Source: Chlorobiota bacterium (GTDB taxonomy: Bacteria > Bacteroidota > Ignavibacteria > OLB7). From it: DNA of 64,000 nt. Positions within the stretch are counted from its first letter, which is position 1. Each line of letters begins with the position of its first letter. A model generated the notes under the pieces. The model worked only from the letters and a program-made list of their open reading frames with translations, had not been told where the DNA came from and made no database searches. Below are positions 1 through 64,000 of the stretch, piece by piece. The translations under genes were made by a program, and so were the position numbers. The stretch is from the NCBI GenBank assembly GCA_963711465.1, contig CAVQEG010000001.1, forward strand, positions 367,724 through 431,723, written 5' to 3'.

Positions 1-125
1 CGGTCGAAGAAGTCGTCGAGGTTCTCCATCAGGTTCACGGCGATGTAGATCACCACGAACGCGAGGATGGCGAAGAAGAACGTCTGGACAAACTGGCGGA
101 GGATGTATCGATCGATTCTGTCCAT
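1..125 (-). CDS. LptF/LptG (YjgP/YjgQ)-family LPS-export permease; only the first 41 codons are present because the gene runs off the left edge
   Basis: Reverse-strand translation from the ATG at 125 gives MDRIDRYILRQFVQTFFFAILAFVVIYIAVNLMENLDDFFD. This is the typical N-terminus and first TM helix of LptF/LptG permeases. It is absent from the ORF track because it is truncated. Confidence 0.6.
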   Translation of the reverse strand, partial: MDRIDRYILRQFVQTFFFAILAFVVIYIAVNLMENLDDFFD

Positions 126-170
126 GGTTACGATCCGATGGGCGAGCACACCGGCGCGCTCGCGCGGAGA

Positions 171-1022
171 TCACCTCCGTTCTTCACGGCGAATGTAGTA
201 GCGGCTTGCAAGACCCGACCCTACGACCCCGAGTAGCGCACCGACGAGCGGGAACAGCAGGGGCAGCAGGGCGAATCGACCGGGGAACATGTGTTCCAGG
301 CCGGGGAACAGCAGCCACGATGAGTAGAGGATGGCGGCCGACAACGATCCGCCTCCAAGACCGATCACCAGTCCCTGCATGATGAATGGCGCGAGCACCC
401 ACCGCTCTTCGGCACCCATCAGCCACATCGTCCGGATGACCGAGCGTCGGGAGACGACGGTGAGCTGTGCGGTGGTAGCGGTGATTCCGATGGCGCCGAG
501 AGAGAGCGCGATTCCGATGGCGAGGGTGATTCGGAAGAACAGTGCGGAGCGCTCTTCGACGGTCGTCAGCAGATCGCTGGGGAAGGCCACGTCGTCGACG
601 CCGTTGATTCCGGCGATGCGTCCGCGAACGGCCTCGACCGAATCGAGCGTCCGCGCTTCCTCGCGCAGGGTGACCTGCACGGTCAGCGGGAGGGGTACGG
701 GCATCGAGGGATCGACGGAGAGATCGAAGAGCTTCGCCGCTTCCTCTCTGGAGCGAACGCGGGCGGATTCGACGACGGGGAAGGCGGTGATTTCCGAGGC
801 GATCTGTCGCGCACGCAGGTCGCTGACTTTTTCGGCGAGGAACACCTCGACGTTGGCCGATCGTCGCGCCGCGAGCAGTTCTCCGCGGTAGGCGAATGCG
901 ACGACCATCAATCCGCCGACGATTGCGAGTGCCACGCCGATGAGGAAGGCGCTGATGAAGCTTGCGGCAGCCACGCGGCGCAGCGCTGCAAGACCCTCGC
1001 CGATGAGGAAGCGGACGGTCAT
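171..1022 (-). CDS. ftsX: Cell-division ABC transporter permease FtsX
   Basis: The 283-aa ORF has an N-terminal TM, a periplasmic loop and a C-terminal FtsX-like 3-TM permease region (LTVVSRRSVIRTMWLMGAEERWVLAPFIMQGLVIG). It overlaps surE by 4 nt. Confidence 0.8.
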   Translation of the reverse strand: MTVRFLIGEGLAALRRVAAASFISAFLIGVALAIVGGLMVVAFAYRGELLAARRSANVEVFLAEKVSDLRARQIASEITAFPVVESARVRSREEAAKLFDLSVDPSMPVPLPLTVQVTLREEARTLDSVEAVRGRIAGINGVDDVAFPSDLLTTVEERSALFFRITLAIGIALSLGAIGITATTAQLTVVSRRSVIRTMWLMGAEERWVLAPFIMQGLVIGLGGGSLSAAILYSSWLLFPGLEHMFPGRFALLPLLFPLVGALLGVVGSGLASRYYIRREERR

Positions 1023-1840
1023 CGTTCGCTCGGGAAGGAAGTGGTCGGATGGGCGAGTTCTTCGAGCAACGCAGCGCCGTCGTGCTCGATTCCCCAGGAC
1101 TGCATCGACTCGAGCATCTCGTGGTCGGTGAGTCGGTAGTGGATGGGAGTAACCGTGACGAATCCTTCGCTGAGCAACGCATCGTCCGACTCCTCGGTGC
1201 CGGAGTGGCGGTAGCTACCGGTCAGCCAGTAGTACGGCCGTCCCATCGGATCGTAGCGTTCTTCGTAGTGGTCATCCCAGAACCCCTCTCCCTGCTGGAC
1301 GATGCGCACGCCCCGGATCCGATCTTCGCCGAGTGCCGGCACGTTGACGTTGAGCAGGACGCCCGGTGGAATGTGTGCCCGCGCAGTGCGGACAGCGATC
1401 CACGCGGCGACTCTGCCGGCGACCGTGAAGTCGGCCTCGTCGCTGAAGTCGTCGAGCGAGATGGCGATGGAGGGAATTCCGAGCACCGTTCCCTCGGTCG
1501 CGGCGGAGACGGTGCCGGAGTAGATGAGGCTGATAGCGGTGTTGCGCCCGTGATTGATGCCGGAGACGACCAGATCGGGTCGCTGCGGAAGAATCCGGCC
1601 GACGGCCAGCTTGACGCAGTCGGCCGGCTTGCCGTTGACCGCCCATCCGAAGAACCGGCCGTCTCGTTCATGCTCCTGCACACGGAGCGGCACTGAAACC
1701 GTCAGTGCATGTCCGACGGCCGACTGCTGCGTATCGGGTGCGACGACATCGACGTGACCAACCGAACGGAGCGCGTCGGCCAGTGCCCGGATTCCTCCGG
1801 AATCGATTCCGTCGTCGTTCGATACGAGAATTCGAAGCAA
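1019..1840 (-). CDS. surE: 5'/3'-nucleotidase SurE
   Basis: The N-terminus MLRILVSNDDGIDSGGIRALADAL and the SGINHGRN motif are hallmark SurE sequences. Confidence 0.9.
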   Translation of the reverse strand: MLRILVSNDDGIDSGGIRALADALRSVGHVDVVAPDTQQSAVGHALTVSVPLRVQEHERDGRFFGWAVNGKPADCVKLAVGRILPQRPDLVVSGINHGRNTAISLIYSGTVSAATEGTVLGIPSIAISLDDFSDEADFTVAGRVAAWIAVRTARAHIPPGVLLNVNVPALGEDRIRGVRIVQQGEGFWDDHYEERYDPMGRPYYWLTGSYRHSGTEESDDALLSEGFVTVTPIHYRLTDHEMLESMQSWGIEHDGAALLEELAHPTTSFPSER

Positions 1841-1907
1841 GATCTCGAGTTCGAATTACTGGTGAGCAGCGTCGCAAGCCGCCGGGGCGCGGAGAGAGGA
1901 TGCCGGC

Positions 1908-3275
1908 CTACGACGCCCTGACGATGTCGTTGTAAATGACGAACGCCATCAGGAGCAAGAGGAGGAAGAAGCCGACCTGCTGGACGGCCATTCGGATCTT
2001 CAGGGGGACTTCCCGCCGCATGACGCCCTCGATGAGGATGAACGCGAGGTGTCCGCCGTCGAGAGCGGGAATCGGAAGGATATTCATCACCGCCAGCGTC
2101 ACCGACAGCAGTGCCATCAGCTGCAGGAAGCTCTGCAGACCGAGGGTCCAGGAGAGCTTCGCTGCACGGGCAATGGCGACCGGGCCGGCGACCGACTCGC
2201 TGAGGTTGGCATGGCCGGTCACCAGGTTGCCGACGAGGCCGAAGATGTCACCGACCATATTGGTCGTCGTCGTGAAGCCCGCGCCGATGGCGGGGAAGAA
2301 CCCGTAGTCGATGGTCTTGATCGGTCCGGCGACGGTCGGCTGCACACCGATCTGTCCGTTGTCGGCGGCCTTCACGCTGGACACCAGCGTATCGCCGCCG
2401 CGAACGAAGCGGATGTCGATCGGTCGCTTTGCGTTCGCCTCGATGTACTGCTTGAATGCCATCGCGTTGGCGACGGGCGTGTCGTCCATCGCGAGCACGA
2501 CGTCGCCCGACTTGAATCCGGCGGCGTCGGCCGGTGTGCCGGGAAAGACGTTGGCGAACGAGACGTGGACGCCGGCAGGATTCGGAATGATGAAGTCGCC
2601 GTTGCGCGGATCCGACGGGATGGCGGTGCGGGGGATGTCGATCGTCATTCGACGACCGTCGCGTTCGACGCTCATGCTGACGTCGTTGGCGGCTTCGTCG
2701 ACGTTGATGCGCTCCCAGATCTGCTCGAAGTACTGGATCGGCTCGCCGTTGACCGACAGCACGCGGTCGCCTTCACGAAGGCCGGCCTCATAGGCAGGGT
2801 CGCTGTGGGGCAGCAGTCCGACCTGCGTCGTGTCGTAGACCTTTTTCCCCGAGATCATGTTGAGTACCGACAACACGATGATCGCGAGGATGAAGTTCAT
2901 GATCACGCCCGCGCAGATCACGAACGATTTCTGCAGTGTGTTCTTCGAGCGGAACTCCCACGGCTCGGGCGGGTGATCGGCGTAGGACGTGTCCATGCTC
3001 TCGTCGATCATGCCGGCGATTTTGACGTAGCCACCGATCGGCAGCGCGCTTACGCGGTAATCGGTGCGTCCTTCGAGGTCGATGTCTTCGGGCAGCTTGC
3101 CGAAGGTCAGGCCGGTCTTCCAGTTCCAACCGAACACCCGTGGACCCATTCCAAGGGCAAACACGTCAGCGCGGATGCCGTTCCACTTGGCGGCAATGAA
3201 GTGTCCTGCTTCATGAACGAACACGAGCACGCCGATGAGCACGATGAACGGCAGAGCGTATTGGAGAATCACCAT
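1908..3275 (-). CDS. rseP: RIP zinc metalloprotease RseP (site-2 protease, M50) with PDZ domains
   Basis: It carries HEAGHFIAAK (HExxH), two PDZ-like segments and the C-terminal NILPIPALDGGH motif. I placed the start at the internal MVILQYALPF, which is 13 codons inside the track ORF 1908..3314. The start is uncertain. Confidence 0.85.
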   Translation of the reverse strand: MVILQYALPFIVLIGVLVFVHEAGHFIAAKWNGIRADVFALGMGPRVFGWNWKTGLTFGKLPEDIDLEGRTDYRVSALPIGGYVKIAGMIDESMDTSYADHPPEPWEFRSKNTLQKSFVICAGVIMNFILAIIVLSVLNMISGKKVYDTTQVGLLPHSDPAYEAGLREGDRVLSVNGEPIQYFEQIWERINVDEAANDVSMSVERDGRRMTIDIPRTAIPSDPRNGDFIIPNPAGVHVSFANVFPGTPADAAGFKSGDVVLAMDDTPVANAMAFKQYIEANAKRPIDIRFVRGGDTLVSSVKAADNGQIGVQPTVAGPIKTIDYGFFPAIGAGFTTTTNMVGDIFGLVGNLVTGHANLSESVAGPVAIARAAKLSWTLGLQSFLQLMALLSVTLAVMNILPIPALDGGHLAFILIEGVMRREVPLKIRMAVQQVGFFLLLLLMAFVIYNDIVRAS

Positions 3276-3328
3276 GTCGACTGGGAAATGCGTGGATCTG
3301 GTGCCGGGCCACACCGCCTCGGCGCCGC

Positions 3329-4504
3329 TCAGCTGCGGGCGCGGGAGGGGGTCGACGGCGTGCCAAGATATGAACGAACGGCCTGGCGCGTTCGTTTATC
3401 GGCATCGATGACGGACTGTAGCATGACCGCGTCCTCCACCGGTGCCTCCTCGAGCGCGCGTTCGATCAAACGAGGAATATCGGAAAACCGGATCTCGCGA
3501 TCGAGGAAGGCGGCGACGGCTATCTCATTTGCAGCGTTGAGTACCGCCGGTGCCGTTCCGCCCCGTTCGAGCGCCTCGTAGGCCAGGCGCAGCGCAGGAA
3601 AGCGCTCCGTGTCCGGTTCAAAGAAGCTCAGCGTCCCGACCGTCGGAAGACTCAGCCGACCGTTGCGGCTGGGGAGTCGACGGGGCCACGACAGCGCGTA
3701 CTGAATCGGCAGGCGCATGTCGGGCAGGCCCATCTGTGCGATCACCGAACCGTCGATGAACTGAACCATGGAATGGACGATCGACTGCGGGTGGATCACG
3801 ACGCGAATCCGATCGGTCTCCACACCGAAGAGCCACCGTGCCTCGATCACTTCGAGTCCCTTGTTGATCAGTGTGGCCGAGTCGATGGTGATCTTCGGGC
3901 CCATGTCCCAGTTGGGATGACGCAGTGCCCGTTCGGGCGTGACGTGATCGAATTCCGACGCATCGAGACCATGGAACGGCCCGCCGGAGGCGGTGAGGAT
4001 CAGGGCATCGACTGTCTCGGGATCTTCGCCGGCGAGGCACTGGAAGATCGCGCTGTGCTCGCTGTCGACCGGAATGAGCTCCGCGTCGTGTTCACGCACG
4101 AGCCGGTTGATGATCTCGCCGGCGATCACCATGGTTTCCTTGTTGGCCAGTGCAACGCGCTTTCCCGCGCGGATGGCCTCGACGGTGGGCACCAGTCCGC
4201 TGGCGCCGACCATCGCACTGACGACGATGTCCACGCTGGCGGCACCGGCCGCTTCTCCGAGCGCCTCGTGTCCAATGAGCACGCGCGATTCGGAACCGAA
4301 TCGACGGCGCAGCGCCTCGCCCGCGCGTTCATCGCAGACGACGACACCGTCGGGCCTGAATTCCTCCATTTGCCGGGCAAGCAGTTCGACGTTGCGATTG
4401 GTCGACATCCAGGCGACGCGAAACCGATCGGGATGTTCCCGCACGACGTCGAGCGTCTGCGTGCCGATCGATCCGGTGGAGCCGAGAATCGCAAGCTGCT
4501 GCAT
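3329..4504 (-). CDS. dxr: 1-deoxy-D-xylulose-5-phosphate reductoisomerase
   Basis: It has MQQLAILGSTGSIGTQTLDV (NADPH site), LANKE, the SEHSAIFQC motif and the NAANE motif. Confidence 0.95.
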   Translation of the reverse strand: MQQLAILGSTGSIGTQTLDVVREHPDRFRVAWMSTNRNVELLARQMEEFRPDGVVVCDERAGEALRRRFGSESRVLIGHEALGEAAGAASVDIVVSAMVGASGLVPTVEAIRAGKRVALANKETMVIAGEIINRLVREHDAELIPVDSEHSAIFQCLAGEDPETVDALILTASGGPFHGLDASEFDHVTPERALRHPNWDMGPKITIDSATLINKGLEVIEARWLFGVETDRIRVVIHPQSIVHSMVQFIDGSVIAQMGLPDMRLPIQYALSWPRRLPSRNGRLSLPTVGTLSFFEPDTERFPALRLAYEALERGGTAPAVLNAANEIAVAAFLDREIRFSDIPRLIERALEEAPVEDAVMLQSVIDADKRTRQAVRSYLGTPSTPSRARS

Positions 4505-4562
4505 GGTGCCGTTGGTTGATCCGCCGCCGGAGGACCGTCGTCGAACGCGGTCGGCCCGTGGC

Positions 4563-7148
4563 TCAGTCGAGGTATTTGTCGGTCACGTCGATGCCACCAC
4601 GGGCGGTGAAGAATCGGAAGTCGTGGAATGCCAGGGTGTTGTCGGGCACCACCTTGATCCGCACGAAGTACTTGAGCATCAGCCGCGTCAGACGGCTCAT
4701 GTCGCCGCCGTCGGTCAGGTACTCGATGATCGTCGGGTGAGCGCTCAGCGTCAGACGGAATTCACGCGCCTCTTCCTTGAACCGCTGCAGCCACCGCTCG
4801 ATGCGGCGTGTGACCGTGCTGCGCGACTGCACTAGTCCCGAGCCCTCGCAGGTGGGGCACTGCTCGGAGAGCGTATGGAGAATCTGCTGGCGGATTCGCT
4901 GGCGGGTCATCTGCACCAGTCCGAACTGGGTCATTGGCAGCACGACGGACTTGGCACGGTCGCGACGCATCTCGCGTTTGATCTCGTCGTGGACCTTCTT
5001 GCGATTGCGCTCGTCGTAGAGGTCGATGAAGTCGACCACGATCAGTCCGCCGATGTCGCGCAGCCGAAGCTGGCGCGCGATCTCACGGGCCGACTCCATG
5101 TTCGTCCGCAGCGAATTGATTTCCTGCTCCTTGCTGTCGGCGTAGCGCCCCGAGTTGACGTCGATCACCATCATCGCCTCGGTCTGCTCGAGGATGATGT
5201 AGCCGCCGGAGGGCAGCCAGACGCGCGGCTCGTAAATGCGCTCGATCTCCTTTTCGATGCCGGTCTCGTCGAAGATCGGCTTGTCGCCCGAGTAGAGTTC
5301 GACCTTGTCGGCAAGCTGAGGCGCCGCCCATTCCACGTACTCGTGGATGTCCTTATAGAGTCGGTGGTTGTCGATCACCACACGGTTGATGTCCGGGGTG
5401 AACATGTCGCGCATCACGGTATTGGCGACCGACTGGTCACGATACAGCAACGTCGGCTTCTCCGCCTCCTTGAGCTTCACCTCGATCGACCGCCACTGGT
5501 TGATCAGGTTGACGAGATCCTGACGGATCACGTCGCTGTCCTTGTTCTCGGCGTTGGTTCGGATGATGCAGCCGTGGCCTTCGGGCAGCAGACTCTGAGC
5601 GATGCGGCGCAGGCGGCGGCGCTCCTTCATGTGCTGCACCTTGCGGGAGACGCCGATCGACGGATCCAGCGGCAGCAGTACGAGGAAGCGGCCGGGGAGC
5701 GAGACCTTCGTCGAGACGCGCACGCCCTTGGAGGAGTAGGATTCGCGGGTGACCTGGACAATCACGTCCTGTCCGCGCTCCAGCGCGATGGTCACTTCGC
5801 CGCTGCGTTTGGTCTGGAACGTCGGGAGTTTCGCGTCCATGGTGTCGCCGCCCTTCGGAGGCGACTCGCCGTCTCCGGAGCGGCCGGAACCGCCACGGTT
5901 TCGCCCCCGACCTCCGCGGCGCGAACTGCGCTTGCGCGCAGCGCCGGTTGGCTTCGCATCGCCGTCGGAAGGCGCCTTCGGCTCTCCGCCGGCGTTCGAC
6001 TTCGATTCATCTGACGCCCTGGATTCACGTGCGGATTCCCGCTCGCCGGAATCGGACGTCGACGTCCGGTTACTCTGACCCTCTTCGTTGGCACCGGAGC
6101 CGGCTCCGGTGGGTCGCGATCCCTTGCGTGCGCCACGGCGTCCGCCGCGGCCGCGTCGAGGACGCTCTTCCGATTCGGTCTGCGGAGCGGCATCCGGCTC
6201 GGAGGCGGCATCCGGCTCGGTCGCCCGCTCCTGCGGCAATGAACGCGCGTTGCGCGGCTGGTTGCGAGGTGATGGTTTCGAGCCACCCTTCGTGCTTCGA
6301 TCCTTCGACGGGCGCTCGTGTGCCGAGCGGTCGTTCGTGGTTCGATCGTTCGACGAGCGGTCCTCGCTCGCCTCAGCCGCGGACTCGGTGTGCGCGGCGT
6401 CGGCTTCCCCTGCGGAATCCGCCTCTCCGCCGCGACCGCGACGGCCACGTCCTCTGCGGCCACGACGCCGCCGACGCTTTCGCTCCGCCTCTTCGGCACT
6501 ATCGCCACCGGAGGCATCGGACGTCGGATGGTCGGTCTCGGTCGGCTGTTCAGTGGCTTCGTCGTCGTGGGGCTGCGACGCGGGTACGTCCCGATGCTGA
6601 TCCTCAGCGTTCTTGCGACCACCTCGGGAACCTCTCTTGCCGCGTCGCCGGCTCTTCTGGCGCGACTCCGACTCGTGATCCTCGGGAGCCGCCACGCCTT
6701 GGCTCGACGATTCGGTTTCCTCGGACTGCGATGGTTCGTCCCTGGGTGTCGGCGACGATGAACGGGAGGGCTTCCTTTTCGCGGCGGACCTTCCGGAGGA
6801 TCCGGATCGCGTAGCGGGAGATCGATCGGCGCCGTTGCCGGCGGGGAGTTCCGCGGGAAGCGGCGTTTCCTCGGCATCATCGGAATCGATCTCCTCGAGG
6901 AACTCCTTGAATTCGTCGAGCTTCGTTCCGACGTCGCTGAAGTGAAGGAAGGCGTGCTGGCTTTCGCCGATGTCGATGAAGGCGGCGTTCATACCCTGGA
7001 CGACCCGCTGCACTTTGCCCAGGTAGATTGAACCGATACGGGACTGCTTGTCCTGGACTTCGAGGAATATCTCGGCCAGGCGCCCGTCCTCGGTCAGCGC
7101 GACGCGCATTTCATTCGACGTCGCGTTGATGATGATTTCTTTCTTCAT
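4563..7148 (-). CDS. Rne/Rng-family ribonuclease (RNase E/G) with a roughly 350-aa low-complexity insertion inside the S1 domain
   Basis: The S1 domain starts at IGSIYLGKVQRVVQGMNAAFIDIGESQHAFLHFSDV and resumes at GQDVIVQVTRESYSSKGVRVSTKVSLPGRFLVLLP. The catalytic core is present (IIRTNAEN, GGYIILEQTEAMMVIDVNSGR, IGGLIVVDFID), as is the zinc-link CPTCEGSG. Confidence 0.9.
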   Translation of the reverse strand: MKKEIIINATSNEMRVALTEDGRLAEIFLEVQDKQSRIGSIYLGKVQRVVQGMNAAFIDIGESQHAFLHFSDVGTKLDEFKEFLEEIDSDDAEETPLPAELPAGNGADRSPATRSGSSGRSAAKRKPSRSSSPTPRDEPSQSEETESSSQGVAAPEDHESESRQKSRRRGKRGSRGGRKNAEDQHRDVPASQPHDDEATEQPTETDHPTSDASGGDSAEEAERKRRRRRGRRGRGRRGRGGEADSAGEADAAHTESAAEASEDRSSNDRTTNDRSAHERPSKDRSTKGGSKPSPRNQPRNARSLPQERATEPDAASEPDAAPQTESEERPRRGRGGRRGARKGSRPTGAGSGANEEGQSNRTSTSDSGERESARESRASDESKSNAGGEPKAPSDGDAKPTGAARKRSSRRGGRGRNRGGSGRSGDGESPPKGGDTMDAKLPTFQTKRSGEVTIALERGQDVIVQVTRESYSSKGVRVSTKVSLPGRFLVLLPLDPSIGVSRKVQHMKERRRLRRIAQSLLPEGHGCIIRTNAENKDSDVIRQDLVNLINQWRSIEVKLKEAEKPTLLYRDQSVANTVMRDMFTPDINRVVIDNHRLYKDIHEYVEWAAPQLADKVELYSGDKPIFDETGIEKEIERIYEPRVWLPSGGYIILEQTEAMMVIDVNSGRYADSKEQEINSLRTNMESAREIARQLRLRDIGGLIVVDFIDLYDERNRKKVHDEIKREMRRDRAKSVVLPMTQFGLVQMTRQRIRQQILHTLSEQCPTCEGSGLVQSRSTVTRRIERWLQRFKEEAREFRLTLSAHPTIIEYLTDGGDMSRLTRLMLKYFVRIKVVPDNTLAFHDFRFFTARGGIDVTDKYLD

Positions 7149-7581
7149 ACGTGGGTTCTAACCCAGACAATAGAGTAGAACCCGCACAGATGGGGAAGAG
7201 AGGCGAGGGTAGGGGTACACGGGCGTTGCAGGACGGCGTCGCGCCATGAGAGCGCGCAAGCACCGGCGGCCTTCCGTCGCGCGTCCGACAGCCGGGGCAG
7301 TCCCCTGCGTCGGTGAACGCATGATGTCCGCGGCGACCTCTGCTGCGGACACTCGACAGGCGGAATGGACCATCCCCGGCGGCTTCCGCGCCGGGCGTGA
7401 CGTGGGGAGAGAACGAAGAGCGGGTCTGGGGCTGACGTCACGCGGCCGGTGGGCTCCCGACGCCGGAGGGCTTCAGGCGGCAGGGCGGGCACTGGGATGG
7501 CTCCTTCAACGGCGAGCCGTGGTTCGACACTTTCTGTCCCTCACCACCTGTGCGGTCAGGTGAAGGGTATACAAATAAAAA

Positions 7582-7684
7582 TGAGGTCAAGCTGATCTGT
7601 GTCGCACCGCGTAAATACCGACCGCTGCTTCCTTCCGGACCTGACGGGGTTGAGTACTACACGGTCGCACAGGACTTGACCTCA
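7582..7684 (-). ncRNA. ffs: Signal recognition particle RNA (small bacterial SRP / 4.5S RNA)
   Basis: The minus-strand read contains GUCAGGUCCGGAAGGAAGCAGC. This matches the conserved domain IV core and GGAA tetraloop of E. coli 4.5S RNA. The roughly 103-nt hairpin is closed by a 10-bp terminal helix (7582-7591 TGAGGTCAAG with 7675-7684 CTTGACCTCA). On the minus strand it is followed by TTTTTATTTG. The ends are approximate. Confidence 0.85.
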
Positions 7685-7773
7685 AAAACTTTCTCGATTA
7701 TAGACCGACAAATATACGCGCCGACGTCGCCGTCGCCAAACGAATTCACGTAAGTGTCTGTGCGTACGCCCCA

Positions 7774-10401
7774 CTACAACCCACTTCTCTGTTCGTACTT
7801 GATCGCGCTCAGCTCCGGCGCCTTCAGCCCGATGCTGAATCGGAACGCCTGCGTCGGGCCCAGCGGACTCCAGTCGAACTTCATCTCCCAGCAGTGGAGA
7901 TCCTTCACGAATGAAATAGTCGGAATCTGCAGGTCCCCGTTGAGCACGTCGAAGGTGAGCGATGCGGTCACGTTCGTCGTCGGCGTGAGCTTCAGCGACA
8001 GGTCGGTGCGGACGTCGAACTGTTCGTCGTACCGACTCTGATCGATGGGGTTCGGTACGGCCCGACGCGTCAGGTAATACGTTGCGCCGAAGGTCATCGA
8101 CCACGGCACCCGATAGCCATCCTGACCGCGTACCATCGTTCCATGGAATTCCTCAGGATCGAACGGAACGTGGCCCAGGACGAACCGTCCCCGCGTCGGA
8201 CTCAGCGTGTCGGTCTGCTCCGGCACGCCGAGCGCTCCGGCGGTGAGACCCTGGTCGCTGAGTGTGGCGGAGAACGTGAGGTTGGCGTTGCTCACGAACG
8301 GATGGAATTCATCGATCTGCACCGCCCGTGTCTCGCTGATCTGCACGCTCCGATACCATTGCACCCCCGCACGACCCGTCAGCGTGAACCAGCCCACCGG
8401 CGCGCTCAGGCCGATTGTCAGCGGACTCCACGCCAGCGAGTCGGCTGCCGCATTGTACCCTGTCGACAGGTTGATCGACCCCCACGTGACCGTTCGGTCC
8501 CCACCCGTGTCGCTCTGCCGGATCTTGGCGTCGAATGTATTGGCAATCGACAGCGACACCGACTCTGCGAGCGTCCTCGACGGCGTGATGCCGAGACCGG
8601 CGTCTCGCGCGAACACGTAGTACTGGCTGACACGCTGCAGGTCGCGATCGTAGGTGTTGGAGTAGTAGCGGGGAAAGTCCGGGTTGTACGTGAACGACAC
8701 CGAGGGCGTGATGGTGTGCCGGATCGCGTCGACGCCGAAGATGCCGCCCGGTCTGATCAGCCCGTAGAGTCGGGTCTGCACACGCACGCCGGCCGACCAC
8801 GCGAAGACGGGGTAGATACCATTGACGAAGCCCGTATCGCCCGAGGGTCGGATGAACATGCGGCGATTGAACACTGCGATCGACGGGTTGAACGAGGGAC
8901 TGACGGAGATCTTCCCGAAGTCCGGATTCCATGACAGGTACGGGCTGATGGTCATCCCGCGCTGCCAGTCGGTCTCCGGTTCGACGCCCGCGACCGTATC
9001 GATACCGCGCGTGTACACCGCCGCCAGACTCGTCTGCGCGCCAAAGGAGAGGGCACCGAGGACTCCGGCGTCGTGATTGGTGGAGCCGAGCAGCGGCACC
9101 TGGTTGATCCGCAGCGAGAGCGACGGGATCGTCTGTGACATCGCGCCGGTGACGATGTCCTGATTTCCACGGTAGCCCAGTGAGAGCGAACCGAAGTCCC
9201 ACGAGGTCGAGTACGACAGGTCCGAGGTGATCGTTCGCGTGGTCACGTCCTCGAAGGTGGTACCGAGATCGGCACGGCTCGTCGTCCGGCGGATCGGATC
9301 GGTGCCGGTGGCGAAGCGGACGTTGCCGCCGAGGCGGCTCGAGGTCCCCAGCTGCTGTTGGTGCGCGTAGTCGAACGTCCAGTTCGTGTTCAGCGGGTCG
9401 TCCGGATCGTTGCGTGTCTGACTGTACTTCACCGTCAGATCGGCCTGATCGATGACGTGGCGCAGGCGGAATCGGACCGTGGGTGAGATCTCGTAGCCTC
9501 CCTTGCTGTAGAGGTTGGCGGTCACCTTCGCGTCGATGTAATCGTTGCCGGCCCAGTAGTAGCCAAGCCCGATGATGGAGAATCCCCGCGTTGGGCTGCG
9601 CTCCCACGTCGGCACGATCAGACCGGACGCCTTCGCCTGGCGGTTGAGATCGAAATACAGGCCGACGGGGATCTTCGCAATCGGAACCCCCTCGATGGCG
9701 AGCGTGGGTTCGTCGAGGTAGATCTTGTCGTTGAGATCGGCGCGCATCCGATCGGCGTGGAAGTAGTAGTGCGGTTGGGGTTCGTCGCACGTGGTGAAGT
9801 ACCCGTCCTGGATGAAGACCGTCTTCTGCGCCACGCGCTTGATCTTCTCACCGTAGTAGTAGCCGTCGCCGAACGCGGTCTGAACCGCTTCGGAGCGTCC
9901 GACGCCGGTCTTGAAGTCGTAGGAGATGCGTCTGGCAGTGACCTTCTGTGCGCCGTCGGTAAAGACCGCGGGCCCGATTTCCTCCCGAGTCGTCGAATCG
10001 AATTGCGCCATCGCAACGACCGTCGAGGCCTTCAGGTCGATGACGATCAGTTCGGCCGTCAGCGTCTTCCCTCCGAATCTCACCGACGCGTCGCCGTAAA
10101 GGGTCACGGTGCGTTCGATCTGATCGGCGACGATGCTGTCGCGTGCCGAATAGACGATCACCGTATCGACGCCCGAGGGGTTGACGATCACGCGGCGGCC
10201 GGTCCGACGACCCGTGATTGCCGCGCCCGACGTGTCGCTGCTGAGCGAGTCGGACCGGAGCGTATCCGGATGCAGCGTGTCGGCCGATGGTGTGGGTACG
10301 CGGGTGGTATCGGGCTGTGCGCGCACCGGCGCGGCGACGACGCCGAGGGCGGCGAGCATCAACAGAAGGCAGCAGAGCAGGCGACGGTACCACTGGTGCA
10401 T
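7774..10401 (-). CDS. LptD-like outer-membrane beta-barrel protein (putative LPS assembly protein, Bacteroidota type)
   Basis: The 875-aa ORF has a signal peptide (LLLMLAALGVVAAPVRAQ). An OstA-like N-terminal segment follows (VIVYSARDSIVADQIERTVTLYGDASVRFGGKTLTAELIVIDL). The remainder is a long beta-rich region with an aromatic C-terminus. The family assignment comes from resemblance only. Confidence 0.6.
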   Translation of the reverse strand: MHQWYRRLLCCLLLMLAALGVVAAPVRAQPDTTRVPTPSADTLHPDTLRSDSLSSDTSGAAITGRRTGRRVIVNPSGVDTVIVYSARDSIVADQIERTVTLYGDASVRFGGKTLTAELIVIDLKASTVVAMAQFDSTTREEIGPAVFTDGAQKVTARRISYDFKTGVGRSEAVQTAFGDGYYYGEKIKRVAQKTVFIQDGYFTTCDEPQPHYYFHADRMRADLNDKIYLDEPTLAIEGVPIAKIPVGLYFDLNRQAKASGLIVPTWERSPTRGFSIIGLGYYWAGNDYIDAKVTANLYSKGGYEISPTVRFRLRHVIDQADLTVKYSQTRNDPDDPLNTNWTFDYAHQQQLGTSSRLGGNVRFATGTDPIRRTTSRADLGTTFEDVTTRTITSDLSYSTSWDFGSLSLGYRGNQDIVTGAMSQTIPSLSLRINQVPLLGSTNHDAGVLGALSFGAQTSLAAVYTRGIDTVAGVEPETDWQRGMTISPYLSWNPDFGKISVSPSFNPSIAVFNRRMFIRPSGDTGFVNGIYPVFAWSAGVRVQTRLYGLIRPGGIFGVDAIRHTITPSVSFTYNPDFPRYYSNTYDRDLQRVSQYYVFARDAGLGITPSRTLAESVSLSIANTFDAKIRQSDTGGDRTVTWGSINLSTGYNAAADSLAWSPLTIGLSAPVGWFTLTGRAGVQWYRSVQISETRAVQIDEFHPFVSNANLTFSATLSDQGLTAGALGVPEQTDTLSPTRGRFVLGHVPFDPEEFHGTMVRGQDGYRVPWSMTFGATYYLTRRAVPNPIDQSRYDEQFDVRTDLSLKLTPTTNVTASLTFDVLNGDLQIPTISFVKDLHCWEMKFDWSPLGPTQAFRFSIGLKAPELSAIKYEQRSGL

Positions 10402-10440
10402 GCGCAGACGGAATTCCGGGAGGAGCGTTCGCGGGATGCG

Positions 10441-11223
10441 TCAGATGTGACGTCGTTCGACGCCGGCCGGGACGTCGAGCGCAAACGACTTCGAGGTGTC
10501 GATGGTTGTGTCGACCTTGTCGACCGATATCCAGAGCGTCTGCGCGGCGTCGTCGATGTTCACGACGGCGCTGTGCGGGAACATCCGCTCGCCGGCCATG
10601 CGGAAGTTCGCGTATTCGATCGACAGCTCCTGCACGGTGTCGGCGCCGGAGATCCGCATCCGGACGAACCGCACGACGCTCTTCCGTGCCGGATCGATGG
10701 TGAACGTCTCGGTCCGGCCGCCCTTGTCGACCATGTAGCGCAGACCGTCGTCGGACGACTCGGTACGGTACTCGCCGCGCTCGGGTACCGAGGGAAGCTC
10801 ACCCCGGAAGAGCGCCACGAGTTCGTCATACCCGACGTTGACCATCATCACCTTCCGAAACGTATCGTGATCCGGCGTGCCTTCGAAGACGGTGTTGTCC
10901 TGAGGACTGAAGAATTCAAACGTCTGAGGCGTCGCGCTCATCGCGCCGACGGGCATCCCGAACGGTCCGGTCAGAATCGTCTTCACCGAGTCATGGGCGC
11001 GAACGTAGGCGTCGAACCAGATCTTGGTCGGGACACCGCTGGCGGTGAGCGTCCCATTGATGGTCAGCATCGGTGTGGTCGCGTAACCGGCGGTGACCTC
11101 GTGCAGCAGTGCATCTGCCTGGTCGTCGTCGAGCGTCGTGCGGGACGCGCCGGCGCAGCCCGCGATCGTGACGACGAGGGGAACGGCGAAGAGCAGGAGA
11201 CAGCGGGACGGGAAGGAATTCAT
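10441..11223 (-). CDS. DUF4292-like (LolB-fold-like) lipoprotein
   Basis: The start is trimmed to the internal ATG at 11223 (MNSFPSRCLLLFAVPLVVTIAGCAG), which gives a lipobox. The size is about 260 aa, and it lies next to a TPR protein as in Bacteroidota DUF4292 loci. The upstream part of track ORF 10441..11730 is Arg-rich shadow. Confidence 0.6.
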   Translation of the reverse strand: MNSFPSRCLLLFAVPLVVTIAGCAGASRTTLDDDQADALLHEVTAGYATTPMLTINGTLTASGVPTKIWFDAYVRAHDSVKTILTGPFGMPVGAMSATPQTFEFFSPQDNTVFEGTPDHDTFRKVMMVNVGYDELVALFRGELPSVPERGEYRTESSDDGLRYMVDKGGRTETFTIDPARKSVVRFVRMRISGADTVQELSIEYANFRMAGERMFPHSAVVNIDDAAQTLWISVDKVDTTIDTSKSFALDVPAGVERRHI

Positions 11224-11279
11224 TCGTGGGCGCCTGGGCGAACGATGGATGGGATTGCAGCGGAGCGTCGCGATGACCA

Positions 11280-13043
11280 CTACCGTTGCGGGTCGTCGAG
11301 ACGCTCGAGCTTGTGACGAATCGACGGAGCGTTCGGTTGCATCTGCAGCGCGCGCCGGTAGGCATCGCCGGCGGAATCGGGATTGCCGTCGGCGGCAAGC
11401 GCGTCGCCGTAATGTTCCAGAAGCTCGGCACTCGCTCCGCCGGCAGCAGCGGCGCGTCCAATGTACTGCACCGCCTTGGCGTAATCGCGGGATTGGAAAC
11501 AGATCCACCCGATCGTATGGAGGTAGTCCGGGTTCTCCGGTTCCTTCGACAGCGCAAGCTCGACCATACCGCGGGCTTCGTCGAGTCTGACTCCGCGACG
11601 GGCGAGTGAGTAAGCCCATGCGTTCATGAAGTCGGGATTTTCCGGATCGGCCGTGAGCGCGCGACGAAAGGCGTCGTCGCTGACGGCGAAGCGTCCCCGT
11701 CTGTCGGCCACCCGGGCCAGCTCGCACCACGCATCGGGTTCGCCGGGATCGATGCGCGTCGCCAGACGAAGCTGGTTCTCTGCGATGTCGAGTCGACCGA
11801 CCGCTTCATGGGCGCGACCGAGCAGCAGGGGAACGCGCACCTCGCTGTCGAGAAGCCGTGCCGACGGAGACAGCCATCGGACCAGGCGCCGTGCCTGACC
11901 GTCGGCGAGATACCGTTCGGCTACCCTGATCCATTCGTATGGATCGGACCGATCGTCAGCGAAGGCCCGCGCAATCAGCGTGTCGCCGGACGTGTCGCCT
12001 GCGAGGTAGAGCAGCCATCCACGACGCAGGTCCAGTTCCCATGAATCTTCGACCGGCGGGACCGAACGGGCCAGATGAACGGCGTAGGCGCGAAGTTCTC
12101 GCGGTGGGTCGTACGATCCGTCGAGTCGTTCGGCGACACTTCCGAGGTAGTGGTCATAGAATGCGGTGGCTGCCGAGTCGTCGTTGAGTGCTTCAGGCAT
12201 GTCGTCGTACAGCCTTTCGGCATCGTCGTAGCGTCCGGCCGACACGAGCGAGGAGAGGAGCGTGGAATACAGGGTCGGGTTACCATCGCCGATAGCCGTG
12301 ATCCGGTGGGTGATGCCGATCGCATCGTCGAGATTTCCCACCCGGACGTACAGACTCGTCAGATCGTAGAGCAGCTGCGGATCGTCCCCGACGGCGCGAA
12401 GGACCGTTTCGTACTCCGCTATGGCCTTCCATGGATCGGTGCGGTGACAGGAGAACGCGAGCATGTAGTGGGCCTGAATGTCATCGGGATCCATCGCGAG
12501 GATGCGAGCGTACTGTTCGGCCGCTTCGGGGTAGCGACCGAACTCGATGAGCACGTCGCCAAGGAGCGATCGGGCATCGACGCTGCCGGGCGCCAGGTCG
12601 ACCGCGGCGCGAGCGTGACGAAGCGCGCTGTCGCCCTGCTCGAGGTAATCGAAGCAGCGAGCCATCGCGTAGTGCACCGCGCTGCTGGCCGTATCGAAGC
12701 GCAGGGCGCGTCGATATTCGTCGATGGCGGACTCGTACTGCTGCTGCATCTGCAGGAGCGAACCCTCGGTGAAGAACCGTTCGGTGAGGCGGTGTCGAAG
12801 TTCTGCCAGCTGTTCGCGCTGCGTCGCTTCGGTCGGGATCGGATCCTCGGCGGCATCGACCGATCGGCCTATCCCACCTGCCGTGCCGCATGCTCCGAGC
12901 GCGAATGCGAGCAGCACCACGACGGCGACGAGCCAGGGAAGGGCGTACGTGGGTCGCTCGAGGACTGTTCCACGACCCACCCGACCGTGTGCGTCGGGAG
13001 ATTGTGGGTGGATGGTTAAGTTGACGGTCTTTCGAATTTTCAT
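11280..13043 (-). CDS. Tetratricopeptide-repeat (TPR) protein, membrane-anchored or lipoprotein
   Basis: The start is trimmed to MKIRKT at 13043. It has a TM/lipobox-like segment [10 protein letters not shown] followed by many TPR-like units ([58 protein letters not shown] and others). Confidence 0.8.
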
Positions 13044-13074
13044 ACCTGGCAGGCGTTGCAGGCGGAACATACAA

Positions 13075-14154
13075 ATGCTCGACAAGCTCCGACAGATACA
13101 TACGCGGTACGAGGAGATCGAGCGGCGGCTGTCCGATCCGGCCGTTGCGAGCGACCCGAAATTGCTCCGCGAGGTGATGCGTGAGAAGAAGCAGTTGACG
13201 CCGATCATCGAGGAATACCACGCCTATGCCAGACTGCTCGACGAGCTCCAGGGGGCCGAGCAGGTAATGCGATCGACGAACGACCCGGAGATGCGTGCGC
13301 TGGCCGAAGATGAGTTCGAGCATCTGCGGGAGCGGCGAGGCGAAATGGAGGAGACGATCCGCATGCTGCTGATTCCGGGTGATCCGGACGACTCGAAGGA
13401 CTGCATCGTCGAGATCCGCGCGGGTACCGGTGGCGACGAGGCCGCGCTGTTTGCGGCGGATCTGTTTCGCATGTACTCGCGGTATGCTGAGCAGAAGCGG
13501 TGGAAGCTGGAGGTGCTCGATTTCCACGAGTCCGATCTCGGCGGCTACAAGGAGATCTCGTTCATGCTCTCGGGCGACGACGTCTTCGGTTCGATGAAGT
13601 TCGAGTCGGGCGTCCACCGCGTGCAGCGGATTCCGGCGACCGAGCAGCAGGGACGGGTGCACACGTCGGTGGCGACCGTTGCGGTGCTTCCCGAGGCCGA
13701 GGAGGTCGAAATCGACGTCAATCCGTCGGACATCCAGATGGACACGTATCGATCCGGCGGCAAGGGGGGCCAGAACGTCAACAAGGTCGAGACGGCGGTC
13801 CGTCTGACGCATGTGCCGAGCGGTGTGGTCGTGGCCTGTCAGCAGGAGCGGTCGCAGCTGCAGAACCGGGAGCGCGCGATGAAGATGCTGCGTGCGAAGC
13901 TGTATGAAATCGAGCGGGAGCGGGTCGAGGGTGAGTACGCGGCGCAGCGCAAGTCGCTCGTGGGTTCGGGAGATCGCTCGGACAAGATTCGCACGTACAA
14001 TTTCCCGCAGAACCGCGTCACCGATCATCGGCTCGAGGGTGAGGCAAAGAACCACCCGCTGAATTCCGTCGTCGAAGGCGATCTCGATCCGATCATAACC
14101 GCGCTGAAGGTCTCCGAGCGGACCCGCATGCTGAAGCAGGGCGTGACGATCTGA
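13075..14154 (+). CDS. prfA: Peptide chain release factor 1
   Basis: It starts [22 protein letters not shown]. It carries the RF1-specific PAT tripeptide ([17 protein letters not shown]) and the GGQ motif ([20 protein letters not shown]). The start is internal to track ORF 12724..14154. Confidence 0.95.
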
Positions 14155-14184
14155 GGCGCTGAACTGGCGCGAATCAAGCCGGAG

Positions 14185-14209
14185 GGAATTCAATGATCGA
14201 TTGAATTCC
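14185..14209. repeat. Perfect inverted repeat GGAATTCAAT-gatcg-ATTGAATTCC (10-bp arms, 5-nt spacer)
   Basis: I read it directly from the sequence. It lies 31 nt after the prfA stop and about 175 nt upstream of the L,D-transpeptidase start. No U-run follows, so it is not a canonical intrinsic terminator. Confidence 0.9.
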
Positions 14210-14383
14210 GTCATGCAGTGTGGCGCGTGGCGCCGCGGGTTTTATATTGCTGCAGCGGCGCGAGCCCACGCCGCTCACGTCGGTCCCGCCGACAATCGGC
14301 GACCACAGCACCAGAATTCTCCGTTCCCCAACTCACCGGCCCATTGCGACGGCATCGCTGCCGTCGATTCCGCAGGAGTCCCC

Positions 14384-15739
14384 ATGATTCGCACGAGGTT
14401 CACACGTTTCGTCGGCGGTACCACGACCGTTGTCGTTCTGCTGTGCGCGTTCGGTGGCTGTCAGCACGACGCGGTCGATCACCTCGACAAAGAGCAGAGC
14501 GCCACAGCCACGCCGGTGGTCGACAGGGCCCCGGTCGACACCGTCGATCCGCGGACGATTCCGCCCGAAGGCGTTCCCCCGGTGCCTGCCGGATTTGATG
14601 TCGACTCGGCGCTGGCAGCCCTCGACAGCGCCACGCCCGACGCGTTCCCCGGCATCGCCTACCATCGCGTCTACATCTCCAGCCGGTCGATGCGGGACTC
14701 GATCCATCGCGCGAACGCGCCGCACGACTCCACCATGGCTGCCTACCGGGTGCTGACGACGCTCAACCGCTGCAACCTCGGGTACATCGGCGTCGGTGAC
14801 ACGATCATCACCGCCGACAGCATCGTCGAGGATCTGCGTGCCTACTCGGTCTTCCCGCTGTCGTATCCGGCCGGGGCGAACATTCGCAAGCTCATCGTGA
14901 TCTCCAATGCCATGCAGGCCTACGGTTGCTACGAGTACGGACATCTCGTGCGTTTCGCCGCAGCCAACACCGGGCGCGAATCCAAGCCGACGCTGCCCGG
15001 TCGCTACGCGCTCAACTGGAAGCAACGTCTGCGCATTTCGTCGCTGAACGACAACTGGAAGCTGCCGTTCACCTGGAACTTCCAGCTCTACGCCGGCAAC
15101 GCGTTCCATGAATTCAGCATGCCCGGCCGCCCCGTGTCACATTCGTGTGTCCGTCAGTTCAAAGAGGATGCGGAGTGGCTGTATCACTGGGGGGAGGGAG
15201 GCCGACTCAACGGAAACGACCGCATCATTCCGCTCAGCGGAACGCCCGTCCTTATCGTCGATATGTTCGACTACAGTCGGCCGAAGTATGGTCCCTGGCT
15301 CGATCTCACCTCCAATCACGACGGTCTGGTATCCCTTCCCGACGCTCCGATGGGCGTCGATGAAGCGTTGATTCCGATCTCACAGGTTCCTCCGAATGTT
15401 CGAGGAGGACTGCCCGATCGAAAGCGGTACGAAACGGCCGAGAAGGTGTTGAAGGAACGTGGTGTGCTGCGTGCCGAGGCGCATCTGGCGCCATCGATCG
15501 ATTACAACAAGCAGCGAGAAGAGCGTCGCAGACGTCGCGAGGCGGCCGCGGCGGCGACGGCCGTTGCCTCGCGCGATCGCGCTCCAAAGAAGGCGTCGGT
15601 CACCGACACCTCGACCGAACACACGGCCTCGGCGGTGGAGGAACCCGAAGTCCGGAACATCGATCCGCCGCATCCGGCCGAATCGGCACAGCCCACTGTC
15701 ATCGGTCCGATCCTGCCGCCCTCGAACGGAGGGAAGTGA
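14384..15739 (+). CDS. L,D-transpeptidase (YkuD) family lipoprotein with a charged, low-complexity C-terminal tail
   Basis: The start is trimmed to MIRTRFTRFVGGTTTVVVLLCAFGGC (lipobox). The YkuD catalytic signature is HEFSMPGRPVSHSCVR, which fits H...SH(G/S)C(I/V)R. Confidence 0.75.
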   Translation: MIRTRFTRFVGGTTTVVVLLCAFGGCQHDAVDHLDKEQSATATPVVDRAPVDTVDPRTIPPEGVPPVPAGFDVDSALAALDSATPDAFPGIAYHRVYISSRSMRDSIHRANAPHDSTMAAYRVLTTLNRCNLGYIGVGDTIITADSIVEDLRAYSVFPLSYPAGANIRKLIVISNAMQAYGCYEYGHLVRFAAANTGRESKPTLPGRYALNWKQRLRISSLNDNWKLPFTWNFQLYAGNAFHEFSMPGRPVSHSCVRQFKEDAEWLYHWGEGGRLNGNDRIIPLSGTPVLIVDMFDYSRPKYGPWLDLTSNHDGLVSLPDAPMGVDEALIPISQVPPNVRGGLPDRKRYETAEKVLKERGVLRAEAHLAPSIDYNKQREERRRRREAAAAATAVASRDRAPKKASVTDTSTEHTASAVEEPEVRNIDPPHPAESAQPTVIGPILPPSNGGK

Positions 15740-15802
15740 ACCACCCGGTCGCTCGGCAGGTGTCGGGAAGCGCTCCCGCCGCGGGGTCGTTTCCGGGCCG
15801 CT

Positions 15803-16456
15803 CTACCGTCGCAGGTCGACGACGCGCGTGTCCTTGGGAGGGCTGAAGCTGAATCGGGACGCTGGAATCGACCCGTTGTAGTTGGCCGAGTTCACCGTTA
15901 TGGTCATCGCACCTGCTGCGGCACTCGTGATGCCGATCTGCTCGAAGCGATAGGTCGACTTGTTGATGTACAGCGTCGCTTCGGTCACATCGCCGATGCG
16001 AGTGCCCGAACCAGCTGTGGCCCGCACCACCCAGACAGACTTCCCATTGACCTTGTCCGAACCGACGAGGGTGGTTTCGTAGTCACCGGGAAACATGGTG
16101 AGAATCTGGTCGGGTGTGATCTGGCCCGCCCGCTTCGAGGCCGTGGAGATCACGACCTGGTTGCGCGATGGCACGTACCGCCACACCGAAGCGCCGTCGC
16201 TCACGATCGTCTGATTGGGATACTCGAGCCGGTATCTGTCGCCGGTGGAAAACCAGAGTGTGCCGCTGGTCGTGCCGCCTGCGTCGCGTTGTGAGAATTC
16301 CACCTTACCGGCAGTGGTGTTCTTGTACAGTGAGCGCGTCCGGGCAACGATCTGCGCGCCGTCGTCGGTCCGCTGGCGAGGCGAATATCGTGGTGATGCG
16401 ATCGCTCCGGCGATCAGTGATACAGCGAGCGCAAGTGTCGAGAACATGGTCGTCAT
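15803..16456 (-). CDS. LolA-like outer-membrane lipoprotein carrier protein
   Basis: It has a signal peptide (MTTMFSTLALAVSLIAGAIA) and the LolA-type pattern GTLWFSTGDRYRLEYPNQTIVSDGASVWRYVPSRNQVVIS. The size is about 217 aa. The start comes from a residue offset in track ORF 15803..16492 and may be off by 1 nt relative to my reading of the printed sequence. Confidence 0.65.
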   Translation of the reverse strand: MTTMFSTLALAVSLIAGAIASPRYSPRQRTDDGAQIVARTRSLYKNTTAGKVEFSQRDAGGTTSGTLWFSTGDRYRLEYPNQTIVSDGASVWRYVPSRNQVVISTASKRAGQITPDQILTMFPGDYETTLVGSDKVNGKSVWVVRATAGSGTRIGDVTEATLYINKSTYRFEQIGITSAAAGAMTITVNSANYNGSIPASRFSFSPPKDTRVVDLRR

Positions 16457-16585
16457 GATCCTTCTGTCGATGAGTAGTTCCTGGATTCGCACTCCGTGAG
16501 GATGCGGCAGTGTTGCCTGTGTGCTGATTCCGACGGCCTCGGATCGCGCGCGTTTAAAGGCGGGTTCGGCGTCGGCTCGGCCCGG

Positions 16586-18757
16586 TCATAGATTCAGTTG
16601 CAGTTCGAGCAACGCCGTTGCCGACGTCGGTCCGTCGATCTGCTGATCGCTGCCGGGACTGATGACTCGTCGGTCGGTATATGAGATCACTGACACGCCG
16701 GCCGAACAGCGGACGATTTCGCCGATGCTCAGCGAACCGTATGCCGATGCCACCAATCCCTCTCCCGACAGCGTGACCAGTCGCAGATGATCCGGAAGAT
16801 CGCGGATCGCGCGATAGAGGGCCGCGTCGAATCCGTCGACGCGGAAGATTGTCGCACTGAGAGCGGCGTCGAACCGCGACATTGAGCGGAAGCGACAGTC
16901 AATGCCAAGCAGCGAACCGCCGACCGAGGCGCCTGCGCCCGTAGTTGCTGCAAAGGACCGCTCCACTCGTCCGCGGATTCGTGTCGAGCCGGTGGGGGAC
17001 TCCCAGTCGATGACGAGTCTTCCGTCGGTCCTCGTCGCGTCGACGACCGTTTCGGATTCGACCGAGGACGCCGCGCGGTCCCACTTCGACGTCGTCCGCA
17101 ATCGGCCGCTGAGCAGCGTTACCTCCGTTGGCTGCCAGGTGATCTCGCACCCGGCGTGTGAGTCGGTCGTCGGAAAGTCGACCGTGTAGGAGCCGTCCGG
17201 ATGGTGTTCGAGGTCAAGCCACGCCTGAACGCGAATCGCGTTCGTGACGGGCGCCCGGACCTCAGCGTGCATCGACGCGACCGGATCCGGGTCGATCTGC
17301 GATTCGACTCCACCGGCATGCGGCGAGGCGAATTCAGCGGTGCGGAGGAACGCGCTAACGCCGACGCGAACCGATCCTGCACTCGCATTCGCTGTACCCG
17401 TTGCGGCGGCGCCGCCGGCGGATGATGCAGCGACTTCAGCGGTCGTCGTGACGTCGGAAACGTCCGCTCTGGCGTCGAACCCCGCCACCCCGACGGTTCG
17501 CAGGGTTGCTCCCGACTGCAGTCGGACGTCGTGATCGAAGTGGCAAATATACCCGCTGCCGCCAAGTGCGATCGACCGCCCGCGCCAATCGAGCCGGGTT
17601 CCGATCAACCGCTCGTTCACCACTGCGAGTCGCCGGATGTCCGCATGCGTACGGTGGTTGCCGTCCGAGGCGAACGATGTGACAGTCCCGGGTGTGCCAT
17701 CGCCACCGACGTCGCCGTCGACCGAGGCATCGACCATCCGGCTCGAGGCGAAGACCGCTGCGGCTGCCCGTCGAGAACCTCGCTGCCACACCGATTCGGC
17801 GGCGATACCCCGCAGATATCCGACTTCGGCTGCGGTCGTGCGGGGTGTGAGCCGAATCGCATGTTGCCTCGACGACGATCCGGCATCGGCGGAGACCGAA
17901 CCCAGCACCAACCCCGCGCCCGCGCTGAGCCTGTAGTCCCCCAGGATTCCGACGAGCTGCGTGTGCCGACCGAGCGGCACGCGCGCCTGCAGACTTCCCG
18001 CGACCAATGCCACCACTCGAGCTATCGTCGGCTCAGACACAGATGTATCGACGCGCTCGAGCGACGAGTAGTCGTAGCCCACCGTGTCATCGATCGCGAT
18101 CGGTTCGCCCGCGTCCTTGTCGAACACAGCGGTGAGCGCAAGGGCAGCCGATTGGACATCGAGCACAGTCAGTATCGCCGTTGGCGACCCGAGGTATCTC
18201 GGACCGACGTCGACGGTGTCCGCTACCCCGGACGTGTCGGACAACGCCGGCAGAATGCGGCGCAGCGTCGAACGGTAGCCGCGACGCTGCTCGAGGTCGC
18301 GCATGAGGCGAACGCTCAGCCGTGTCCGTATCGATCGCGCCCCGGAATCGGTTGCGGGTCCGATTCGGCTCGCCACCTCGAGAACGCGCAGCTGCACGTC
18401 GGTGATGATACCTTCGTCGCGAAGCGACCGGAGGCTTTCGATGCCTGCGGAATCGATTCGCATGCGGACGGCCTGCGCAGTGGCGGGATCCAGCCCGGGC
18501 AGATCGGCAAGTTCATCGACCGATGCGTCGCGCAGATCGATCCGGGCCGCCGCAAGCCTTCGAAGCCGATCGAGCAACTCGTCGGCGTCGACAGTGCCGT
18601 CGGGCTGTCCTTCGATGAACCGCTGGACGATGTCGGCGAGGATCTCATCGGTTGCGCCCGTCTGTGCGGCCGCTACCCGCACCGACGAAATCAGCGCGAG
18701 GACGCACACCGCACACAGAGTCCACGTGCGGGATGGGGAGACTGAATGCGTTCTCAT
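16586..18757 (-). CDS. Secreted helix-hairpin-helix (ComEA-like HhH) domain protein with a large beta-rich C-terminal region; function unknown
   Basis: It has a signal peptide ending VAAAQ and two HhH-like motifs (IDLRDASVDELADLPGLDPATAQAVRMRI; SLRSLRDEGIITDVQLRVL). About 580 aa follow with the alternating-polarity pattern typical of beta-strands, ending LLELQLNL. Confidence 0.7.
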   Translation of the reverse strand: MRTHSVSPSRTWTLCAVCVLALISSVRVAAAQTGATDEILADIVQRFIEGQPDGTVDADELLDRLRRLAAARIDLRDASVDELADLPGLDPATAQAVRMRIDSAGIESLRSLRDEGIITDVQLRVLEVASRIGPATDSGARSIRTRLSVRLMRDLEQRRGYRSTLRRILPALSDTSGVADTVDVGPRYLGSPTAILTVLDVQSAALALTAVFDKDAGEPIAIDDTVGYDYSSLERVDTSVSEPTIARVVALVAGSLQARVPLGRHTQLVGILGDYRLSAGAGLVLGSVSADAGSSSRQHAIRLTPRTTAAEVGYLRGIAAESVWQRGSRRAAAAVFASSRMVDASVDGDVGGDGTPGTVTSFASDGNHRTHADIRRLAVVNERLIGTRLDWRGRSIALGGSGYICHFDHDVRLQSGATLRTVGVAGFDARADVSDVTTTAEVAASSAGGAAATGTANASAGSVRVGVSAFLRTAEFASPHAGGVESQIDPDPVASMHAEVRAPVTNAIRVQAWLDLEHHPDGSYTVDFPTTDSHAGCEITWQPTEVTLLSGRLRTTSKWDRAASSVESETVVDATRTDGRLVIDWESPTGSTRIRGRVERSFAATTGAGASVGGSLLGIDCRFRSMSRFDAALSATIFRVDGFDAALYRAIRDLPDHLRLVTLSGEGLVASAYGSLSIGEIVRCSAGVSVISYTDRRVISPGSDQQIDGPTSATALLELQLNL

Positions 18758-19638
18758 GGGTCGGCGGTGATGGTTGCGGGAACATCGAATCGAACGGCGA
18801 TTGACTCACGAATTCCGACTTCGCTCGACCAGCGTGCCGCTACGTCGACATCCAGATGATCCGGGCACCTGACTGTCGCTCCGAGCGCTATGGCCGCCGG
18901 ACCGCTCGACAGGCTGCCGAGGATGGCGACTCCATCGGCGATGGCAGTTGACAGTCCGAGGGATGTGGCGATGATGCGTCCCGGCGCTGCCATGACATCG
19001 AGAGAACCGATCGTTCGATCGCCGAGATCGGCCGCTGTTCCGAGCGACAGGCAACGTGGTGGTGCGTCGCCGTCATCGGTCCGACCGAGCAGATTCGCAA
19101 GTGCCGCACCGAGCGCGACGGTCGGACTCAGATGGGCGAGGACTCCGACGTCGACGCGAGGCAGGAACGTCGAGCCATAGTGATCGATGGCGATCGTTCT
19201 GACTCCGAGCGTCACGCCCGCGCACATGCTGCGGGTAACTGTGTAGGCGACATGAACGTTCGCCTCGATCCGTCGATAGGGGCCGGTCGTCAGCCCGGTC
19301 AGTGACGCACCGAATCGGCACCGATCGATGGCGGGAAGTGAAATTGCGGCAGCGATCGCGGTAAGATCGACGCTCGCGAGCGCGCCCGGACACGCAGCGG
19401 CCACTGCACTCAACGAATCTCCGACGAGCGCCGGATTGGCGATGGCCAGTTCCGCAATCGACGTCCGGGCATGCACCGCGCCCCCCAGCGCGAGCAGTAC
19501 GGGACTCGGTGCCGGGACGACCTGTGCCGTTGCCTGCACAGCCGTCAGTGCGACGAGACCGAGGGCTACGACGGCAGCGAACCAGTGCTTCCGGTGACGG
19601 AGAATCGCCGAGCGTGAGGGTGAATTCAAACGTCCCAT
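18754..19638 (-). CDS. Hypothetical secreted or outer-membrane beta-barrel-like protein, translationally coupled to the HhH protein
   Basis: The 294-aa ORF has the signal peptide WFAAVVALGLVALTAVQATAQ. It is Gly/Ala/Thr-rich with an alternating pattern. Its stop overlaps the downstream gene start by 4 nt (18754-18757). Confidence 0.6.
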   Translation of the reverse strand: MGRLNSPSRSAILRHRKHWFAAVVALGLVALTAVQATAQVVPAPSPVLLALGGAVHARTSIAELAIANPALVGDSLSAVAAACPGALASVDLTAIAAAISLPAIDRCRFGASLTGLTTGPYRRIEANVHVAYTVTRSMCAGVTLGVRTIAIDHYGSTFLPRVDVGVLAHLSPTVALGAALANLLGRTDDGDAPPRCLSLGTAADLGDRTIGSLDVMAAPGRIIATSLGLSTAIADGVAILGSLSSGPAAIALGATVRCPDHLDVDVAARWSSEVGIRESIAVRFDVPATITADP

Positions 19639-19919
19639 TTGACGCGCGCGGGGCGCCCCAACGAGGAGCGACGGTGAATGATCCGCGGTGCGTGGTGGTG
19701 TCTGTGCAGAGTAGCGAATCGCCCGGCTCTGCGCAAGTTGCCGACGAGCGGACGACCCGCTTCATCGGTGAACCCCTGTGGTTTCGTAGGTTTCGAATTC
19801 AACGCCGAATGGGTTACCAGCGTCTGTTACCGTGGTCGCGCGATCGGTGCGCGGGCCGCAAACCATCCGGAATCTCGTCCGCGCGGTGCCGTACATGCCG
19901 CGCCACACATTGCTTCGCT

Positions 19920-20831
19920 ATGAACACACGATCCATGCTCCCCGCCGCCGTTGCACTCGTGCTCACGATTGCCACGCATTCGGCGAGGGCCCAGGAAATC
20001 GACGCGTCGGTTTCGGTCAACACCGACAAACTGTCGACGTCGGCACAGAACGAACTCGCCGGATTTGGCGACGAACTCGAGCGGTATCTCAATACGACTC
20101 AGTTCACGACATCGGAGTGGGAGGGACCGAAGGTGAAGATGAATTTCAACGTCATCTTCACAGGCGAATCTCCCGACGGCGTCTACAGTGCGCAGTTGGT
20201 CGTCGGCAGTCAGCGCGATATCTATGAGTCGGAGGACAAGTCGCCGATGATGAAGCTTCTCGACGACAGCTGGTCGTTCCGCTACGCACGTAATCAACCG
20301 TTCTATCAGGAGACGGCGAGTTACGACGAACTGACCGGACTGGTCGACTTCTATGTCTACGTGGCGCTCGGTCTGGACCTGGATTCCTATGACTTTCAGG
20401 GTGGTGCGCCCATGTACGATCGGGCGCGTCAGATCGCCAATCGTGCCACGATTCGCAATGACATTCCGGGGTGGTCCACCGACGTCCAGGGTGGAAAGTA
20501 TTCACGGTATGGACTGATCACGGAACTGACTAATCTTCGCTACCTCCCGATTCGCCGGTTCATTTACGACTATCATTACAATGGTCTCGATCTCCTGTCA
20601 AAGGACCGTGCGGCGGCGCTGGATTCAATGAGCACGTATGTAGGGCACCTGGTGGTGGCGATCGATCATCTGGTCGAGCCGAGCACGCTGGTTCGGATGC
20701 TGGCCGAGGCGAAGAACGTCGAGTTCGCAACTGAATTCCGTGGATACGACGATCCTCAGATCTGGCGCGCGCTCATGTACATCGATCCCGGTCACGCTTC
20801 GAAATACGAAGCTGCGCGAGACGCACGGTAG
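19920..20831 (+). CDS. DUF4835-family protein (Bacteroidota-type, linked to T9SS-containing lineages)
   Basis: The start is trimmed to MNTRSMLPAAVALVLTIATHSARAQE. The sequence follows the DUF4835 pattern as I remember it. That pattern is AQE(l/i)...V.VN, then W..FRY, then FYVYVALGLDLDSYDFQGGAPMYDRARQIANRA, then GW, then YSRYGLITEL and IYDYHYNGLDLL. Confidence 0.75.
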   Translation: MNTRSMLPAAVALVLTIATHSARAQEIDASVSVNTDKLSTSAQNELAGFGDELERYLNTTQFTTSEWEGPKVKMNFNVIFTGESPDGVYSAQLVVGSQRDIYESEDKSPMMKLLDDSWSFRYARNQPFYQETASYDELTGLVDFYVYVALGLDLDSYDFQGGAPMYDRARQIANRATIRNDIPGWSTDVQGGKYSRYGLITELTNLRYLPIRRFIYDYHYNGLDLLSKDRAAALDSMSTYVGHLVVAIDHLVEPSTLVRMLAEAKNVEFATEFRGYDDPQIWRALMYIDPGHASKYEAARDAR

Positions 20832-20865
20832 CTCTCAGGCAGTCACACGCGATTTGGCAGTACGC

Positions 20866-20902
20866 AACGGCCCCGATGCGTTCTTCGCATCGGGGCCGTT
20901 TT
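20866..20902 (+). terminator. Intrinsic terminator hairpin between the convergent DUF4835 and S8 protease genes
   Basis: The sequence AACGGCCCCGATGCG-ttctt-CGCATCGGGGCCGTT forms a 15-bp perfect stem. It is followed by TTGATT, which is only a short U-tract. Confidence 0.7.
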
Positions 20903-20918
20903 GATTCGATTCAGCAAT

Positions 20919-23819
20919 TCATCTGGACCCGGTTACTTTCGAAACCTTTCCGTCGATTGTGAAGTCCGGACCCGCAATGCGGTACAGGTATGCGCCGTCG
21001 GCAAGATCGCTGCCGTCCACGGCGATACTGTGGCCGCCGGCGGGCAGATGCATCCGACGTGTCGGCAACGCGCGACGTCCGTTGGGATCGTATATGTCGA
21101 GCCGGACCGTTGCTGCCGAAGCTGTACGGAATTCGATCGTGAACGACTGTGCAAATGGATTCGGCCAGACGTGGCTGCTCAACAGTTGTCTGCGCACCGC
21201 GTGCGTCTGCGGTTCAATACCAGTCAACGGTTGGTACCACACACGGTCGTTGACGATGGTGGCGCGAAGCGAATCCAGATCGCTGGCCGCTGCAAGCACG
21301 AACGCGACTCGAACCGAATCGCCGCCTTCAAGGGAAATTCCACTCGCGCCAATGATCATGCTGGCATCGCTCACCGGCGGCTGATCGGTCGAAATGCCGC
21401 CCGAGAGAATTGCCCACTTCTCCTCCGGCGTAAAGCCGACCGTGATATCGTATCGCGGATCGTATTGATCGAGTGGCGTGTAGGAAAGCGGTTGCGGCGT
21501 CAGCAGCGCGGCTCCCACCACCGGTTGCGTTTCATCGACATTGTGGACGTAGCCAATTGCCGTCTGGGAATCGAAGGATGCCTGGTCGCCGGCCCCGTCG
21601 ACGCCGACGTCCCAGTCGAGGTAAAGGCCGCAGTGAAGACCCTCGATCCGCGCACCACTGACGTTCTTGATGGTGTATTCGGCAATGACTGAATTGTCGG
21701 CACCCAAGGCCTTGAATTCATACGTGTGCATGGCAACCTCCACGCCGACTCTGCGATCGGCCGGTTGGTGCAGGTCGTCGAAACGAGCTGATCCTACCTG
21801 GAGGTTGGCAGCCGAATCCATGTGAAGTCGGTACGGCGCCACCAGTTCGAAGCCATGTGCCGTCCCGCTTGAAATTGAACCCACCCGAACGACATCGGAC
21901 AGATGCGCGGAATCCGTGGCGATGATCAGTCCGCCGTGAAAGAGAAAGTTGCGGCCTCCGTTCCAAAGAAATCCATCGCCCTGCCCGTTGCCGATTCCAT
22001 TGAAGGCGATGTTTCCGATGCTGTTGAAAGTGGCGGTTATGTCGTTGTGGTCCGTCGAAAGCCAGGTGGGATTTGCCCTGAGCTCGATCATCGTGGTCGT
22101 CTGATGGTCATCGGTGTACACATTGACGCGGAATCGGAGCGTCGCATCGGGATCGAGATTCGACGGAAGTGTGAATTCAAACGTTCCGTCGGACGTCGTG
22201 CGCGTCTCGCCGGTCGCCATTGAATTCATGGTGACCGAGGGACCGTCGATCACGAGACCGGGGTCGCTCTCAGGAATCATCTCCACGACGACGGCATCAC
22301 TGGCGGCTAGCAGATTCGTTACGTCGAGTTCTACCCGCACGTGTTCACCGGGATCGAGAACACCATCGGAATTGGCATCGACCACGCGATAGTCGGTTAC
22401 GCGTGCGGAGGCGATGCTGCTGCCGGTCGTGACGGCCCGCGCGACGTTGAGTCGGCCGTCACCCATGCCATCGGCGTAGGCGGAATTAATCGAGGAAATG
22501 TCATCCGACGTCGCCCGGAGCACCTCGCGTGTCTGTGCAGCACTGAGATTCGGAAACGCCGCGCGAACGAGTGCAGCGCCCCCGCTGGCGACGCCTGTGG
22601 CGTGCGAGGTTCCCTGTTCGAACGCGTACCCGTTGAATGCAGCCGTCGTATAGATGTCGCGCCCGGGGGCGGAGATTCCGACCCGCGAATTGTAGTTGCT
22701 GAAATCGCTCTTGGTATCGCCGTTGTCCACACTGGCCACCGAGAGCACGCCCCGGTAGCTCGCCGGATATACGAATGAACGTTCGCCGTCATTGCCGGCG
22801 GCAGCGACGACGACGGCGTCGTACTGATTGGTGACGACGTCGATCACTTCCTGCTGGGCGCGCGAGTATGCGCCGCCTCCCCAGCTGCAATTGATCACGC
22901 GTGCACCCATGGTTGCCGCGTAGAGTATTCCGTCGAAGCCACCTGGCAGCGCGGGATCACGTCCGTCCTCGGCACCCTTGACAGCCATGAGGCGTACGCC
23001 CCAGGCAACTCCGGCGATGCCGATCCCGTTGTTCCCGGTCGCGCCGACGATCCCTGCGATCTCGGTACCATGGGATTCTCCCGCCATGCTGGGATCGTTG
23101 TCGGGAGAGTGTCCGTCGGAGCCGGCGAAGTCGTATCCCCACCAGTCGTCGACCAACCCGTTCCCGTCGTCGTCGATGCCATTGGTCCGCTTGTCGTTCC
23201 CGTGGGCGTCGCTACCCGTCTCGCCCGGATTGTTCCAGATAGCCGAAGCAAGGTCGGGGTGGAGTTTGTCGATTCCGGTGTCGACGATCGCGACGATCAT
23301 CGTGCTGTCGGCTCGCACGTGCTCCCAGGCGGTCGGGGCCCCGATGCGGTCGAGGTACCACTGCTGGGCGAGGTATTCATCGTCGGTCGAATACATCAGA
23401 TGCGGAAGGAAGACGGGCTCAGCATAGTCGATGCCTCGAAGCCGTGTGACGAGCGCAGCTGCGACCTCCGGTCGCAGCGGACGGGTATACTCGATGACGT
23501 AGATCCGTCGGAGGCCGGCGAGGGAAGCGCCATTGCGTGAACCGATCACTCGGTATCGGGTCGATGACTGCCGCATGGCGGCGTCGATCATTGCGCGGTT
23601 CAGCCATGGCTGAATGGCGGTGACGTTCAGCCGGGCATCGAGTGCTGCGCGGAGGTCCTGTCCGATGGCGTCGCCGTCCGGAAGCTGGTCAACCTTCGCC
23701 AGGATCATCCCCGGCGCCATTGCAGCTGCTGGTGCTCCCTGTGGTTTCGCGTCTGCGCGTGCGATACGCGCGGCACAGAGCATCAACAGGAGGAGAGATA
23801 GAATTCGGTACCGGTTCAT
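20919..23819 (-). CDS. Subtilisin-like serine protease (S8) with an N-terminal propeptide, a large C-terminal extension and a T9SS C-terminal sorting domain
   Basis: The start is trimmed to MNRYRILSLLLLMLCAARIARA. The catalytic triad motifs are VAIVDTGID, HGTEIAGIVGATGNNGIGIAGVA and GTSHATGVASG. The C-terminus WPNPFAQSFTIEFRTASAATVRLDIYDPNGRR...GAYLYRI...K matches T9SS CTDs. Confidence 0.9.
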   Translation of the reverse strand: MNRYRILSLLLLMLCAARIARADAKPQGAPAAAMAPGMILAKVDQLPDGDAIGQDLRAALDARLNVTAIQPWLNRAMIDAAMRQSSTRYRVIGSRNGASLAGLRRIYVIEYTRPLRPEVAAALVTRLRGIDYAEPVFLPHLMYSTDDEYLAQQWYLDRIGAPTAWEHVRADSTMIVAIVDTGIDKLHPDLASAIWNNPGETGSDAHGNDKRTNGIDDDGNGLVDDWWGYDFAGSDGHSPDNDPSMAGESHGTEIAGIVGATGNNGIGIAGVAWGVRLMAVKGAEDGRDPALPGGFDGILYAATMGARVINCSWGGGAYSRAQQEVIDVVTNQYDAVVVAAAGNDGERSFVYPASYRGVLSVASVDNGDTKSDFSNYNSRVGISAPGRDIYTTAAFNGYAFEQGTSHATGVASGGAALVRAAFPNLSAAQTREVLRATSDDISSINSAYADGMGDGRLNVARAVTTGSSIASARVTDYRVVDANSDGVLDPGEHVRVELDVTNLLAASDAVVVEMIPESDPGLVIDGPSVTMNSMATGETRTTSDGTFEFTLPSNLDPDATLRFRVNVYTDDHQTTTMIELRANPTWLSTDHNDITATFNSIGNIAFNGIGNGQGDGFLWNGGRNFLFHGGLIIATDSAHLSDVVRVGSISSGTAHGFELVAPYRLHMDSAANLQVGSARFDDLHQPADRRVGVEVAMHTYEFKALGADNSVIAEYTIKNVSGARIEGLHCGLYLDWDVGVDGAGDQASFDSQTAIGYVHNVDETQPVVGAALLTPQPLSYTPLDQYDPRYDITVGFTPEEKWAILSGGISTDQPPVSDASMIIGASGISLEGGDSVRVAFVLAAASDLDSLRATIVNDRVWYQPLTGIEPQTHAVRRQLLSSHVWPNPFAQSFTIEFRTASAATVRLDIYDPNGRRALPTRRMHLPAGGHSIAVDGSDLADGAYLYRIAGPDFTIDGKVSKVTGSR

Positions 23820-23881
23820 CGAAAAAATGGTCGCTGGTATGGTGTCGGGTGATCGTCGCCAGCGCGGTCGGGCAGCGCATG

Positions 23882-26782
23882 TCACCTGGAACCCGACTGC
23901 ATGATTTTGACGGTTCGGCGCTCGCCGGCCGAACGCAGTCTGACGAAGTAGATCGCCGACTGACGCACTGGTGGAGCGAACGTCGTCGAGTACGATCCGC
24001 GCGGAAGGTCGCGATCGACGAGTACCGCGATGTGCCGCCCGAGAGCGTCGAAGACGTCGATCACCGTGTGCGCATCGGATGGAACCTCGAAGTCGATGCG
24101 CGTCGACCCTGCGAACGGATCGGGTCGTCCGCCGGAGAGTGCGAGTGATGACGGAAGCTCGATCGGGCCGCCCGCTCGTCCTCCGCTTCGTTCGAACGCG
24201 CCTCGAACGGCGCTGGCGGCGGCAGCGAGATCTGCGTCGGACGATCCGGCGATCATTGCCAGGGCGACCGTCGTGTCCTCGCCCGCGCGGAGTGCGATCG
24301 GTCCCGCACCAATCGCCATCGACGCGTCGCCGATGGACGAGCGATCACGTTCGACGCCGCGGCTGATGGCCATCCACTTCTCCATCTCCGTGAAGCCACC
24401 GGCAAGCGGCTCGTCCACGTTGTCAAAGGCCGTGAAGTCGAGCGGCTGGTCACTGACGAGCATCAACGCCGCTCGTGGCAATGACACATCACGCACGCTG
24501 CTGATACGGCCGAGACGGTTGACAGGGTCGAACTCCACGAGGTCGCCGCTGCCGTCGGTACTGAGGTCCCAGTCGGCATACAGAGCGACGAACAGCGAAT
24601 CGAAATCGGTCTGCGAAGCATTAGTGATGCGGTATTGAAGCAGCAGTGCGCCGGCGTCGGCATCGACGGCCACGGGATGCGCCTCCAGTGAGACCCTCAC
24701 TCCAAGCGGCGCGGCGATGGTATCGACCGCATCGCCGAATTCGGCCGTCCCCACCACGGGTCCGGAAACGCCGTCAGGACGGACGCGGAAGGGACGCGTC
24801 GACGCCAGTCCCCGCGCCTGGCCCTGCGAGGTGTCACGGATGACGTTCGGAAGTCGATCCGGTCCGGTACCCAGAATCAGTCCGGCCTCGGCCAGCAGGT
24901 TGTCCGAGTGGTCGAAGTGGAATCCGATACCGCGCCGATCCCACGGAACGTCATCGAATCCGATGCGTCCGTCGCCGCCGATCGATACGCTCATGCGCTG
25001 GCTGCGGAGCGTGGCCCAGTTGGGGTTGATCGTCAGTTCGAGGCGCGTGGCACCGATGGTGTCAGAGCCATCGATCACCCAGACGTCGACGGGAACCAAT
25101 GCGTCGATCGGGCAGTCGGGACTGGCAGAGAGCAGGAGGGAATTCGAATCGATGGCGACTCTGTCACCGGAGGCGACGATCGCAATCGACGTGGACGATG
25201 ACGGCGCAGTGAGCCAGCGATGGTCCTCGGGATCGATATCGATGCGAAGGTCTTTGACATCTGTCAGTTCGTTGCGCAGCCACAGGCGCAGGGAAGCGCG
25301 TTCGCCAGGATCGATTGCACCGTCCCCGGAAGCGTCCACGACGGAGACGGAGTCGATGTCGATCAGCCGCGCGACGGTCGCGTTGCGGATGGCACGGTCG
25401 ATGTCCAATCGGCCGCTGCCGAGCAGGAGTCTGACGTCGGGATTCCGGTCGTCGATTCGGGTGGCGGTCGCGCGGAGGATTGCGCCAATCCTCTCCGGGG
25501 TGAGCGACGGAGACGTCGACTTCAGGAGTGCCGCAGCACCGGAGACGATGGCGGCGGCCATCGATGTCCCGCTGGATCGACCGTACCCGCTTCCGGTGGC
25601 AAATGCGATCGGTAGTGTCGCATAGATGTCGCTGCCCGGTGCCGAGATGTCGACGGTACTGCTGACGTTGGTGAAGGACGAGCGGACGTCGTTGCTCCCG
25701 ACCGACGCCACCGAGACGACACCGCGATATGCGGCGGGGTAGACGTCGACGTCGGCGGATTCGTTGCCGGCGGAGGCAACGACCAGTGAACCGAGCGACT
25801 CGGCGGCGTCGATGACCTGTTGCTCTGCGCGTGAATAGCCGGGACCGCCCCAGCTGCAATTGATGACCGCGGCGTGCATGGTCGCTGCGTACAGGATTCC
25901 GGAGAATCCATTTGAAAGAACGGGTATAGCGCTGGTGGCATCGTCGCTGATTTTCACCGGCATCAGCCGCACGCCCCAGGCCACGCCGGCGATTCCAGTT
26001 GCGTTGTTGCCGGTGGCACCGATCGTGCCTGCCACATGGGTACCATGCCAGTAGCCGGGCGAGGGATCGTTGTCAGGATGGTCGCCGTCGTTGCCGGCGA
26101 AGTCGTATCCGTGCCAGTCGTCGACCAGTCCGTTTCCATCGTCATCCACGCCGTTGGTTCGTCGATCGCGGCCGAGCGGGTCGCGACCGGATTCACCCGG
26201 ATTCGTCCAGATGGCCCCGCGCAGATCCGGATGCAGCATGTCGACTCCGGTGTCGACGACGGCAACGACCACCGAGGAGTCGCCGCGGGCGACGTCCCAG
26301 GCCTCGACGGCATGGATCCCCTCGAGGTACCACTGTTCTGCCGTACCGGGATCGTTCGTTCTGAAATGAAACCGCCGTGGGTGGACCACCTCGGCGAAGG
26401 CGATGCCGGGGAGGTTCCCGACGACAGCTGCGGCAAGGACTGGAGACAACGGGGCGGTGTAGTGCACACGGACGATCAGTCGAAGTCGATCGAGGGCGTT
26501 GGAACCGGACGCCACCTTTCTCGACTCCAGGTTCCGGAGTCCGGCGAGCAGGTGTGGGTCGAGGAAACTGGAAATCGAAGTGACCCGGAGACGATCGCGC
26601 ACGTGCCCCAGGGCCTCATACGCAGCGGCAGTCGGTTGATCCGTCTGAGCGGCCAATTCGACGGTGATAACGCCCGGGAGTGCCGTTGAATCGGTCGGGA
26701 ACGACTCAGCCTGACAGTAGAGGGTGGTCAACGTCAGGGCGGTGGTCAATGCCAGGAGAAATCTGGGCAGAATGGAATTCAT
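23882..26782 (-). CDS. Subtilisin-like serine protease (S8), a tandem paralog of the previous gene, with a T9SS C-terminal sorting domain
   Basis: It starts MNSILPRFLLALTTALTLTTLYCQA. The triad motifs are VAVVDTGVD, HGTHVAGTIGATGNNATGIAGVA and SGTSMAAAIVSGAAALL. The C-terminus is RPDPFAGSTRIDFEVPSDAHTVIDVFDALGRHIAVL...AIYFVRL...VKIM. The architecture is collinear with 20919..23819. Confidence 0.9.
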   Translation of the reverse strand: MNSILPRFLLALTTALTLTTLYCQAESFPTDSTALPGVITVELAAQTDQPTAAAYEALGHVRDRLRVTSISSFLDPHLLAGLRNLESRKVASGSNALDRLRLIVRVHYTAPLSPVLAAAVVGNLPGIAFAEVVHPRRFHFRTNDPGTAEQWYLEGIHAVEAWDVARGDSSVVVAVVDTGVDMLHPDLRGAIWTNPGESGRDPLGRDRRTNGVDDDGNGLVDDWHGYDFAGNDGDHPDNDPSPGYWHGTHVAGTIGATGNNATGIAGVAWGVRLMPVKISDDATSAIPVLSNGFSGILYAATMHAAVINCSWGGPGYSRAEQQVIDAAESLGSLVVASAGNESADVDVYPAAYRGVVSVASVGSNDVRSSFTNVSSTVDISAPGSDIYATLPIAFATGSGYGRSSGTSMAAAIVSGAAALLKSTSPSLTPERIGAILRATATRIDDRNPDVRLLLGSGRLDIDRAIRNATVARLIDIDSVSVVDASGDGAIDPGERASLRLWLRNELTDVKDLRIDIDPEDHRWLTAPSSSTSIAIVASGDRVAIDSNSLLLSASPDCPIDALVPVDVWVIDGSDTIGATRLELTINPNWATLRSQRMSVSIGGDGRIGFDDVPWDRRGIGFHFDHSDNLLAEAGLILGTGPDRLPNVIRDTSQGQARGLASTRPFRVRPDGVSGPVVGTAEFGDAVDTIAAPLGVRVSLEAHPVAVDADAGALLLQYRITNASQTDFDSLFVALYADWDLSTDGSGDLVEFDPVNRLGRISSVRDVSLPRAALMLVSDQPLDFTAFDNVDEPLAGGFTEMEKWMAISRGVERDRSSIGDASMAIGAGPIALRAGEDTTVALAMIAGSSDADLAAAASAVRGAFERSGGRAGGPIELPSSLALSGGRPDPFAGSTRIDFEVPSDAHTVIDVFDALGRHIAVLVDRDLPRGSYSTTFAPPVRQSAIYFVRLRSAGERRTVKIMQSGSR

Positions 26783-26907
26783 GAACGAAGGGAGAGGCGA
26801 CCGAACGAGAGGTCCCTGCTTGTGTCAGCCACTGTGCGGGAGAATCTAGGTGATTATCTTGTGACCTTCTCAATGCCCGAACGCATTCAAGTCACCCCGA
26901 CACGTCC

Positions 26908-28056
26908 ATGGACATCTCTTCGCAGATCGGTGTGATCGGCGGCGGTATCGCCGGCCTCGCCTGTGCTCGCGAGCTGGCTTCGCGGGGCGCTGATGTCGTA
27001 ATCGTCGAGCGGGCAAGGGTCGGCGCGGGCGCATCCAGGGCTGCGGCCGGAATGCTGGCTCCGCTGGTCGAGGCGCGGCTGGTGGAGAATCGGCTTGCGC
27101 AGTTCGGGATGGCGGCGATCGCCGCGTATCCCGACTACGTGCAGGAGCTGCAGGAGGAGACGGGCAGCATGGTCGATCTGCGCAGGGAGGGAACGCTGCT
27201 GGTGGCGACCGACCGCGACGAGGGCGAGATGCTCCGCCACCGGTACGCCGAACACGTCGCACTGGGACTGCCGGTCGAACAGCTCAACGGATACGAGTGT
27301 CGTCAGCTGGAGCCGCAGCTCTCTCCCGGAATTCCGGGAGGACTATACTCTCCTCAGGACCTTCAGATAGACAATCGTCGTCTGCTCGAAGCGCTGTTTG
27401 AATCCTGCAGAAAGCGCGGCGTCACGGTGCTCGAGGAGCAGGGAGTCGGGGAATTCGCTGACACGTCGGGGCGACTGGTGTATCGGGGCGCGACCGTGAC
27501 GATTCACGCGGACACGTGGGTCGTCGCCACCGGCGCGATGGGACCTGCACCGGGTGGGATGCTTTCGTGGCTGCACGAGGCAGTCCATCCGGAGAAGGGG
27601 CAGATCATCCGGCTCGATCAGTCGCAATGGCCGCTTGTGGAGCACGTCGTGCGCAGCCCGCGTATGTATCTGGTTCCGAAGTCCGACGGTCGGCTCGTAC
27701 TCGGCGCAAGCGCAGAGGACCGTGGGTTCGACGATTCGATCACTGCCGGTCAGATCTTCGAATTGTTGCGTGCGGCATGGGAATGCATTCCGGGCATTTA
27801 CGAACTGCCGATCGTCGAAACGACGGTGGGATTCCGTCCTGCAACCGTCGATCATCATCCGATCATCGGAGCGACGGAGATTCCGGGCGTCTTCGTCGCG
27901 ACCGGATATTTCCGACATGGAATTCTCTTCGCTCCGCTCGGTGCCCGGGTGCTTGCCGCTGCGGTGGAAGGCGGGACGCGTATGGGCGCGGACGAATCAC
28001 AATGGCTTGAACTCTTCTCCCCGGAACGTTTTGGTGCGACTGTTTCTCAACGGTGA
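26908..28056 (+). CDS. thiO: Glycine oxidase ThiO (FAD-dependent oxidoreductase, DAO family)
   Basis: It has the dinucleotide-binding N-terminus IGVIGGGIAGLACARELASRGADVVIVER. It sits immediately upstream of thiS and thiG and overlaps thiS. Confidence 0.8.
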   Translation: MDISSQIGVIGGGIAGLACARELASRGADVVIVERARVGAGASRAAAGMLAPLVEARLVENRLAQFGMAAIAAYPDYVQELQEETGSMVDLRREGTLLVATDRDEGEMLRHRYAEHVALGLPVEQLNGYECRQLEPQLSPGIPGGLYSPQDLQIDNRRLLEALFESCRKRGVTVLEEQGVGEFADTSGRLVYRGATVTIHADTWVVATGAMGPAPGGMLSWLHEAVHPEKGQIIRLDQSQWPLVEHVVRSPRMYLVPKSDGRLVLGASAEDRGFDDSITAGQIFELLRAAWECIPGIYELPIVETTVGFRPATVDHHPIIGATEIPGVFVATGYFRHGILFAPLGARVLAAAVEGGTRMGADESQWLELFSPERFGATVSQR

Positions 28057-28237
28057 ATCAATTCGGATTGAACCGACGACGCTGGGGCGGCTGCTGGAGG
28101 CGCAAGGCATCGCAACGGAATCGAGCGGCGTGGCGGTTGCGCTCAACGACGAGGTCGTTCCGCGAGCGCGCTGGTCGGAACAGCTCCTCGCCGACGGCGA
28201 CCGGCTCGAGGTGATCACGGCGACCGCCGGAGGGTGA
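28034..28237 (+). CDS. thiS: Sulfur-carrier protein ThiS
   Basis: This is the last 67 codons of track ORF 27554..28237: [26 protein letters not shown]...[10 protein letters not shown]. It has the ubiquitin-like ThiS length and a C-terminal GG. The start could be GTG at 28034 or TTG at 28031. Confidence 0.8.
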
Positions 28238-28331
28238 GTCGCCGACCGCGCGCGTGGCACCGACCGGACGTGCATCGACGGTGGGAACCGGCCAGGACAG
28301 GGTGAGCCTACGACTACGAATCGAGGATTGT

Positions 28332-29171
28332 ATGAACGACCAAGTGAACGGGACCGTGGTTGGGGACGCGGAGGATGGCGTGGCGGACACCGACGTCCTG
28401 GCGATCGCTGGTCTGCGATTGACGTCACGGTTGATTCTCGGCACGAGCCGATATCCCAACGCTCAGCAGATGCGCGAGTCGCTGCAGGCGTCGGGGACCG
28501 AGCTCGTGACGGTGTCGATCCGCCGACTGAACGTAGCCGATCGCGCATCGGGTTCGATCCTCGACTACATCGATCGCACGCGCTACCATCTGCTTCCGAA
28601 TACGGCCGGCTGCTACACGGCTCGCGACGCGGTACTGACTGCGCAGTTAGCGCGTGAGGCACTGGAGACGAACCTGATCAAGGTGGAGGTGATCGGCGAC
28701 GAGGACACGTTGTACCCCGACGTGGAGGTATTGCTGACCGCGGCGTCACAGCTGGTGAAGGACGGGTTCCAGGTCCTGCCGTACTGCAGCGACGATCCGG
28801 TGACGTGCAGGAAGCTGGAGGACATCGGGTGTGCGGCGGTGATGCCGCTAGCATCTCCGATCGGATCCGGAAGGGGGATTGCCAATCCGTACAACCTCCA
28901 GATCATCCGCGAGAAGGTATCTGTCCCATTGATTGTCGACGCTGGAATCGGGACGGCATCGGATGCGGCGCGGGCGATGGAGCTCGGTGCCGACGGGGTG
29001 CTGCTGAACACGGCGATCAGCGGGGCGCACGAACCGGTGCGGATGGCACTGGCGATGCGGCGCGCCGTCGAGGCGGGCCGTCTGGCCCATCGTGCCGGAC
29101 GGATTCCGACGCGCCTCTACGCCCGCGCCTCGACAACCCCGGAAGGCATGATCGACCGGGTGGAGGGATGA
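28332..29171 (+). CDS. thiG: Thiazole synthase ThiG
   Basis: Motifs include [64 protein letters not shown] and [15 protein letters not shown]. The start is taken at MNDQV, with an alternative upstream start at 28254. Confidence 0.9.
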
Positions 29172-29199
29172 GGGGGCGGGGACAAACGAATGCTCACCT

Positions 29200-30045
29200 A
29201 TGACAGCATCAATGACACAGTCAAGACCTGACGAAGCACTTAAGTCGGACGTGCAGACGTACTGGAATCAGCAACCGTGCGGCACGCAGTTCTCGAAGAG
29301 CGATCGGTTGACAAGGAAGTACTTCGACGAGATTGAAGAGTACAGGTATGCGGTTGAACCTGAGATTTTCGCATTTGCACAGTTTACTCGTTACCATGGC
29401 CGCCGGGTATTGGAGGTGGGCGTCGGGGCCGGCACGGACTTTCTCCAGTGGGCCAGGTCCGGTGCTCAGGCAACGGGCATCGATGCCACCGTCCAAGGCA
29501 TAGACCATACGCGCCGCCGCCTGGAAGAATATGGCTTCCCACAATCGGACCTGATGCAAGCGGATTGCGAGAATCTGCCATTTGCTTCAAATACATTTGA
29601 CTTGGTTTACAGTTGGGGCGTCATCCATCACACACCTGACACGGGAAAGGCCCTGCAGGAAATCGTCCGTGTCTGTAAACCAGGAGGGGAAGCCAAGGTC
29701 ATGGTATACCACCGGCGGTCGCTCCTGGTCGCGTTCTTTTGGGTACGATATGCATTGTTGGCCGGACGTCCTTGGCGTTCGCCCTCGTGGTGCCTCTTTC
29801 ACCGAATGGAGAGTATTGGTACAAAGGCGTACACACGAGATGAAGTCAAGCAATTGCTGGTGAATCTGCCGGTGGCCGACGTTCGCATCGAAACGAAGCT
29901 CACGTACTATGACCGGATGGGGCGACAGGGGCGCATCCTTCGTACAATCGGCCGATTTTTATCGCGACTGCTCGGTGACCGCTTTGGATGGTTTCTGACG
30001 TTGAATTTTCGAAAGCAGGATGTCTTACGGACGTCGACTGCATAG
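29200..30045 (+). CDS. Class I SAM-dependent methyltransferase (Methyltransf_11-like), embedded in the thiamine cluster
   Basis: It has SAM motif I (VLEVGVGAGTDFLQWARSGAQATGIDA) and post-I/II motifs (ADCENLPFASNTFDLVYSWGVIHHTPD; KPGGEAKVMVY). Confidence 0.8.
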   Translation: MTASMTQSRPDEALKSDVQTYWNQQPCGTQFSKSDRLTRKYFDEIEEYRYAVEPEIFAFAQFTRYHGRRVLEVGVGAGTDFLQWARSGAQATGIDATVQGIDHTRRRLEEYGFPQSDLMQADCENLPFASNTFDLVYSWGVIHHTPDTGKALQEIVRVCKPGGEAKVMVYHRRSLLVAFFWVRYALLAGRPWRSPSWCLFHRMESIGTKAYTRDEVKQLLVNLPVADVRIETKLTYYDRMGRQGRILRTIGRFLSRLLGDRFGWFLTLNFRKQDVLRTSTA

Positions 30046-30709
30046 CGCGTTTGACCTGGCGCCTGTGAATACGCAACTACTTACCCTTCCATTTCGCTTC
30101 ATCGCAATAGCGGGAAGTTCTCGCTCGATCGATCGATCGATTGAGATGGCTCGTTCATCGTCTCGTCCGATCGGTCTCATGTTGAGGGATAGATTCCACG
30201 ATCGCGAAAGAACGGCCCGCCTTGTAGAGTACTTCCATTTGCGGAATCCGGTGGGACCGATTGTAGCCATCTCCAACGGCTACGGTGATCTCGGGCTGGA
30301 ATCGGTCCATTTCCCATCGAAGCATCTGCAATCGCTACATGCACCCACGAATCGTCAATTCCGTGGATGGCGGGGATATTCGACTCATAATATGTCGCAG
30401 GTATGTCGCGCGAACGAGTTGCGAGCCGACTATGTCGCCTTCGGACCTGTCTTTCCCCCGAAATCCAAGGTGGGAGGCAAGCCCTCGGGATTGGCGGGAT
30501 TGCATGATGCATGCAAATCCAGTCAGTGCCCGGTATTCGCCATTGGCGGTGTCGATGCTACGAATTTCCGCGACTGTATTGAAGCAGGGGCCTACGGCAT
30601 CGCGTCCATTTGGTTGACCGATCCTGAGAACGCGGAGTCCGCCAGTCTCGTAATCCGAGGGTTAGATCAAGATGCGCATTGTCCTATCGATCGCCGGGTC
30701 GGACTGTAG
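30020..30709 (+). CDS. ThiE/TenI-family protein (divergent thiamine-phosphate synthase or thiazole tautomerase-like)
   Basis: Motifs are IGLMLRDR, VHFPSKHL, GYSTHN, ADYVAFGPVFPPKSK and CPVFAIGGV. These line up with the ThiE/TenI TIM-barrel signatures. The start is uncertain because the track start overlaps the methyltransferase by 26 nt. Confidence 0.65.
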   Translation: MSYGRRLHSAFDLAPVNTQLLTLPFRFIAIAGSSRSIDRSIEMARSSSRPIGLMLRDRFHDRERTARLVEYFHLRNPVGPIVAISNGYGDLGLESVHFPSKHLQSLHAPTNRQFRGWRGYSTHNMSQVCRANELRADYVAFGPVFPPKSKVGGKPSGLAGLHDACKSSQCPVFAIGGVDATNFRDCIEAGAYGIASIWLTDPENAESASLVIRGLDQDAHCPIDRRVGL

Positions 30710-31553
30710 CGGTGGCGCTGGTATTCAGGCGGATCTGAAGACTTTCGAGGCGCACGGCGTCTACGGGGCGACCGTCATCACCGCTGTTACAGCCCAGAAT
30801 GCGACGGCGGTGTCGGACATTCGTGTCGTGGAACCCGAGCACGTGGAGGCGCAGCTGAGGGCCGTGGCGGAAGGTTTCCCCGTTGATGCCATAAAGGTCG
30901 GGATGCTCGCTTCGGCGGAAACGGCCAAACTGATCGGTGAGTTCGCGGCGAAGCGTTGGGCAGGCGTCCCGATAGTGGTGGACCCGGTAATGACGGCAAC
31001 GACCGGGACGTCGCTGGTTGGAGCGGGCGTGGTTGATTCTCTAACCAAATATCTGCTTCCGCGAGCGACAGTGATTACGCCCAATCCTTCGGAGGCCGAG
31101 CGGTTGGCGGGGCGGCCAATCCAAAGTCTGGCTGAGATGGTAGGGGCTTGCGAGCAGTTATGCACGTTGGGAAGTCGTTACGCGCTCATTACTGGTGGCG
31201 ATCTTACCAGCGACATGTGGCGGTCCGGTTCACCCGAGTGTTGTGACTTGCTCGGCGACGGGCGTCGCTGGCTGCTGTACCGAAGTCCGCGGATCGGAAC
31301 CGGCCACAAACATGGAACGGGTTGCACCATGTCTTCAGCGATTGCCGCCAACCTCGCGCAGGGATTGTCCGTTGAGTACGCCGTCCTTCATGCTAAGAAC
31401 TACATTGTAGCGACGATCCGCCGCGCGCCTGACATTTGCTCAGAGAATGGGCCGCTACGGCACTCGCCTGGTTGCTCCGCAACCGCGCCATCGCCATTGG
31501 CGGCTTCTTCGATACTCGACGCCATCGATGTTGCCCGCCGTCCCGGTTCTTGA
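30672..31553 (+). CDS. thiD: Hydroxymethylpyrimidine/phosphomethylpyrimidine kinase ThiD
   Basis: Motifs are MRIVLSIAGSDCSGGAGIQADLKTF, VYGATVITAVTAQN, DAIKVGML, VVDPVM and GTGCTMSSAIAANLA. Confidence 0.9.
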   Translation: MRIVLSIAGSDCSGGAGIQADLKTFEAHGVYGATVITAVTAQNATAVSDIRVVEPEHVEAQLRAVAEGFPVDAIKVGMLASAETAKLIGEFAAKRWAGVPIVVDPVMTATTGTSLVGAGVVDSLTKYLLPRATVITPNPSEAERLAGRPIQSLAEMVGACEQLCTLGSRYALITGGDLTSDMWRSGSPECCDLLGDGRRWLLYRSPRIGTGHKHGTGCTMSSAIAANLAQGLSVEYAVLHAKNYIVATIRRAPDICSENGPLRHSPGCSATAPSPLAASSILDAIDVARRPGS

Positions 31554-31696
31554 TAATTGATGGACAGTGCTGTACCTTCCTATCTTTACACACCATGGCG
31601 TGCCTCATTCCGAATCGTCCACGCGGTCGGAGTTTCGGGTCATCAAATTAGTGCCGGTTAACACTCCACACTTCCGGGCCGGTGCCCCCAGTACCT

Positions 31697-33568
31697 ATGA
31701 AAGTCATCACATTTCTACTGTATTTCGTACTTGTCGCTTGTCTTGCTGCCTGCGGAAGTGACTCGGGAGTCGTGACACCGCCGAGTACAGGATCCATTCG
31801 GGGCATTGTTTTGAATGCAGCCACGGGTCAACCGGTGGTCTCGGCAACAGTTGCGACGATCCCATCGTCATCGGTTGCCACAACGGACGTGTCAGGGAAG
31901 TTTCTGCTCCAGGGGCTCGAGCCTGGTCAGTTCGTAGTCGTGGCGACTAGTCCCAGCGTCGGAACCGGTATTGATACGGTTTTGGTTGCGGCAGGGGACA
32001 CGGCAGCTGCAACCATCATTCTCGGTGCCGATGGGTCAACGCACTCGGACACGCTCGTCGCGCCGTTTGCTCCCACCCCGACCGATGGTTCACAGAATCA
32101 GCAGGTGTTCCAGGTACTCGGATGGCGCGCCGCTGGGCCTGGCGTGCTGAAATTCGACATCTACTTTGGGACTGATCCTCAGCCTCAGCTTGCTCGCAGC
32201 AATCACGACACCAATCGCTTCGTGGTCGGCAGTCTGCAGCCCGGCACCCAGTATTTTTGGCGAGTCGTTGCTCATGACACTACGGGAGCGGTGAAATCCA
32301 GCCCCGTTTGGACATTTTCGACGACGACGCTTGTAAACAATAACCCACCACTCAAGCCAAACACGCCGGCACCTGCGAATGGAGCGGTGTCGCAGCCCTA
32401 TTCGCTGACGCTCCGGTGGTCCAGTTCGGATCCCGACAACGACCCAATTACCTATGATGTGCTCTTCGGGACTGACCCGACGCCTTCGACGGCGGTCTCT
32501 CAGAACTCGCCGACGGCACGGTTTGATGTGTCGGGCCTTGCACAACAGACTACATATTTTTGGCAGGTAATTGCTCGGGATAATCACAATGGCGTCACGG
32601 CGGGACCGGTCTGGTCCTTTACGACGAAGACCAACCTGCCTCCCAATGCACCAAATGGCCCAAGCCCTTCGAATGGTTCGGTGCGGCAAGCGCTCAACCT
32701 GCAGCTTCGTTGGAATGCCACCGATGACGATGGCGATCCACTGCAGTTTGACGTCTACTTTGGGACGGACAACCCACCGACCACGCGCCTTGCGTCATCC
32801 ATAACTGCGAAATCTATTTCCGTTAATGGACTGCAGGAGGGCGTCACGTGCTATTGGCAGGTAGTCGCACGCGATCCCTCGGGCGGAGAGACTACCGGAC
32901 CCGTTTGGAGCTTCTCGACCACTGAACCCTATACGCGTGCGCTGATCGCCCACTTACCATTGGACGGAGATGCGTCTGATGTTTCGGGGCACGGCCACGA
33001 TGGAACTGTCATTGGTGCCGTCCCGATTCCCGATCGGCATGGTCGTCCATCCGGTGCCCTGCATTTTAATGGGTTCAATGATTATGTCCGCGTCCCACAT
33101 GATCCCGAGTTGAATTTTGAATCGCAGTTGTCCGATTTCACAATCTCTGCTTGGGTAGAGCTGGATGGATCTCAGGATACCTACGATGGCATTGTCGCCA
33201 AGGGCCCTGTTGAGACCGACTATCCCGGCTACATGCTGGTTATTTTAAAGGGTGACCGCATGGGCGTCGCTGTTGGCGAGCCGGGGTTCATCGTTGGTAA
33301 TGGGTCCACTGGACTCAACGACGGCCACTGGCACCTCTTGACGTTGGTTGTCAAGGCTCAAGATCACGTAGCCCAGTTATACGTTGACGGGCGACTGGAC
33401 GGTCAGGCGGCCGATCCTTCTGTCGATTTGACGTTCGAAAATTCGGAGCCACTATATATCGGAGTCGAGCGCAATAGGAAGGATTTCTTCACGGGCTCCA
33501 TCGACGATGTCCGCATCTACAATTATGCATTGGCACCTTCCGATATCGTGAGCCTGTTTCTTGAGTAG
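31697..33568 (+). CDS. Lipoprotein with a CarboxypepD_reg-like domain, 3-4 FN3/Ig-like repeats and a C-terminal LamG (concanavalin-A-like) domain
   Basis: The start is trimmed to MKVITFLLYFVLVACLAACGS (lipobox). It has GSIRGIVLNAATGQPV...TTDVSGKFLLQGLEPGQFVV. The motif YFW(R/Q)V(V/I)A(H/R)D...GPVW(T/S)F(S/T)T recurs three times. The C-terminal LamG_3-type segment is LPLDGDASDVSGHGHDGTVIG...ALHFNG..DYVRVPHD...DDVRIYNYAL. Confidence 0.8.
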   Translation: MKVITFLLYFVLVACLAACGSDSGVVTPPSTGSIRGIVLNAATGQPVVSATVATIPSSSVATTDVSGKFLLQGLEPGQFVVVATSPSVGTGIDTVLVAAGDTAAATIILGADGSTHSDTLVAPFAPTPTDGSQNQQVFQVLGWRAAGPGVLKFDIYFGTDPQPQLARSNHDTNRFVVGSLQPGTQYFWRVVAHDTTGAVKSSPVWTFSTTTLVNNNPPLKPNTPAPANGAVSQPYSLTLRWSSSDPDNDPITYDVLFGTDPTPSTAVSQNSPTARFDVSGLAQQTTYFWQVIARDNHNGVTAGPVWSFTTKTNLPPNAPNGPSPSNGSVRQALNLQLRWNATDDDGDPLQFDVYFGTDNPPTTRLASSITAKSISVNGLQEGVTCYWQVVARDPSGGETTGPVWSFSTTEPYTRALIAHLPLDGDASDVSGHGHDGTVIGAVPIPDRHGRPSGALHFNGFNDYVRVPHDPELNFESQLSDFTISAWVELDGSQDTYDGIVAKGPVETDYPGYMLVILKGDRMGVAVGEPGFIVGNGSTGLNDGHWHLLTLVVKAQDHVAQLYVDGRLDGQAADPSVDLTFENSEPLYIGVERNRKDFFTGSIDDVRIYNYALAPSDIVSLFLE

Positions 33569-33802
33569 CGGTGGTTTCCATCAGTCATCTGAAGCGTAGC
33601 GTTTGTCTCCGGGGAGACGGATTGCCCGGCAGAATTGGTCTGAGGGTTCTGCCAGGGCAGTGAATGGCCGTCCTTGGTATCGAAGGTTGATTCCCATCGT
33701 TCGCTCCATCGCGATAGTTGCGCAGTGACCACCTCGAGTGCGGCTATCGACGACGTTGTCCTCGACTTCATGGACGGCCGTCCGTCATTGTTCCTCCATC
33801 GT

Positions 33803-36646
33803 ATGTCATCCATAACGCCTCGCCTCCTCGCCATCACGGTGATCGCCGTGGTCACTGTGGTGGCCGCCGCCTCCGCTCAACCGGCGGTCTCGGATTCCAT
33901 CCCGCTCGATCCCCATGTCCTCCATGGTCAACTGGACAATGGGCTCACCTACTATATCCTCGAAAATCGCCATCCGGAACATCGCGCCGAGCTTCGACTC
34001 GTCGTCAACGCCGGCTCCGTGCTCGAGGACGAGGATCAGCGCGGGTTGGCCCACCTGGTCGAACACATGGCCTTCAACGGCACTACGCATTTCAAGAAGG
34101 GAGAACTCGTCAGCTTCCTCGAATCCGTGGGGATCCGCTTCGGCGCCGACCTCAATGCCTTCACCGGTTTCGATGAAACCGTCTACATGCTGCAGGTGCC
34201 CACCGATACCGCACGAATCCTTTCCACCGGTATCCAGGTGCTCGAGGACTGGGCCCACGGTCTGCTCTTCGACGATGAGGAAATCGATAAGGAACGCGGT
34301 GTCGTCCGTGAAGAGTGGCGGCTGGGGCGAGGCGCCGATGAACGGATCAGCGACAAACAGTTCCCAGTGCTGCTCAAGGGATCACGCTATGCGGAACGGC
34401 TCCCGATCGGTCAGCTCGATGTGATCGAACATGCCCCGCACGACGTGCTGCGACGATTCTACCGCGACTGGTATCGACCCGATCTCATGGCCGTCGTGAT
34501 CGTCGGTGATTTCGATGCGAAGAACGTCGAACGCATGGTCCGGGATCACTTCTCGAACATTCCCATGCCCGCGTCGCCACGGCCCCGTCGACTCTTCGAT
34601 GTACAGACACCGGATTCGCCTCGCGTGGCTGTCGTCACCGATCCGGAGCAGACACGGTGGGATCTCGAGGTCGACTATATGATTCCGAAGGAGCCGCATG
34701 GCACCGTCGGAGACTTTCGTAAGTCGCTCGTCGAGCAGCTCTACTCCCGGATGTTCAATTCGCGACTCGGTGAGCTTCGACAGCGACCCGATGCGCCGTT
34801 TCTCTACGCGTCCGGTTCGCGCTCGGGCCTGGCACGTACCGTCGACTTCTACACGCTTCGAGCCGCGGCAAAGGAAGGCCATGCCACCGACGCACTTCGT
34901 TCGGTGTTCACCGAGGCCGAACGCGTTCGACGATTCGGATTTACCAATTCTGAATTCGAACGGGCGAAGACCGAACTGCTGCGCTCGATCGAGCAGTCCT
35001 ACGACGAACGCGACAAGAGCGGATCGGGCGGCCTTACCTGGCAGTTCGTCGGAAACTATCTCGACGGTTCGCCAGCTCCGGGAATCGATCGTACGTACCA
35101 GCTGTACAAGCAGCTCGTTCCAACGATCACCGTCGGTGAGGTCAATGCGCTCTCGGGTGCATACATGTCGTCCAGCCAGCCGGTCGTCCTGCTCGGTGCT
35201 CCCGAAAAGAAGGATGTTCCCGCGCCTCGCGGAGCCGATCTTCTCGCTGTGATCGACAGCGTGCGCTCGATGGATCTCAAGCCGTGGGTGGATGCCGTTT
35301 CGGACAAGCCCCTCATCGCAGCGCCGCTGGAGCAGCGCCCGATCGTCGGGACCGACAGCGTCGCCGGACTCGGCATTACGAAGTGGACACTTGCCAACGG
35401 CGTCACCGTCTACGTGAAGCCGACAGACTTCAAGAACGATCAGGTGCTCGTGACGGCGTTCTCGCCGGGAGGCACGTCGCTGGTCGCCGACAGTGACTTC
35501 GTCAATGCATCATTCGCCGCATCGATCGTTGGCGATTGCGGGCTTGGGAGCTTCGACGAGGTGCAATTGCAGAAGAAGCTTGCCGGCAAGGTCGCGTACG
35601 TTTCCCCGTACATCGCAGAGCGGGAGGAGGGGCTCTCCGGCAGCGCATCGCCGAAGGACCTCTCGACACTGATGCAGTTGATCTACCTCACGTTCACCTC
35701 GCCGCGGATAGACAGCGATGCGTTCGCGTCGTTCGTCGCCCGTGGCCGCGAGGCATACAGGAATCGAAGTGCGAGTCCCGAGAGTGCATTCAGCGATACG
35801 CTGCAGGTGACGTTCGCCGGACACAACATTCGCCGAATGCCGCGGACGGAGGAGACGTACGACAAGCTCCGGCTCAATCGGGCGTTCAACATCTACCGGG
35901 ATCGATTCTCCGATGCCGGGGACTTCACATTTGTGTTCGTTGGGTCCGTCACGCCGGAACAGCTCAGGCCACTGGTCGAAACGTATCTGGCCAACCTGCC
36001 GTCGAGCGGTCGAACAGAGTCACCAAGGGACATCATCGTGCCCGATCCCCAGGGCATCATCGAAAAGACCGTTCGTCGCGGTATCGAACCGAAGAGTGAA
36101 GTAGCTATCGTCTTCAGCGACACCCTCACATCAGCGGATCGAATGACGCGCTCGACGATCTCGGCGATGTGCGCGGCGCTGGACATCCGACTGCGCAACC
36201 TGCTGCGCGAGGACAAGAGCGGCACGTATTACGTCCGGGTCCAGCCCTCGACCGACAAGTATCCGCGCCCGGAGTACAGCGTCAGGATCTCGTTCGGATG
36301 TGCTCCCGATCGTGTCGATGAGCTCAGTGATGCGGTGTTCCAGCAGATCGAGCAGGTGAAGGCCGAGGGATTCACGTCCGAAACCGTCGAGAAGGTGCGG
36401 AAGATTCGCCAGCGTTCTCTGGAGACCGCCCGTCAGGAGAACTGGTTCTGGCTGAGTCGGATCGAGGATGCCCTGACGTATCACGAGCCCGTGGAGCAGA
36501 TCCTCGACGATGGACCCTACATCGAGGCAATCACGCCTGACGCACTGCGAACGGCGGTTCTTCGTTACCTCGATCCGAACGACCACGTTCGCGTCGTACT
36601 CGTTCCGCAGGAATCCACGGTTGCAGGCAAGGCCGAAGCGCAGTAG
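33803..36646 (+). CDS. M16-family (pitrilysin/insulinase-like) zinc peptidase, double-module, secreted
   Basis: The start is trimmed to MSSITPRLLAITVIAVVTVVAAASAQ. It has the inverted zinc motif HLVEHMAFNGT (HxxEH) with a downstream E (REEWR). At about 947 aa it is consistent with two M16 active/inactive module pairs. Confidence 0.85.
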   Translation: MSSITPRLLAITVIAVVTVVAAASAQPAVSDSIPLDPHVLHGQLDNGLTYYILENRHPEHRAELRLVVNAGSVLEDEDQRGLAHLVEHMAFNGTTHFKKGELVSFLESVGIRFGADLNAFTGFDETVYMLQVPTDTARILSTGIQVLEDWAHGLLFDDEEIDKERGVVREEWRLGRGADERISDKQFPVLLKGSRYAERLPIGQLDVIEHAPHDVLRRFYRDWYRPDLMAVVIVGDFDAKNVERMVRDHFSNIPMPASPRPRRLFDVQTPDSPRVAVVTDPEQTRWDLEVDYMIPKEPHGTVGDFRKSLVEQLYSRMFNSRLGELRQRPDAPFLYASGSRSGLARTVDFYTLRAAAKEGHATDALRSVFTEAERVRRFGFTNSEFERAKTELLRSIEQSYDERDKSGSGGLTWQFVGNYLDGSPAPGIDRTYQLYKQLVPTITVGEVNALSGAYMSSSQPVVLLGAPEKKDVPAPRGADLLAVIDSVRSMDLKPWVDAVSDKPLIAAPLEQRPIVGTDSVAGLGITKWTLANGVTVYVKPTDFKNDQVLVTAFSPGGTSLVADSDFVNASFAASIVGDCGLGSFDEVQLQKKLAGKVAYVSPYIAEREEGLSGSASPKDLSTLMQLIYLTFTSPRIDSDAFASFVARGREAYRNRSASPESAFSDTLQVTFAGHNIRRMPRTEETYDKLRLNRAFNIYRDRFSDAGDFTFVFVGSVTPEQLRPLVETYLANLPSSGRTESPRDIIVPDPQGIIEKTVRRGIEPKSEVAIVFSDTLTSADRMTRSTISAMCAALDIRLRNLLREDKSGTYYVRVQPSTDKYPRPEYSVRISFGCAPDRVDELSDAVFQQIEQVKAEGFTSETVEKVRKIRQRSLETARQENWFWLSRIEDALTYHEPVEQILDDGPYIEAITPDALRTAVLRYLDPNDHVRVVLVPQESTVAGKAEAQ

Positions 36647-36712
36647 TGCCGCGCGGCGACCGACGGTGTCCGGTGCACCATCCGCATCGGCTTCCCGCAC
36701 AGCTCAAGACCC

Positions 36713-38161
36713 ATGCTCGTCGTTATCAGCGACCTTCACCTCAACGATCACACCTCCGGACGCCACAGTCCGCCGCCGGACGCGTTCGAGCGCGTCTTCC
36801 TGCCACAGGTGGTCTCCCTGGCTCGGAGTCGTCGGGCGCGCGATGTGAAGCTGCTGTTGCTCGGCGACACGTTCGAGCTCATGCGCAGCGAGCACTGGCT
36901 GCGCGCCGACGAGGCCGATCGACCATGGGGCGATCATGCGCAGGCCGACGTCGATGCGGCCGACGGCAGCGAGTCGGGAAGGACGGCACAGGTGTGTCTG
37001 CGCATCCTCGGACGGCTCCCGTCCAACCGACTGCGTGCGTCCGTACCCGAAGACACCATCCTCTACCACAATTGGGAACTCCTCGAGGGAATCCGTCAGT
37101 TCGGTGAGCGCGTGCGCAGCGAGCTCGGGCACGCGCTTGCGGTCGAGGTGCTGTTCGTTCCCGGTAACCATGATCGACTGACCAACGTGTACGCCTCGGT
37201 TCGCGACGAGGTGGCGCGCATCCTCGGGTTGACGATTAATCACCAGACCGTCGACGGCGATCCCGACGGCACGTGGTGGTTCCGGAGCTCGTTTGTCGAC
37301 CCTCAGCACGGCGCGTTCGGCCGCCACGGGCAGGAGTTCGATTACTGGAATTACGGTGGGGAGAATGACTTCACGAGACGCGGGCACATTCAGGTGCCGG
37401 TGGGTGATGCCCTGGGAATCGAATTCGCAACGAAGCTCCCGCATCGTATCGCGTTGCGCCGCGAGGACAACCCGCTGATCACCGACTCGCTCGTTGAATT
37501 CATCAAGGATATTGGACTCGTCCGACCGTTCACCGATGCGATCAGGTGGCTCTACTTCGCAATCAAGCGGGAAGACAGCGGTGCGGTGCGGGCGTCGCTG
37601 AACGAGGCGTTCGACGAAGTGGTCACCGAGATCCTCGACCTGAAGTTCATCCAGCAATGGCGAAGTCCCGGAACCCTGACCGATGAACTGGTTCGCGCCG
37701 CGTCATCGCGTTGGCTGCGATGGATTCCGAAGGCGCTCATCGATCGCCTCGACGCCGAGGAGATTCTGCCATTCTTTGCGGGCATTGGACACAACCCGAG
37801 AAATCCCGAGGAGGACGTTCACCTTCGTGCGGCATATCGCGAGCAGATCTGGCGCGAGGATCCGCGCATCCAGTTGATTCTCTACGGGCACACGCATTTT
37901 CCGGTGCAGCGACCCCTCGACGCGGCTCACGACCACGAGGTGATCTACATCAATACCGGGACGTGGCGTGACAGCATCTTCCGAACGACGCTCTACGATA
38001 GGGATGCCGACTTCCTCAAGCTCGGTCAGATTGCATTCACCACGATCTATCGAGCCGACGAGGACACCGACCGCAAGTCGGGAGAGACCGTCAGCTTTGA
38101 CGCATGGAGCGGTGCCACCAAGGCGCTGCGCCGCTCCGACCTGCTGCCGCGCGTCGGGTAG
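36713..38161 (+). CDS. Calcineurin-like metallophosphoesterase with a large internal insertion
   Basis: Metallophosphoesterase motifs are MLVVISDLHL (DxH), LLLLGDTFEL (GD), FVPGNHD (GNHD/E) and LILYGHTH (GH.H). About 230 aa separate the GNHD and GHTH motifs. Confidence 0.8.
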   Translation: MLVVISDLHLNDHTSGRHSPPPDAFERVFLPQVVSLARSRRARDVKLLLLGDTFELMRSEHWLRADEADRPWGDHAQADVDAADGSESGRTAQVCLRILGRLPSNRLRASVPEDTILYHNWELLEGIRQFGERVRSELGHALAVEVLFVPGNHDRLTNVYASVRDEVARILGLTINHQTVDGDPDGTWWFRSSFVDPQHGAFGRHGQEFDYWNYGGENDFTRRGHIQVPVGDALGIEFATKLPHRIALRREDNPLITDSLVEFIKDIGLVRPFTDAIRWLYFAIKREDSGAVRASLNEAFDEVVTEILDLKFIQQWRSPGTLTDELVRAASSRWLRWIPKALIDRLDAEEILPFFAGIGHNPRNPEEDVHLRAAYREQIWREDPRIQLILYGHTHFPVQRPLDAAHDHEVIYINTGTWRDSIFRTTLYDRDADFLKLGQIAFTTIYRADEDTDRKSGETVSFDAWSGATKALRRSDLLPRVG

Positions 38162-38285
38162 CCGTTCGACCGTCGCGGCGCGCACGCAAATCGATCCACC
38201 ACAGCACCGAATCCATTCCGTCCATATATCGGAGGCTCGGGTCTCGCCAACGCCGTCCTATTGAGTATGTTGTGAATCTGTAGCC

Positions 38286-38912
38286 ATGATGAAGCCCCTG
38301 GACTCCATAACCGGCCGCGTCTTTCGCGACACCTCCCATCTTCAGGATCTGATCGTTTCGGTCGAACCCGGCGACAAGCGCATCGAGTTCCAGGAGCTTC
38401 GGCGCAGCACCGAAGACGCCGGAGCTCGTACGACCTGCAGCTTCATCGTCGGACCCGACCGCTATCGGCAGATCGACGTGCGCTTTCTTCGAGGGGCCGA
38501 GAAGTCGCGGACGCTCGTTGAGGTGGAGGAATCGGGCGCGGTGCACGTGCACCATAACCGCAACGGTCGCTCGTTCCAATGTCGTGACACGCCGCTGCTC
38601 TTCGATGGCCCTGGTGCGCTTTTCGACTACGTCAACGTGGTGATGATCCTGGGTCTGCCGCGCGGAACCGAGCGCGTGTCGCCGGTGTACATCATCGATC
38701 ACCGGTCCGGCGAACTCATCCGCTCGATCAACCATTTCCGCTGGAGCGGGGACAGCGTGATCATCAACAAGGGCGTGGATGTGCTGGCGGATTCGGAAAT
38801 CATCTTCCTTCCGGACACATACATTCTCTCCGAATACGTCGCCGGTGGGTTCCGCACGACCTTCGACCTTGGCGATGATCCCGACATCGGGCACGGCCCC
38901 TTCGATTACTGA
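38286..38912 (+). CDS. Hypothetical protein (208 aa, no motif recognised), immediately upstream of thiE
   Basis: Third-position G/C bias is strong in this frame. There is no signal peptide. The stop lies 21 nt before the thiE start. The overlapping antisense ORF 38091..39182 looks like a shadow. Confidence 0.7.
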   Translation: MMKPLDSITGRVFRDTSHLQDLIVSVEPGDKRIEFQELRRSTEDAGARTTCSFIVGPDRYRQIDVRFLRGAEKSRTLVEVEESGAVHVHHNRNGRSFQCRDTPLLFDGPGALFDYVNVVMILGLPRGTERVSPVYIIDHRSGELIRSINHFRWSGDSVIINKGVDVLADSEIIFLPDTYILSEYVAGGFRTTFDLGDDPDIGHGPFDY

Positions 38913-38933
38913 ACCACCCTGTATCTCTCGTTC

Positions 38934-39578
38934 ATGACGGTCGGAAGTCTCCACGTCATCACCGACTGCACGGTGCAGCAGCGCTTCACGCCGGCCCGGC
39001 TTGCCGAAATGGCGATTGCCGGGGGGGCCGACGTCATTCAATACCGGGATAAGACCGCAGACGTGGGGCGGATGATCGATCAGGCGGGTGAGGTGCGCAG
39101 CATCTGCGTTTCCGTCGGTGTTCCGCTCATCATCGATGACCGCGTCGACGTGGCGCTCGCGGTCGATGCCCAGGGCGTTCACCTCGGCGAGAATGACATG
39201 CCGATCGCCATCGCGCGGCGGTTGCTCGGGCCCGACGCGATTATCGGAGGTACGATTCGTTCAGCGGCCGAGCTTCGGGCGGCCATGGCCCACGGAGCCG
39301 ACTACGTCGGTCTGGGGCCGCTGTATTCGACGGCAACGAAATCGGTGCAGCATGCCGTGCTGACCGCACAAACGGTGCGTGAGGTTTGCGCCGCGGCTCG
39401 CGTTCCAGTCATCGGCATAGCTGGTATCACTGAGCGCACCGCATCTGAAGCCATGGCGCTCGGACTCGACGGGGTGGCGGTCGTCGCGGCCGTCTGTGCC
39501 TCGGACGATCCGGAGGCGGCCACGCGCGCGCTGCGCCGCGTCGTCGACGAAGCGCTCCGGCTCAGGACCAGCGCCTGA
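38934..39578 (+). CDS. thiE: Thiamine-phosphate synthase ThiE
   Basis: Motifs are LHVITD, VIQYRDK, PLIIDDRVDVALAVDAQGVHLGE, IGGTIRS, ADYVGLGPLYSTATK, PVIGIAGI and GVAVVAAV. Confidence 0.9.
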   Translation: MTVGSLHVITDCTVQQRFTPARLAEMAIAGGADVIQYRDKTADVGRMIDQAGEVRSICVSVGVPLIIDDRVDVALAVDAQGVHLGENDMPIAIARRLLGPDAIIGGTIRSAAELRAAMAHGADYVGLGPLYSTATKSVQHAVLTAQTVREVCAAARVPVIGIAGITERTASEAMALGLDGVAVVAAVCASDDPEAATRALRRVVDEALRLRTSA

Positions 39579-39657
39579 TTTGCCACCCGTGCAAAAATTC
39601 CCGCCAGGCCATCGTTCGATTCTCCTGATCGCCCGCCGCCCACCCGTCCGGATGCGT

Positions 39658-40422
39658 TCACCGCGCGACATACCCACCATCGACCAACAGCGAATGACCG
39701 TCGACGAAAGATGAACGGGACGAGGACAGCCAGATGACTGCTTCGGCCACCTCCTCGGACGTTCCAAGGCGACCTGCAGGATGGAGGCTTCGAATGGTGT
39801 CGTAGATCTCACTCCCCTTCGTGATTCCAGCGTGTTCGAGAAGCGGGGTATAGATGAATCCGGGACAGACGGCGTTGATATGGATATTCTGCGCTGAGTA
39901 CTCGATCGCCGCTGTCTTGGTGAGGCCGAGCACGCCGTGCTTTGCAGCGACGTAGGCGGAGGCGTTGGCGAAGCCGACAGTTCCCAGAATCGACGCCATG
40001 TTGACGATCGCGCCACCGCCAGCCTTCAACATCTGCGGTATCTCGTATCGCATGCAGTAGTAGACGCCGATGAGGTTCACACCGATGACTTCCAGCCAAC
40101 CCTCATCCGGGTATTCACCCGTGGGCATCGAGGGGCCGCCGATCCCGGCGTTGTTGCATGCGAAGTCGAGCCGGCCGAATCTCGCCACAGTGGCGTCGAT
40201 CAACTGTTGTACCTCGTCGGATTTCGCCACATCGCAGGCGATCGAGGCGGCGGTGCCGCCGCCACGAGAGATTTCTTCGGCGGTATCCGCCGCGGCATCC
40301 GCATCGATGTCCGATGCGACCACCTGTGCGCCATGCTGCGCGTACAGCAGCGCCGTGGCTCGGCCGATTCCTGAGCCGGCACCGGTGACCAGCGCCACCT
40401 TCCCGTTGAATTCCGATTCCAT
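39658..40422 (-). CDS. Short-chain dehydrogenase/reductase (SDR) family oxidoreductase
   Basis: The start is trimmed to MESEFNGKVALVTGAGSGIGRA (TGxxxGIG). It has NNAG and the catalytic YVAAKHGVLGLTK (YxxxK). Confidence 0.9.
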   Translation of the reverse strand: MESEFNGKVALVTGAGSGIGRATALLYAQHGAQVVASDIDADAAADTAEEISRGGGTAASIACDVAKSDEVQQLIDATVARFGRLDFACNNAGIGGPSMPTGEYPDEGWLEVIGVNLIGVYYCMRYEIPQMLKAGGGAIVNMASILGTVGFANASAYVAAKHGVLGLTKTAAIEYSAQNIHINAVCPGFIYTPLLEHAGITKGSEIYDTIRSLHPAGRLGTSEEVAEAVIWLSSSRSSFVDGHSLLVDGGYVAR

Positions 40423-40515
40423 GGGAACCTCCCCAGTCTGGTGTACAATCCGTTCGCGACGTTCAAGACGTGCAGCAAACCTCGGGCGAATCCGGGAGGA
40501 AGTCCATGACATCAA

Positions 40516-41439
40516 TCATGCGCCGTCACGTCCACCACGCATGAGCGGGTAACGATCGAGCACCTCGGCAAGCCGCTCGCCGCCTTTGATTCCGAAGTCG
40601 AGCGTGCGGATGGGGAACGGGATGGTGATTCCATTCCGATCGAACGCAGATTTGATCCGCATGATTGCCTCGCTGCGGGCACCCAGGAAATCAGTCTGCC
40701 GGGCAAATTCAATCCAGAACCGTACCTGGAAATTGATGGATGAATTTCCGAACTCCGTGAAATACAAATCTATCGGATGGTCCGTCAGCACTCCTTTGAC
40801 TGACCGCACTGCCTCGAGCGTCACGCGTCGGACGGACGCGAGATCATCACCATAGGAAATGCCCACCTCGAGATCGATCCTTCGGTGGCCGTGCCGGGAG
40901 TAATTGAGTAGCGTATTCTGGAAGATCTGCTTGTTCGGAATGACGATTTCCTGGCCCTGCAGCGATCGTAATTCACTCGTTCTCAGGTGAATCGACTCGA
41001 CGATGCCGAGCTGCTCGTTCGTTTCAACCAGATCGCCAATTCGAAGCGGGCGCCGCAGCGCCATGATGATTCCGGCGATGAAATTCTCGGCGATGTCCTG
41101 GAAGGCGAATCCCAGTGCCAGACCAACGATACCGGCCCCCGCAAGCAGCGTCGTTACCGTTTTGTCCAGATTCAGAATCCCCAGCGCAACGAACGTTCCA
41201 AGAAGGATGATTGAGGTGTAGATCAGAGATACGAACAGGCGCTCCAGCGTCGAGTTGGTCAGGAACCGTCCCACGAGTCGCTGCGCGAGATTTCGTACCA
41301 GCTTCGCAAGCAGCCAGAAGGCGATCATCACGACGACCGCCATGATCACGTTCGGCAGGTTGATGAAGAACACCTGGTACCACTCGACAAGGCGATGCGT
41401 GATCAGGTTCCACGCGTTCGTCAGTTGATTGTCATTCAT
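40516..41439 (-). CDS. Small-conductance mechanosensitive channel (MscS family)
   Basis: Three N-terminal TM helices are followed by the MscS signature region GIVGLALGFAFQDIAENFIAGIIMALRRPLRIGDLVE...GIVESIHLRTSELRSLQGQEIVIPNKQI. Confidence 0.85.
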   Translation of the reverse strand: MNDNQLTNAWNLITHRLVEWYQVFFINLPNVIMAVVVMIAFWLLAKLVRNLAQRLVGRFLTNSTLERLFVSLIYTSIILLGTFVALGILNLDKTVTTLLAGAGIVGLALGFAFQDIAENFIAGIIMALRRPLRIGDLVETNEQLGIVESIHLRTSELRSLQGQEIVIPNKQIFQNTLLNYSRHGHRRIDLEVGISYGDDLASVRRVTLEAVRSVKGVLTDHPIDLYFTEFGNSSINFQVRFWIEFARQTDFLGARSEAIMRIKSAFDRNGITIPFPIRTLDFGIKGGERLAEVLDRYPLMRGGRDGA

Positions 41440-41584
41440 GCTTCGGACAGTGAGTGTGAGGTTGCACGGGAGACGTCCGTTCCAGGCCGTTGCATCGGAA
41501 CTGCGATACGTTCCTCGAGGCGTTCGTTCGTCATTACTATCAGGGGAAGGAAAGAAGGTTCAGTACCACCAGCCGATCGAAATC

Positions 41585-43165
41585 ATGACGAACAATTCGC
41601 AAATCGCACGGAGAGGAATGATGAAAAATATTGCACGCACCCGGAATTCGCCGACACTCGTGAGAAATCTTCGTAACGCCGCTGTGACGGCAATCATGCT
41701 CATCGTCACCGCAGCCGCAGCCGGCGCGCGACCTGCAATGCCCATCACCGATCAGTCGGTACGGCAGTGGGTCGTCGATCAGCTTTCGAGCGATCAGGCA
41801 GTCCGCCACGATGCAATATCCGTCGAGGTCAACGATGGTACCGTCATCCTTACCGGATCGGTTGCCTCACCGTTCAATGAACGCCGCGCCGCCAGCATTG
41901 CGCGCACCGTTCGCGGTGTGACGTCGGTCGATGATCGGCTCGTCGTCGATGCCAATGTTCAATTGGGAAATGAGGTGCTGCGCAGCAGCGTCGAGTCCGC
42001 GCTCGCGGATGTACCGCTGTCGTCGAGCGAACGAATCGACGTCAGCGTGACCGACGGCAACGTACGACTCAGCGGGCAGGTACGTGACTGGCAGCACCGG
42101 CAGCTTGCCGATCAGGCGGTCGGGCGACTCATCGGCGTGCGTTCCGTAGACGATCAACTGACGCTCGCGCGGCAGACAGCGGCCAACGACGACGCCGTCG
42201 AGTCCGCGCTCCGGAACCGACTGGCGTGGGACGGATTGATTGATGCCTCCGCAACCTCGTTCGACGTGAATAATGCGACGGTGACGCTTCGAGGAACCGT
42301 CGGAAGTGCCGCCGAGCGGATGCGGGCGATCGATGATGCCCATGACGTTGGTGCCGTCCGTGTCGATGCCGCCGGGCTCCGTGTGGCCGGCTGGGACCGG
42401 GCTGCAGCGTTTCGAGATGACAAATTCGACGTCAGAGAGGACGGTGAAATCCAGGCAGCGGTCGAGCGTGCACTGTGCAGCGACGCGTGGGCGGGCGGTC
42501 AGGATATCCACGTCGCCGTCGCCAATGGTGAGGTGACGCTCACTGGTACCACCGCGATGTTGAAGGCCGCACGGATGGCCCGGCAGGTCGCGCGCACCGT
42601 CACGAACGTGGCCGGCGTCGAGTCCCGAGTCAGTGTGCAGGTGAATTCGCATGTGTCGGACGAGACGCTGAGCGCACGTGCGATCGCTGCGATCCGACGC
42701 GATGCCGCTCTCGAGGGAACAGGGGTTTCCGTTGTCGTGTCCGGGAACGAGGCGCGACTCATCGGGTCGGTGGCATCGCAGTTCCAGAAATCCGTTGCCG
42801 ATGACGATGTCTCCCGCGTGAAGGGAATCGTCGCCGTCGACAACCGGATCGGGGTGGAGCACAGCAGTGATCCGCTCGTGTACAATCCGTGGGTCGACAC
42901 GTTCATGCCGTACGATTACACCTGGTGGACCGACTATCGGCCGGCCTCGCATTCGGGAGTCAGCGACGATGCATTGAAGACCCGGATAGTCGACGGATTC
43001 GCGAACAGCCCGTTCGTCGAAGACAACGCGGTCACAGTGACCGTGCGAGATGGTGCGGCCTTCCTCAATGGTCGCGTGCAGTCATGGACCGAGCGGTGGG
43101 TGGCTGAACAGGATGCCTTCAATGCGGGCGCACGCCTGGTATACAACAACGTCAAGGTGAAGTAG
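41585..43165 (+). CDS. Secreted protein with six tandem BON domains (OsmY-like)
   Basis: There are six repeats of roughly 65-70 aa. Each has the form D..L...V..AL......(I/V).V.V.(D/N)G.V.L.G.V.........A....R...GV..V.(D/N).L.V. An example is ISVEVNDGTVILTGSVASPFNERRAASIARTVRGVTSVDDRLVV. The start is ambiguous: ATG at 41585, 41618 or 41621. Confidence 0.8.
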   Translation: MTNNSQIARRGMMKNIARTRNSPTLVRNLRNAAVTAIMLIVTAAAAGARPAMPITDQSVRQWVVDQLSSDQAVRHDAISVEVNDGTVILTGSVASPFNERRAASIARTVRGVTSVDDRLVVDANVQLGNEVLRSSVESALADVPLSSSERIDVSVTDGNVRLSGQVRDWQHRQLADQAVGRLIGVRSVDDQLTLARQTAANDDAVESALRNRLAWDGLIDASATSFDVNNATVTLRGTVGSAAERMRAIDDAHDVGAVRVDAAGLRVAGWDRAAAFRDDKFDVREDGEIQAAVERALCSDAWAGGQDIHVAVANGEVTLTGTTAMLKAARMARQVARTVTNVAGVESRVSVQVNSHVSDETLSARAIAAIRRDAALEGTGVSVVVSGNEARLIGSVASQFQKSVADDDVSRVKGIVAVDNRIGVEHSSDPLVYNPWVDTFMPYDYTWWTDYRPASHSGVSDDALKTRIVDGFANSPFVEDNAVTVTVRDGAAFLNGRVQSWTERWVAEQDAFNAGARLVYNNVKVK

Positions 43166-43430
43166 GGGCCACCGGCGCTGCTCCAGAGCGCTCGACTGCG
43201 GATTGCCACAAACCGAAACCGGCCTCACTTCAACAGACCGGTAGTCAACCCTACGAATTACACAGTCTGTAACATGAGGCCGGAATCGGAAGGACCGGGA
43301 ATGTCCGAAGTGGCTGTCCGTACCACTCGGGCGGCCCGGTACCGAACTGACGGAGTATACGCGGGGCAGACGGGGATGTGGGTGAAGCGGCACTACAAGG
43401 AGTAGCGCGGCGCAATTTGCACAATTCGAC

Positions 43431-43502
43431 GCAGCCGACCGAATTGCACTCGCGCGGTATGGGAATTGCACCATCCATACCGCCGGTGTAGCGGTCGGCT
43501 GC
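43431..43502 (+). promoter_or_regulatory. Nested inverted-repeat element in the 420-nt region upstream of the first RGDY-rich gene
   Basis: The outer 11-bp stem is GCAGCCGACCG (43431-43441) with CGGTCGGCTGC (43492-43502). It encloses an inner 9-bp stem, GCGGTATGG (43454-43462) with CCATACCGC (43475-43483). GAATTGCAC occurs twice (43441, 43463), and a related AATTTGCAC occurs at 43414. The function (operator or RNA structure) is not established. Confidence 0.45.
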
Positions 43503-43585
43503 GCCTCCGTTGGGGGCACTTCCACGACGGTCAGCGAGCCTCCGCAGCAGCACCCCCACAGAACAACACTCGAAACTGACGAACC

Positions 43586-44296
43586 ATGAAATACACTCCA
43601 GAAAATGATCGCGCCCGGTCTGGACCCTGGTACGACAGCCGCCACCGGGGACGCGGTGACGACATCGAACAACGCGAAATGCGATATCACCGGACGCAAC
43701 AGGGACCGGGCTTTGGTGAACGGCTGCAACGGATCGATCCCCGAAACCCACGCGACGCCGAGGGAATCGATCGCATGAGGCGTGGTTTTGATCGCACCTC
43801 GGATTGCTACGTCGGATCGAGCTACGGCTCCGGAATCGCTTCGGACGATCGCCGCCACGTCCAGATACGTCCGGTCGACTACGGCGATGGCAGGCCGGGA
43901 GATCGGCCCCTCGACGAGCGGAGCTATCGAACGCGTTACGGCAGGGCGGAGTTCGGCGAATACATCGCCGGAGGGTACGGACACGACGCAGGCAATCGGG
44001 GAGGGTCCGGATTCAATCAGGGCCGCACTGGGGGATATGGAAGCGGACTGAGGCGCGTGCGTAATGATCAGACAGCCTCGCGCGGCGGCTACGACCAGCG
44101 CGGTCAGCCCGATGAGGTCGGGTATCGAGGGGAATTCGGTCGCAGTCGCTTCGGTGGCGGCACCTCGACCCTGGGTTCTCAGGGTGGCTACGGACGCGAA
44201 CACACCCGTCATCGCACTGCCCGCCCCGACGAGTTGGGTTCCCCCGAGGATCGACGTGATACTCCAGCCGGGCGCCGACCGGGGCCTCGGAGATAG
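43586..44296 (+). CDS. Hypothetical Arg/Gly/Asp/Tyr-rich low-complexity protein, predicted intrinsically disordered (236 aa)
   Basis: The ATG-initiated ORF reads MKYTPENDRARSGPWYDSRHRGRGDD...GGYGHDAGNRGGSGFNQGRTGGYGSG...GGYGRE. It has almost no aliphatic residues, prefers TAC/GAC/CGC codons, and lies in the same orientation as the BON gene and the next gene. Competing shadow ORFs exist, so the coding call is tentative. Confidence 0.55.
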   Translation: MKYTPENDRARSGPWYDSRHRGRGDDIEQREMRYHRTQQGPGFGERLQRIDPRNPRDAEGIDRMRRGFDRTSDCYVGSSYGSGIASDDRRHVQIRPVDYGDGRPGDRPLDERSYRTRYGRAEFGEYIAGGYGHDAGNRGGSGFNQGRTGGYGSGLRRVRNDQTASRGGYDQRGQPDEVGYRGEFGRSRFGGGTSTLGSQGGYGREHTRHRTARPDELGSPEDRRDTPAGRRPGPRR

Positions 44297-44347
44297 GGCA
44301 CCGACAGCGACATCCAACATCCATTCAAACCAGCGGAGAATTCATTC

Positions 44348-46234
44348 ATGTACAATCGACGCAATGATCGCAGTCGCCATCGGGAGTGGGATGATCGTGG
44401 CGACCCTCGATCCTACGAGCGACGTCCCGAATGGTCGGATGAGGACCGAGGATTTGACCGCACCACCGACTACCGCGCAACCGACGACCGCGCAACCAGA
44501 GACATGCGACCCGACGAATATTCCCTCGGCGGAGATCAGTACCCCGACACCGGGTATCGGTATTACGATGGCAGACAGTACGCTCGCGGCGGATACGACC
44601 TCAACAGCTACCGGCGCCGTCCGTCACGGGCAGAACGGGACCTGCGCTACCAGTACGGCGGGGATTCCGATCACTACGCCGATACCCAGGGTGGCGGGTT
44701 CGGATCTGAAGCCTTCGACGCACAGCGCTATGACCGCTCACGCGGCATCTCAGACGGGGATCGCTATCGCGATCAGCGCGACCCGTACCAGTATGGACGT
44801 CCGGATTCGCAGGGCGATCGTCGCGGATACGCTGCCTCCGATCGGCGGCCACCGCGATCATACGAACCCGATGCGAGGGAATGGGAACGCCACCGACGCC
44901 CCTACGGATACCGGGGGTACGACGAGTCTGAATCCTACGACGGGTGGCGCTCCCCGGATGACCGACGGTTCAGCCGAAGTGGACGATACGATCGCGGCCG
45001 CGGGTACGAGGAGCGCCGGTGGTACGGTGATTACCAGCCCCATGATGCCCAATTCCCTGCCCACGATGGACAGTATGACCGATGGCGGGGAGACGTGCGC
45101 GGCGGAGAACGGTATCTCGGCGACCGCGACGGTGAATACCGATCCAAGGGCAGGCGCGGCTACGACGAACGGACCGGAAGCGACGAGGACCAGTACGGTA
45201 CGCGTGGTGGGTTCGTCAGTCAGCCCGCTCCAGGCGAGTCTGAATTCGCCCAGAATGACTACGGTCTCGGCGGAGGCATCTACGGAGGACACAGCGACCG
45301 CTACGAGGGTCGCCACGTCGGATACGGCGGCGAAATGACTGGACCGGGAGGCTACAGCTATGGGCAGTCCTTCGGTGCCAACCCCTACGGCGGCTACGGT
45401 GACAGCAAGGAAGCTTATCCCCTCAACTCCGAACAGCGTCGCCTCGGCAGACAGAATTACTCCGACACCGAGTACTCCGGAACCAACTATTCGTCTGGCG
45501 ATCAACTGCCGCCCGACGGTTCACGATGGCACCCGAATCAAACCGGCGGTGCAGACCGGTACGACCAGCGATACGGTGAGGACGGCGTGAGCGATTTGCC
45601 CTACGGGTCCGACAGCAGCGGGGGCCAACCGTACGACTACCGTGGTGTAGACCGCGTTGACTATGAGCGCCCGGAATCAGACTCGCGTCGCTCGGCCCTT
45701 CCCGGTCCCGGATACGACCCGAACTATGGTCTCGATGAACAGCCGATCGCTCCCGACACGGAAGCACGCATGAATCTCGGTAGCGACGCGATGGCTGGAC
45801 TCGGCCGTGGCATCGGTTCGGACGTCGCCAGTTCGGGTCCGCATGCACTGGCAAAGGGGTCATCAGCCGTTGGCACCGGATCGGTCGTGGCATCGGGTGG
45901 GAGGACGGCGACTGGAACGGATTCCGGCGCGGCGCCCTCGGTGAGTCCGACCGCCAGGCGCACGCGCACCTCATCCGGATCCGCGTCGGCGGGTCAGACG
46001 GCATCCGGCATGACCTCGAAAGGCGCTGCGTCCAATTCCGAGCGCTCGTCTTCGACCGCAAAGAGAAGCATATCGACGTCGAAGTCGGGGTCGAAGGCGA
46101 AGTCGACCGCCAAATCGAAGTCCGGTTCGGACAACAGCGCGGCGACCGGATCGACGCGATCGAAATCGAGCCGACGCGGAAGTTCAAAACGCGGCGCATC
46201 GCAAGACACGTCGGATGCATCGGAATCCGTCTGA
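44348..46234 (+). CDS. Hypothetical Arg/Asp/Tyr/Gly-rich low-complexity protein with a Ser/Thr/Lys-rich basic tail, predicted intrinsically disordered (628 aa)
   Basis: GGAG lies 9 nt upstream of the ATG. About 430 aa are built from motifs such as DRYRDQRDPYQYGRPDSQGDRRGY, YGYRGYDESESYDGW and GRYDRGRGYEERRWYGDY. About 190 aa of S/T/A/G/K-rich sequence follow (KRSISTSKSGSKAKSTAKSKSGS). TAC is consistently preferred over TAT in this frame. Confidence 0.6.
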   Translation: MYNRRNDRSRHREWDDRGDPRSYERRPEWSDEDRGFDRTTDYRATDDRATRDMRPDEYSLGGDQYPDTGYRYYDGRQYARGGYDLNSYRRRPSRAERDLRYQYGGDSDHYADTQGGGFGSEAFDAQRYDRSRGISDGDRYRDQRDPYQYGRPDSQGDRRGYAASDRRPPRSYEPDAREWERHRRPYGYRGYDESESYDGWRSPDDRRFSRSGRYDRGRGYEERRWYGDYQPHDAQFPAHDGQYDRWRGDVRGGERYLGDRDGEYRSKGRRGYDERTGSDEDQYGTRGGFVSQPAPGESEFAQNDYGLGGGIYGGHSDRYEGRHVGYGGEMTGPGGYSYGQSFGANPYGGYGDSKEAYPLNSEQRRLGRQNYSDTEYSGTNYSSGDQLPPDGSRWHPNQTGGADRYDQRYGEDGVSDLPYGSDSSGGQPYDYRGVDRVDYERPESDSRRSALPGPGYDPNYGLDEQPIAPDTEARMNLGSDAMAGLGRGIGSDVASSGPHALAKGSSAVGTGSVVASGGRTATGTDSGAAPSVSPTARRTRTSSGSASAGQTASGMTSKGAASNSERSSSTAKRSISTSKSGSKAKSTAKSKSGSDNSAATGSTRSKSSRRGSSKRGASQDTSDASESV

Positions 46235-46503
46235 GCCCGCACCGTTTGACCGAGCGAAGGCATCTGTGACAACGGCAGAGGCGTCTGCAGTGTTGACCGA
46301 TCGCTGCGTCGACATCGCGTGCGACCCGGACAGGATGGCAGCACAGGGTGCTACGGAAACGCCGAAATCTGCCCGAATTCGACTGGCATACTCGTTGAAT
46401 ACGCCCGTCGCAGACGATCACATTCCTGCTCGTTCGCTGGCCTGGGCGGTCGGGCAAGGGAATGCCTCAACATTCAAACGGCAATCAACGTGAGGTACAG
46501 GTC

Positions 46504-47022
46504 ATGGCAATCGTTCGATTCAATCCGCTCAACGAAGTCCTGGGACTGCAGCGGGAGATGAACAGGCTGTTCGACACGTTCGCGCCCGCACGGCGGGACG
46601 ATGAGGGCTACGAATCGGCCGTCTGGCGACCAGTCGTCGACGTGCATGAGGACGAGAACGGCTATTCGATCGACATCGAGCTGCCCGGCATGAAGCGGGA
46701 CGACGTTACCATCAACTATCAGGATGGAACGCTTGCCGTCTCGGGTGAGCGGCGGTACGAACATGAGGTGGGCGCTCCGGCGTCCGACGGCGACGGCGCT
46801 CGGGCGAAGGAGAACGGGAACGGAGACGACAGCGGCACCGTCAGAAAGCGACCAGTGACTGTGCATCGGGTCGAGCGTTCGTACGGGAAATTCTATCGGA
46901 GCTTCACGTTCCCTTCCGCGATCGATGAGAAGGGGATCAAGGCAACCTTCCACGACGGTGTATTGAACGTCAGGGTGCCGAAGGCCGAGGAGGTCAAGCC
47001 CCGGAAGATCTCGATCGACTGA
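46504..47022 (+). CDS. Hsp20/alpha-crystallin family small heat-shock protein
   Basis: The start is trimmed to MAIVRFNPLNEVLGLQREMNRLFD. The alpha-crystallin domain is W.P.VDVHEDENGYSIDIELPGMKRDDVTINYQDGTLAVSGER...ERSYGKFYRSFTFPSAIDEKGIKATFHDGVLNVRVPK. GAGG lies 9 nt upstream. Confidence 0.9.
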   Translation: MAIVRFNPLNEVLGLQREMNRLFDTFAPARRDDEGYESAVWRPVVDVHEDENGYSIDIELPGMKRDDVTINYQDGTLAVSGERRYEHEVGAPASDGDGARAKENGNGDDSGTVRKRPVTVHRVERSYGKFYRSFTFPSAIDEKGIKATFHDGVLNVRVPKAEEVKPRKISID

Positions 47023-47259
47023 GCGGCCCGCCCGGGCATTCAATGATGCTGAGAGAGGGGACAGTCGCTGCCGCGTAGCAATCGCGCGCGAGGCGATTGT
47101 CCCCTTCGCATATCCAGCCGACCGCTGGGGGACTGCGAGAGCAATCCGAGACGAATTCGTTACGCCTTGTCCCAAGAAACGCGTTGGAGAATCTGGCGGT
47201 CGGGCGCTATTTTGAAATTTTGTCCCTGTTCACCAGCGAATCAAGGGGGTGGTCACGCG

Positions 47260-47820
47260 ATGCCGCGAGCTGGAAACAGAACGCGACCGGAGATGGAGAT
47301 CCGGATCTCGGGACTGGCCGACGGAGACTATCCGTTTGAATTCGAGACGGCGCCGGAGGCGATCGGTCTCGAAGGATTCGTCGGCACGGTTCGCGTTGGC
47401 GGATCTCTCCGCAAGTCGTCCAATCAGTTCTTTCTCACCGGCCGGGTGATCGGCACGTACGTCTCCCAGTGCGACCGCTGCCTTGTCGAGGTTCGTCAGG
47501 AGATCGACGTACCGATCAACGTGTACTATATCACGGCTGACGAGGCGTCGGCATCGGCACAGGAGGAGGCGGAAGTGGAGGTACGGACGCTCCATCCCGA
47601 TGAGCACGCGATCGTGCTCGACGAGGAGGTTCGCCAGAGCATCTCGGTCGAAATGCCGGTGAAGGTGTTGTGCAGAGAGGAGTGCCGCGGACTGTGCCCC
47701 AACTGCGGGGCGGATCTCAATCAGGGAGAATGCGGATGTTCCAGCGAGGACATCGATCCTCGCTGGACGCGGCTGGCAGAGCTGTTCAAGGGGCGTGGCA
47801 GCGGGGACCAGGAGGGGTGA
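47260..47820 (+). CDS. yceD: YceD/DUF177 family protein (large-subunit rRNA accumulation protein), upstream of rpmF
   Basis: It has CDRCLVEVRQEIDV and the C-terminal CREECRGLCPNCGADLNQGECGC, with conserved synteny to L32. The start could be 47260 or 47293 (MEIRISGL). Confidence 0.8.
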   Translation: MPRAGNRTRPEMEIRISGLADGDYPFEFETAPEAIGLEGFVGTVRVGGSLRKSSNQFFLTGRVIGTYVSQCDRCLVEVRQEIDVPINVYYITADEASASAQEEAEVEVRTLHPDEHAIVLDEEVRQSISVEMPVKVLCREECRGLCPNCGADLNQGECGCSSEDIDPRWTRLAELFKGRGSGDQEG

Positions 47821-47880
47821 GCGTGTGCTGAGGCGAGGTGGACGCATGCAACGAGCAACCAAACCATAGACGGTACAACG

Positions 47881-48066
47881 ATGGCGCATCCAAAACGGAA
47901 GATTTCCAAGTCGCGGCGTGACAAGCGCAGGACGCACTACAAGATCGCGAGCCCGAAGTTCGGTCAGTGCCCGAACTGTGGGGAACTCAAGCAGCCGCAT
48001 ACCGCGTGCACGAGCTGTGGGTACTACAACGGTCGGGTGATACTCCGCACGCACGAGACGACGTGA
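47881..48066 (+). CDS. rpmF: 50S ribosomal protein L32
   Basis: MAHPKRKISKSRRDKRRTHYKI...CPNCGELKQPHTACTSCGYY is the canonical L32 sequence with the zinc-ribbon cysteines. Confidence 0.95.
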   Translation: MAHPKRKISKSRRDKRRTHYKIASPKFGQCPNCGELKQPHTACTSCGYYNGRVILRTHETT

Positions 48067-48144
48067 CATCGTTCTTCCTGCCGCGGCTGATGCGGCGGGA
48101 ACCTGCAGTCGGTCCAATCGTCCACGTCGTTCTCGAGGCAGAAA

Positions 48145-48609
48145 ATGTCACACAGGGCAATCCACAAGGTGGTGGCTGGTCTGGCGCGTGCCAGGCAGAT
48201 GGAGCGGGTGGCCACCGAGCACTACAACCACGCACGTCACCGTTTGAAGGTGCCGGCGGTTACGTCGGTTCTCGACAAGATCGAGAGCGACCACGTTCGC
48301 ATGATCCAGCTCGTCGATCGCGAGCGGGAGCGGCTGCAGGCCGAGGCGGGCGAGGGCTTCTTCGGTGAGGCCGCCGAATCGTTCTCCCGCGCGTTCACCG
48401 ACGTCGTCGGACACCTGCCGGCGATCTTTATCGAAGCCGAGACCAATCCGACGCCGGACACACTGCTGCGCATTGAACGCCATCTGCTCGAGCAGTACGA
48501 ATCGGTGCTCGAACTGGCGCAGGAGGAGCAGACGCGCGAGGTGCTCGGTGAGCTCATCGGCGTGTGCCGCGACCACATCAACGCGATTACCGCGGTCGAC
48601 CGGATCTGA
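48145..48609 (+). CDS. Hypothetical helical protein (possibly a ferritin-like/DUF2383-type four-helix bundle)
   Basis: GC3 bias is good in this frame, and the sequence has a heptad-like helical pattern (ERVATEHYNHARHRL..., LLRIERHLLEQYESVLELAQEE...). The family guess is weak. Confidence 0.6.
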   Translation: MSHRAIHKVVAGLARARQMERVATEHYNHARHRLKVPAVTSVLDKIESDHVRMIQLVDRERERLQAEAGEGFFGEAAESFSRAFTDVVGHLPAIFIEAETNPTPDTLLRIERHLLEQYESVLELAQEEQTREVLGELIGVCRDHINAITAVDRI

Positions 48610-48641
48610 TCGATCCCGCCGTCGCTCCGACCGCACGTGCC

Positions 48642-48857
48642 ATGATCCGCTCGCCGTTCCTGCGCCATCTCTTGGCGAACCTCCGCATTACCTTCTTCCT
48701 CATCATCGCTGCGGTCGGCGTCGTGGTCGGCTATGCCCTGTGGATGCATCAAACGGCTCACTGGGAAATCGTCGGCTTCGTCGCCGTCGGTATGACGCTC
48801 AGTTCGATCATCAACGCCTGGTATGATCGCAGGCGTCGCCCATCCGACGATTCCTGA
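48642..48857 (+). CDS. Small two-TM membrane protein (hypothetical, 71 aa)
   Basis: This is the internal ATG of track ORF 48564..48857. MIRSPFLRHLLANLRITFFLIIAAVGVVVGYALWMHQTAHWEIVGFVAVGMTLSSIINAWY has two hydrophobic helices. Confidence 0.4.
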   Translation: MIRSPFLRHLLANLRITFFLIIAAVGVVVGYALWMHQTAHWEIVGFVAVGMTLSSIINAWYDRRRRPSDDS

Positions 48858-48896
48858 GCGATCCACTCGCAACCATTCCGCACTGCCGCCACGTCA

Positions 48897-49217
48897 ATGA
48901 ACGCGATCCTCGTGCTCTCGACCGCGCCGTCGACCGATGACGCGCACCAGCTCGCCCGGACACTCGTCGAGGAGCGATTGGCGGCCTGCTGCAGCATTGT
49001 TCCCGGCGTGAGTTCGATCTATCGATGGCAGAATTCAGTCGAACGGTCTGACGAGTGCCTGATGCTGATCAAGACGTCGCGTGAGCACTACGAGGCCCTG
49101 CGCACAAGAATTCTGTCGATGCATCCGTACGACGTTCCCGAAATCCTGGCGGTGAACCTCGACGCAGGCGATCCGTCCTACCTCTCCTGGCTGGCCGCAT
49201 CGCTCGGTGCACCCTGA
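48897..49217 (+). CDS. cutA: Divalent-cation tolerance protein CutA
   Basis: LVLSTAPS....A..LA..LVEERLAACCSIVPGVSSIYRWQNSVERSDECLMLIKT and HPYDVPEILAV match the CutA1 signature. Confidence 0.9.
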   Translation: MNAILVLSTAPSTDDAHQLARTLVEERLAACCSIVPGVSSIYRWQNSVERSDECLMLIKTSREHYEALRTRILSMHPYDVPEILAVNLDAGDPSYLSWLAASLGAP

Positions 49218-50482
49218 GCGCTCCCCGACGCTCCATCATTGCCACCATCGACGCGTGCGTTGCCGACCTCTTCTGACCCGTCCTCCGTTCCGGAGGCAAT
49301 CTGCCCGTTCGCTTCCTTCGACCGCTCTGCCAGAGCCGCCAGTTTCGCCTCCAGTATCTCCCCTTCGGTCATTCCAACCGAACGGTACACCGTCGCGCAC
49401 AACGCGAGCATCAGCCGGCGCTGCTGCGGCAGTTGCCGGGCAGCCACGGTGTAGAATCTCGACGCTTCGTTGTAGAACCCGAGGCGCTGGTAGTGGGCAC
49501 CGATCAACATTGCCAGTGCCGGATTGTCGTTGCCAAGCTCGAGCCGAATGCTGGACTCACCGCTCTCTGCGCGTGGCCCCAGGACGTCATCGGCTGGATG
49601 GAACCTCGCCGATACTGTGCGGTTCGTATCGCCTGCGTCCGCAAGTGTCCAGGTGTAGTGCACACCGGGAAACAGATGTGCCGCGGCATCCTGCCACACG
49701 AACGAGGTATCGCGAGTCCGCGTTCGAAGGACGACCTGGCCAAGTTCGTTGACGACGCGAATGGCAAACGTGTCGACGCCATCGTGCCTCAGCCACCGGA
49801 ATTCCAGAGGTGCGCGAAGGACGGTCGTGCTTCGCGGTTGCAGAATGAGCAGCGTGTCGGGCAGCGCACCGATCTGCCGTTGCAGCTGCGCTGCCGCGGA
49901 GGCGATGATCGACCCATCGTCGACGGTCGCCGAGTCGCTGCGATCTGCCGCCAGCCGACCGATCCCAGTGAGGTCACCGCCAGTCGAGTCTCCGTTCGAC
50001 CGCGACGCGGACTGCAGTGTTTCCGCGGCCATCATCGAGTCGACCTCCGGACGCAGGTCGTCCAGCTCCAGCAGCGACCGTTCGACCGCTGCATTGCTGC
50101 GGTCGCCGGCAGCGTCGACAATCGTTGAATACCGCAGCCGGCGTCGGCCCCGGAAATGAACGATCGCTCCATTGACCGACAGCTCAATGCTGCCACCGCG
50201 CCCCACTTCGACAATGATGTTCGAGTCGAGCCTGCGCGGTACCGACGCTGCCTCTTCGACGCTGTCGTGTTGCAGGTGGACGGACCCCTCGAAGCAGACG
50301 ATGCGGACGTCGCGCGGGATCGAATCCGGTGCCGCCATGGTATCTGGTGCTGCCATCGAATCGGCCGTTGCCGTGGCGTCACCGACGTCGGCGGCTGCCG
50401 GCTGGGCGACGATCGGTCGTGCGACGGCGATTGTCACAACCGCCAGCATGGCTGTCGCCAACGGGAAACCGAAGCGTCTCAT
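49178..50482 (-). CDS. Hypothetical secreted protein with a C-terminal TPR-like segment
   Basis: The start is trimmed to MRRFGFPLATAMLAVVTIAVARPIVAQ. The C-terminus is LAMLIGAHYQRLGFYNEASRFYTVAARQ. Its 3' end overlaps the convergent cutA by 40 nt. Confidence 0.6.
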   Translation of the reverse strand: MRRFGFPLATAMLAVVTIAVARPIVAQPAAADVGDATATADSMAAPDTMAAPDSIPRDVRIVCFEGSVHLQHDSVEEAASVPRRLDSNIIVEVGRGGSIELSVNGAIVHFRGRRRLRYSTIVDAAGDRSNAAVERSLLELDDLRPEVDSMMAAETLQSASRSNGDSTGGDLTGIGRLAADRSDSATVDDGSIIASAAAQLQRQIGALPDTLLILQPRSTTVLRAPLEFRWLRHDGVDTFAIRVVNELGQVVLRTRTRDTSFVWQDAAAHLFPGVHYTWTLADAGDTNRTVSARFHPADDVLGPRAESGESSIRLELGNDNPALAMLIGAHYQRLGFYNEASRFYTVAARQLPQQRRLMLALCATVYRSVGMTEGEILEAKLAALAERSKEANGQIASGTEDGSEEVGNARVDGGNDGASGSAQGAPSDAASQER

Positions 50483-50737
50483 GAGGGTGAATGCGTGGTC
50501 GGATTGAATGAATTTTAAATTCGATGCGAACCGGCAATCCAACCGCTGGTATGATGTTCCGCAGTCGGTAAATTGGCGCGGTCGGGGCGGTGAACTGAGC
50601 GTGCGGAGCTCGAAGGAGCGCGGGTTGTGTAGTCCCTATCGAATCCGTACTCTCTCGGCACTCACCCCGGACATAGTCCGAGCACACGTCTCTGTATCTC
50701 CGACGGTTTCTTCACTCGGTCGCGCAGTTCATTATTC

Positions 50738-51547
50738 GTGCCATGTCCGGCTGGTACGTCCCGTCCTCCACGTTCAATCCGTTCAGGCGAATCGTTGCTG
50801 AACCACTCCGAATCCGCTTCCGCGTCCGATAGTTTCGTCTCGGTGCTTGCGCATGCCGAGGAACTCATCGATGCCGGGGACAAGCGCAAGGCGCGGTATC
50901 TGCTGACGCAATTCGTTGAACGCAAGACGATCGACGCGAGCATTCTGCCGGCGCTCGCGGCGCTCTATCTTCGCATCGGCAAGCCCGATCAGGCCGTCCG
51001 CACCATCACTCGTGCAATAGAGAACGACGAAGACAACGCCGATCTTCACAACACGCTGGGGTTGATCTTCGCGCTGCTCGGTCGGGAGGAGGAGAGCCGA
51101 GTGGAATTCGAGAGCGCGATCCGGCTCGAGCCGGACAATCCCGAAGCGCTTCGGAATCTCGCCTTCGTCTTTCATCGGGCCGGCGACAGGATGCGCGCCT
51201 ACGCCACCATCGTCCGTTGCGCCCATGCCACGCCGTTGTCGGTCGAGCTTCGGCTCATTGCCGGCACCCTGCTCGAAATGGATGGTCGTCTCGACGAGGC
51301 CGCCAGCTGCTATCAGGAGGTCGTCGATCTCAGCGGTGTGAACGAACAGCTCCAGCTGGCGCACCAGCGCCTGGTGTCGATCGGTGATCACGGAATGCGC
51401 ATGGCGTTCGAAGAAGTGGTCGCACAGCTCGCCCGAGAAGTAGAGGCCGCAGGGCTCGCCATCGAGCGTATCACCGACGCTCCGGATTGCCGGACCATCG
51501 ACCCGGACGTCGAGCCGCAGTCGGCCGACGCGCACGACGTGCACTGA
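50738..51547 (+). CDS. TPR-repeat protein
   Basis: TPR units include LAALYLRIGKPDQAVRTITRAIENDEDNADLHNTLGLIFALLGREEESRVEFESAIRLEPDNPEALRNLAFVFHRAGD. The track start is GTG and the true start is uncertain. The opposite-strand ORF 50783..51589 is rejected. Confidence 0.7.
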   Translation: MPCPAGTSRPPRSIRSGESLLNHSESASASDSFVSVLAHAEELIDAGDKRKARYLLTQFVERKTIDASILPALAALYLRIGKPDQAVRTITRAIENDEDNADLHNTLGLIFALLGREEESRVEFESAIRLEPDNPEALRNLAFVFHRAGDRMRAYATIVRCAHATPLSVELRLIAGTLLEMDGRLDEAASCYQEVVDLSGVNEQLQLAHQRLVSIGDHGMRMAFEEVVAQLAREVEAAGLAIERITDAPDCRTIDPDVEPQSADAHDVH

Positions 51548-51655
51548 ACATGCTCGCCGGCACAGGTGGCTGTTGCCGCCGGAATTCACCGCTACGCCAC
51601 ATTCTCTAACACACTGCCCGTTGGTCAGTCGTCGCCCGTTCCCGATATTGTCCGC

Positions 51656-51728
51656 GCTTCCTTAGCTCAATTGGTAGAGCAACTGACTCTTAATCAGTAG
51701 GTTGGGGGTTCGAGTCCCCCAGGGAGCA
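51656..51728 (+). tRNA. tRNA-Lys (anticodon CTT)
   Basis: I folded the cloverleaf by hand. The acceptor stem is GCTTCCT/AGGGAGC with one G-U pair. The D arm is GCTC-AATTGGTA-GAGC. The anticodon arm is ACTGA-CTCTTAA-TCAGT, giving CTT. The T arm is GGGGG-TTCGAGT-CCCCC, and the discriminator is A. No CCA is encoded. Confidence 0.9.
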
Positions 51729-51731
51729 CAA

Positions 51732-51767
51732 GAAGCCCGGCGCATCCGCGTCGGGCTTCATTTTTTT
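51732..51767 (+). terminator. Intrinsic terminator after tRNA-Lys
   Basis: GAAGCCCG-gcgcatccgcgt-CGGGCTTC is followed by A and a run of 7 T. Confidence 0.8.
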
Positions 51768-52162
51768 GCGGGGGATTGGCGTATCGGAGGACACAATAAT
51801 GCGATGGTTTTGACGCAGCTACGCGTTGGACGAAGCCACGTCCGGTTCGATCGATTGTGTGACAGTCGGCGGACGTTTTCCACAACCGTCCGGTCGGTGA
51901 CCCTCTTCGATCTGCGACGATCGCAGGGGTTCGGGGTGCCTTGGGGAGAAGGGGTGGATAACCGCGCCCCCTGCGGTGGAAAACCGCACGAATACTGAGG
52001 ATGATGGACGTGGAAAAGTGGTGGGAAAGAATCCGTTGGAAGCAGTGGCGGCGCAGGCGTACGTTTGTTCTGCGGTTACGATGGGACGGGCGGTCCGGCG
52101 GCACGTGAGATTGGGCCCGTGCTTCGCGCCACGTCCCGTAGCGCGCTCTGACGTCAGATTAT

Positions 52163-52200
52163 GCCCCGGTTCAATGCTCCCGAACCGGGGCAATTTTTTT
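52163..52200 (+). terminator. Intrinsic terminator (plus strand) closing an unassigned roughly 430-nt unit
   Basis: GCCCCGGTTC-aatgctccc-GAACCGGGGC forms a 10-bp stem. It is followed by AA and a run of 7 T. On the minus strand no T-run follows the hairpin. Confidence 0.75.
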
Positions 52201-52237
52201 GTGGCAGAGAATCGATCGACGTGAGTCGCCTGAGGAC

Positions 52238-53170
52238 TCAGGAAACGGCGACTTCTTCAGAGGTGTGGCGCTCTGTGACCACCGGGGTCGGCGCTGAGGT
52301 CTCGCGCGCGGTCGACATCCGGCGGAGCCGCATCGACTTCGTGCGGAAGCGCGGAACGAACGGCGACAGGATGTAGCTGCGGATGTTGTACCACCAGAAG
52401 CTTCGCTCCAGTAGAACCGGGTCGATGTGGTGCTCGATCTTCGCGTGTGCCTCCGGCGTCAGACTCCAGTGCAGTCCCGCACGATGATGGTGAATCGTGT
52501 GATACCCGTTGTTGAAGAGCATCTTGTTCAGGAACCCAACGAAGTTCCGCGAGTGATTCCACTCCGACTCCTCGTCGGCATGCACGTGCTGGATGTAGTT
52601 GAAAATCAGCACGCTGAAGAGCGCGAACTGCTGCGGTATCACGATGTAGAGCAGAGCCTTCTTCCAGTCCACCAGCAGTCCGATTCCAATGAATGCCACC
52701 AGAACGACGTACTGCAGAATGCAGTGGATGAACCGGCCGCGGTCGTTACGCCACAGGTCCCGGAGATAGCCCATAATCGCGCGCTGTTGAAAGTACCCGC
52801 TGATCGTCGGGTAGGTCAGCAACGTGACCATGTTGTTGGCCTCACTGTAGCGGTAGGTAATCGTGTGGTCTCCCTCGCGGTTGTTCAACACATGGTGATT
52901 CTTGTTGTGCGTCGGAACCCATGCGAACGCCGGGAAGCCGTAGAACATGGTGATCCAGTAGTCGGTCAGATCGTTGAGCACTGCGCTCCGCCAGATCGGA
53001 AGGTGGTTGTGATTGTGAGCAATCACCGCCACCGAGACTGCCATGAACAGTGCGATCGGATAAAGGATCGGGTTGACATCGCCGATTACCCACTGCAGCG
53101 GAAGCAGGGCAGTCGTGATGGCCATGTAGACGAGCGTGCGGCGATCAGCAGAATAGCGCAGTATGGACAT
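52238..53170 (-). CDS. Membrane fatty-acid desaturase family protein
   Basis: It has three histidine boxes (HNHNH, HNKNHH, HTIHHH) spaced as in the FA_desaturase family, plus several TM helices. Confidence 0.8.
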   Translation of the reverse strand: MSILRYSADRRTLVYMAITTALLPLQWVIGDVNPILYPIALFMAVSVAVIAHNHNHLPIWRSAVLNDLTDYWITMFYGFPAFAWVPTHNKNHHVLNNREGDHTITYRYSEANNMVTLLTYPTISGYFQQRAIMGYLRDLWRNDRGRFIHCILQYVVLVAFIGIGLLVDWKKALLYIVIPQQFALFSVLIFNYIQHVHADEESEWNHSRNFVGFLNKMLFNNGYHTIHHHRAGLHWSLTPEAHAKIEHHIDPVLLERSFWWYNIRSYILSPFVPRFRTKSMRLRRMSTARETSAPTPVVTERHTSEEVAVS

Positions 53171-53331
53171 ACGGGTCGGAACGAGTGGGACGTGAGCAGG
53201 TCTGAAAAGGTGCCCGGACTGAATCGGTCCGGCAGAGAATGAACCCGCAAAGATAGGGACCCACGAGGTTTCTCAGCAGTCACTGGCGGAGTATCTCGAT
53301 TTCTGCCTCTCCTGCGGATTCTCCACCTCGC

Positions 53332-56300
53332 CTACTGCACCACCACGAGCGGAGTGGCGTCCGAACCATAGGGTGAATCGACGATCAGCGTATAGGTGCC
53401 GGACGGAACACCATCGAGGTCGAGATCGATCTCGTGTCTGCCGGCGGTGAGCAGTCGATCCGCGATGAGCGTCCGAGTGACTCCCGCCACGTCGAGGATC
53501 GACACACGCACGTGCAGCCAGTCGGCGAGAAACAGCCGCAACGTGGTCCGATTCGACGAAGGATTCGGAATGACCTTCTCGATATGCGGTCTCGAAGCCA
53601 GCCACAACCCGCGCTCAAAGCAGTTGCCGATGATCGTGAACGAGCCGTTGTTCGTGTCGACGTCGAACAGATCGCTCCTCATCGCAAATCCGCTGAACAG
53701 CAGCGGGGTCTCGAACCGGGGTCCACTGACCGATCGACACTCGAGCGCCGCCAGTTCGCCAGGATGCGATCCGTCATAGGTGCCCTCGATCCGAATCCGT
53801 CGCATCGCCGAGGTCGAATCGACGACGTCACCGATTATCGTCGCACCCTCGACCGAGCGGACATCCAGCACCGAAGCGTCGACGAGCATTTCGACCGTCC
53901 ACGGCTGCGGCAGCAGCCCGGCCATCGCAACCGTATCGTCGCTCGCGATGGTGATGGGAATTCGGACATTCGTATTCGCAACCGCAGAGTCGTCGGGAAA
54001 CGTTGCGACGACGCCGATCCGTTCATCGCGAACTCCATGAAGTCCCAACGGTCGAGAGATTCCGCACGTGGTGTCGGTAAGTGTCAGGGTCTGCCGTGAT
54101 TCACCGACCGGTGTCGCTGTGAACGTCATCGTCAGGACCAGCGAGGATCCGACGGATACATCCACCTGCCCGGAGGGCTGAATCGCGAACGGGACGGACG
54201 CGGGCGGAATGTTCAACGTCACGTTGGACGTACCCGTGTTGGTCACCGTCACGGTTCGTGTTGCGGTGACGCCGGCGTCGACGTATCCGAATTCCACCAC
54301 GTCGTCCGAAAGCTCGTAGTCGGTGTGCAATCGCACTCCGGAGAGCGCGATCGTGCTCGTGCCGCCGGAAGCATTGGTCGTGAGTTCGAGCGAGGCGGTC
54401 GACGCTCCGTCCGCGGATGGCGCATACCGCGCGGGAAACGTCGCCGTCTGTCCCGGCACGATCGTCGTCGGAGTCGGAATTGCAACGGAGAAGGACCCGT
54501 CGGCGTCTCCCATGACCGCTGCGTCCATGATGATCAGATCGCTGCCGCCCGTATTCGTGATCGACACCACCGTGTCTCGTTCCGATTCGCTGCAGCGGAT
54601 CGGTTCGAACGTCAGATCGTCGATCGTGATCTCAGGCGTCCGATCGACTTCGCGAAGAGGAACGTCGATGGTCGCCTCGGAGCAGTGCGGCGTGAACGCG
54701 AGGCGAAGAACGCCATCGTAGAATCCGCCGGAGGGAGGTCCCGATATGCGGATCGCAAGATGGATCTCCTGATCGGGAGCAATGTTCAGAGGCAATTGGC
54801 CGGACAGCACGCTCACGCGGCCATCGACCGGTGTGAATCCCGCGCTGATGATTGCAAGCGGCAGCGTGCCGGTGTTCTTCACGACCGCGAACGTATCTCG
54901 CGGATAGACGACGTCGGGCCGATCGGGCAGCAGCAGCAGTCGATCGGCCTCGAGTCCGATCGAGTCCCGATAGCCGAAGACGGTCCATCGGGCGATGCCC
55001 CTGGACGTCGCCAGGTCGATCACGGCCCGCTTCGAGCCACGCGCCGCTGGTGCCAGTCGAATTCCGATTCGCCCGGTATCGAGACCCCCGGGCTGAATCG
55101 TAAGCGGTGCCGCGTTCGACGGCACGGGCGTAAGGAGTTCGAACCCCTCGCCGTTCGATACGATGGTGGCGCCAGTGACTTCGAGCGGCACCGAATCGTG
55201 GTTCACGAGGGTAAGGACCGAATCGATCACGTCCTGGCAGAGCATCGTGTCGAGTCGCAGCGTGTCCAGCACCACCAGCGGCTGGTCGAGACCGACGCCG
55301 TAGAGCTGCGTGGGCGTCGCGGCGCATTCGGATGCGATGCCGAAGTCGAGACGTGCCGAAATGCGGCCGACGTCAGCAGGCGCGAACCGGAGCGTCACAT
55401 CGAGACATCCGCCCGGCGCGAGGATGAACGGACCGCCACCAGCGACGATCGAAAACGCACCGCCGCCACCCTGTATCGACGCGGTTCCACGCAGTTCGCC
55501 GCTGCCGTGATTGCAGAGCGACGCAACAACGACGCTGTCACGCGAGGCAGAGACAGCCGTCGGCTCGAATGCAATCGTGCTCAGCGTTTCGACACCGCAG
55601 GGATCGATTCCGATGCCGCTCAACTGCGTGGTGTCACGCGATCCGCACGCGTCCTGGACGACGAGGCGCGCCGATCGCATACCTGTCGCAGCGGGCGCAA
55701 ATCGGATTTCGACGACATGGCACTGGGTGGGATCGATGGACGTGGAGGGAATGCCGGAGACGGGGGTGAATTCAGATGCGTCCGGGCCGATCGTCCACGC
55801 TGTGTCGATCCAGCCGGACGCCGCTCCGTCGTTGCAGGCAAACGCTGTCACCGCCGAGTCGCGTGCTGCGCCCACGGCGATCACGCCCATGTCGACGCGG
55901 TCGACGGTCCGAAGTCGTGCGCTGTGAACGGCGAACGGTCCGCCGACGTCGACAGCGGCGGCAGGGAGGAGGATTTCACGAATTCGATCGCCAGCGGCAT
56001 CGGGAACGTAGATGCGATCGGAATCGGACTCCAGAAGCCACGGTCGCTGCAGCTGCGCAAGCCGCGCCGGACCGCCATCGCCGGCGCTGACCGACTGCCC
56101 GGTACCCGCAAGCGTCGTGATCACGCCGCTGCGGCGGTCGATCTGCCGGATGCGGTGATTGCCGACGTCAGAAACAAACACATCGTCGCCGACCACCGCG
56201 ACTCCGACCGGATCGTCAAAGGTCGCATTCAACGCGCTGCCGCCGTCGCCGCTGAACCCGGAAGCGCCCGTGCCTGCGATGGTGCGGATCAGTCCACTCT

Positions 56301-58446
56301 GCATGTCGATCCGACGAACGAGATTCGCGCCGTCGGTCGTTCCGAGCCGTACGTTGCGTTCGACCACATACATCGTGTCGTTGTCAATCGCGATCCCACC
56401 GGGAACGCGGAGTTCGGCGTCACGTGCGAGTACGTCATCGGCTGCACTCGCTCCGCGACCGGCGAACGTAGAAATCACAGGAGGATTCACGCCGAGATCG
56501 ATGCGACGAATCGCGTTGTTGCCCTGGTCGCTGACATACAGGTACCGTCCGCTTGCTGCCAGCGCAACCGGATACTGCAACCACGCCTGCCGGGCATCAC
56601 CGCCATCGCCACGGAACCCCGACTGACCCGTGCCCGCCAGTATCGTGAACGCACCGGTCGATCGATTCCAAATGAACACCTGGTGCGCGTCGCGGTCGGC
56701 GATGAAGAGCGTGTCGTTGCGCATCAGCACGTCCGTCGGCGCCGTCATTCCGCTGACTGGCAGCTCCGTGGTTCGCTCTAGTAGTCGGTCGATCACGCGG
56801 ATGCGATCGATGCCCTGCTCGGCCGCGTACAGGATCGTTCCCGACGGAGCGACCGCCGTCGGCGTGATGAACAGCGACTGTGCAAGCGGCGCCCCTTCGT
56901 CGTCGCGTAGGCCTCCGCCGGCGACCAGGCGGATGAACGGTTCGCCGAGCAGTCCCGTGGAGACGCGCACGAGCAGTGAGTCGAAGTCGCTCGGCGGTGA
57001 CCATGGCATCGACAGCCCGGTCACCTGGACTCCGATCGTGTCCCAGCTTCCGCCACCGTCACTGCTGACGTCGACCGTGACGGGAACGTCGGGTGCCACG
57101 CCACGCCAGGTGATCACCACGGGCTGGCATCCGCTGAACACGTCGCCGGAGTCGGGGGACGTCACTTCGAGTTGTGCATGGACACCGGGAGGGGTCGTCC
57201 CTCCGACGAGCTCGACGTTCTGAGCGTCGCAGGGATCGCCTGCCAGCGCCAGCCGTGCACCATGGACGAGGGAATCACCTGGGGCGAATTCGATCGTAAT
57301 CGTCCGACTCTCGTCCTGGGAGAGCGAGATCGGTGGCGGTGATCCGCCCCAGTCCACGACCGAGAACGGAGTTCCGGCCGTGATGTCCGATCCGGTGATC
57401 GTGAATGGTCCGTTGCGGGCGGTGAGCGTTACGGTGCGTTGAGCGGTGGCGGGGGGGACGACGGGGCCGAACCAGACGGGAGAGGGCGACGCCTCCAGGG
57501 CGACGATGGCCGTTGGAGGTGCCTGGTAGCTGGCAAGTCCGACGGCATCCAGCGGCACGACGCGCAATCGCACGTTACGCTCCACCTGGTCGAGCGTGCA
57601 TCCGTATGGCGCGACCCAGGAGATCTGACAGGGCGTGGCACCGCCGGCGCGCGCGGCGATGTCACGGTAGACCGCCTGCATCACCGATGCATCGTGTACG
57701 CGCTCGTACCAGTCGCCGCCCGTCGCATCCGCGATATCGCGAAGATCCTTGTTGACCGGCGTGCCGATCGTTACCACGTACACATGCACCGACGCGGCCG
57801 ATGCCGCCGCAACGATCGCGTCGACGTCGGTCGCCGCGCCGGATTTGCCGTCGGTGAGGAACACGACAACGCGACGCGACGACGCCCGTTGTCCGGCAAG
57901 CATCGCAATCGCGCCCGTCAGGGAATTGAGCAGTGGCGGATTGTAGTCGGTGCCGCCCGCGAGTGTGATTCCGTCGACGGCCTGACGCAGCGCAACGGCA
58001 TCGCTCGTAAAGTCGCGTTCGATCGACGACGACTCATTGAACGAGGTTACCGCGACGCGCGATCCTCCGCTGAAATCGACCGCGTCGATGAAGGCCTCGA
58101 CGCCGTCACGCACGATGTCGAAGCGCGTCTGGTCGACCGTGACGGCCGACTTCATCGAACCGCTCCGGTCCACCACGAGCACCGCATTGAACGGCGTCGG
58201 CGCCGATGGTGGAGAACAGCTGAGCGTGATCGCGTCGATCGGAGTACCGTTCTCACTGAGCTCCAGGTCGCTCGTCGAAAGTCCGCTCACAGGGGAACCG
58301 TCAGCATCGAGCACGCTGAGCCGTGCGGCGATCCTGGGGAAACCGCTCGCATCGAGGTGCGAGAGCGTGACCGTCTGGGCGCGGGCTGTTAGTGCGATGA
58401 GAAGCCCGGCGACGATACCCGATATGTCACGTGCGATTCGTGTCAT
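53332..58446 (-). CDS. Giant surface protein (about 1704 aa): vWA domain, NHL-repeat beta-propeller, many Ig-like/ASH-type repeats and a T9SS C-terminal sorting domain
   Basis: The start is trimmed to MTRIARDISGIVAGLLIALTARAQ. The vWA MIDAS motif is VVDRSGSM...GGTDY...FLTDG. NHL-like repeats are LAGTGQSGFRGDGGDARQAWLQYPVALA..YLYVSDQGNNAIRRID and IAGTGASGFSGDGGSALNATFDDPVGVAV..VFVSDVGNHRIRQID. A long series of beta-sandwich-like repeats of about 100 aa follows. The C-terminus is IPNPSSNRTTLRLFLADWLHVRVSILDVAGV...GTYTLIV. Confidence 0.85.
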   Translation of the reverse strand: MTRIARDISGIVAGLLIALTARAQTVTLSHLDASGFPRIAARLSVLDADGSPVSGLSTSDLELSENGTPIDAITLSCSPPSAPTPFNAVLVVDRSGSMKSAVTVDQTRFDIVRDGVEAFIDAVDFSGGSRVAVTSFNESSSIERDFTSDAVALRQAVDGITLAGGTDYNPPLLNSLTGAIAMLAGQRASSRRVVVFLTDGKSGAATDVDAIVAAASAASVHVYVVTIGTPVNKDLRDIADATGGDWYERVHDASVMQAVYRDIAARAGGATPCQISWVAPYGCTLDQVERNVRLRVVPLDAVGLASYQAPPTAIVALEASPSPVWFGPVVPPATAQRTVTLTARNGPFTITGSDITAGTPFSVVDWGGSPPPISLSQDESRTITIEFAPGDSLVHGARLALAGDPCDAQNVELVGGTTPPGVHAQLEVTSPDSGDVFSGCQPVVITWRGVAPDVPVTVDVSSDGGGSWDTIGVQVTGLSMPWSPPSDFDSLLVRVSTGLLGEPFIRLVAGGGLRDDEGAPLAQSLFITPTAVAPSGTILYAAEQGIDRIRVIDRLLERTTELPVSGMTAPTDVLMRNDTLFIADRDAHQVFIWNRSTGAFTILAGTGQSGFRGDGGDARQAWLQYPVALAASGRYLYVSDQGNNAIRRIDLGVNPPVISTFAGRGASAADDVLARDAELRVPGGIAIDNDTMYVVERNVRLGTTDGANLVRRIDMQSGLIRTIAGTGASGFSGDGGSALNATFDDPVGVAVVGDDVFVSDVGNHRIRQIDRRSGVITTLAGTGQSVSAGDGGPARLAQLQRPWLLESDSDRIYVPDAAGDRIREILLPAAAVDVGGPFAVHSARLRTVDRVDMGVIAVGAARDSAVTAFACNDGAASGWIDTAWTIGPDASEFTPVSGIPSTSIDPTQCHVVEIRFAPAATGMRSARLVVQDACGSRDTTQLSGIGIDPCGVETLSTIAFEPTAVSASRDSVVVASLCNHGSGELRGTASIQGGGGAFSIVAGGGPFILAPGGCLDVTLRFAPADVGRISARLDFGIASECAATPTQLYGVGLDQPLVVLDTLRLDTMLCQDVIDSVLTLVNHDSVPLEVTGATIVSNGEGFELLTPVPSNAAPLTIQPGGLDTGRIGIRLAPAARGSKRAVIDLATSRGIARWTVFGYRDSIGLEADRLLLLPDRPDVVYPRDTFAVVKNTGTLPLAIISAGFTPVDGRVSVLSGQLPLNIAPDQEIHLAIRISGPPSGGFYDGVLRLAFTPHCSEATIDVPLREVDRTPEITIDDLTFEPIRCSESERDTVVSITNTGGSDLIIMDAAVMGDADGSFSVAIPTPTTIVPGQTATFPARYAPSADGASTASLELTTNASGGTSTIALSGVRLHTDYELSDDVVEFGYVDAGVTATRTVTVTNTGTSNVTLNIPPASVPFAIQPSGQVDVSVGSSLVLTMTFTATPVGESRQTLTLTDTTCGISRPLGLHGVRDERIGVVATFPDDSAVANTNVRIPITIASDDTVAMAGLLPQPWTVEMLVDASVLDVRSVEGATIIGDVVDSTSAMRRIRIEGTYDGSHPGELAALECRSVSGPRFETPLLFSGFAMRSDLFDVDTNNGSFTIIGNCFERGLWLASRPHIEKVIPNPSSNRTTLRLFLADWLHVRVSILDVAGVTRTLIADRLLTAGRHEIDLDLDGVPSGTYTLIVDSPYGSDATPLVVVQ

Positions 58447-58512
58447 GAAGAATTGAAAAATAGGACCCGGGGCGACGGGTTGCAGCCCGAATCCCGACAC
58501 TGCTGACGTCGG

Positions 58513-59880
58513 CTACACTTCGACCGCAATCGGTTGCTTGGCGCCGGTGGAGCGGGCGAGCCGCAGGAATCGCAGCGTATGGAGCATCGCGGCGAGGCTC
58601 AGTCCGAGCGTCAGCCCCCACCAGAGGCCGACCCCGCTGAGATCGAATTCGAACGCGAGCACGTATCCGACCGGCAGTCCGACGAGCCAGTAGGAAAACA
58701 GGTTGGTCAGCATCGGACGGGCCGTATCCTTCAGCCCGCGCAGCGCACCCATCGCCGTCACCTGCAGCCCGTCGGACACCTGGAATGCGCCCGCGACCAG
58801 CAGGAGCGACGCTGCGTAGTCGACCACCGCGGGATCGTCGGTGAACAGATGCGGCAGGATGTGCCGTAGCGCAAGGAAGACCAGTGCCGTGGCCGACATC
58901 ACCGCGCCGCCGAGTGCGATCCCCACCTGCCCCGAGCGCCGCGCCGAATCCGGTTCGCGGCGGCCCATCGCCTGTCCCACGCGGGTTGACACCGCGATCG
59001 AAATTCCCAACGGTACCATGAATGTGAACGCAGCGAGGTTGATCGCCACCTGATGTGCCGCGAGCGCCACCGTTCCGATGGTTCCCATCAGCAGTGACAC
59101 CATTGCGAACACGCCGTTCTCCATACTGTGCCCGGCACCGATCGGTACGCCCAGGCGGAGGATATGGCCGATTCTTCGAGGTGTGAACGTCCGCGCGTGC
59201 TCGATGAACAGGTACTGCCGGAACTCCCATGTCGTCACGATGTAGTAGAGCATCATCGCCAGCATTGCCCACCGCACGATCGCCGTCGCGTAGCCCGCGC
59301 CTGCCGCCCCGAGCCGTGGTGCGCCAAGGTGGCCGTAGATCAGGATCCAGTTCGCCGCCACATTGATGAACACGGCAATGAACGAAATGGTCATCGCCAC
59401 TCGCGTTCGGCCGATACCGTCGGTGAATGCTCGCAGTGCGCTGAAGACCATGTTCGCCAGGAATCCGAAGCTCATCGCGCGTACGTATTCGACTGCAAGC
59501 TCCCGCGTGAGCGTAGACGGGGCGAACGCTCCGATGAGCGGGCCGATGTTCCAGTAGAGAACCATGGCGACGACGGTGAGGCCGGCGGCGATCCACGCGC
59601 CGGCACCGACGCTTGCGCCGACCTCCTCGGTGTCGCCTGCCCCGTGCGCGTGCGCGACGAGCGGTCCCACGGCCGCGACGATGCCGAAGGAGAAGACCAT
59701 GAAGACGAAGTAGAACGCGCTGCCGATTCCCACCGCTCCCAGCTGCTCGGGACCGAGCCGACCGACCATGACGGTGTCGATGAATCCCATGCTCATCTGG
59801 CTGAGCTGCGCGAGCACGACCGGTCCCGCCAGGGATACCATTGCGCGCATCTCGGTCCGTATCGGAGAGTCTGTTCGCAT
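58513..59880 (-). CDS. MATE-family multidrug/toxin efflux transporter
   Basis: The start is trimmed to MRTDSPIRTEMRAMVSLAGPVVLAQLSQMSMGFIDTVMVGRLG, a typical MATE N-terminus. It has about 12 TM helices. Confidence 0.85.
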   Translation of the reverse strand: MRTDSPIRTEMRAMVSLAGPVVLAQLSQMSMGFIDTVMVGRLGPEQLGAVGIGSAFYFVFMVFSFGIVAAVGPLVAHAHGAGDTEEVGASVGAGAWIAAGLTVVAMVLYWNIGPLIGAFAPSTLTRELAVEYVRAMSFGFLANMVFSALRAFTDGIGRTRVAMTISFIAVFINVAANWILIYGHLGAPRLGAAGAGYATAIVRWAMLAMMLYYIVTTWEFRQYLFIEHARTFTPRRIGHILRLGVPIGAGHSMENGVFAMVSLLMGTIGTVALAAHQVAINLAAFTFMVPLGISIAVSTRVGQAMGRREPDSARRSGQVGIALGGAVMSATALVFLALRHILPHLFTDDPAVVDYAASLLLVAGAFQVSDGLQVTAMGALRGLKDTARPMLTNLFSYWLVGLPVGYVLAFEFDLSGVGLWWGLTLGLSLAAMLHTLRFLRLARSTGAKQPIAVEV

Positions 59881-60010
59881 CGACTGATTCGTTGACGGGG
59901 GGGTGGTCGACAGCCAGGGGCTGGGGAAAATCCGTCGGGGAAACGAAAACGCGGATGGCGCACCGTGGCGCCATCCGCGTACGATTCGTCGCGGCGCGTT
60001 GTGCGAATTG

Positions 60011-62488
60011 CTACGGCATCTCCTGCATGTCCTCGCCACCGCTGTCGTCGCCGTTGGAGCGCTGTCGGCGTTCGTGCCTGTCCTGGCGGCCGAAGTTGTA
60101 GCTGACGGTCAGCATTGCCTGCCGCGATCCCCAGCGGTGAGAGAATGCGGTGTGATACTGCTCTGTCGTCCGTTCGGCACTGAATCCCGTCTGGTCGAAC
60201 AGGTCATGCACGCGCAGGCCGATGCTTACACGGTCGTCGAAGAGCTTCTGCGTGATCGCGAGATCGGCCGAGGAGAAGCTCGAGACCTCGCCGCCCGCGA
60301 TCGCCCGCGGTGCCCGGTAGAAGTACGACAGCTGCACCGCCGTACCGAAGGGCATCGTCACGGTTGCGTTGCCGCGCGCCGACCAGCTCACGTCCGAGCT
60401 GCTGAAGTCCTCCGAGAGGTTGCTGGCGTCGGCGACGAACTTATAGGCGTTGAAATTCGCGTAGGCATTCAGCCATGAACCGAGCCGCACCGACGCGATT
60501 GCCTCGAAGCCGTAGGATTCGTTGCTGGCGAAATTATCCCACGTCATCACCGTGACGCCTCCGGTATCGAGCCGCTCGACGCGTTCGAACGAATTGGTCG
60601 TGTTCCGGTAGTACGGAGAGACCGTGAAGGTGGTCGCCCGGGTGAAATTCGTGTAGCCGATCTCGATCGCGTCGGTGTACTCGGGGTCGAGGTATGGATT
60701 GCCGACGCGGACGAACAGGGGGTCATCGTAGTCGCCGAAGGGATTGAGCATCCAGCGACGCGGACGATTGACGCGGCGACTGTAGCTGGCCTTCAACTGC
60801 TGACCCTCGGTCGGTTTCCAGGCGACGTTGGCACTGGGGAAGATGCTCGTGTAATTGTGATCGAAGGACTCTCCGGTCGTCGTCAGATCGAACTTCGTGA
60901 CGGCCAGTTCTCCACGGAGGCCCGCCTGGAGACTGAGCGTGCCGAAGGTGTGATCCAGCAGCGCGTAGACGGCGTGGATCTGCTCATCGTAGACGAAGTC
61001 GTTGTTGAGGTTCACGTCCGGTCTGAATTCACCCACGCCATAATCATACGAGCTCGAGTAGAACGTGCTGGCGTCGCGTTCGATGCTGCCCTTGTACCCG
61101 GTCTCGAGCTTGCCGAGCACGCCGACCGGATGCACGATGTCCACCTGCAGAGCGCCGTCCTGGTTGCGCTCGGTCTGCGTCACCAGCTGCTTGGCCGGTG
61201 TGGTCGAGACGACAGCGCCATCGATCGGATACTCCATCTCGTGGTAGGCCTGGTCTTCGTCCTGCTTCTCCCAGGAATAGCGCAGCTCCGCGTGGATTTC
61301 ATTCTCCGACGGGGACACCACGTGCGCGAATCCAAGGCGAATGTCGGCGTCGAGGTTGCTTCGATCCTCGTCGGAACTCCGGTCGTAGTGCTCATACGGG
61401 GTGAAAGCCGAATCATAGAACATATAGTCGGTCAGCTGACTCGATCCGCCGTCACGAATGCCGAGAATCGTGGAGAGCGACAGACTGTTCTGCTTGTCGA
61501 AATCATAGTCGACGGTCGTGTTGAGCGAATGCGACGTTCGGCTGCGATCCCCATGACTGGTGTCGGCGACCGTCGTCATCGGATCGAGATAGAAGTTCTC
61601 CTGTCGATGCGAACCCTCGGAATTGCGGTCGCCGGAGCGGAAGCCGTAGGATGTGAAGAGATTCCACGGACCGGTGCCGTAGGTGAGACTGCCACCGAGA
61701 CTGTATGTATTGAGTGTACCGATCCCGCCTTCGATCGAGCCGCTCAGTCCGGCGTCGGTGTTGTCGGCGAGCACGATGTTGAGAATTCCACTCATACCCT
61801 CCGGGTCGTATTTCGCAGAAGGGTTCGGGACTACTTCGATGCGCTGCAGCGCGCCGGCGGGCAGCGATTCGAGGTAACTGGCCAGGGCATCGCCGGTCAG
61901 CGGGACGGGGCGACCGTTGATCTGCACCACGACGTTCTCGCTTCCACGCAGACTCACGTTGCCGTCGACGTCGACCTCGACCGACGGGATGTTGCGCAGC
62001 ACATCGGTGGCCGAGCCGCCCTTGGTGATCGGCTGGTCGCGAACGTTGTAGATGGTGCGGTCTGCATCGACGCTCATGAACTCGCGTTCGGCACGGACGC
62101 GCACCTCCTCGCCGACGAGCTCGTCGATGTCGAGTCGGACGTCACCGAGGGCGACGCTCATGGAGCGCGGAGTGATGGCGATGTCTCCGACGATGTGCGT
62201 CTTGAAACCGACGTAGGAGACGCGCGCGAGGTAGCGACCGGGGCGCAGTCCCTCGATATGAAACGTGCCGTCATTGGCGGCGATGGCTCCGGTGACGAGA
62301 CTGGAATCGCGGGCCGACATGATCGAGACGGTCGCGGCGCTCAGCGACTTGCCGTCGGCGCCGACGACGCGACCGGAGATCTCGCCGGAGGGTGCGGAAC
62401 CGCGGTTCGGAGGCTGGGCCAGCGCGTGGCTCGCGCCGGCGGAGAGCAGCACCGTCACGACGAGGCAAAGGAGTGAATATCTATTCAT
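60011..62488 (-). CDS. TonB-dependent receptor-like outer-membrane beta-barrel protein with an N-terminal CarboxypepD_reg domain
   Basis: The start is trimmed to MNRYSLLCLVVTVLLSAGASHALAQ. It has ISGRVVGADGKSL..ATVSIM....TGAIAANDGTFHIEGLRPGRYLARVSYVGF. The plug-like region is DVLRNIPSVEVDVDGNVSLRGSENVVVQINGRP. The start is from a residue offset in the track ORF and may be off by 1 nt relative to my reading of the printed sequence. Confidence 0.8.
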   Translation of the reverse strand: MNRYSLLCLVVTVLLSAGASHALAQPPNRGSAPSGEISGRVVGADGKSLSAATVSIMSARDSSLVTGAIAANDGTFHIEGLRPGRYLARVSYVGFKTHIVGDIAITPRSMSVALGDVRLDIDELVGEEVRVRAEREFMSVDADRTIYNVRDQPITKGGSATDVLRNIPSVEVDVDGNVSLRGSENVVVQINGRPVPLTGDALASYLESLPAGALQRIEVVPNPSAKYDPEGMSGILNIVLADNTDAGLSGSIEGGIGTLNTYSLGGSLTYGTGPWNLFTSYGFRSGDRNSEGSHRQENFYLDPMTTVADTSHGDRSRTSHSLNTTVDYDFDKQNSLSLSTILGIRDGGSSQLTDYMFYDSAFTPYEHYDRSSDEDRSNLDADIRLGFAHVVSPSENEIHAELRYSWEKQDEDQAYHEMEYPIDGAVVSTTPAKQLVTQTERNQDGALQVDIVHPVGVLGKLETGYKGSIERDASTFYSSSYDYGVGEFRPDVNLNNDFVYDEQIHAVYALLDHTFGTLSLQAGLRGELAVTKFDLTTTGESFDHNYTSIFPSANVAWKPTEGQQLKASYSRRVNRPRRWMLNPFGDYDDPLFVRVGNPYLDPEYTDAIEIGYTNFTRATTFTVSPYYRNTTNSFERVERLDTGGVTVMTWDNFASNESYGFEAIASVRLGSWLNAYANFNAYKFVADASNLSEDFSSSDVSWSARGNATVTMPFGTAVQLSYFYRAPRAIAGGEVSSFSSADLAITQKLFDDRVSIGLRVHDLFDQTGFSAERTTEQYHTAFSHRWGSRQAMLTVSYNFGRQDRHERRQRSNGDDSGGEDMQEMP

Positions 62489-62681
62489 GGAAGTCCGTCG
62501 GTATCGAACGTTGGTACGTGGCAGGGGGGCGTCCGCGCCGCTTCTGCGGCTGAGCGCGTGGGGTCGGCAGGGGAGTTCGAAAAATACGTGAGTGGGTTGC
62601 ACCGGCGCTTCGGTTCCCCACGTTACGATCGGTTGCAGTGCAGCGGTGGCGGGGAGAGGATCCAGCGACGCCGTCCAGGGG

Positions 62682-63545
62682 CTACTTCGAAGCGTCAGTA
62701 CCGCGCGCGGCCTCGACCAGCCGGCGGACGCGGAGACCGTCGACGGGACGTTCCAGGCGTCCGTCGTACTTCAGCCAGCTTCCGACGATCACGCCATCGC
62801 ATTCGTCGCGAAGCATGCGCACGACGTCGGGAGTGGCGCCGCTTCCGATGAGCACCGGAACCCGGACGGCGGAGCGTACGGCGCGGAGTTCGTCGATGTC
62901 GACGCCCTCGCCGGTGCGATTGCCGGTGACGATCAGGGCATCGGCGAGACCGCGCTCGACTGCATCCCGGGCGTGAACGTCGAACGGAAGCGCTGCGGGC
63001 TGGACAGCGTGCTTGACGTTGACGTCGGCGGCGATGCGCACCGAGGGTGCCAGACGATGGCGATATGCCAGCGTGCGGTTGGCGTCGCCTTCGATCCAGC
63101 CCTGGTCGGTCAACATGGCGCCGGTGTGGACGTTGACGCGAACGAAGGATGCGTCGCAGGCGGCGGAGATCGCCAGGGCACTGACGGGATCGTTGCGAAG
63201 CACGTTGATGCCGAGCGCCAGGTGGGTGGCGCGGCGGATCTCGGTGACGATGCGGGTCATCGCCGCAACGGTATGCGGACCGACCGAGCCCTTGCAGAAG
63301 GGAACGTCACCGAAGTTCTCGATCATGATCGCGTCGCATCCGCCGTCGGTGAGCGCCGCGGTGTCGGCCATGGCGGCGTCGAAGACCTCGTCGAACGAGC
63401 CGCGGTATCCCACCGACCCGGGCAGCGCCTTGAGGTGGACCATGCCGATGACGGGCCACGCGACGTCGTCCACGAGCGACGCTGCGGCGCGGCCGTCGAC
63501 GTCTTCGCGGGCCAGGGAATCAGGGATGTCGATGCGCGAATTCAT
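62682..63545 (-). CDS. BtpA/SgcQ-family TIM-barrel protein
   Basis: The segments VIGMVHLKALPGS, DAIMIENFGDVPF, LGINVLRND, FVRVNVHTGA and VLIGSGAT match the BtpA-family pattern as I remember it. Confidence 0.7.
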   Translation of the reverse strand: MNSRIDIPDSLAREDVDGRAAASLVDDVAWPVIGMVHLKALPGSVGYRGSFDEVFDAAMADTAALTDGGCDAIMIENFGDVPFCKGSVGPHTVAAMTRIVTEIRRATHLALGINVLRNDPVSALAISAACDASFVRVNVHTGAMLTDQGWIEGDANRTLAYRHRLAPSVRIAADVNVKHAVQPAALPFDVHARDAVERGLADALIVTGNRTGEGVDIDELRAVRSAVRVPVLIGSGATPDVVRMLRDECDGVIVGSWLKYDGRLERPVDGLRVRRLVEAARGTDASK

Positions 63546-63552
63546 GATCGAC

Positions 63553-63888
63553 TCAGAAGGGGAGGTTCATCCCGGGCAGTCCCGGCAGATCGGGCATGAG
63601 GCCTTCAGTGGCGGCCTTCATTTCGTTCTCGGCCATCTTCCTGGAGGATTCCAGGGCCTTGTTGACGGCTGTGAGCACCAGATCCTCGAGCGTCTCGCGG
63701 TCCTCGGGGTCGATCGCCTCGGCGGCGATCGTCACATCGGTGAGTGTGCCATTGCCGGTGACGGTCACCTTCACCGCACCGCCTCCGGTCTCTTCGGTGA
63801 CTGACATGGTGGAAATCTTCTGTTGCGCTTCGGCGACCTTCTGTTGCATCAACTGAAGCTGCTGCATTGCCTGCATCATCGGATTCAT
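63553..63888 (-). CDS. ybaB: YbaB/EbfC-family nucleoid-associated protein
   Basis: The start is trimmed to MNPMMQAMQQLQLMQQKVAEAQQKI. The YbaB signature is GGGAVKVTVTGNGTLTDVTIAAEAIDPEDRETLEDLVLTAVNKAL. The track ORF extends to 63957. Confidence 0.85.
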   Translation of the reverse strand: MNPMMQAMQQLQLMQQKVAEAQQKISTMSVTEETGGGAVKVTVTGNGTLTDVTIAAEAIDPEDRETLEDLVLTAVNKALESSRKMAENEMKAATEGLMPDLPGLPGMNLPF

Positions 63889-64000
63889 CGGCGGGGCACC
63901 CTGAGAGATGTTGGTTTGAATTCGCACCGGTTCGTCGGCCGGGCTGACATTGGTCATACGTCGCGGTCGCGACGCTACGTATACTGGATTTCGAAGCCGC

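Follow-up and report, generated by a model that had tools for sequence, protein, structure and literature searches.

Predicted disordered, aromatic-rich orphan proteins encoded beside osmotic and heat stress genes of a Chlorobiota bacterium

In a stress gene cluster of a Chlorobiota bacterium we find two adjacent open reading frames, ORF A and ORF B, whose products are extremely rich in Arg, Gly, Asp and Tyr; B is very probably a real gene and A probably one. The explanation we prefer, although tentatively, is that B, and probably A, are lineage-restricted coding genes for cytoplasmic, disordered hydrophilin-type stress proteins that self-associate. The DNA comes from assembly GCA_963711465.1 (GTDB Bacteria; Bacteroidota; Ignavibacteria; OLB7), contig CAVQEG010000001.1, positions 367,724-431,723 of the forward strand. 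These 64,000 nt are referred to as the window, and all coordinates are given in window numbering, position 1 being its first letter (Table 1).

Table 1. Features of the A/B region and its surroundings (window coordinates)
Feature	Position	Strand	Basis
MscS-type mechanosensitive channel, divergent from BON gene	40516-41439	-	Pfam MS_channel domains
Six-BON-domain OsmY-like protein, upstream neighbour, 514-aa call	41621-43165	+	Pfam BON, 6 stretches, E=8e-64
412-aa ORF in exact antisense register to A, called in the deposited annotation (judged a shadow ORF)	43082-44320	-	Protein collection
74-nt extended hairpin in BON-A spacer, 83 nt 5' of A ATG	43430-43503	+	Nested perfect arms of 12 and 9 nt
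ORF A (probable gene), 236 aa, R/G/D/Y-rich, hydrophilic	43586-44296	+	ORF listing, composition, frame models
RGFDRTSD in A (aa 66-73), then ASDDRRHVQIRPVDY	43781-43804	+	BLASTP A vs B, E=0.021
GGAG, Shine-Dalgarno-like, 9 nt before B ATG, within 51-nt A-B spacer	44335-44338	+	Sequence
ORF B (very probably a gene), 628 aa, hydrophilic, predicted fully disordered	44348-46234	+	ORF listing, codon score, frame posterior, AlphaFold2
RGFDRTTD in B (aa 34-41), then ATDDRATRDMRPDEY	44447-44470	+	BLASTP A vs B; alignment
B module I, aa 1-280, R/D/Y-rich, mixed-charge, with W, G, E, P	44348-45187	+	Sliding composition
B module II, aa 281-460, G/Y/S/Q/D-rich, R-poor, FUS-type-like, e.g. GPGGYSYGQSFGANPYGGYG	45188-45727	+	Sliding composition
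B module III, aa 461-628, aromatic-free S/T/A/G-rich, then S/K-rich basic tail	45728-46231	+	Sliding composition
Small heat-shock protein Hsp20, downstream neighbour, then YceD and L32	46504-47022	+	Pfam HSP20, E=1e-22

Coding potential of ORF B

Both ORFs, described before in a sequence-only reading of this DNA, are present with an ATG start each, and the GGAG upstream of B is confirmed by the sequence. That reading did not include the observation that A and B form one reading frame, split by one TAG and 17 codons. This common frame has 2 stops per 883 codons, and its open stretch of 645 codons is longer than that of any of 500 dinucleotide shuffles (mean 232, maximum 494). The region contains hardly any tandem repeats at the DNA level. 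Shine-Dalgarno-like motifs also occur upstream of the BON and Hsp20 genes, and few other genes of the window have one. A search for a promoter-like site found none.

By synonymous-codon score the B frame ranks first of the six (0.181), at the bottom of the range of the other window genes (0.20-0.48), with A (0.095) below it. A 3-periodic Markov frame model, trained locally on ordinary genes and correct for 79 of 80 chunks in leave-one-out calibration, prefers the B frame over approximately the first 545 codons, except for one internal 300-nt window that favours another frame; between 44336 and 45985, most 300-nt windows give it a posterior of ~1.0. For the last ~130 codons a minus frame, itself interrupted by stops, obtains the higher score. 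Codon score, Markov model and sliding windows all favour B over a 424-aa plus-strand ORF that had been named as a possible competitor. Two annotations, that of the deposited genome and that of an independent Logan contig, contain B as a gene, and the A and B region is identical in an independent assembly. Of the arguments brought forward earlier, the preference for TAC, GAC and CGC codons holds for B (0.75, 0.64 and 0.44, against 0.75, 0.63 and 0.37 in the genome) and only partially for A (GAC 0.45). The argument that Tyr codons would hardly recur by chance in a shadow frame does not discriminate, because the synonymous-codon scores of A (0.095) and of its antisense frame (0.081) tie.

ORF A and the antisense frame

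The earlier description of two genes is thus secure for B; A is contested by the antisense 412-aa ORF, which is annotated in its place. The deposited protein set contains the 412-aa product and lacks A; the A frame is called on the Logan contig. The frame model gives posteriors of 0.51 for A and 0.49 for the antisense register, and the antisense frame stays open for 168 more codons across the BON-A spacer, which a base-composition estimate puts at ~1% by chance. It could therefore be argued that A is a mirror-image shadow frame and no gene, the 412-aa ORF being the real one, if any is. We regard this as unlikely. Within the BON-A spacer the minus-frame posterior drops to 0.02 and the product becomes Cys/His/Pro/Arg-rich; the same portion holds a hairpin of -53 kcal/mol. 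Moreover, the 412-aa ORF runs 84 nt into the 3' end of the BON gene, and its ATG lies 27 nt from the ATG of B in divergent orientation, leaving no room for a B promoter, while A followed by B is an ordinary tandem pair with a Shine-Dalgarno motif before B. An exact antisense frame is automatically open if the sense protein is poor in Leu and Ser, and A has 5 Leu, 15 Ser and no TCA codon. For the 412-aa product we found no Pfam match and no confident fold (AlphaFold2 pLDDT 31.8).

Sliding windows over A favour the plus frame (0.74, 0.85 and 0.99). Among the shadow frames in ~1.3 Mb scanned, B-like composition over 236 aa was never seen, and A resembles B in its GGY/YG enrichment, in the spacing of its aromatic residues and in having the RGFDRT[ST]D motif. 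The alignment of the N-terminal 110 aa of A and B has a z-score of 2.3, and its score is reached by 29 of 1000 shuffles. Gene layout, B-like composition and the common motif thus favour A, and we judge the 412-aa ORF to be a shadow ORF.

Composition and patterning

A consists of 19.1% R, 18.6% G, 9.3% D and 5.9% Y, with L+I+V+F+M at 10.5%; for B aa 1-440 the values are 15.9, 15.7, 13.4, 11.6 and 6.4%, respectively. The 23 other genes of the window, taken as reference, show 26.6% R+G+D+Y and 27.1% L+I+V+F+M. Neither the window nor ~1.2 Mb from 83 fetched loci contains a further ORF of such composition that reaches 100 aa. A is basic (pI 10.1). The 188-aa tail of B (aa 441-628; 23.9% S, 13.8% A, 13.3% G, 8.5% T, 5.3% K) has a net charge of +10 and a pI of 10.4; its Lys residues lie mostly within the last ~70 residues, and the dipeptides SK/KS occur 11 times (5.0 expected). 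AlphaFold2 shows no secondary structure for B (mean pLDDT 37.7), which is predicted to be fully disordered.

In B aa 1-460, 14.8% of the residues are aromatic (~68, mostly Tyr, beside ~70 Arg), with a mean gap of 6.8. Their spacing is remarkably even: the CV2 of the gaps is 0.28 compared to 0.83±0.20 by chance, none of 2000 shuffles is as even, and adjacent aromatic pairs occur twice where 9.9 are expected. This holds for both aromatic modules, module I (15.4% aromatic; 0/2000 shuffles as even) and module II (13.9%; p=0.001), and weakly for A (8.9%; p=0.03-0.04). The charges of B aa 1-440 (charged fraction 0.36, D+E 19.5%, net -14) are mixed better than random (p~0.01), with 16 DR dipeptides versus 9.3 expected; the charged fraction of A is 0.34. 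Even aromatic spacing in two modules of B, and weakly in A, together with the charge mixing, points to selection at the protein level. GGY is found 4 times in A (0.5 expected).

Orphan status and relatives

Homologues of A or B were found neither in 1.84 billion 50%-identity representative proteins, read exhaustively, nor by word-index search in 5.8 billion 90%-identity protein clusters, nor in Pfam, NCBIfam or the PDB; the collections searched also held no homologous locus for conservation or dN/dS analysis. This agrees with the earlier statement that no bacterial family of such composition has been characterised. A GST_C_7 match to A (E=0.3) was taken as chance, and no other Pfam or NCBIfam family reached E<=1. 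In the closest relative with readable upstream DNA the order Hsp20-YceD-L32 is kept, but A, B and the BON gene are absent from this position. A and B are therefore either of recent origin or mobile in this lineage, which would be in keeping with little or no function as well.

One may accordingly ask whether B, together with A, is an ORF newly emerged or in decay, with weak or no translation and no selected function, possibly even a former single gene of 883 codons, now split by the TAG, whose composition results from drift in a GC-rich genome with R>>K and D>E. Strict orphan status, absence at the syntenic site, low codon adaptation, the atypical coding statistics of the tail and the single stop that parts the in-frame A and B would all suit this idea. 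Nevertheless, we consider it improbable: even aromatic spacing in two modules and charge mixing are protein-level traits, neither of which drift would give; no shuffle attains the observed open frame; and a model trained on ordinary genes recognises the B frame despite its odd composition. Orphan status itself is weakly informative, since close relatives of the organism are missing from the databases; the best matches of the neighbouring proteins are 36-38% (BON) and 59% (YceD) identical.

Genomic neighbourhood

A and B adjoin genes of osmotic and heat stress. The NCBIfam OsmY match of the upstream BON protein falls below the cut-off. As this protein has an N-terminal hydrophobic segment it is probably periplasmic, whereas neither a signal peptide nor an anchor is found in the sequences of A and B, and so a link between BON protein and A/B would be at most regulatory. 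An Hsp20 gene occurs near a multi-BON gene in ~7 of 79 unrelated loci. The hairpin in the BON-A spacer (MFE -53.2 kcal/mol, z=-5.8, 0/200 shuffles) is the sole such hairpin in the window and has no Rfam match; it is a candidate for the terminator of the BON gene or for a 5'-leader structure of A-B.

Comparison with known systems

Hydrophilins are defined by a Gly content >6% and a GRAVY <-1 (PMC4190154), and both A (18.6%, -1.57) and B (15.0%, -1.52; -1.83 for aa 1-440) have these properties. Like hydrophilins, those of E. coli included, and LEA-like proteins, B is predicted to be fully disordered, and it adjoins osmotic and heat stress genes. For accumulation in water deficit and protection of enzymes or cells while drying, further marks of this class, the hint is the neighbourhood of MscS, BON/OsmY-like and Hsp20 genes. 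DtpA and DtpB, two hydrophilins of bacteria, increase tolerance to desiccation and have a protective effect on enzymes (PMC13552118). A and B differ from published hydrophilin sets, in which Glu is used more than Asp (PMC4190154), by being Tyr/Arg/Asp-rich, and B, with 628 aa, is far larger than yeast Hsp12, described as a small intrinsically disordered protein. Among Pfam and NCBIfam models, the LEA, dehydrin, KGG and CsbD families gave no match to A or B at E<=1.

The absence of the SWFGD domain, claimed before, is borne out. The NCBIfam model NF033157 (29 positions), with which a control test sequence scores 61 bits, matches neither the full proteins at E<=1 nor their motif segments at E<=10, and the eponymous SWFGD sequence is missing from both. 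SWFGD proteins carry R/D/G/Y-rich low-complexity flanks, and the motif DRGFDRT[ST]D...DDR of A and B bears some likeness to the N-terminal half of the SWFGD domain. A literature search on this uncharacterised family found nothing.

Prion-like domains contain 15-20% aromatic and 60-70% polar uncharged residues and only a minority of ionizable ones (roughly 10-25% implied); a uniform aromatic patterning is conserved in those that phase-separate, Tyr/Phe being the primary stickers and Arg an auxiliary one (PMC9748015). B aa 1-460 lies just below this aromatic range (A: 8.9%), and its aromatic residues are uniformly distributed, also when aa 1-280 and aa 281-460 are each taken alone (A: p=0.03). 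The likeness to eukaryotic Tyr/Arg/Gly low-complexity domains, which had been proposed from inspection, can thus be put in numbers for B aa 1-460: 14.8% aromatic, mean gap 6.8 and CV2 0.28, next to 14.8% and 14.7%, 6.2 and 6.7, and 0.13 for control sequences of the hnRNPA1 and FUS low-complexity domains. Like these, B has Tyr-dominated stickers, available auxiliary Arg and, in module II, Gly/Ser/Gln spacers, and no structure is predicted for it. Unlike these, it has no partner RRM or zinc finger and no sequence homology to them, is of low complexity over its entire length, and belongs to a bacterial host and a stress gene cluster. The earlier label RGG-type does not hold: RGG occurs twice in A and 3 times in B aa 1-440 (1.6-1.7 expected), RG 7 times in A (8.4 expected) and 13 times in B aa 1-440 (10.9 expected), and the clustered repeats beyond composition of the RGG/RG-box class are absent from both. 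The charged fraction of B aa 1-440 (0.36, with 19.5% D+E) is far above that of known prion-like domains and could suppress self-association; neither this segment nor A (0.34) shows the mainly polar uncharged make-up of such domains, module II alone coming nearer. That B is an independently evolved, stand-alone bacterial counterpart of prion-like domains, sticker-and-spacer sequence over all its 628 aa, which in osmotic, heat or drying stress forms a reversible cytoplasmic condensate or glass, possibly with A, Hsp20 and nucleic acids, and so amounts to a minimal, genetically tractable bacterial stress granule, seems to us a rather doubtful, if attractive, extension.

The charged disordered region of RNase E is a proposed driver of bacterial RNP-body condensates. 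A and B might likewise be nucleic-acid-binding condensate scaffolds in RNA metabolism, similar to FUS/hnRNP or to this region, in which Arg, Tyr and the basic tail would bind RNA and give RNA-dependent droplets with no need for water stress. The high Arg content (16-19%) with Tyr, the prion-like aromatic valence and patterning, the basic A, the basic S/K-rich tail of B and the ribosome-related YceD and L32 just downstream are in line with such a role, as is the tolerance of large R/G-rich inserts in the RNase E/G of the same genome. That ~370-aa R/G/S/E-rich insert, however, is attached to a catalytic domain and has zero aromatic residues, whereas A and B are stand-alone and aromatic-rich. Furthermore, neither protein has an RNA-binding domain in Pfam or NCBIfam, RGG and RG stay at the level of composition, the net acidic B aa 1-440 speaks against RNA binding, the genes directly adjacent are concerned with stress rather than with RNA processing, and absence even from the nearest relative would be unusual for a housekeeping RNA factor. 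A scaffold centred on RNA, and the formation of RNA-dependent droplets with it, therefore both appear fairly improbable to us.

Tyr-rich proteins also build structural layers, the Bacillus coat proteins CotC/CotU and resilin being the comparison here. B could be exported non-classically and form, by dityrosine cross-linking, a cyst, spore-like or envelope layer; its 11.6% Tyr, its Gly-rich GGYG-type segments, the envelope-stress neighbours BON and MscS and an S/K/R-rich tail reminiscent of phosphorylated coat proteins speak for this. Yet with no signal peptide or anchor in the sequences, no peroxidase, laccase or CotH-type gene seen among the examined neighbours, and a high, well-mixed charge that favours solubility, we deem such a matrix very improbable.

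A possible mechanism and its implications

In our preferred reading of hydrophilin-type stress proteins, A and B would be expressed along with the neighbouring stress genes for MscS, the six-BON OsmY-like protein and Hsp20. B would act as a sticker-and-spacer polymer, with the evenly placed aromatic residues and the Arg residues of aa 1-460 as stickers, kept soluble and expanded by well-mixed Asp/Glu and by Gly/Ser. When water activity falls, or ionic strength or crowding rises, the proteins may self-associate reversibly, Tyr-Tyr and Tyr-Arg contacts holding together a condensate or gel, which would shield or vitrify cytoplasmic macromolecules and dissolve upon rehydration. The basic tail of B, like A as a basic protein, may serve to bring in nucleic acids or acidic clients.

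The value of the finding is limited by the fact that A and B are orphans of one lineage whose expression is presumed. As gene callers disagree in this region, with the antisense ORF called for A, annotations of GC-rich genomes may miss similar low-complexity hydrophilins. Most drivers of condensates known from bacteria are either disordered appendages to folded proteins or regions with patterned charge. If our reading is true, a bacterial protein built throughout from evenly spaced Tyr/Arg stickers would show that the aromatic sticker-and-spacer design evolved independently outside eukaryotes, and its osmotic and heat gene setting would link this design to water-stress protection. B would then be a compact reagent for studying the influence of high mixed charge on phase separation driven by aromatic residues, and might serve to stabilise dried biologics.

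Composition and reading frame of ORFs A and B

Between the six-BON OsmY-like gene (BON gene) and the Hsp20 gene of the window lie two adjacent plus-strand ORFs, A and B, whose ATG starts, as well as the GGAG motif ahead of B, were confirmed at the positions listed in the table. In A, Arg, Gly, Asp and Tyr make up 19.1, 18.6, 9.3 and 5.9% of the residues, and Leu, Ile, Val, Phe and Met together 10.5%; for residues 1-440 of B the corresponding values are 15.9, 15.7, 13.4 and 11.6%, and 6.4%. Measured against the 23 ordinary genes of the window (R+G+D+Y 26.6%; L+I+V+F+M 27.1%), the extreme composition claimed in the sequence-only reading is thus borne out. As the proteome of the window itself prefers Arg over Lys (8.3 versus 1.6%) and Asp over Glu (7.4 versus 4.9%), the choice of Arg and Asp in A and B follows the genomic bias. 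By sliding composition, B falls into three modules. A further ORF of at least 100 aa with A/B-like composition was found neither in the window nor in ~1.2 Mb of compared loci, and DNA tandem repeats were ruled out as the source of the composition, being negligible. A and B share one reading frame, with one TAG and 17 codons between them; reassignment or read-through of this TAG was rejected, since TAG also terminates the BON gene, where it coincides with the end of the alignment to homologues.

Features of the A/B locus and further elements of the window
Feature	Position	Strand	Description
RNase E/G-type candidate	4563-7148	-	861 aa, pI 9.1, GRAVY -1.0
BON gene	41621-43165	+	six-BON OsmY-like, upstream neighbour
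412-aa ORF	43082-44320	-	antisense to A
43-aa spacer ORF	43274-43405	+	hydrophilic, MRPESEGPGMSEVAVRTTRAARYRTDGVYAGQTGMWVKRHYKE; frame register of BON gene, A and B
Hairpin	43430-43503	+	74 nt, extended, nested perfect arms of 12 and 9 nt
ORF A	43586-44296	+	236 aa, ATG start
424-aa ORF	44064-45338	+	overlaps A and B
9-mer CATTCAAAC	44322-44330	+	5' of B start
GGAG motif	44335-44338		9 nt 5' of B ATG
ORF B	44348-46234	+	628 aa, ATG start
B module	aa 1-280		R/D/Y mixed-charge
B module	aa 281-460		G/Y/S/Q, R-poor
B module	aa 461-628		aromatic-free S/T/A/G, then S/K-rich basic tail at the end
116-aa ORF	45994-46344	-	D/F/L-rich, overlaps B 3' end
TCGAAG repeat	46073-46106
9-mer CATTCAAAC	46471-46479	+	5' of Hsp20 start
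Hsp20 gene	46504-47022	+	downstream neighbour

The frame shared by A and B contains 2 stops in 883 codons (7 to 46 in the remaining five frames), and its open run of 645 codons is longer than in any of 500 dinucleotide shuffles (mean 232, maximum 494). In a synonymous-codon score that ignores amino-acid composition the B frame ranks first of six with 0.181 (BON gene 0.20; Hsp20 gene 0.21), and the Arg, Asp and Tyr codon fractions of B are close to the genome values, in agreement with the proposed preference for TAC, GAC and CGC. A 3-periodic second-order Markov model trained on the 23 window genes, which put 79 of 80 leave-one-out 450-nt chunks in the right frame, gives the B frame a posterior of ~1.0 in nearly all 300-nt windows over 44336-45985. 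There are two exceptions: 44786-45085 prefers the frame of the 424-aa ORF, and the windows over 45836-46435 prefer a minus frame that is itself broken by stops. The latter we ascribe to the Lys/Ser-rich tail, Lys accounting for 1.6% of the proteome; it is nevertheless a real caveat. Both the deposited 3.2-Mb genome and a Logan contig, an independent assembly of the same region, have B as an annotated gene. Over A and B the Logan contig does not differ from the window, which argues against assembly or polishing frameshifts and makes a sequencing or assembly artefact unlikely.

The overlapping ORFs were considered as competitors of B and rejected. The 424-aa ORF is preferred in a single 300-nt window, contains 0.5% aromatic residues, has no Pfam match and is absent from the protein collection; both the Markov windows and the synonymous-codon score place B ahead of it, as had been proposed. 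Two minus-strand ORFs of 344 and 215 aa are not called, the former having no family match and the latter a sole match to DUF211 below the cut-off (E=0.074). The 116-aa minus ORF, whose frame is strongly preferred over 45836-46435, likewise has no Pfam match and is not called; its signal probably arises artefactually from the Lys/Ser-rich tail together with the TCGAAG repeat.

ORF A and its antisense ORF

For A the rival is an antisense gene in its place: in the deposited protein set the 412-aa minus-strand ORF is present and A is missing; the gene caller used on the Logan contig chose A's frame. The two lie in exact antisense register and tie in both the synonymous-codon score (A 0.095, 412-aa ORF 0.081) and the Markov posterior (0.51 versus 0.49), with sliding windows favouring A at 0.74, 0.85 and 0.99 and tying thereafter. 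We nevertheless consider A quite likely to be the actual gene, for several reasons. The antisense of a Leu/Ser-poor protein stays open automatically. Across the 420-nt BON-A spacer the minus frame scores poorly (posterior 0.02), its product there being Cys/His/Pro-rich, and the spacer contains a 74-nt hairpin. The 412-aa ORF also overlaps the 3' end of the BON gene by 84 nt and starts, divergently, 27 nt from the ATG of B, leaving no promoter region for B. A itself is enriched in GGY (4 observed, 0.5 expected), its aromatic residues are evenly spaced (p=0.03-0.04), and it has a motif in common with B (RGFDRT[ST]D ... A[ST]DDR ... [IM]RPx[DE]Y); moreover, A/B-like composition occurs in no shadow frame elsewhere in the scanned DNA. 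The motif similarity is marginal (z=2.3; its score is reached by 29 of 1000 shuffles, p~0.03) and lends marginal support to a possible paralogy of A and B. The 412-aa product has no Pfam match and no confident fold (AlphaFold pLDDT 31.8). Its call in the source genome would reflect a gene caller picking the mirror image of a hydrophilic, low-complexity coding frame. Of the two adjacent genes originally claimed, B is supported by the frame model and two annotations; for A the statistics tie, with A favoured.

The hairpin in the spacer (MFE -53.2 kcal/mol, z=-5.8) lies 265 nt past the BON stop and 83 nt ahead of the A ATG. It has two copies of GAATTGCAC. No second such hairpin occurs in the window, and Rfam gave no match; the hairpin may serve as a terminator, form a leader structure or bind a protein. 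The 9-mer CATTCAAAC occurs 17-25 nt 5' of the starts of both B and Hsp20, each copy being followed by a Shine-Dalgarno-like motif. With the chance of a common 9-mer estimated at ~0.04, the pair may be a common regulatory element or a coincidence. Promoter, terminator and Rfam scans gave nothing informative. The frame model assigns a posterior of 1.0 over 43136-43435 to the frame of the 43-aa spacer ORF, which has no Pfam match and is absent from the protein collection.

Protein-level design and comparison with known systems

Of residues 1-460 of B, 68 are aromatic (14.8%); the gaps between them average 6.8 and reach at most 17. The spacing is far more even than in shuffled sequences (gap CV2 0.28 versus 0.83+-0.20), with none of 2000 shuffles equally even; this holds separately for residues 1-280 (0/2000) and 281-460 (p=0.001), and adjacent aromatic pairs in residues 1-440 are rare (2 versus 9.9 expected). 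The BON protein and the 412-aa ORF do not have such evenness by the same measure. In residues 1-440 charges are mixed better than random (p~0.01), the DR dipeptide is found 16 times (9.3 expected), the charged fraction is 0.36 and the net charge -14; A carries +11 and the tail of B +10. A rival reading, that of a non-functional young ORF, has to be weighed against these non-random features, which, of the evidence at hand, point most clearly to translation of B and selection on it. A single-sequence AlphaFold2 run on B (mean pLDDT 37.7, no secondary structure) fits disorder, such models being weak evidence.

Prion-like low-complexity domains contain 15-20% uniformly distributed aromatic residues, with Tyr and Phe serving as the primary stickers and Arg in an auxiliary role (PMC9748015). 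B matches their aromatic patterning, its aromatic fraction lying just below this range and being that of our controls, the low-complexity domains of hnRNPA1 and FUS (aromatic content 14.8 and 14.7%, mean gaps of 6.2 and 6.7, CV2 0.13), but differs in charge, as the low-charge feature of these domains is absent. RGG and RG motifs are not enriched in A or B, so that neither is an RGG-box protein, contrary to the RGG-type low complexity initially proposed. The suggested FUS/hnRNP-type likeness thus stands for aromatic fraction and spacing and fails for charge and RGG enrichment, observations that also bear on the rival view of an RNA-centred scaffold. The Tyr residues would also permit another rival, a Tyr-cross-linked structural protein. 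With GRAVY values of -1.57 (A) and -1.52 (B) and Gly contents of 18.6 and 15%, both fall within the hydrophilin criteria (PMC4190154) and, judged by composition, belong to this operational class. They are not SWFGD-domain proteins: NF033157, which works on a positive control, matches neither, in line with the sequence-only reading. We found no literature on this family.

The same genome encodes low complexity of another flavour. The product of 4563-7148, which its translation suggests to be an RNase E/G-type ribonuclease, has a ~370-aa disordered R/G/S/E/D-rich insert that lacks aromatic residues and includes boxes like RRRRGRRGRGRRGRGG.

Relatives and gene neighbourhood

A word-indexed search of 5.8 billion clusters and an exhaustive phmmer search of 1.84 billion representatives returned only the self match for B, and neither A nor B had a match in Pfam, NCBIfam or the PDB sequences, in keeping with the statement that no characterised bacterial family has this composition. 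Nothing was found by tblastn against plasmids, where the query was probably masked by the low-complexity filter, or by local tblastn/blastn of A, B and the 412- and 424-aa ORFs against 86 loci. The orphan status of B is weak evidence, since the organism itself is isolated (best non-self identities 36-38% for the BON neighbour and 59% for YceD); its genome lies outside the GTDB representative set.

The gene order is MscS (minus strand), BON gene (plus strand), A, B, Hsp20, YceD and L32. Scanning GTDB genomes with the BON neighbour as a single protein query gave no match. An alignment-based scan yielded 79 loci around BON homologues in many phyla, none with an R/G/D/Y-rich or Tyr-containing hydrophilin-like ORF nearby. 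The multi-BON protein is spread over Planctomycetota, Desulfobacterota, Ignavibacteriales and others (32-39% identity to the window protein), and Hsp20 lies within 10 kb of it in ~7 of the 79 loci, from unrelated phyla (L004/L012, L016, L018, L027, L028, L042, L060). The closest YceD relatives (48-59% identical) are on short contigs. Locus L086 (YceD 50%, Hsp20 56% identical) represents the nearest relative whose upstream DNA could be read; there Hsp20-YceD-L32 is retained and A, B and the BON gene are absent, a minus-strand lipoprotein gene occupying their place. A 17-kb contig (JGI 3300056388; YceD 55% identical) has a 639-aa gene, near the 628 aa of B in length and lacking Pfam matches, on the same strand ~2.9 kb upstream of Hsp20; it could conceivably be a compositional analogue of B.

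Possible role

A and B are orphans of a single lineage. The evidence taken together is best accounted for if B, and probably A, encodes a disordered cytoplasmic protein of hydrophilin type that is specific to this lineage and has a sticker-and-spacer architecture. A protective role may, by analogy, have a precedent in DtpA and DtpB, two bacterial hydrophilins that protect enzymes and increase tolerance to desiccation (PMC13552118). A and B would be expressed together with the adjoining osmotic and heat stress genes and may act through reversible self-association during water or heat stress.
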